Shown: piece by piece, positions 1 through 28,134 of the stretch
Position numbering within the stretch: the first letter of the stretch is position 1
Layout of the letters: each line of letters opens with the position of its first letter
Assembly: GCA_024275415.1 (NCBI GenBank)
Contig: JAJRZD010000030.1
Coordinates: 1 to 28,134 of the forward strand
Length of the DNA: 28,134 nucleotides
Origin: an archaeon
GTDB taxonomy: Archaea > Asgardarchaeota > Thorarchaeia > Thorarchaeales > Thorarchaeaceae
Reading direction: 5' to 3'
Program-made: the position numbers and the translations under genes
Notes under the pieces: model-generated
The model's input: only the letters and a program-made list of their open reading frames with translations
What the model was told of the DNA's origin: nothing
Databases searched by the model: none

Positions 1-287
1 ACAACGAGTACACGGTGTTCGCTCACTCCAAGGATGTGGAGATTGACCTGTTCAACGAGGACCCCTTCGTCCTCGGGGAGGTCACAGCCATCGTACGGAG
101 CATCGACAAGGTCACCATATTCCTGAGAAAAGTCAAGTTCTTCGAGAAGGCCTTCGAGCGTGAGGCTGAGTACAGGTTGTTCATCACCTATGCCATAGTA
201 CCTGACATCAGGGACGAGGCGACCGAGCTGTTGGAGAAGGAAGGAGTCACCCTCATCACGTTGCGCCGTCCCCTTCGAAAGAGATGA
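1..287 (+). CDS. 3' part of a PD-(D/E)XK restriction-endonuclease-like protein (DUF3782/DUF1626-like); 5' end outside window
   Basis: Frame is open from base 3 (NEYTVFAHSKDVEIDLF...GEVT). The E-I-D...G-E-V pattern and the C-terminal 'ATELLEKEGVTLI' resemble archaeal coiled-coil/PD-(D/E)XK proteins. Recognised by eye. Confidence 0.5.
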   Translation, partial: NEYTVFAHSKDVEIDLFNEDPFVLGEVTAIVRSIDKVTIFLRKVKFFEKAFEREAEYRLFITYAIVPDIRDEATELLEKEGVTLITLRRPLRKR

Positions 288-975
288 CATCTAGTATCAA
301 ATCATAGTCTACGGGACATGTCGAAATTGATATCATGCAAACGAACGAAAGTCCTACCATCAGGGGTATGAGTCATGGAACCATGATACCGTTTATTGTA
401 AGTTGTACAAACTTGGACACCAGAGTGTTGTACTCCCAGAGAACGGCACTGGGTGGACTCTGCGAAACCGTTTGTGTGTCATGTTCGACCTCATACTCCT
501 GTGGGAGTGGTCGAGTCTATAAAGCCCTATACATTACTTCGAGTGTCCGTCTAAGGGACGTCCACGTTTGGGTACGTCTAGCGCAGCTGTTTGCAACCCC
601 CTACAATGTCACCCTTGACAGAACGGATCTTATGGAGCTCAATGATCAACTCCCGAAAAATGGAAGAGGTTGTCATCAACTCCGTATAATTTGACTTCTC
701 TAGGTCGGTCGGCAATGGCATTGCGGTTGCAGAGTTAGCTCTCGACGTTGCCTCGTTTGCGTTGGAAAAACAATCTCAAACACAAACTCCCGATAAATCG
801 CGGTTTCTGAACAAGTCCTCTAAGGCATCAATGATATGGGACTATTTCGGTGACTTCTACAGGGATAAATTAGGTGGATGAAGTATTGGTCAAAGAGGTG
901 TTCTAGATCATCGGGCGACTCAACCAGTCGGATAGTACTGAGTGGTAACATAGCCTGATATGCGATAAAGATGGA

Positions 976-1974
976 TTATTCTTCAATAATGTGAACGATG
1001 TTCTCTCTACCTTCTTTGAAACGTCGCACAAGTCCTCGTTCTTCGAGCGCTGTCAGTATCAGACTGACCTTTGCCTGAGAGATACCAAGATCACTGTAAA
1101 GCTCCTTCTGAGAGCAGAATCCGCCCTTGTTGCGGATTGCATCGATGACTTCCTCTTCCTCATGGGTCACTCCGACATACCGGACTCTCCGAAGATCTCT
1201 TAGTCGTTCGTGAATCTTCGGAAGCATCAATCCAAGAAGTATCCCGATTGGAATCAATGAGGCGCCAATCAGGAGAAGCTGGACTCCAGTGACATCCGCT
1301 GTTGCTACCGATGTTTCATGAATCTGGTAGCGGATGATGAATACCTTCTCTTGACCGGGTTGCAGTTCGTTTGTAAACCAAAGGAAAACAAGTGTTCGTC
1401 CATCAGTGAAGTTCCCTGATACTGTTGGGAAAAGGGGAGAAACCGATTCTTCAGAGAGCATGGAGTATGCAGGGAGTTTTGCTACAAGTGTGATATTCCT
1501 ATAGGTGAAGAGAGGACGGATGTAGAAGATAGCGTCGAAGTAGTGGAGGTCACCGGAGGGCGAAAGCCCTCCATCCGTTTGCATATCGTGAATTCCTAGT
1601 TGGAATTGTACAGGTGTGCTGGAATCTACAGATAATCCTCCATCAATGTTGACAGTGACAATAGAGTAACGTTCCAGCTTTGTGACAGATGCTTCTGTTG
1701 AAATACCATTCACATGAGCACTGATCAGATGCGAGTCTGTGGTTTCGACCCTAAAAGAAACCTCTGATAGCGAAGAGAGCCCAATGTTAGTGACAGTGGC
1801 ATCAAGAGTGAGAATTGTTGAGCCATTATGGTTCATGTCGAGAGTCATATGAACAGGGTCAAGGATGAGGGCAGTAGATGGCTGCGCGTGGATAGGTGTG
1901 GGGGATATTGTGAGAAGGGAGAACAGTGCTACAAGTGCGATGACTAGGTTGTTTCCCGTTCTTGAAGGCCTCAT
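976..1974 (-). CDS. Membrane-anchored winged-HTH transcriptional regulator (COG2512-like)
   Basis: N-terminal signal/TM segment, large beta-rich extracellular region, TM helix (GVQLLLIGASLIPIGILLGLML), and C-terminal wHTH (SQKELYSDLGISQAKVSLILTALEERGLVRRFKEGRENIV). Confidence 0.85.
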   Translation of the reverse strand: MRPSRTGNNLVIALVALFSLLTISPTPIHAQPSTALILDPVHMTLDMNHNGSTILTLDATVTNIGLSSLSEVSFRVETTDSHLISAHVNGISTEASVTKLERYSIVTVNIDGGLSVDSSTPVQFQLGIHDMQTDGGLSPSGDLHYFDAIFYIRPLFTYRNITLVAKLPAYSMLSEESVSPLFPTVSGNFTDGRTLVFLWFTNELQPGQEKVFIIRYQIHETSVATADVTGVQLLLIGASLIPIGILLGLMLPKIHERLRDLRRVRYVGVTHEEEEVIDAIRNKGGFCSQKELYSDLGISQAKVSLILTALEERGLVRRFKEGRENIVHIIEE

Positions 1975-2071
1975 TTAATCAACACATCCATGCTTCGGTC
2001 AGATAAAGGTAACAATGTTGGACGTACTAAAAAAATGGATGGTAGTGAGCCGTTCGGCTCTATCTACCAAA

Positions 2072-3226
2072 TCAGCGCTTACGGACAATTACAGCTACTA
2101 TTGCAAGAACAGCAACGATGCCAATCCCGAAGAAAAGGACATTATCTGGTACCTCGGGAACCAGTGGTGCGGATTCTTCATAGACACCAATCGAAGGGTC
2201 GTGTAGCAATGAGCCATCATCAAAATGTGGGTATGCAAGATAGACGGAGAGTCCTGCGTTCGTGACGACATACGACGCTGAGACGTTCACCATTTCGGTT
2301 TCTCCACCAGGCCAAGTGATAGTGGCAACATCCAACCAGCTGAAGAAGCCTTAAGGCGCATCACTGTCCGCGTTTATTATATCAATCCTCTGTTCGTGAG
2401 TCCGATCCATGCGTTCGAACATGGACTCGTTCCCTGAAGGGGTGCTCCAGTCCATTTGTGAGTTGGCAGTGACATTCCGAGTTCGTTCTCGCGTCTGGAA
2501 CATGTGCCGGTTCATCATGCCATCCATATTCTCCTTGAGAAGAACCTCAATGGCGACGCTGGAATTCTCGCTGGAGAACGGGAAGTTCCCTATCTCGATA
2601 TCCATTTTCAGCTCAGTGGATCCCGAAACGGTGTAGGTCGCATGAACCCCAGTGTCATTTGTGACCGAGCCTTCGTAGTCCTCTAGGTAGAGGTGTGCCC
2701 AAATCTGTAACGTCATGTCCTCGTATTCGCTGATTGCGTCGTTGCCGGGATACTGACGGGGCATCTCAGGCATCCCATCCATCGGATTGCCGGTTAAGGA
2801 ACCGCCCTTGGTGTACTTCAACCAGATTTCAGTGACGGTTCCATCTGAATCTGTTTCCGTGCCAGTCTGCACAGTCCACTCATATGCAGCAAGAGGGGCG
2901 AAGTTCAGGATTTCACTGGTCTGGTAGGCACCATCACCGTTCGCGTCCTCAAACTCTATGATCGAGGTATACTGGGCAAGGAACTTGGCATATGTGCCGT
3001 TCGTGTCAGATGCATACCAGAAGTGGAACATGGGCACGCGTTCGTTCGCCATGACCGTGATGATGTCAGAATTTATCCAGATTGACCCTTGGTCATCGCG
3101 AGAAGGCGGGCCCATCCGACCAGAACCGGGCATTTGTTGGGCATTGACCGTCATTGTGACAGGTTGTACTGCGACCAATGCGACAATAACAGCCAACGAG
3201 ATCAATTGTAACTGTTTCAATTTCAT
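2072..3226 (-). pseudogene. Secreted, C-terminally membrane-anchored protein (~384 codons) split by one in-frame TAA at 2351-2353 (pseudogene or sequencing error)
   Basis: ORFs 2351..3226 and 2072..2335 are in the same frame and read ...ADSDAP*GFFSWLDVATITW...HDPSIG...TM-RKR. The signal peptide is on the first part and the TM anchor on the second. Confidence 0.8.
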
Positions 3227-3399
3227 TCACCTGAGTACATTCTTAATTCGTCTATATATAATGACTATTTCATAGCATCACTGTTCCAGACAGAAGACAG
3301 TTCTATGATTGCCATATTGAGCGTGCAATGCTTTATGATTCCTTTAAAGCAGTTCTAGACAAAAGCAGCATCAGGCAGATTATGAACAATAGATGACTC

Positions 3400-3849
3400 C
3401 TATCTAAGTGCATCAGAAGATTCGGGGAACAAAAGCACATAGACACCCTGATTCAGGGTCAGAATCTTCCTGTTTACCCACTCCATCACCATATCGACGT
3501 TCTCCTTCGAGGAGATTTGCGACAGTGCCTCGAGTGTGGCAGGCTTGCATTGGTCGATTTTCAGGAGTTCCTCGATGGTCCGGACAAGAATCATCTGACG
3601 AGCATCTAGGCTTGTCTGGGTGAGCCAATAGAGTACGTTCTCCTTAGCCTCTTTTGATACGCCGCTCTCAGAAGCGACCGAGTCCAAGGTGTCCTTGATC
3701 TTCAATACCACATCGCCATCCTGAATGTCGCGTAGTTCGGTCTGGATGAGCGTCACGATAGCAGCAGTGTTATCTGGGCATGACCTCAACATATCTATAA
3801 GGTCTGAGCGAGCCTTCAGAGGCCCATCTAGGTTATCCTCATTACTCAT
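3400..3849 (-). CDS. Hypothetical alpha-helical protein (start probably ATG 3849 or 3855 rather than TTG 3876)
   Basis: Protein-like ORF in the same orientation as its neighbours, with GGAG upstream of the ATGs. No family recognised. Confidence 0.7.
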   Translation of the reverse strand: MSNEDNLDGPLKARSDLIDMLRSCPDNTAAIVTLIQTELRDIQDGDVVLKIKDTLDSVASESGVSKEAKENVLYWLTQTSLDARQMILVRTIEELLKIDQCKPATLEALSQISSKENVDMVMEWVNRKILTLNQGVYVLLFPESSDALR

Positions 3850-3939
3850 GGTCATGTCTCCGTTGATTCTCTTCAACCTCCTATTCGAGCAGATGTTTAA
3901 TAACCATTGTTCGCAGGTAATAACAAGATGACGAATTAC

Positions 3940-4683
3940 TCATAAGTAGTCTTCCAGTTCGGCAACCGCATTGACCACAAGGATAGGACGTGTGTCCTCA
4001 CCATACCTTGATATCATCTCATCAAGGTCACCACCACGATTGTTCACCCAGATAGCATCCATGCCGAACGAGGTCGCTCCTACGATGTCAGCGTAATACT
4101 CGTCGCCAATGAACAATGTTTCCACAGCCTTCGTCCCCAGACAGTCAACGATGAGATTGAAGGGCGCGCTCATGGGTTTGAATGCCTCGACATCACCACT
4201 ATCCACAAAGCAGGAGAAGTACTTGAGCAGATCAAGTTTCGTGAGAATGACCTGAAGGTGTTTCTCAAAGCTATTTGTGATGACTCCAAGCTTGAGTCCC
4301 GTATCCTGTAGCTTCTGTAGGAACCTTTCGACATTAGAAGAAACCGTTGAGGTCTCCACATGCAGCCATTTGAACAGACGTGTGCCCTCTTCGATGACTG
4401 AATCATCAACATTGAGCCCGACCGCTTCCAGACTCTCCATCATCGCCCTCTTGACGATTTCCAATGGTGTCCGATATGGTGCGCCTTCAACAATCTCCCT
4501 GATACCTCGCCTGTAGTTAACCACAAGGTGTTTCAAGTATTCATCAGCCACACTCTCGACATCATCGGTACACTGTTCGAGTAACCACATGGACGCTCGA
4601 AGTGGATAGTTGTGAGGATCCGTCAACGTCGAGTCAAGATCAAAGACCACGGCCCGATACTTGCTGAATGTGAACTCGGTCAC
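3940..4683 (-). CDS. HAD-superfamily hydrolase
   Basis: Motif I FDLDSTL, motif II VITNS, motif III K (FKP), motif IV IGDEYYADIVGA. Confidence 0.93.
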   Translation of the reverse strand: MTEFTFSKYRAVVFDLDSTLTDPHNYPLRASMWLLEQCTDDVESVADEYLKHLVVNYRRGIREIVEGAPYRTPLEIVKRAMMESLEAVGLNVDDSVIEEGTRLFKWLHVETSTVSSNVERFLQKLQDTGLKLGVITNSFEKHLQVILTKLDLLKYFSCFVDSGDVEAFKPMSAPFNLIVDCLGTKAVETLFIGDEYYADIVGATSFGMDAIWVNNRGGDLDEMISRYGEDTRPILVVNAVAELEDYL

Positions 4684-4691
4684 GATCTTGG

Positions 4692-5462
4692 CTACCCGCC
4701 TTTTCCTAGATAGATACCCTTGGGGTCAAGCTTGTGCATGATGTCAATCTGTTCCTGAGAGGGCTCCTCAGTGGTTGGGACATTGTCGGGAACGATGAGA
4801 TCAAACATAACATTGTCAAGGACATCAGCCACAGAATACCCGGGGTGCACCGAGAGCAGACGGATCTTACAGGTATCAGGGTCGAAGTCGAACTGGCACA
4901 TATCCGTTATCACCACCTGCGGGCCACCGCCGACAAGATTCCATTTCTCGCGCGAGCCGGGTCCTTCGAGATACCCAGGGCTGGTCATGTAGTCCAGTTG
5001 CTTGACGAACTTCCGCTTATCGTGTGCCATCATGATGATCAGTCGCTTTGCGGATGAAGCAATGTCATTACCACCACCACTACCTGGGAGCTTCACCTTG
5101 GGATGATCATAGGGCCCGATATAGCTGGTATTGAGGTTCCCGTACTCGTCAATTTGAGCAGCTCCCAGAAAGCCCACATCAATCCGACCACCCTGCAAGA
5201 GGAAACCCAGCGTTTCAATGAGACCTATTGCAGCTGAACAACCGTAGTAGTAGCGGGTGTCGGCGACAGAGAGTGGGACTTCACGTGGTTGAGCATCGAT
5301 GAAGCCTGCCTCAGATATCAGGTTTGAGCCCGGAGCGTGCGTTTCCTTTGCCAAAAGGGCGGCAAGTAAGGGCATACCGGTCCCTCCAAAAACGTTCTCT
5401 CCATCTTTCACATGCCGTGACGCACAAGCAATCAGGAATTCTGTCTTCGTGTACTTTGTCAT
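4692..5462 (-). CDS. Family I CoA-transferase, beta subunit (glutaconate CoA-transferase GctB-like); substrate unknown
   Basis: SEAG with the putative catalytic Glu, GFLGAAQIDEYGNLNTS, LPGSGGGNDIAS; adjacent to the alpha subunit. Confidence 0.9.
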   Translation of the reverse strand: MTKYTKTEFLIACASRHVKDGENVFGGTGMPLLAALLAKETHAPGSNLISEAGFIDAQPREVPLSVADTRYYYGCSAAIGLIETLGFLLQGGRIDVGFLGAAQIDEYGNLNTSYIGPYDHPKVKLPGSGGGNDIASSAKRLIIMMAHDKRKFVKQLDYMTSPGYLEGPGSREKWNLVGGGPQVVITDMCQFDFDPDTCKIRLLSVHPGYSVADVLDNVMFDLIVPDNVPTTEEPSQEQIDIMHKLDPKGIYLGKGG

Positions 5463-5465
5463 TGT

Positions 5466-6386
5466 CTAATACCCCCATGGCTCCTTTGCTCGAAGCTCCT
5501 TGAGGCGTTCATCTCCAATGAGTTTGAGATATTCCTCGTGATTCTGGACACCAATGATATATTCATCAAGGTATTCCTGCCATGTTTCCTCGGTCTTGGT
5601 GGCTTTGTGGAATAACATCAGGTGCTCCAAATCGTAGTCATAGTAATTCTGACACATCATTGGATGTGCAGCATAGGGGAGCTCTACGATATAGTCAACG
5701 TACATCGCAGGGATCTTTGTCTGGTCAGGGTGCGAGCGAACATCCTTCTCATCGATAATCTCTTCAGCAAGGACAATCAGTTTCTTCCCGCATCGTGACC
5801 CCTCAATGTCCTCGCCTATGATGCCGTCAATCTGAGCATTACCAGACATGTCCACTCTCTGGACATGGACGATGCTGAAATCAGGATTGACCGAAGGAAC
5901 CAGACATATCTTCGAGCCAGTAAAAGGGCAATCGATCACCCGGAGCTTGTTATCAATCCCGCGATAGCGACTGAGCTTTGCCATGTCGGTGCCCATCATA
6001 CTTCTCAGGGGCATGAAGGGGACATTGAGCGAACCGCCCAAGAACCGTAATGCCATGGCGAGGTTCGTGTAGTCCTCCACCAGAAGCTTGCCCTCACTGA
6101 CTCGTCGCCTTATGTTGTTAGAGAGCCCCAAGGCTTCAATGGCGGAGAATGCAATCTCGTATCGAGACGCAACCCCAGCCCCTGCCATGATCTCAAGGTC
6201 TACCTCGGAACCGCAGGTATAGATAGTCAGATTCCTCTTTCGTTGTCGGACAAGTTCGTGTGATAGTGCGATAGGCGCTCGCTGGTATCCAAATCCACCC
6301 CAGAAAAGTCCAGAGCCATCAGGTATCTTCTTGACCGCCTCTTCAAGCGTTATACGTTTGTCTTCTATTTCGGGTTCAACCAACAC
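5466..6386 (-). CDS. Family I CoA-transferase, alpha subunit (GctA-like)
   Basis: LEEAVKKIPDG, GGFGYQRAPIAL, PDFSIVHVQRVDMSGNAQI, IPAMYVDYIVE; 3-nt gap to the beta subunit. Confidence 0.9.
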   Translation of the reverse strand: MLVEPEIEDKRITLEEAVKKIPDGSGLFWGGFGYQRAPIALSHELVRQRKRNLTIYTCGSEVDLEIMAGAGVASRYEIAFSAIEALGLSNNIRRRVSEGKLLVEDYTNLAMALRFLGGSLNVPFMPLRSMMGTDMAKLSRYRGIDNKLRVIDCPFTGSKICLVPSVNPDFSIVHVQRVDMSGNAQIDGIIGEDIEGSRCGKKLIVLAEEIIDEKDVRSHPDQTKIPAMYVDYIVELPYAAHPMMCQNYYDYDLEHLMLFHKATKTEETWQEYLDEYIIGVQNHEEYLKLIGDERLKELRAKEPWGY

Positions 6387-6469
6387 TGCTCACCAATGAT
6401 GTGAAGTTTAGGTGTGGTTTGCTTCAAGCCTTGCCTTTTATTTTTGCCCATGCCTTGAAATGCAGTTAA

Positions 6470-6883
6470 TCAGTAGAAAGGAGGACGAAAGAAAGAGCCG
6501 AGTAGCAACATCATTGCGATTAGTAAAGCAAATAGGAGAATTGTGGTGATAAGGCATGCCCTGCCGAGTTCCTGAGCTGGTTTGAAAGGTTTGCTGGGTT
6601 TTGCGGGCCCAAACACATCACCATCGGGGGTAGGTAGCGGATTTGCCCGGCCCACTGCGAAGACAGGGTCTTGCAACGGTCGTGCGGTTTGTGAACCATC
6701 AAGCCGTACGGGTCGTTGGTTCGGTGCTTGCGACTCCTTGCTCGAAAGCGCACCAAAGCCCGGAACATAGTCGAAGTTCCCCCCACAATAAGGGCAATTC
6801 ATCGAAACTGTTTGGTCATAATGCAGTTCCTGCTTCACATCAATACGAGCAGCACAGTTTGGACACTCGACAAGCTCACTCAT
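6470..6883 (-). CDS. Zinc-ribbon protein with C-terminal transmembrane helix
   Basis: CPNC...CPYC, Pro-rich linker, hydrophobic tail; GAGGT SD upstream of the ATG. Confidence 0.75.
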   Translation of the reverse strand: MSELVECPNCAARIDVKQELHYDQTVSMNCPYCGGNFDYVPGFGALSSKESQAPNQRPVRLDGSQTARPLQDPVFAVGRANPLPTPDGDVFGPAKPSKPFKPAQELGRACLITTILLFALLIAMMLLLGSFFRPPFY

Positions 6884-7036
6884 AATTCATACCTCATTCT
6901 CATCCTAGGATGCTGTTCTAGATAATCACTGGTCTCGAAAGGATATAATACCTGCTACTCACTCCAAGCGGGGGCTCTATCAGAGCATTGAGCATACCAT
7001 GAATGATTAAAGGGAAGACTTCCTAGCGTTGGAATC

Positions 7037-7666
7037 ATGTCGGATAATGTCAATCGGGATGCTCTCTCTAGGATGGGTATCCTTGCCCTAGTAGGGCCAG
7101 TCATTGCAATCAGCGGTATATCTTTTGCAATCCTGCTATCACCATGGTTCACGTGGGATGACAACGCGCTAAGTGACCTTGGGAAGTATGCCACAGCGAT
7201 TCCCGCAGCAGTGGTGTTCAATGCAGGTCTGATATCATCAGGGGTGATAATGCTTGGTTTCACTGTTTGGTTTTTCCAGAAATTCAGGGACTTCCCGACG
7301 AAGATTGGACTCATCCCTCTTGCTGTGGCGCTTGTGTTCCTCATCCTGATTGGCATACTATCAGAAGATTTTGGCGACATCCATTTCGTAGTGTCAGTGG
7401 GGTTCTTCGCAAGTTTCCCGATGAGCATGTGGGTTATAGGGTTCGGGTTTCTGCGATTCCCGCACTTGCGAGGGTTCGCCATAGCATCAATCATCCTGCC
7501 GTTCTTCTCCCTATACATGTGGGGAGGGTGGTTCGGCGATCTCTTCCCCTTCTGGAGCGGCAATGCAATCCCTGAGATAACTACTGCACTCTCTGTGATT
7601 GGCTGGATATGGGGGATGTGGTTTCACTACTATAAGAAGCACCTTGACAGACTGCTGACAAAATGA
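7037..7666 (+). CDS. DUF998-family multi-pass membrane protein
   Basis: WFTWDDNALSDLG motif, FNAGLI, H-containing TM (IHFVVSVGFF), about 6 TM helices. Confidence 0.85.
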   Translation: MSDNVNRDALSRMGILALVGPVIAISGISFAILLSPWFTWDDNALSDLGKYATAIPAAVVFNAGLISSGVIMLGFTVWFFQKFRDFPTKIGLIPLAVALVFLILIGILSEDFGDIHFVVSVGFFASFPMSMWVIGFGFLRFPHLRGFAIASIILPFFSLYMWGGWFGDLFPFWSGNAIPEITTALSVIGWIWGMWFHYYKKHLDRLLTK

Positions 7667-7675
7667 CTCGGAGAG

Positions 7676-8293
7676 ATGATATGGATGCCTAACAGTTTAA
7701 GAAAAGAAACCCTAGCGGGGCTCGTGGGACCAGTCATCGGGCTTGGGTTTGTGTTGTTAGCAATCGCGCTTGCACCTGAGTTCACATGGGAAGACAATGC
7801 TCTCAGCGACCTCGGACGTTGGTTCAATACTGACCTCGGCCCTAATCCATTCCTGAGAGCAGCCATATTCAATGCAGGTTTGATCGCTGGAGGACTATTG
7901 ATTGTCTACTTTACTCTAAGCCTTATCCGTCAGATCCGTGATATCGTGGTTCGTTTGACCCTGTTATCATTCGTCGTAACAGGCATATTCCTCACAGGAG
8001 TAGGAATCTTTCCAGGGAACATCAAGTTTCCGCATGGGCTTACTGCTCTTGGTTTCTTCCTTTCACTTCCACCAGCATTGGCTCTGACTGGGCTCGGCCT
8101 ACTCAGACCACAGAGCACTCGGATTGGTGGCGCGGTTCTGATCCTGCTCGCAATCCTCTCTGTTGTATTGTTCAGGCCTTGGACAACCTTTGCTATATGG
8201 GAGTACACAATGGCAATGGTAGGAACATCTGGCGTTATCATAATCGGCATCTTAGATGCCACAGAGAAGCTTGAACCATTGAAAACGTCATGA
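7676..8293 (+). CDS. DUF998-family membrane protein (tandem paralog)
   Basis: FTWEDNALSDLG, FNAGLI, PHGLTALGFF; same motif layout as the upstream gene. Confidence 0.85.
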   Translation: MIWMPNSLRKETLAGLVGPVIGLGFVLLAIALAPEFTWEDNALSDLGRWFNTDLGPNPFLRAAIFNAGLIAGGLLIVYFTLSLIRQIRDIVVRLTLLSFVVTGIFLTGVGIFPGNIKFPHGLTALGFFLSLPPALALTGLGLLRPQSTRIGGAVLILLAILSVVLFRPWTTFAIWEYTMAMVGTSGVIIIGILDATEKLEPLKTS

Positions 8294-8540
8294 AACCAAA
8301 GCAAGTCAAAGATTCGGGGTGGGTTGTAGGCTGATGCAGCAAACCTAGACCTATCTTAGAAGCTGATCCTTATCGAGTACGTACGACCGTGTCTTGAGGC
8401 GTCCTGACACACCTCTGACCTAAAAGAGTCATCTACAGTGCCATTTTTTGGAGGGCAACACTCGGGGATCCAAGCCGGTTCAGATTTCAATGGAATGTAT
8501 ATTGAGATGAAGTTAGGAAACAATGTGCTAACTCTATGTC

Positions 8541-9311
8541 TTACTCTGTGAGCCGTTCCCTCCACGCTTGCTCTATCTTCCGTTCCCGATTGAAGAGACC
8601 CATCTCTCCGCGTTTCCGTGTGGCAACACCACTCGCCAGAACGTATGCCTCGAACGAGAAAAGAAGGAGAGATAGAACAAGCCCGCTGAAATCAAATGCA
8701 ATGACCAATCCGACAAGCCAGTAAAGGAGAGCTGTGATTACTGTCCAGATGCCCCCGAAGAAGAAGAACCATTTCCGTTTGGAAGGAAGCGTATTTAGAA
8801 AGGTCACATAGTCAATCTTCAGCGTCGGCTCGTAGTACTCGTCCCTGCAAACACCAACGACCCTTATGCCAGTGTACTTGGAGCCTATCAGTCGACCTAT
8901 CGGATAGAAAAGGGCGACACCGAGAAAAACGCACAGGATTCTGAGAACGAGAAGAATCCAATCGCCAACAGACCAAGTAAGAACGGAGCCCCAATCCAAG
9001 GGAAAGCCGAGTAAATAGAGGTAAGGGAGGACTGAAAGAGTAATACCTCCTAAGAACATCAATGCAAGAGTCGGCCAAAGTGCATAGGTCTTCCCACGCT
9101 TGATCTCGAAAAGGATATCACGAATCTCAGCAGCCTTGCGGATTTCCTCTGGGCTCGGTGCGGGGTCGCGCTTGATATCACGGACAATCCTCCAAAAATG
9201 TTTTCGAGTTTTCAAGGACACTTCTTCATGCTCCTGCATAACGACGGTGAGGATATCCTCTAGCTGCTGCACTCGATCAAGCGTATCGATCACCCGGACT
9301 AACAGACACAA
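8541..9311 (-). CDS. Hypothetical membrane protein
   Basis: Helical N-terminus followed by about 4 hydrophobic segments. No family recognised. Confidence 0.75.
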   Translation of the reverse strand: MCLLVRVIDTLDRVQQLEDILTVVMQEHEEVSLKTRKHFWRIVRDIKRDPAPSPEEIRKAAEIRDILFEIKRGKTYALWPTLALMFLGGITLSVLPYLYLLGFPLDWGSVLTWSVGDWILLVLRILCVFLGVALFYPIGRLIGSKYTGIRVVGVCRDEYYEPTLKIDYVTFLNTLPSKRKWFFFFGGIWTVITALLYWLVGLVIAFDFSGLVLSLLLFSFEAYVLASGVATRKRGEMGLFNRERKIEQAWRERLTE

Positions 9312-9411
9312 TGAACCTCATGAGTTTTTTGGATGCACGATGCAATCCTTAAGTTCGTTCACGCAGAGTGATTGATAGTAGCATAACGCTTTTGGTCTAT
9401 GGTGGGCTTGA

Positions 9412-10197
9412 TTGGAATCTATGAAGGGAATCACAGAAACCGTCTTTGGGCAGATGGGAGTAGCAGTCGATAGTATCATCCCTATCCTGTTCATTGGCGG
9501 TCTAACAGCAATCTCAGTCTTCGTGATAGGACTCGTGTTCGAGCTCGTGAAAATCTCTGAAACAGAGGGATTGGCCCGAAGGAAACCACTCTTTTTTCCA
9601 AGCATCGCATTTGCAATTGCAATCCTGATTGCATTCTCATTATATCCGACTCCGATGACACAGTATCATGGATTGCATGAGAAGCCTGTGCACTTCAAAG
9701 ATAGCAAGTCGGTCAATTTTACGGTATATGGCGGAGAAATCTATTCTCATAGCATAGATGTGAAAGCGATGTATGATCTTGAACGGTTTGAGTCATTGGT
9801 CATTGATATTGACGTCTACCTTGATGGGGACTTTGTAACATCATCCAACCTTACACTAGTAGGCTCTTCACTGATACCCCGCGCTGAAGGTGAGGTGAAT
9901 ATCAGGATTGACCCAGGAAAGTATGAGATCAGGCTGACCCAGACACTCCTATACAATGAAATAGTTCAAGAAACAGAAACCTATGTTTCTTGCGTCATTG
10001 GCCAACCGCTTAGATCAGGCATGTTCGAGCAGGTCTTGGACTGGGAATCCTATCGTGCATTGACATTCATTGGGGCGTTCTTCTTGGTTCTTGCAGGTAT
10101 CTGTATTGGAAAAGAGGACAGGAAGAGATTCAGGAAAAAGAGTGTGGACAAGGAACCGCCTAGAGAGGGCGAGGTGTACGTTAGGCGTTGGAGCTGA
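9412..10197 (+). CDS. Hypothetical membrane protein with an extracytoplasmic beta-rich domain
   Basis: Two N-terminal TMs, a beta-strand-rich middle, a C-terminal TM and a basic tail. Start may be ATG 9421. Confidence 0.75.
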   Translation: MESMKGITETVFGQMGVAVDSIIPILFIGGLTAISVFVIGLVFELVKISETEGLARRKPLFFPSIAFAIAILIAFSLYPTPMTQYHGLHEKPVHFKDSKSVNFTVYGGEIYSHSIDVKAMYDLERFESLVIDIDVYLDGDFVTSSNLTLVGSSLIPRAEGEVNIRIDPGKYEIRLTQTLLYNEIVQETETYVSCVIGQPLRSGMFEQVLDWESYRALTFIGAFFLVLAGICIGKEDRKRFRKKSVDKEPPREGEVYVRRWS

Positions 10198-10224
10198 GGA
10201 ATATGGTTAGCGGGAAAATCAAGA

Positions 10225-11129
10225 TCACCCTAACGTTTCCAGCAACTCAACTATGTCCCAACGACCAAAACGGCGGGCATAGTCAAGTGCCGTCATCCCG
10301 TCATCGTCTTCAGCACCATCAATTCGAATAGTGTGGTCGGCACCGTGAGATAGAAGTGACTTCACGACTTCGATATGCCCATTTCCGGCTGAAAACATCA
10401 GAGCAGTCCCTGATACGAATGTCTTTGCGTTGACATCAGCACCCCTCTCAAGGAGGAGTTTCACGATTTCGAGGTGACCTCCCATGCTAGCCTCCATCAG
10501 TGCAGTCCAGTCAGCAGTATTCGTCTTGTGGAGGTCTGCCCCGTGATCGAGAAGGTGCTTGACGATCTCAAAGTGTCCTCTAAGTGCGGCCCAAAGCAAT
10601 GGACGCATACCCCGGCCATCCATCACATCTGGGTCAGCACCCGCCTCGAGTGCTTTCACTACAGATGCCAAGTCGCCATTCTCTGCAGAAACCAGTAGCA
10701 CCTCGTTCACATCATCGGACGAGTCAACCGAAGGACGGACAATCTTCAACCGATAGTCGTATATCATCTTGTAAATCGCTTCATTGCTATGCACAGACAT
10801 CCGAGCTACATAGAGTACATCATCTATGACCCGCTCAGAGATATCAGATCCCATTTCAACTATGAAACGAACCACCTCCGTCTGTCCATCTCGTGCTGCA
10901 AGATGAAGTGGCGTCATATCAACAGAGTTCATCGCCATGATGTTAGCCCCATTCTTGAGGAGGAACTCGACTATCTCCAAAAACCCATTGCTGCACGCAA
11001 TATGCAGGGGTGTGTTCCGAAAGTTGTCATCCGGTACATTGATATCAGCCCCTTCCTCAAGAAGCTGTTTTACCTTTTCTAAATCACCTTTTCAGCAGAT
11101 TGAATGAGCTGCTTGTCAATATCGCGCAT
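10225..11129 (-). pseudogene. Ankyrin-repeat protein with a 1-nt deletion near its 5' end (frameshift at 11089-11092)
   Basis: ATG 11129 reads MRDIDKQLIQSAEK then hits a stop. Adding one A to the A4 run gives ...SAEKGDLEKVKQLLEEGADIN...TPLHIAC, continuous with ORF 10225..10980. The span is 905 nt, one short of 302 codons. Multiple TPLH/TALM ankyrin motifs. Confidence 0.85.
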
Positions 11130-11173
11130 TATGTACACCGAATTCGTATCATACATTATGGTGGGACTTATCA

Positions 11174-11671
11174 TTATTGGGTGTATAGGGAGCTGTGTGA
11201 AAAGTCCGACCAGCCATCATGAAATCGATGGGGGTAAGGATTGAGGTGTTGGAATTTCGACGTGCAATCATCCATGCTAATTTGCCAAGTTCTAAGTTCT
11301 CCTTTCACAGCGACTTGGCGCCCTAGGCTCTGGCGCATCAGTTCTGGGATATCACCTGTGAGAGTGACCCGGTTATCATACCCCAAGGAGTTGTTGAAGT
11401 AGGACATCGGATTAGATACCAGCAGGTAGTTCCCTGCGGCATGAATCAGATATCCAAGCAGGGTGATTGTCCTGCCAATATAATCGTCAGGACTCCGTGC
11501 GACATCAGCAATCCCCATTGGGATATCCGACTCAGAAACATACCCATCTGGGACGGGTTTATAGTACATGAAATAGTACAATGTTGCGGCGTTCGACACG
11601 ATTAGAATCAGAATCAACGCTCAAACGGCGGTGGACTTTCCGGCCTCGGCATTCTTTGATTTCTGAGGCAT
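11174..11671 (-). pseudogene. Membrane-anchored protein (OB-fold-like 'GRTITLLG...VAVKG'); natural start apparently ATG 11671, interrupted by in-frame TGA at 11621-11623
   Basis: GAGGAG SD, then ATG: MPQKSKNAEAGKSTAV*ALILILIVSNAATLYYF, in frame with ORF 11174..11617. The OB-fold guess is weak. Confidence 0.6.
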
Positions 11672-11838
11672 AGTATCTCCTCGGTTTGCATGCGTGCACA
11701 CGCGAAATACCAAATAGTGTTACACTCAAATAATCATATAAACATGCACCATCTGTCTGTATGAGTCGCATCCATGTGAGATACTGAACCTCAGTTTGAG
11801 TATCAGAAACCAATCAAGTTACGAATGATAGTAGAAAC

Positions 11839-12366
11839 CTAACCTTCTTCGTCGTAGAATACACTCGATACCAGACCAAGATATGGATCATCGTCCTGAA
11901 TTGCAGAGAGATTCCTTTGCTTGCATGTTTCAACTAGCCCACCGATGAAGTTTCTTGTCCTGTCCTTTGAGCTGATATCGAAGTCGTGAAGAAAGAACTT
12001 GACTTCATCGGAAGGTGTCTGGACGACGGGGACATCATTGAACTTTCCTGTGTGTCCATCAGTCTTTCTCCCATAGATGCGCTGGATGTATTCCCAGCGA
12101 TACACGTTCCGAATCAAAAATGCCTTGTATATCACACCTTCTTCTGTGAATTCAAGGTACCAACGGCCTTGGGGCAATACTCCAATCAACCACAGGTAGA
12201 AAACGCCAAGCAGTACAAGCATCAGACCAAGAATAATGTCTTGGGCGACGGGGAATCTGAGTCCCACAAACATTGATACAACAAAAGCGACCACAAGAAG
12301 TGGCAAGCATGTGAGCATGTTATACCATGCATTACCTTCAGCTCGCTGAAGTCGCATTATTTCCAT
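11839..12366 (-). CDS. Hypothetical membrane protein (2 TMs plus a PH-like cytoplasmic domain); start probably ATG 12366
   Basis: Two hydrophobic helices followed by a LEFTEEGVIYK...YRWEYIQRI pattern reminiscent of bPH domains. Confidence 0.65.
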   Translation of the reverse strand: MEIMRLQRAEGNAWYNMLTCLPLLVVAFVVSMFVGLRFPVAQDIILGLMLVLLGVFYLWLIGVLPQGRWYLEFTEEGVIYKAFLIRNVYRWEYIQRIYGRKTDGHTGKFNDVPVVQTPSDEVKFFLHDFDISSKDRTRNFIGGLVETCKQRNLSAIQDDDPYLGLVSSVFYDEEG

Positions 12367-12500
12367 GCTGACACATATAACACGGACACTATTACTTATT
12401 TTATAAAACAAAATTTAGAGATTCTGCGTTGTCCATACAAGAATGCTGACCAAAAGAAAACAGGAGACCCTGTGTACCAAAACAGGGTCTCAATCATTGT

Positions 12501-13814
12501 TCAGATTAAATCATCAAGCAGTTCGAGGAGTTCGACCACCTTCATCTTCGAACCGAGATGGGACAGATCCTTTCCGGTTTCCTTTTCCTCTTCCTTGAGG
12601 GACTTTATAGCGTCGGTGAAGTTTGTGACACAGAACGGACAACTGGTCATAATGACATCAGCCCCTGTCGAGGCAGCCTCTTTCATCCGTTCCTTTGCCG
12701 TCGAAAGTGCCATGTCACTGAACTGAGCTTTTACACCACCACCAGCACCGCAGCAAAAGCTGTCGCCCTTGATGCGATACATCTCATGGAGTTCCAATCC
12801 GGGGATTGCATCGAGTACCACGCGAGGTATCTCGTAATGGGCTTCCTTTGCCTTCTCTGCTTTCCGACTATCAAGGAGCCAGTTGTTGTACTCCTTTAGT
12901 ATTCGCTTCTCAATAGCGATACCGATGTGGCGGATGGAATGACAGGGGTCGTGCCATGTCACCTTCTCATTGTACGGCTTCTCAATCTTGACTTTGCCTT
13001 CGCCAATGAGGTCGTAAACGTACTCGACAGCGTGACGGGTCTTGAATGAGAGCTCCTTGCCACTCTGCTCTGTGTAGTCGTTCGTGAAGGTCTTATAGCA
13101 TCCTGCGCAAGAAAACAGTACGAGGTCAAAGTCCTTGAACAATTCAAGGTTCTCTTCCATCACTGTGTTGAATGTCTTACGCAGCCCTGTCCTCAGCAGG
13201 GGACTGCCACAGCAGACCTCATCAGAAAGGACAGTGAAATCGACACCGAGCTTCTTCAGTATGCTAGCGGTATGCTCCGCAATCTGTTGTTGGCGATATG
13301 ATGCAGTACACCCGACAAAATAAGCCACCTTGGCATCCTTGTTGTCCACAATACCGTCAAACCATTTCGTGCGTTCAGAACGTGGCTCTGCGTAGGGATT
13401 ACGCATCTCCTCGTTGCCCACACGATCTCCAAAGCCCTTGTGCTTGTCAAGGGGTTCAACTCCTGCGTCGATGATCGCAGCACGCAGAGCCTCCGTCACA
13501 GAAACCGTGTCGATATAGTTCGGACACTGGGTTTCGCACATCCCACATGTGGTACATGCCTCTGCGACTTCAAGGAACTCCTTGCTCGCTGGCAGCTCGC
13601 CATTAAGGAACGCGCGTGCCATCCATTGCTTCCCAGAGTTGAAGTAGCCTTCCCACCCGAAGTAGATGCCAGCAGGACAACCCTGCAACATGCCAGTGTA
13701 CTCCTCGGTTTCTCCCTCTCGGTCAGGTTCGCCAGAATACGCATACTGACAGGCACGGCAATGGATACAACGAGCGTTGATCTTTCGCAGGTCTTCAAGA
13801 CTTGTCATAATCAA
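12501..13814 (-). CDS. Fe-S oxidoreductase, GlpC/GlcF/HdrD-like (two 4Fe-4S motifs plus two CCG domains)
   Basis: CIHCRAC...CP, CTTCGMCETQCP, YFVGC, EVCCGSP, TWHDPCH, FCCGAGGG, TSCPFC. Confidence 0.92.
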   Translation of the reverse strand: MIMTSLEDLRKINARCIHCRACQYAYSGEPDREGETEEYTGMLQGCPAGIYFGWEGYFNSGKQWMARAFLNGELPASKEFLEVAEACTTCGMCETQCPNYIDTVSVTEALRAAIIDAGVEPLDKHKGFGDRVGNEEMRNPYAEPRSERTKWFDGIVDNKDAKVAYFVGCTASYRQQQIAEHTASILKKLGVDFTVLSDEVCCGSPLLRTGLRKTFNTVMEENLELFKDFDLVLFSCAGCYKTFTNDYTEQSGKELSFKTRHAVEYVYDLIGEGKVKIEKPYNEKVTWHDPCHSIRHIGIAIEKRILKEYNNWLLDSRKAEKAKEAHYEIPRVVLDAIPGLELHEMYRIKGDSFCCGAGGGVKAQFSDMALSTAKERMKEAASTGADVIMTSCPFCVTNFTDAIKSLKEEEKETGKDLSHLGSKMKVVELLELLDDLI

Positions 13815-13879
13815 TCTTTCCTCCGTGTAATTTATTCGCTATTTAATATTCCGTTTCGTAACTCAAATCGTAACTATGG

Positions 13880-15400
13880 TTACTCGTTGAGGGGGTTCGG
13901 AAGGTCCGTGACGCTTTCCCATGGGATGGCGAGACGACCTGGGTGCAGTATCAGATTCGGGTCTAGTACCTTGCGGAACTTGACCAGCATCTTGTAGTAC
14001 TCTTTGGTCTTGCTGAAGGTTTCCGGAGCATGGACGAAGGGATCGGGACGATAGTTGACCCAGCCCTTCTTCAAGAAGCTCCTAGTGGTCTCAAGGTTGA
14101 ACTCTCGGATCTTGTCAAAGATGCCTGGCTCTGTACTGTCGAAACAGAGAATGGGCATGACAATAGCCTGACGTGCGTGGTCGATAGAAGCGACCCACAT
14201 GGTCGGCGGAAAGCCGTAGTTCTCCATTGCGGCACAGTATTCCTCCATCATGGCGCTAGATTCGAGCCATGGTGTGTACCATGTGATGAATAAGAATCCA
14301 GCCTGCCAGAGCGAGTAAGGAATGGCAATCTTGTTGGGCTTCTTCAGGCGAGATGCGATCTGCTTTGGATGCAGGGACTGCTGTGGGAGGGTTCGCTTCT
14401 CGCGTACCTCATAGTCCTTGTAGATCTTGTCGATGCCCTTGAGAGTTTCGTCAAGCTCCTCTTTGGACCATGCCCAACACTCGTAGTTCATCCATTTCTT
14501 GTCAATGCCTATCTTCTTGTAGAACTCGTAGTCAATAGGCACGTTCTCCTTTGGCCACCGAGTCATGACGAGCTCATAGTTGCCACCTTGAACCATGACC
14601 GTCCTCTCTGCGATTCCAAGCTCGTGCTTGGATATCTCCCATGCAGGACGAACGATATCATCCCAAGTTTCACCGCCGTATGCAACTACGGTCTTGTAGT
14701 GCGGATGTGGCACGATCTTGATGGCGCATTTGGTGATGATGCCCATCGAGCCTTGAGAGCCAAGGAACAGACCATCTGGGTTAGGACCGACGCCCCATCG
14801 ATAGAACGCCTTTGCGTCATCGAGTGCCCAAGAACCAGTCCTGAAGGTCTCGCCTGTGGGGAGTACGACTTCAAGACCCATGATCATGTCAGCCTGCGGG
14901 CCGTACACGCCCGTCACGAGGGAGAAACCCCGTTCGATGGCATCACCTAGAACAGTCGCAGCAGGTGGTGCACCATCAGGGATGGGAGGTGCCCATTCAG
15001 GGTACTTGGTCTTGAATATACGCCAAGCATCGCCTGACTTTACACCAGGTTCCACGACCATGACGCGGTTCTCAGTGTCCACAGTCAACTTGTTCATGCG
15101 GGTCATGTCCATGTATATTCCGCCGGGTTCAATTGCCGGGAGCGCAAAGCCTCCGCTGAGGCCTCCAGCCGCAGGAGTCACAGGGATGAGATACTCGTTC
15201 GCCAGCACGAGGATCTTGGAGACCTCCTCAGCATTGGCAGGCCTCACAATACACTCGGGGAGAACAGCCTCAAGACCCATGATTCCCTTGGCCATGTAGC
15301 TGTGACGAAGTGGTTCGCTCGTGGTGACGTACTGATCACCACAAATAGCTGCAAGCTTGGCGACGACCTCGTCCGTGACTTTGTTGTACATCTGGGTCAA
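13880..15400 (-). CDS. FAD-binding oxidoreductase, VAO/PCMH superfamily
   Basis: TTG start with GGAGG SD. PCMH-type FAD-binding domain (IVRPANAEEV...MDMTRMN...VVEPGV; GLEVVLPTGE; GSQGSMGIITK) and C-terminal LDPNLILHPG. Confidence 0.9.
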   Translation of the reverse strand: MTQMYNKVTDEVVAKLAAICGDQYVTTSEPLRHSYMAKGIMGLEAVLPECIVRPANAEEVSKILVLANEYLIPVTPAAGGLSGGFALPAIEPGGIYMDMTRMNKLTVDTENRVMVVEPGVKSGDAWRIFKTKYPEWAPPIPDGAPPAATVLGDAIERGFSLVTGVYGPQADMIMGLEVVLPTGETFRTGSWALDDAKAFYRWGVGPNPDGLFLGSQGSMGIITKCAIKIVPHPHYKTVVAYGGETWDDIVRPAWEISKHELGIAERTVMVQGGNYELVMTRWPKENVPIDYEFYKKIGIDKKWMNYECWAWSKEELDETLKGIDKIYKDYEVREKRTLPQQSLHPKQIASRLKKPNKIAIPYSLWQAGFLFITWYTPWLESSAMMEEYCAAMENYGFPPTMWVASIDHARQAIVMPILCFDSTEPGIFDKIREFNLETTRSFLKKGWVNYRPDPFVHAPETFSKTKEYYKMLVKFRKVLDPNLILHPGRLAIPWESVTDLPNPLNE

Positions 15401-15654
15401 TTGTTAATCCTCCGTTTCCGACCCGTAGGGCCGAATCGTGAATTGTCGATAGTACTTCGTCGCAAGAAGATACCTCAATAAATAGGCATCGCATCATATC
15501 CCTGAAACTCCGCGCGTGGTCGAAATATTCTACAAAAGGACTATTTTGACAAGCACAGAGGCCACCGACAGCTGCACAAACCTGAACATTCCATCCTCCA
15601 ATCATAATGCTTGATAAAGTAGATTCAAAAATCACGCCAATATTGTGAACAATC

Positions 15655-16569
15655 CTACAGTCCAAGTTTTTTATTTAGTTTTCTAATCAATTCTTTTAGA
15701 TCCTCAATCTGTTCTGAGTCTAGTTGTCCGGTATCGATCAATTCCGTAATCATTTCAATTGTCGTGCCAATTCCAGCCTCTTCGAGCACCGCCTTTACTC
15801 CAACTTCCTCGATGACTGCCTTTACTCCAACTTCCTCGATTACCGCTTTCAATCCAACTTCCTTGATGACCGCCTGTATCCCAAAGTCCGAAATTAGCTC
15901 TTTTAGCGTCGCAACCTCGGTCACATCGATTCCCTTCATTCTCAATATTCTTTGTATGTGCTTTCGCTGAATTTTATATAGCATATAACCATATAATCTC
16001 TTAGCATCGGAGTTCGCCTGAATCATCTCAAATACTCTTTCAATGTCCTGCTCTCTAAAGATAAGAAATGGCAGGTTGTCAGTACTTAATTCAAGCTGAT
16101 TGACATTGATGAACACAAGTTGAAATCCGTCTTGTTCAGGCCCCAGCGAGTACCTCGTCACACCGGGGATGATTTCGGTAGTAAGGGAGTCAATCAGTCT
16201 TTGAATCTTGTGAGATGTTACGACATATATCATTACTGCTGCAATACCCGATTCGAAGAAAGCAATCTTCTTCTCCATAGCAAAGAGACCACAATAGCTT
16301 ATGAGTCGCCAAATATGTTGCTCCTGAAGATACTCAGTAGGCCCCTTGAACTCGTGGACTATAACTGGAGGAAGCTGATTGATAAGCCACGCCAATAGCC
16401 CAAGGTCTGATGAAAGCGGACAAACACGTTCGGTTATCATATCAACACGAAGCGGGAACTTTGCAACCTCTGAACCTGTGATAGTCCGTACACATTTCTG
16501 TGAGAGAATATATTCCATGATTCCCTTGAATGCTGCATCATGTTGGTCTTGTGCTCCCAAATCAAACAC
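15655..16569 (-). CDS. Rpn/YhgA-like PD-(D/E)XK nuclease with a repetitive C-terminal domain
   Basis: N-terminal HDAAFK, LRVD, and VHEFKG (E-x-K) motifs; C-terminal 9-aa repeats; sequence is visibly AT-richer than the upstream genes. Confidence 0.7.
   Translation of the reverse strand: MFDLGAQDQHDAAFKGIMEYILSQKCVRTITGSEVAKFPLRVDMITERVCPLSSDLGLLAWLINQLPPVIVHEFKGPTEYLQEQHIWRLISYCGLFAMEKKIAFFESGIAAVMIYVVTSHKIQRLIDSLTTEIIPGVTRYSLGPEQDGFQLVFINVNQLELSTDNLPFLIFREQDIERVFEMIQANSDAKRLYGYMLYKIQRKHIQRILRMKGIDVTEVATLKELISDFGIQAVIKEVGLKAVIEEVGVKAVIEEVGVKAVLEEAGIGTTIEMITELIDTGQLDSEQIEDLKELIRKLNKKLGL
15769..15876 (-). repeat. Four in-frame 27-nt tandem repeats (QAVIKEVGL/KAVIEEVGV/KAVIEEVGV/KAVLEEAGI)
   Basis: Directly visible 27-nt period; 108 nt in total. 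Confidence 0.9.
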
Positions 16570-16665
16570 CTGAAAGCTTCTTTTACATAATAATGACGAT
16601 CTGATAAGGTCAGAGTATCTGGTTATAATTGAATGGGGTGAAAACTACTTCAATTCATCCATAAA

Positions 16666-18136
16666 CTTTCAATCTTCTTTCTTGAAGCTTAATCATTCCG
16701 GCGTGCCTAGTGTAGATCCAAGCAGGGATACTGCCTCAATCTTTCAATCTTCTTTCTTGAAGCTTAATCATTCCGGCGTCATTATACTTGTGTTGCTGGC
16801 TATGTGGATTGACAACACTTTCAATCTTCTTTCTTGAAGCTTAATCATTCCGGCGTTCGAGCGGTTCAGGTCTTTCATACTCGAGTTCGTCACTTTCAAT
16901 CTTCTTTCTTGAAGCTTAATCATTCCGGCTTGGATCTCCATCCTTACACCAGTCGGGTTGTCGAAGACTTTCAATCTTCTTTCTTGAAGCTTAATCATTC
17001 CGGCCTCAAGCGGACTTACTCCCACAGGACATGGCTACTGGACTTTCAATCTTCTTTCTTGAAGCTTAATCATTCCGGCCTTACGCTCGTAATTAACAAG
17101 TTGAGTCTGTGGAAAACACTTTCAATCTTCTTTCTTGAAGCTTAATCATTCCGGCTACTACTCGCCCAGTCACTGTCCCTCGCGATGGAATTCTCCTTTC
17201 AATCTTCTTTCTTGAAGCTTAATCATTCCGGCCATGTTCTGCTCGATGAAATAGAACCACTCCCGCTGGCTTTCAATCTTCTTTCTTGAAGCTTAATCAT
17301 TCCGGCGAAAATCAGTGCTAATCTGACCGGTCACGTCGCCTGAAGCCTTTCAATCTTCTTTCTTGAAGCTTAATCATTCCGGCCGCAACAGGATGTTCCT
17401 CCTGAGCGCTGAGGCGTCAGCCTTTCAATCTTCTTTCTTGAAGCTTAATCATTCCGGCTTTTGAAGGCTTAGTCGGTAATGATTTCCATGTCACGGCTTT
17501 CAATCTTCTTTCTTGAAGCTTAATCATTCCGGCACAGGAGATTAGTGATCACTCGCCCCACGGCCTCGACCCTTTCAATCTTCTTTCTTGAAGCTTAATC
17601 ATTCCGGCGATGTTGTTCTTGAAGTTACTCTCGACCCAATAGCGGTACTTTCAATCTTCTTTCTTGAAGCTTAATCATTCCGGCGAACATTAGACGAGCA
17701 CCTGCAAGTTGCTAGTAGTGAGTCCTTTCAATCTTCTTTCTTGAAGCTTAATCATTCCGGCAGTTACTCGCTTGAGAAGGCAATATACCAGATGGGCGTC
17801 TTTCAATCTTCTTTCTTGAAGCTTAATCATTCCGGCTAGGATCACTGACATAGTTCACTATTCCCAGCCCGTTGACTTTCAATCTTCTTTCTTGAAGCTT
17901 AATCATTCCGGCATCAGCGACTTCGACAAGTTCCTTGAGGAAGAACTGACTTTCAATCTTCTTTCTTGAAGCTTAATCATTCCGGCGCGGTGGGAATCCT
18001 GCATCAATTCAGATAGTACAAACCTTTCAATCTTCTTTCTTGAAGCTTAATCATTCCGGCATGTGTCTGTGTAACGACTGGTTCTTTTACGCTTTGACTC
18101 TTTCAATCTTCTTTCTTGAAGCTTAATCATTCCGGC
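16666..18136 (-). CRISPR. CRISPR array: 20 identical 37-nt repeats, 19 spacers of 37-40 nt
   Basis: Plus-strand repeat CTTTCAATCTTCTTTCTTGAAGCTTAATCATTCCGGC starts at 16666, 16741, 16818 ... 18024, 18100. On the minus strand it reads GCCGGAATGATTAAGCTTCAAGAAAGAAGATTGAAAG: a CTTC/GAAG stem followed by the canonical 8-nt ATTGAAAG handle, which gives the orientation. Confidence 0.99.
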
Positions 18137-18300
18137 CGCGTCAAAATAGTGGTTTTAAGATATAATACTTTACCTGTGAGAGGCGAAAGGCGAAAACTGT
18201 CGATTTTCATTTTTTTGGAGAGTAGTATATATAGGAAATCGCAAACGGAACGGAAAGATGGTGGCGTGAAATGGTCTAAAAGTACTTTCTTTGTCCTCTA
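18137..18300 (-). promoter_or_regulatory. Putative CRISPR leader/promoter
   Basis: Long AT-rich non-coding flank on the 5' side of the array (minus strand) with TATA-like CTATATATA (~18226-18234) and TATTATA (~18157-18163). The boundary is approximate. Confidence 0.7.
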
Positions 18301-18805
18301 ATGGCGTAAATCTCGATGGGGAACACCTTTTCGCTGAAGTTAACGGTCGAATGCATTGCTAATGTATAGAACCGTTTTGTGGCTGACCGGTTACTCGCAA
18401 TCAGTCATATGAGTTCTGGAATAAAACTTTTCGGCATTATCAAGGGAGGAGTGGCGGTCTACGTTTGATCGGACGAATGAAGAATTAATAGGAAATCGAC
18501 AGCCTTGCAAAGGGGTGGAAGCAGCACAATCATACGCTTCGTTGACGTAAGAAAGCAAGGGCGCGGATTGAGGTATCGTGATCAGCTAAAAGGAACGAGG
18601 TTCCAGTGATAGTCAGTGTAAGGATTCAAATTACCTCACAGGGAGTATTACGAACCAGCAGAGGATTTCATTGGTAGAGCAATAATCCGACCGGACAGCG
18701 ATGAGATGTCAAACATATCGCAGAATAGTGCCCAACAACAATCTTATATTAATACATGAGCTAATCATTATAGGAACGGGTCTGCGTTCCGTGGAGGAGT
18801 CCTAG

Positions 18806-19060
18806 TTGGAAATAAAGAAACGAGATGGCTCTCTCGAGGCGTTCATGCCTGAGAAGGTCGTTGTAAGCATTGTGAAGTCCGGTGCGCCTTACGAGGAAGC
18901 AAGAAGCATCGCAGAATCGCTATCCAAGCGTTCCGAGAGTACGATGGAAAGCTCCATGCTCAGAGATCATATTCATTCCGAGCTCAAGTCACGAGGGTTC
19001 ACCTCTGCTGTCGAGGAATGGAACAAGTACGAGCAATCGAAGCGTAGCAGCACATCATAG
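18806..19060 (+). CDS. Stand-alone ATP-cone domain protein (84 aa)
   Basis: IKKRDGSLEAFMPEKVVVSIVKSG ATP-cone signature. TTG start with GGAGG SD at 18793-18797 and TATA-like TTATATTA near 18743-18750. Confidence 0.85.
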   Translation: MEIKKRDGSLEAFMPEKVVVSIVKSGAPYEEARSIAESLSKRSESTMESSMLRDHIHSELKSRGFTSAVEEWNKYEQSKRSSTS

Positions 19061-19217
19061 TCTTCGATGAATATGCTTCTCAAGCGTACAGAGAAAGACA
19101 GAACCCTCAGGAGTCGAATAGTATTTCTGAGGGATATTTGTCTTTCCGGCCTTTTCATTCAGAACCAGTTCTGATTTAGAAATTCCCTGATTTTTCACAC
19201 AATGTCTGCAGATTCAG

Positions 19218-19257
19218 AAAAAATAAAAGCATCCGGAACCATGCAAAGCCCGGATGC
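19218..19257 (-). terminator. Hairpin plus U-tract terminator on the minus strand
   Basis: 8-bp stem GCATCCGG/CCGGATGC (19229-19236 and 19250-19257), followed on the minus strand by TTTTATTTTTT. Confidence 0.6.
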
Positions 19258-19332
19258 CCTTGTATGTAGACTAAGGGTAGGGTCCCGATTGATTCGGGAT
19301 CCCTGGCCACTGGTGTTTTTGGATGCCCGAAT

Positions 19333-19377
19333 CTAGAAGGGTGGAATTGGTGATGGATCGTCGGGCGGACGGTACAT
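19333..19377 (-). other. Mini-ORF MYRPPDDPSPIPPF (14 aa) with a perfect Shine-Dalgarno
   Basis: GGAGGTGAT (19391-19383), a 5-nt spacer, ATG and TAG. Translation is not demonstrated. Confidence 0.5.
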
Positions 19378-19530
19378 CAGTTATCACCTCCACCGATAGA
19401 GCGACCAGAAACTCCCTTAGCTAATTCATTCAGAATGAACTTCGATATGACCGCCCTGTATCGAAAAGAAAAAGGTATGAAGGGCGTTTTGAAAAGAGTA
19501 AGCAATCAGAACTCCTGAAAAAGAGTGTAA

Positions 19531-21015
19531 GTGATGATGCAACTCAACGATATCCTCGACCGAGTCCAGCAGAATAACCCTGAGAAGGTGGAACAGATCA
19601 GAAAGATTGCTGACGAGGTATCATCTATTCTAGAGGAATTGAACACAGCTCCAGGACTGATTGGATGGGATCTGATTCTGTTCAGGACAAAGCAACTTCT
19701 GCTGAGAGCAGGGATTTCGAATGATGATTTACAGATCTTAGACAGGGAATGGGCAAGAACAACAAAAAGCAGTGAACACAGACTGAACCTATTCTATGAT
19801 CCTCCGCGGGTGTACAACTCCTTGCTCCATGACTCGTCTGTGTTCGACAAGCTAGTCCGCGTACATGATGACTTAAGAGAGAGGGGAAGTACATCGTTCA
19901 GAGAAATCTACCTTGATGCATTCTTTGAGTTGAGAAAGCAGCTCAAGCCAACAATGACAAAGAAGGAGCTGGAAGTATTCAGAGAAACTATTCGGCAGCA
20001 GACCACATCGCCTTCGATACTTTCAGAGAAGATTGGGACTACGAAGGGATACGTTTCACGAGTAGTAAAGGGACTGCTTTCGAGGGGGTTGTTGTCAGAG
20101 GTAGTAAGGTTCTCGTATGGTGCATTGTCGCTAAAGGTAGTCATTGCGCTCGTCGAGATGGAGAGCCTCGATACAGAGCTGCCGGATTACCTGACAAGGA
20201 AGAACCCTTGGCTCTACAGTCTGTTTGACTGTAAATACGCAAATCGGGTTGTCATGGCGAACTTCATTGTTACGATGTCATGGCGTTCACGTGAGGAGAT
20301 GCAACAATGGAAGGAACAGCTGCTGTCATATCCCAGCGTGAAGGATGTCAAGTTAATCGAGCGTGACGAGAAGAAGTCATGGATGTCCTTCGACTATAGC
20401 AGGTTTGATGGAAAAGACTGGAATGTTATCCCGGGTGAGTTCGGAGTGCTGGTGAAATCAAGATTTAGAGAGCAGTCTGTGCCCTCCGGCATACGGGCTA
20501 CAGTCAGAAACTTGAGAGGGTTTAAGGTCACAAATATAGACGTGCAAATGATTGCCATACTGTATGAGAATGGGGCGCTATCTATCAGGGAAATAAGACA
20601 ACACATGGGGCTTGACTACAACACCGTGAGGAAAGCATACAATCGGCTGAAGGAAAGGGGCGTAATCTGGAACCGCATTCACCCGTCGCCATTGATTGCT
20701 CCAGAGAATATCACGCTCGTGGTAGAAGCTGACGAGGTATTGCATGCAAAGCTTTGCAGCGCATTCTCGATATGTCCAGAGGTGTATGCACAAAGAGGGA
20801 GTGGTGACTCCTCGATATTCATGCTGCGACTACCCGACGGTCATGGGATAAGTGTAGGAAGGACGCTGAACGAGATCCTCAGAGGGACAAGAAGAGTGCT
20901 TCTGCAATTCGGAGAGCATCATTTCACAAACTGGAAGTTTCCACTTGAGAGATGGGATGACCAGTACAAGGAGTTCAGGCTGGACTCTAACGATTTCGGA
21001 GGCGTAGATGGATGA
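19531..21015 (+). CDS. Transcriptional regulator with two tandem Lrp/AsnC-like wHTH modules and a ~140-aa helical N-terminal extension
   Basis: HTH1: MTKKELEVF...SPSILSEKIGTTKGYVSRVVKGLLSRGLL. HTH2: VTNIDVQMIAILYENGALSIREIRQHMGLDYNTVRKAYNRLKERGVI. Each is followed by a ferredoxin/RAM-like segment. Confidence 0.75.
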   Translation: MMMQLNDILDRVQQNNPEKVEQIRKIADEVSSILEELNTAPGLIGWDLILFRTKQLLLRAGISNDDLQILDREWARTTKSSEHRLNLFYDPPRVYNSLLHDSSVFDKLVRVHDDLRERGSTSFREIYLDAFFELRKQLKPTMTKKELEVFRETIRQQTTSPSILSEKIGTTKGYVSRVVKGLLSRGLLSEVVRFSYGALSLKVVIALVEMESLDTELPDYLTRKNPWLYSLFDCKYANRVVMANFIVTMSWRSREEMQQWKEQLLSYPSVKDVKLIERDEKKSWMSFDYSRFDGKDWNVIPGEFGVLVKSRFREQSVPSGIRATVRNLRGFKVTNIDVQMIAILYENGALSIREIRQHMGLDYNTVRKAYNRLKERGVIWNRIHPSPLIAPENITLVVEADEVLHAKLCSAFSICPEVYAQRGSGDSSIFMLRLPDGHGISVGRTLNEILRGTRRVLLQFGEHHFTNWKFPLERWDDQYKEFRLDSNDFGGVDG

Positions 21016-22430
21016 TTTTGCAGATGGTCTATTCATCAATCATGCCAATCCCAGAGATAGTCACAAAGAGAAACATGCTACGTAAAGAACTAGGATATCT
21101 TGGTGATAGGACAAGAGCATGGGAAAAGTTCGTTGAGGTGGTACGGAGCAGGAATGTTTTGAAGCATGACGCGTTCGTCAAGGACTTCTCATGTCTTAGA
21201 TGGAACCTTATCAGGGAAAACCTAGGACAATCCCTGCACCTGATCCGATTGGACAGGGAATACAGTATGCGTCTGCGTGTCCCATTGCCATTGAAAGCGA
21301 GCCGTAGCATCAGGCAGACTATCAACGGCACAATATACCCGACATACAGTGACATTCGGATATTCCCTTCGCTATTCGCAGAGTTCAGACAGAGGATCCT
21401 AGTAGCTGATCCCACAGTGTATGGACAGGATGAACGGCAGTTGGTCATAGCCCACATCCGCCAATCCAAGCGGGTAAGGAGGGATCTCTCACATGCACTT
21501 TTTGGGTCAGGGAACGTGATTGCCTCAGAATTCTCGATGCCCTTTCACATCAGGGTCACTCGGAATAGAGGCAGAGTATCTAAGCAGGTTTCGGGAGGTA
21601 AATACCCGACATTCATCGCTATGAATGATGGAAAGGTCACAATAAGCGGGAACAGCAAGGGAGGCTCTTTGCTCCTCTCACGCGTGTTGGAGGCAGTCGT
21701 CCTGGCCCTCGCTCAGAGGGTCACAGTCCCGAATCTCTGGAATCGGATACGTGACCTTGACACTGTCCCATCTTACGTACTCACTGAGATCTTTGAGACC
21801 TTATTTATTGCTCTCGCCCCAGAATACAATATCCACTCCAGAAGGGACACTCCTCATATCCTCAACCATCGATACCAGAGAAAAGCATTCGAGATGGTAG
21901 CAAAGTCGTTGGGACTGCAGGAGATGTTCGGGTCGATAACAAAAGAGTTCGTTGAGGTCATTCAAGGTTTCCCCGTGTTCAAGTTGACACCATTGCTACA
22001 GGTCTCGGAACCCTTGGCGTCAAAGACCAGAAGCACCATTAGGAGGTTCTCATCTTCCAGACCGGATCACGAACTGCAACCACCAGTTCGAACCGTCGTT
22101 GAGTTTTTGACTCGTGAGTTCTTGAAGGATAAAATGAGTTACGAGTACGGTTGGGGCGAGAGTCATCGCCCAATGGACCGATGGGGATTGAGAACCGCGA
22201 ACCAGGTATTGAAAGGAGTGAGAGCACTCGAGGATGAGAAGGGAATCAGCCCGCGTATCAAACAGGAGGAGATATATCACAGGAGCAACTCCATTCTCCA
22301 TCACTTGCACGGGTTAGGAATCGTCAGAACCGCAGAAACGAAACGAACTAGTGCCTCTATTGTTTACGGCATCAATCCGGATGATCCCACGGTAGAAAAG
22401 ATGATGCTATCTATCTCCATGACTACCTAG
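21012..22430 (+). CDS. Uncharacterised basic 472-aa protein, possible C-terminal winged helix
   Basis: Long clean ORF with an ATGA overlap with the upstream gene. The C-terminus (SILHHLHGLGIVRTAETKRTSASIVYGIN) resembles a wHTH wing. No family recognised. Confidence 0.75.
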   Translation: MILQMVYSSIMPIPEIVTKRNMLRKELGYLGDRTRAWEKFVEVVRSRNVLKHDAFVKDFSCLRWNLIRENLGQSLHLIRLDREYSMRLRVPLPLKASRSIRQTINGTIYPTYSDIRIFPSLFAEFRQRILVADPTVYGQDERQLVIAHIRQSKRVRRDLSHALFGSGNVIASEFSMPFHIRVTRNRGRVSKQVSGGKYPTFIAMNDGKVTISGNSKGGSLLLSRVLEAVVLALAQRVTVPNLWNRIRDLDTVPSYVLTEIFETLFIALAPEYNIHSRRDTPHILNHRYQRKAFEMVAKSLGLQEMFGSITKEFVEVIQGFPVFKLTPLLQVSEPLASKTRSTIRRFSSSRPDHELQPPVRTVVEFLTREFLKDKMSYEYGWGESHRPMDRWGLRTANQVLKGVRALEDEKGISPRIKQEEIYHRSNSILHHLHGLGIVRTAETKRTSASIVYGINPDDPTVEKMMLSISMTT

Positions 22431-22512
22431 AGAGCGGGGATCGTAATCAAAATACACCAAATCGTAAAGAATTAGTAAAATTTGGAATTGGTTAGACACC
22501 TATAGAAAATAT

Positions 22513-22520
22513 TTAAATAG
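22513..22520 (+). promoter_or_regulatory. TATA box of the cas operon
   Basis: TTTAAATA preceded by the purine-rich AGAAAA (BRE-like), about 23 nt upstream of ATG 22543. Confidence 0.55.
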
Positions 22521-22542
22521 TGTGTTGGGGGAGTGTCCATCA

Positions 22543-25188
22543 ATGAGCGTGTTTACAATCGAATCCCTAGAAAGAGTTGCCCGAGAAAGAGGATGGGACA
22601 GGCTACTTGCCAAATCGCCCCCCCAGGGCGAACAGAGTATCCTCTCCCACGCCAAGGCTGTGACTGGCATTGCCGAAACGGTTGGCGAGATGATAGGGCT
22701 TCCTAAGGAACTGATGGACATGCTTAGAGTGTCTGCATTTCTCCACGATATGGGCAAAGAGAAAGATGCATTTCAAAAGTCACTTGAAACAAAAGAGCGG
22801 ACAAAACATCTTCCCACATTGGATGAGATCAGAGATATCCTTCAATCTGAATATGGCATCCAAGACGAGTTTGTCACAAAGGTGTACTTTGTCATAATCG
22901 AAACCCATAGAGGACTTGGTGAAACAGAGACTGCAATGAGGGCAGTGAGTGAACTTGTGGATAGGGGGGAGACCCCCACCCTTATCGAACTGGGAGAGAT
23001 CGTCAGACTCTCGGACTGGATGGCATCAAGTGATTCTCCGGCATCGTTTTTCAAAAATCCAAGAGTTGTCGAATTCAAACCACTCCTAAGAGAGAACAGC
23101 ATCCACCTCGAATACTACAGCCTACTTCGAATACGGGGAGTTCTAACATATCTCCTCCATAGAGGAATTCAATCCACCTTCAAGAAAAAGGGGTATGAGA
23201 TATTGGCATCATACCCTGATGGATGTATCCTGATAGGGAAAGAACCACTTGACAAAGAGTGGTTCCAATCCGAAGTCAAGAAGCAGATAAAGAAAATACT
23301 TGACAAGGCACTCTTGGCTCCTGCATTCTTGGATAGTGCGATCTCACTCCAAATAAACAGAGGGATGATCGCAAACCCATCCATTGTCGCACTTAGTGCC
23401 CTGTCGAACCTTGTAGATTTTGGTATTGATAGGATACACTCCCTTGGTGGTAAGGATGATGACCAGAAACGAGCAATCCTGATGAGATACATCTCCACTC
23501 TCCAGAACGCGTTACGGACAAAAATTGAAGAGAAAGGTCTCGAGGTCCCGTCAGAACTTTCGGATATGGAGAAGGAGGTCTTCGGGATAGACTTTGGAGC
23601 GATTGGGCTGCCCATGGACTACGAACTCTGGAAAGGGCTTATCCAGAAAAGCTCCGCAATCCTAGTCAGGAACAAGACTGCTTCAAGAGACCTTGAAACC
23701 TTGGATATTACGAGTGGGCTGGCATCAATCAAGAAGGCTTACAAAGAATTGATAGACAAGATGAAAATTCTCTTCTCAGCAGATCAATTCAAGTTCATTG
23801 AAACGATGGAAACCGAGGGCCACCTGGAGGCACTGCTAAGAGATATAGGTCATCCTTCGATGCTTCAAAAAAAAGATGACATCGACTCCAACGAATATAC
23901 GACATTTGCACGTCACACTCTGGCGACCTACCAAAAAGCAAAGGAGCAGGTCATGGGAAAGATGACGGGGGACATCAGGTGTCCCATCTGCGGCTCTGCC
24001 GATACAGGCACGAAGGCAATATCAGCAGCAGTCGGCTCAGGAACCAAGAAATTCCTCAACAGCGGTATCGGAACCAAGAGGCTTGAGAACATCAATGTGT
24101 GCAACCTGTGCATCTTGGAAGGCATTTTGAGAGGTAACAAGGATCACGGATACGTACTCCTACCACAGACAGCATTCTCAGCACAAGAAGCGTATGCACT
24201 AGAACATATCGCTAAGAAATACCTTTCAAAACTTGATAGGAATGTCTTCAAGACGGCAGCTATGCTCTTGAGAGGGGAACTGGAAACAGTCGGAGCGACC
24301 CTACGTGACCGTCTATCAGCGATATGCTCTTCAGAAAGGGAATTCTACGACATCTCGGGAGATATCGTCGGAAATTATGTGCTGATGACCACCTTTGCAG
24401 AAAGGAAGGGGTCAGTATCTGACAACATGGCAAAAGCAGTATTTCAGGGTCTTATCTTGCATCATCTCATGGACGTTAGAGTGATGATCCTAACAGGGTT
24501 CGAGATGATTGATATCAACGATAGAAGAGGCGCTGTTCAGTTCCCAGGGACAAGCACATTACTTCGAGTTCTTCGGTCAAGGGAAAATAGGGTAGATTTT
24601 GCGAACACCAAAGTACTGGTTAGAAGACTTGCAGCAGCATTACTCGCAAAGTACAGCGCTAATCTGTCAGACAATAACGGCATTATCCAAGCATTGGATA
24701 CACATCCAGGTCAGATTGCACAGCGGATCGCGCTCGATAGGGATTCGGTAAAGTTGAGCGAACACGATTTACGAATTCTCAAAATTCTATATGAGGGATA
24801 TGACATGACAAGCATAACAGACATGACTGTTGAGATACTGGACAAATACTATCGTCCAGAGAAATATGGGAAGTCTATGCATTCCGTATTGGGGCCAATG
24901 AACTCGTTATATACTGAATTCAGGAAGGCATCGAAGTTAGATCAGGAGGCCATAGAGGCCATCGCAGGGAAAATGCATAGACAGCTCCAGCAATTGAACA
25001 AAGGAGACTACATGCTCGCAGAGGCAGCAGCGCCAATTCTAGAACTGTGCAAGGCGTTGGCTTCTCGACTTGAGGATGCAGGTCCTAGAGATCGCAAGAA
25101 GATTCTCGATGACCTACGATACTCGATCTATTTGAGACGATTGATTTCAATCAACGAGAAAATCGAAAAGAAGAAAGGAGGTAACTAA
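22543..25188 (+). CDS. cas10d: Type I-D large subunit Cas10d (Csc3) with N-terminal HD nuclease; start ATG 22543 preferred over GTG 22522
   Basis: HD motifs SILSH, LHDMGK, ETH, LSDWMAS; zinc finger CPIC...CNLC; helical C-terminus; directly upstream of csc2 and csc1. Confidence 0.9.
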   Translation: MSVFTIESLERVARERGWDRLLAKSPPQGEQSILSHAKAVTGIAETVGEMIGLPKELMDMLRVSAFLHDMGKEKDAFQKSLETKERTKHLPTLDEIRDILQSEYGIQDEFVTKVYFVIIETHRGLGETETAMRAVSELVDRGETPTLIELGEIVRLSDWMASSDSPASFFKNPRVVEFKPLLRENSIHLEYYSLLRIRGVLTYLLHRGIQSTFKKKGYEILASYPDGCILIGKEPLDKEWFQSEVKKQIKKILDKALLAPAFLDSAISLQINRGMIANPSIVALSALSNLVDFGIDRIHSLGGKDDDQKRAILMRYISTLQNALRTKIEEKGLEVPSELSDMEKEVFGIDFGAIGLPMDYELWKGLIQKSSAILVRNKTASRDLETLDITSGLASIKKAYKELIDKMKILFSADQFKFIETMETEGHLEALLRDIGHPSMLQKKDDIDSNEYTTFARHTLATYQKAKEQVMGKMTGDIRCPICGSADTGTKAISAAVGSGTKKFLNSGIGTKRLENINVCNLCILEGILRGNKDHGYVLLPQTAFSAQEAYALEHIAKKYLSKLDRNVFKTAAMLLRGELETVGATLRDRLSAICSSEREFYDISGDIVGNYVLMTTFAERKGSVSDNMAKAVFQGLILHHLMDVRVMILTGFEMIDINDRRGAVQFPGTSTLLRVLRSRENRVDFANTKVLVRRLAAALLAKYSANLSDNNGIIQALDTHPGQIAQRIALDRDSVKLSEHDLRILKILYEGYDMTSITDMTVEILDKYYRPEKYGKSMHSVLGPMNSLYTEFRKASKLDQEAIEAIAGKMHRQLQQLNKGDYMLAEAAAPILELCKALASRLEDAGPRDRKKILDDLRYSIYLRRLISINEKIEKKKGGN
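24805..25188 (+). CDS. cas11d: Putative internally translated small subunit Cas11d (127 aa)
   Basis: In-frame ATG 24805 with GAGGG 7 nt upstream, at the start of the C-terminal helical domain. Internal Cas11d translation is established for type I-D. Confidence 0.6.
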   Translation: MTSITDMTVEILDKYYRPEKYGKSMHSVLGPMNSLYTEFRKASKLDQEAIEAIAGKMHRQLQQLNKGDYMLAEAAAPILELCKALASRLEDAGPRDRKKILDDLRYSIYLRRLISINEKIEKKKGGN

Positions 25189-25189
25189 C

Positions 25190-26137
25190 ATGAAAATAGA
25201 CTTGCTAGATAGTGAATCGGAATGGTTCGTGAAAGAGCCATCACCACTTGCACCGGCAAAGTATGCAACCATAGGAGTTCTAAGAAGGACATTGGATTAC
25301 GCTGCATTCCGGACAGAGGCTGACAAATATACCAATAGTGTGGCGACGCCTGCTGGCCGAAAGACGCACGATGTCATCGAGCGGGCCCTTATTCTGGCCT
25401 CTAAGCAAAAAGCGGTTGAACGAAGGCAGCAGAACAAGTTAGTCCGAGACCTCTATCCAGATAATGAGTGTTATCTGAAGGACTATCTATGCTTGGAATG
25501 CCCAGTTTGTGCATTAAATGGGGGAATCAAGGCTGTGAAAGGCGCTGGAGATGTGTCAATAAAGTCACGGATACTCTACCAGACAGCATTCTCTGTGCTA
25601 CCTTTCGATCAGGTGGTTGAAAGCATTACTTTCAACGCGGTTGATGAGAGAACCACGAAGACTGACCAAGCACTGGGAGAGCGGGAATTGGTAAAGCCCG
25701 ACACGTACTTTGTGTCTACTGTATCAATCCTATCGCCTACTGTGGACGAGTTAAAGTTCTATCTCTATTCTCTCTTCAATACAACGCGATACGGTGCGGA
25801 AACAAGAGGGATAGGTGTGATCGAGAACAAATTGCTAGGCGTGGTGCTATCGGATACTGAGGAATTCTCAGCTCTTGGGGTCACAATGGACTTCTACGAT
25901 AACCTCATCGCAGAAAAAGAAAACCCCCAGATGAACTTTGTTTCAGCCTTAGATGTCTTTCATGATGTGTGCGTGGAATCGGTCTCTGGAAATGGGCAAC
26001 GAATCTACAAGAAGGACGAGGTCGTCCAGATTGAGAAGGATATTCGCAGTGCAGAAATCACGAAGAGCTGGCTTCAAGGAATGTTCAAGACCTCGAAGAA
26101 ATTCAAGGATGTCATAGCCGCAGATGCAAAGAAATGA
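25190..26137 (+). CDS. cas7: Type I-D backbone subunit Cas7 (Csc2)
   Basis: FRTE, ASKQKAVERR, CLECPVCALNG, KSRILYQTAFS, TFNAVDE and ELVKPDTYF match Csc2 motifs. Confidence 0.92.
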   Translation: MKIDLLDSESEWFVKEPSPLAPAKYATIGVLRRTLDYAAFRTEADKYTNSVATPAGRKTHDVIERALILASKQKAVERRQQNKLVRDLYPDNECYLKDYLCLECPVCALNGGIKAVKGAGDVSIKSRILYQTAFSVLPFDQVVESITFNAVDERTTKTDQALGERELVKPDTYFVSTVSILSPTVDELKFYLYSLFNTTRYGAETRGIGVIENKLLGVVLSDTEEFSALGVTMDFYDNLIAEKENPQMNFVSALDVFHDVCVESVSGNGQRIYKKDEVVQIEKDIRSAEITKSWLQGMFKTSKKFKDVIAADAKK

Positions 26138-26153
26138 CCGGGGAGGAACGTAC

Positions 26154-26828
26154 GTGACCTTTTCGCTCTACAGGTGTGAGCTGGTGCCAGAGGACTTCCT
26201 GTTCTTTGTTTCGCGGGAGTTCAATACATATACTCAGGTACAACCTCACATCCATAACTACGCGCTAAGCTATGCGATTGCAAGGAGGTTCACGGTGGGT
26301 TCACTGGGGACAACGCCGAATTACTCCGAACTAACGGACTTTGACCTGTATGCCACACCTGCACTTCCCACAAGCACACCTAGCTACGTCACCCATACAT
26401 ACAACTCGATCTGTTCTAGAACCAACATTACTCAGTCCGGCTACAATGTGCCTGCTCTAGGACGGATTTCAAAGATATCTCCAGTTTCCACTCCATTCGA
26501 GTTCCTTGTTTTTGCAACATCGGAGAGGAAACCTCCCAAGTACATCCGAGTGGGAAAGAAATCATGCATCTGTAGGGTGAGTCATCAGGAAATGGAGATT
26601 GAAGATGTGATATCACAACCAGAAGAGGTAGTGACAGTGGACTATTGCTTCAACCTCCTTGACTTGTCAGTGAATGACATCGTGGAATCGGCAGATATGA
26701 TCATGACATATCCGTCGCCAATCGCACGAACCATGACTGTGAAAGCACCGCATATCGTAGTCAGAATCAACGATGAAACTACGGCATTACCAATACCAAG
26801 ACATCTTCGGACTTTGGAGGATTTGTGA
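26154..26828 (+). CDS. cas5: Type I-D Cas5 (Csc1); GTG 26154 with GGGAGG SD is the likely start
   Basis: FFVSRE...IHNYALSYA, LYATPA, YIRVGKK motifs of Csc1. Confidence 0.9.
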   Translation: MTFSLYRCELVPEDFLFFVSREFNTYTQVQPHIHNYALSYAIARRFTVGSLGTTPNYSELTDFDLYATPALPTSTPSYVTHTYNSICSRTNITQSGYNVPALGRISKISPVSTPFEFLVFATSERKPPKYIRVGKKSCICRVSHQEMEIEDVISQPEEVVTVDYCFNLLDLSVNDIVESADMIMTYPSPIARTMTVKAPHIVVRINDETTALPIPRHLRTLEDL

Positions 26829-28134
26829 TGACACAATCCCCAATCTATTCGATTCCCGAAACAATGCTTCGAGTGTCGGAGGAGGAGAGGGGGTCATTAC
26901 GTCTTCGCGATTTCCAGGCCAACGCGATCGAAACCCTTAGAGCGAAGAAGAAATGCATGTTAGAGATACATGCTGGGACAGGGATGGGCAAGACTGCTGT
27001 TGCAGTGATTGCAGGACTCGAAGGAGCGTCACCAATCTCCCTGTTGGTATACCCTACCAATGAACTCGTTGAGAACCAGAAGAAAAGCATCGCAAAGACC
27101 TGTAAGGCGCTGCGTGTCAACGACTATAAGATCGAGGTAGTGCACGCATCGGAGCTAATGGATCTGATGTACCAAGAAGGATACACCAGCAAAAGTCAGG
27201 CACTCCACGACAAGTTGTACCCGAGCAAGTCTCCAAAATTCGTCTTGACGAACCCGGACACTCTGCACTTGATACTTCGTCTTCGGTATGGTGGAGAAGC
27301 ACGGTGGGGGCAAAAAGCAGCTCAAGTCCTGAAACACCTCGTGACCTATTCCACGTTAGTCTTGGACGAGTTTCATACCTATGAAAGGAGAGAGCTGGCA
27401 CAGATATACTATGACATCGCACTTGCTCAGTACTTGGGAGCGTTTGATAGGGTATTGCTGATGACTGCAACGCCCAGTCCCGAGATTGATAAGCGTTTGA
27501 GTACATTAGCGCAGGTCGCTCAGTTGGAAAGGCCGCAACCCATCCAAGCCAAGCCCACAAAAGATGGGGCTGTAGTTGCCCACGAGCTCGAGTTCTCTAT
27601 CATTTCTAAGGGAACCGATGACATAGAAGCGTTTGAGAATATGCTCAAGGAGATGAAGGACGAACTGATATCGCTGCGTCAGGCGAATCAGGCTATAGAT
27701 TACATCCCCGCATGCGTGATATTGAACTCGGTGATTCAAGCGAGGGCATTGACAGAGCGACTACTAGAGAGCTTTGATGTACATGAGATAAAAGAGAGTC
27801 ACGGACTTGTACCACAGAGAGAACGGCAGATAGAGAGCGACACACTGGTTCTTGTGGGAACGAGCAGCATCGAAGTAGGAATCGATTTTGACACATCGTA
27901 CCTCTTCTTTGAGGCGGATCAGGGAGCCTCCGCAATTCAACGTATGGGGAGGGCTGGGAGGCACCGTCCAGGAAAAGCGATATTGTTAGCACCAGAGTTT
28001 GTATTCAACTACTTTCAACAATATGTTAATACGATCGATTCAAGAGAAACATTATCAAAGCACCTGATAGAAGCCTATGGTGAAAAAGACTCTGGGCTAT
28101 GGTACCTGCAATCGCCAATGGCAGTGAAAGAAAC
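26828..28134 (+). CDS. cas3: Cas3' SF2 helicase without HD domain; truncated by the window end and absent from the ORF track
   Basis: My translation from ATG 26828 (TGATG overlap with csc1): LRDFQ, AGTGMGKT (Walker A), YPTNEL, TNPD, LDEFH, MTATP, VGTSSIEVGIDF, QRMGRAGR. No stop before 28134. Confidence 0.95.
   Translation, partial: MTQSPIYSIPETMLRVSEEERGSLRLRDFQANAIETLRAKKKCMLEIHAGTGMGKTAVAVIAGLEGASPISLLVYPTNELVENQKKSIAKTCKALRVNDYKIEVVHASELMDLMYQEGYTSKSQALHDKLYPSKSPKFVLTNPDTLHLILRLRYGGEARWGQKAAQVLKHLVTYSTLVLDEFHTYERRELAQIYYDIALAQYLGAFDRVLLMTATPSPEIDKRLSTLAQVAQLERPQPIQAKPTKDGAVVAHELEFSIISKGTDDIEAFENMLKEMKDELISLRQANQAIDYIPACVILNSVIQARALTERLLESFDVHEIKESHGLVPQRERQIESDTLVLVGTSSIEVGIDFDTSYLFFEADQGASAIQRMGRAGRHRPGKAILLAPEFVFNYFQQYVNTIDSRETLSKHLIEAYGEKDSGLWYLQSPMAVKE

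Follow-up and report, generated by a model that had tools for sequence, protein, structure and literature searches.

The minus strand of the analyzed DNA contains a self-contained small gene of ~200 bases, located at about positions 19218-19426. This DNA, herein referred to as the window, is a 28,134-nucleotide stretch of a genome belonging to the Thorarchaeaceae. The small gene, herein referred to as the cassette, is an independent gene with a promoter, a ~45-nt leader, a 9-nt Shine-Dalgarno (SD) sequence, a 14-codon ORF, two structured hairpins, and a terminator. The gene is conserved in other Asgard genomes, its short ORF is under coding selection, its RNA structure covaries, and its synteny is kept. 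Comparative analysis suggests that the cassette may encode a ribosome-stalling mini-ORF RNA acting like a proline-codon CreT, with transcription governed by the products of two neighboring genes, reg494 and/or unk472. This is the reading favored here, tentatively and at somewhat less than an even chance.

Every element described in an earlier sequence-only reading of this DNA was re-read base for base on the minus strand, and all of them are present. The features of the cassette are as follows:

19443..19450, minus strand: TATA-like element TCATATCG, predicted for the cassette promoter
19408..19426, minus strand: conserved block AATTAGCTAAGGGAGTTTC with the palindrome TTAGCTAA, from the alignment across loci
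19391-19383, minus strand: SD sequence GGAGGTGAT, 5-nt spacer before the start codon
19377-19333, minus strand: mini-ORF MYRPPDDPSPIPPF, 14 codons, ATG at 19377-19375 and TAG at 19335-19333
19328-19321 and 19259-19252, minus strand: two occurrences of GGGCATCC, read from the sequence
19303-19280, minus strand: hairpin H1, GGG(A)TCCCGA / ATCAA / TCGGGACCC, 9-bp stem, loop AUCAA
19257-19277, minus strand: hairpin H2, CCCUU / AAGGG, 2 of 5 pairs compensatory
19257-19229, minus strand: terminator, 8-bp hairpin GCATCCGG...CCGGATGC (RNA GCAUCCGG / CCGGAUGC), then a U-tract
19228-19218, minus strand: U-tract TTTTATTTTTT after the terminator hairpin, read from the sequence

The proline-rich mini-ORF after the SD, the hairpin at 19280-19303, and the 8-bp hairpin with its U-tract were all confirmed at the places reported earlier, and the combination of SD, mini-ORF, hairpin, and terminator is a real unit that recurs in many Asgard genomes. 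The repetition of GGGCATCC was also confirmed, but the alternative pairings proposed for it are not kept between homologues. The window's own genome contains one copy of the cassette.

The SD GGAGGTGAT is a perfect 9-nt complement of the 16S rRNA tail ...GGAUCACCUCCU. The tail was read in the genomes G045, belonging to the same family, and G152; the metagenome-assembled genome (MAG) of the window itself has no 16S end. The earlier claim of a complete and exceptionally strong SD was borne out by the genome-wide count: matches of at least 8 nt were found in only 8 of 1779 long ORFs of this genome, and a 9-nt match in one, and the cassette SD is within the top 0.5% by strength. About 60% of the long ORFs in the whole genome (G000) have an SD match of at least 4 nt, and this Thorarchaeon uses mostly short SDs. 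The extended words GGAGGTGA and GGAGGTGAT occur genome-wide (G000) at the frequency expected from base composition. Since the long SD word is not enriched, such an SD in a single genome could be due to chance; the recurrence of cassettes with equivalent parts across numerous other Asgard genomes argues for more than chance. Most homologues that were read have GGAGGTGA or a near variant 3-9 nt upstream of the start codon, and AAGGTGA occupies the SD position in the cassettes of G025.

The block AATTAGCTAAGGGAGTTTC is conserved 20-45 nt upstream of the SD in seven of the eight loci linked to reg494, and is unique in the window's own genome. Transcription probably starts in or near this block, which is also a candidate operator. 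TCATATCG is a putative TATA-like element of the cassette promoter. AT-rich TATA-like words were found ~25 nt upstream of the block in G016, G017, G041, and G014 (alignment A6), and the equivalent place in the G025 copies is occupied by ATAAATAG / ATAAATAGGAAAGTTTG. A possible second operator-like site, found in contig C32, falls within a coding sequence and was judged a chance occurrence.

In total, ~19 homologous cassettes were found in at least 14 Asgard genomes belonging to five families and two orders, using BLAST, a back-translated pattern, and a covariance model (R1). The arrangement of SD, ORF, and hairpin, whose conservation the sequence-only reading had proposed to check, is kept in these ~19 cassettes. 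The genomes G152, G028, G210, and G216 belong to another order than the window. The mini-ORF peptides are as follows:

G014: MQRPPDDPFPIPPWD
G017: YHPPDDPHPIPPW (TTG start)
G021: MVSCPPNDPMPIPPW
G016: MHNPPGDPSPVPPWC
G006: MALSSPPGDPHPIPPW
G010: VNPGDPWPIPPWRPA
G044: VTANPGDPYPIPPWVPDGPRA
G025: MYSPPNDPPDFPW (another family, three copies)
G152: MLAPDLPDDPDPFPP
G028: VSGPPVWPPNDPEPWPP
G210: VSGPPVWPPNDPAPWPP and VNGPPVWPPNDPAPWPP (two copies)
G216: MFYPPEDPDEPEFWPP
G029: ...WPPDDPHPLPWDG
G174: MYNPIDDPFPW

A weaker candidate was found in G055, and BLAST-level matches in G065, G057, G067, and G068 were dropped as lying inside coding sequence. Exhaustive exact-pattern scans with the back-translated peptide core in genome, metagenome, and viral collections found nothing outside Asgard archaea. 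The genome and metagenome scan yielded Thorarchaeia copies and chance matches inside long ORFs of unrelated bacteria; no homologue was found in the viral contig collection. In one IMG/VR viral contig (L110:2915-2975, minus strand), GGAGGTGA is followed by a 16-codon ORF, MADKPDDPKPPPPPPG, just past a gene end; with PDDP and then polyproline, this ORF has a similar flavor, its homology to the cassette not being evident.

For the analysis of codons, the 11-codon core was aligned among six Thorarchaeaceae genera and the free x position was left out. Third positions vary in 10 of 10 cases and first and second positions in 6 of 20 (Fisher p = 3e-4); pairwise codon differences in the core comprise 78 synonymous and 40 non-synonymous ones. 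These alignments indicate that the mini-ORF is coding and that selection acts on the peptide level. The peptide core is (P)P-[DNG]-D-P-x-P-hydrophobic-P-P-(W/F or stop). Its 11 residues are kept across families, well beyond two prolines: conservation also covers D-P, the hydrophobic position, and the W or F at the end. ORFs are 13-25 codons long. The end is PPW in G006, G010, G014, G016, G017, G021, and G044, and PPF in the window; thus, the window has PP-F-stop, most Thorarchaeaceae have PP-W-stop, and G152, G028, G210, and G216 have PP-stop. The window peptide is acidic and proline-rich, and the mini-ORF peptide does not match the hydrophobic transmembrane peptides of type I toxin-antitoxin systems. 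Proline codon usage, another point the earlier reading had marked for checking, revealed no rare codon: all four codons are interchangeable among homologues, and each accounts for 16-32% of the Pro codons here. A rare-tRNA mechanism is therefore unsupported. ARAGORN detected only 16 tRNAs in the window's MAG, with no Pro tRNA among them.

The 181-nt RNA folds better than its shuffles (z = -3.4). In H1, 6 of 9 pairs are changed on both sides with pairing kept among five genera. H2 has its two compensatory pairs in G016 and G017, as CCCUC / GAGGG. For H1/H2, 91% of cells are paired, vs 23-59% with the partner slid, and the observed covariation values were reached by 0-1 of 500 shuffles. By these measures, the two downstream hairpins covary. 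The terminator, a hairpin with a T-run, is located in the same place in every homologue and differs in sequence; the other families have different hairpins, again without exception and with a T-run behind them. Some bases of the 3' domain are conserved although unpaired, among them the AUCAA loop, UACCCUYAG, and GGGCRUCC, and within Thorarchaeaceae the conservation includes the loops and flanks of H1/H2. No Rfam covariance model matched the cassette at its gathering score, and only chance-level matches were found at E up to 10.

Several further pairings were found in single genomes. In G017, the H2 arm GAGGG has two possible partners, CCCUC on its upstream side and the terminator arm on its downstream side; these terminator/antiterminator pairings are mutually exclusive in G017 and overlap by only 1-3 nt in the window and G014. 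The pairing of the 5' block CUAAGGG with CCCUUAG of the 3' domain is perfect in the window but is not kept in G016 or G017, and was rejected. In the minimum-free-energy fold, the SD pairs with AUCACC...CCACC inside the mini-ORF (19340-19394, minus strand), whereas the SD of G014 might be paired by a CCACCUC upstream of it; SD sequestration is thus possible, but its form is not conserved. In G016 (L054:12220-12316), an insertion of ~100 nt separates the mini-ORF stop from hairpin H1, so the ORF-hairpin spacing is not critical, as was likewise reported for a Pseudomonas aeruginosa toxin (bioRxiv 10.64898/2026.06.02.729485).

The genes divergent from the cassette in the window are the following:

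19534..21015, plus strand: reg494, a 494-aa protein with two winged helix-turn-helix domains (Pfam MarR_2 / HTH_24, PADLOC Csa3/CasR HTH)
21012..22430, plus strand: unk472, a 472-aa protein outside any known family, winged helix at the C-terminus, start overlapping the reg494 stop
22522..28132, plus strand: cas10d, csc2, csc1, and cas3', the type I-D effector (Pfam HD, Csc2, Cas3 helicase)

Both the reg494-unk472 operon and the cas10d-csc2-csc1-cas3' genes are oriented away from the cassette. Within the class, the cassette is located divergently upstream of reg494 in seven of nine close orthologues; the remaining two are represented by a contig end inside the promoter block and a cassette-less paralogue. 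In another order, the cassette of G216 has a reg494 homologue (Prob 99.7) on its divergent side, and an unk472 homologue comes next. Further homologues of unk472 are the opening gene of a different type I operon, cas7-cas5-cas3, in G152/G028 (hhalign Prob 97.7, E = 1.8e-12), and an ORF beside the G210 cassette (hhalign Prob 100). By these comparisons, the triad of cassette, reg494, and unk472 is conserved across two orders. Members of the unk472 family at the head of the cas7-cas5-cas3 operon in that order are located at L068:8160-9620 and L069:16489-17937, both on the minus strand. The AF2 model of unk472 is mediocre (pLDDT 59.8), with only the C-terminal winged helix recognizable, and a Foldseek search of the PDB with this model gave no match at E of 0.001 or better. 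An ESM Atlas hint of MAD7/DptG had low recognition and was not relied on. A related-locus search with reg494 found nothing, and a word-based protein search with unk472 retrieved only itself.

The operons that begin with the triad are of type I-D in the window, G014, G016, and G017, and of another type I in G152. The triad is also present in G010, G044, and G216, where no cas gene was found in the ~5-8 kb read downstream of the pair. Other cassettes are located by a type III-D operon (G021), a Csa3-like regulator (G029), or a CARF protein (G152), and cas3 adjoins the cassettes in G028 and G210. Thus, the cassette lies inside or beside a CRISPR-Cas locus in the window and most homologues, the exceptions being G010, G044, G216, and the three copies in G025; neither these copies nor the G055 candidate have cas genes nearby. 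The G025 copies (L055:7950-8084, L056:9914-10085, and L057:3759-3903) are near-identical and shorter (~150 nt from promoter to terminator), and are found in housekeeping surroundings with no partner genes nearby. One of them is adjacent to an FKBP-type peptidyl-prolyl isomerase, and the weak G055 candidate to an Xaa-Pro-dipeptidase-like amidohydrolase; both neighborhoods are possibly coincidental.

These loci bear out the tie to cas loci stated in the sequence-only reading, and homologous cassettes were found beside other I-D loci (G014, G016, and G017), where that reading had suggested looking for them. Its proposal of a safeguard for a type I-D locus fares less well, as the link is not I-D specific. 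Judged from gene order, the constant neighbor of the cassette is the pair of the 494-aa and 472-aa proteins, and neither the CRISPR array nor the I-D genes.

On the other side of the cassette, the window contains the following:

16665..18136, minus strand: CRISPR array, 20 repeats of 37 nt, own leader
18806-19060, plus strand: 84-aa ORF with an ATP-cone-like domain only; own terminator at 19104-19133, pointing toward the cassette

The array would be transcribed on the minus strand, as its minus strand ends in ATTGAAAG; its leader has TATATATA near 18230. The ATP-cone ORF, located between the array leader and the cassette, has a weak match to the N-terminus of ribonucleoside triphosphate reductase. 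In G014 (L011:14242-14974), the array is inverted relative to the window, G016, and G017, and its cassette-proximal repeat is degenerate (GTTTCAAT...).

One earlier suggestion was a proline-stalling leader peptide that attenuates read-through into the array. In the window, G016, and G017, the array does follow the cassette on its strand. However, the two are 500-1080 nt apart, the convergent ATP-cone gene with its own terminator intervenes in the window, and the array has its own TATA-bearing leader. Moreover, G014 has an inverted array, in G028 the array is upstream, G010 and G216 have none, and no downstream gene on the same strand is conserved, the content differing in every lineage. The attenuator is largely refuted by this synteny and was rejected, being scarcely credible.

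The comparison with CreTA systems is more equivocal. The predicted cassette RNA has the creT features, namely a strong SD, a mini-ORF, and a stable hairpin, on one short transcript, and it is located in cas loci, so the likeness to CreT proposed earlier stands for the toxin half; the antitoxin half, a CreA and its target, was not found. In a canonical CreTA, the creT promoter would be repressed by Cascade guided by a CreA crRNA-like RNA, and mini-array-regulated cargo upstream of cas10d is known in type I-D loci (bioRxiv 10.1101/2023.03.03.530964). On the other hand, the best local alignments to a CreA-like repeat in the array-regulator intergenic regions of three loci are at shuffle level. 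No repeat copies with at least 21 of 37 identical bases exceed the null in four I-D loci, a threshold that strongly degenerated repeats could escape. Words of at least 12 nt common to the cassette promoter and the spacers or the rest of eight loci are at chance level only, interrupted matches not being excluded by this comparison. Additionally, the stretches read around some cassettes lack cas genes, and a type III locus adjoins another. With no CreA-like degenerate repeat or spacer target found, the cassette is not a demonstrable CreTA, and the canonical form is very improbable.

The statement that known CreTs use only rare Arg or Ile codons is superseded, as a proline-codon CreT was reported in June 2026 (bioRxiv 10.64898/2026.06.02.729485). 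This CreT, from a P. aeruginosa type I-F locus, consists of an SD, an M-x-P-P-stop ORF, and a hairpin. To be toxic, it must have the SD, a pair of consecutive Pro codons (any synonym will do), and the structure, not the sequence, of the hairpin (bioRxiv 10.64898/2026.06.02.729485). The functional analogy with CreT is therefore closer than was assumed.

Strong stall motifs include PPD, PPN, PPG, PPW, DDP, and D-x-x with Pro; termination, too, is helped by eIF5A (PMC5499558). In the AZIN1 uCC, PPW serves as the pause motif that senses polyamines and eIF5A (PMC8705083). Mini-ORFs of the cassette family have PPD, PPN, or PPG as their first motif, then D-P, and they end in PPW, PPF, or PP-stop; the varying residues stay within the published strong-staller set. 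The mini-ORF can be read as a putative chain of the strongest EF-P/eIF5A-dependent stall motifs (PPD, PPN, PPG, DDP, PPW, and PP-stop). Variation confined to this set would be expected if the frame were kept for its effect on the ribosome.

For the favored stalling toxin, we infer stalling, toxicity, and repression by reg494. The strong SD would cause heavy ribosome loading on the mini-ORF, the proline motifs adjoining the stop codon would make the ribosomes pause or arrest, and the downstream hairpins would protect the cassette RNA. At a high RNA level, ribosomes, and perhaps aIF5A, would be tied up and growth would be slowed. Repression would probably be exerted by reg494, possibly with unk472, at the conserved start-site block. 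The reg494-unk472 operon also heads the cas operon; its loss or inhibition would release the RNA, and the module would serve as an addiction or abortive switch.

This reading is supported by the presence in the cassette of the SD, consecutive Pro codons, and hairpin of the P. aeruginosa toxin, and by PP-stop ends in the order of G152, exactly as in that toxin. It is also supported by peptide-level selection combined with no dependence on one Pro codon or tRNA; by the SD strength, H1/H2 covariation, reg494 synteny, and common promoter block; and by ~19 homologues, with the triad recurring in a second order and heading cas operons. The further cassettes beside the type III-D operon, the Csa3-like regulator, the CARF protein, and cas3 point the same way. 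Against it stand the lack of any CreA-like repeat or target in the loci searched, the triad with no cas gene in the G010, G044, and G216 stretches, and the conservation of H1/H2 loop and flank bases, which a mere stability hairpin would not need. The triplicate of G025, in housekeeping surroundings with no partner genes, would be awkward for an unrepressed toxin. The peptide is kept beyond two prolines, which could mean a functional peptide. Finally, aIF5A normally relieves proline-type stalls, and this also speaks against the stalling toxin.

Some of these difficulties suit other explanations better. A non-toxic sensor of the translation state, in which the supply of aIF5A/hypusine, polyamine, or prolyl-tRNA is read out through ribosome pausing on the mini-ORF, is unlikely. 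The pause would alter the fold, stability, or termination of the small RNA, and the 3' domain would act on partner proteins or other RNAs, tuning the module and the cas operon. The known role of PPW as a polyamine/eIF5A pause motif in the AZIN1 uCC (PMC8705083), the conserved unpaired bases of the 3' domain, the two alternative partners of the G017 H2 arm, and the multiple copies in G025, which suit a regulatory RNA better than a toxin, all favor such a sensor. However, the alternative pairings are not conserved between homologues, the 3' domain is wholly different between families, no conserved gene follows on the same strand, and no target was identified. The RNA could instead be the mRNA for a functional acidic proline-rich micropeptide of 13-25 aa, for example, a ligand of reg494/unk472 or Cas; this is about as unlikely as the sensor. 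The amino acids are conserved across orders, with a fixed P-[DNG]-D-P-x-P-hydrophobic-P-P, and the ORF co-occurs tightly with two proteins of unknown ligand. In contrast, the variation stays within stall motifs and not within any known binding motif, and the C-terminus varies among PPW-stop, PP-stop, and extended tails.

A wider proposal, speculative and doubtful, unites some of these elements in a three-part module spread throughout the Asgard phylum. Here, an a/eIF5A-dependent arrest-peptide RNA (PPD...PPW or PP-stop) would couple the translation state to the two winged-helix proteins at the head of CRISPR-Cas operons and form a guard or abortive switch against viruses, a counterpart of the eukaryotic PPW/eIF5A sensors. 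Viruses would trip the switch by disturbing translation or cas expression. If the three-part module is true, a prokaryotic counterpart of PPW/eIF5A pausing sensors would exist in the closest relatives of eukaryotes.

A literature search for a description of the cassette found none. To date, mini-ORF RNA toxins are established for type I-B loci of haloarchaea and type I-F loci of bacteria, and the proline-codon toxin class was described as specific to P. aeruginosa. If the stalling toxin is real, the mini-ORF toxin principle would reach a new domain-level lineage with new partners. Protein regulators would take the place of a crRNA-like antitoxin, and the proline-stall mini-gene would be far more elaborate. 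The 494-aa/472-aa pair heading Asgard type I cas operons would gain a testable role, and the cassette would be a compact, naturally occurring reporter for studying how stalling on a eukaryote-like ribosome depends on aIF5A. Additionally, translated frames of 13-15 codons are recognizable from sequence alone, given enough relatives.

Among known systems, Salmonella mgtL-type leaders contain a short proline-rich ORF 5' of the regulated gene, and its translation speed is read via RNA structure. The cassette likewise combines a short proline-rich ORF with RNA structure but has no conserved downstream gene. A similar distinction applies to the AZIN1/ODC uCC, an eIF5A-dependent translated region in which ribosome queuing controls the main ORF on the same mRNA (Ivanov et al. 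2018, via PMC8705083). Its PPW element (PMC8705083) resembles the cassette as a short conserved coding region with a PPW-type end, whereas the cassette has no main ORF downstream and is terminated within ~110 nt. The type I-D cargo located upstream of cas10d includes toxin-antitoxin pairs and regulators (bioRxiv 10.1101/2023.03.03.530964). In the window, extra genes, including regulators, are also found just upstream of cas10d; in contrast to that mini-array-regulated cargo, no mini-array was detected, and the cargo consists of the cassette, reg494, and unk472.

The haloarchaeal CreTs of Haloarcula hispanica (Arg-AGA) and Halobacterium hubeiense (Ile-AUA) sequester a rare tRNA via rare codons (PMC8501985). 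They share with the cassette an archaeal host and an SD, a mini-ORF, and a stem-loop within a type I cas locus; unlike them, the cassette has no rare codon, a freely drifting codon choice, and no CreA. The P. aeruginosa proline-codon CreT differs from the cassette in several respects. Its ORF is M-x-P-P-stop, in which only the prolines matter, whereas the cassette ORF has 13-25 codons with a conserved peptide, and its 11-residue core is kept across families. The cassette has a winged-helix protein pair instead of a CreA or PAM-flanked target, belongs to archaeal hosts with a eukaryote-like ribosome and aIF5A, and is also found with no cas genes nearby. The P. aeruginosa RNA is toxic, whereas toxicity of the cassette RNA is a prediction. 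Nevertheless, both are small RNA genes in a cas locus with a canonical strong SD, consecutive prolines at or next to the stop codon, interchangeable synonymous Pro codons, and a stable downstream hairpin.
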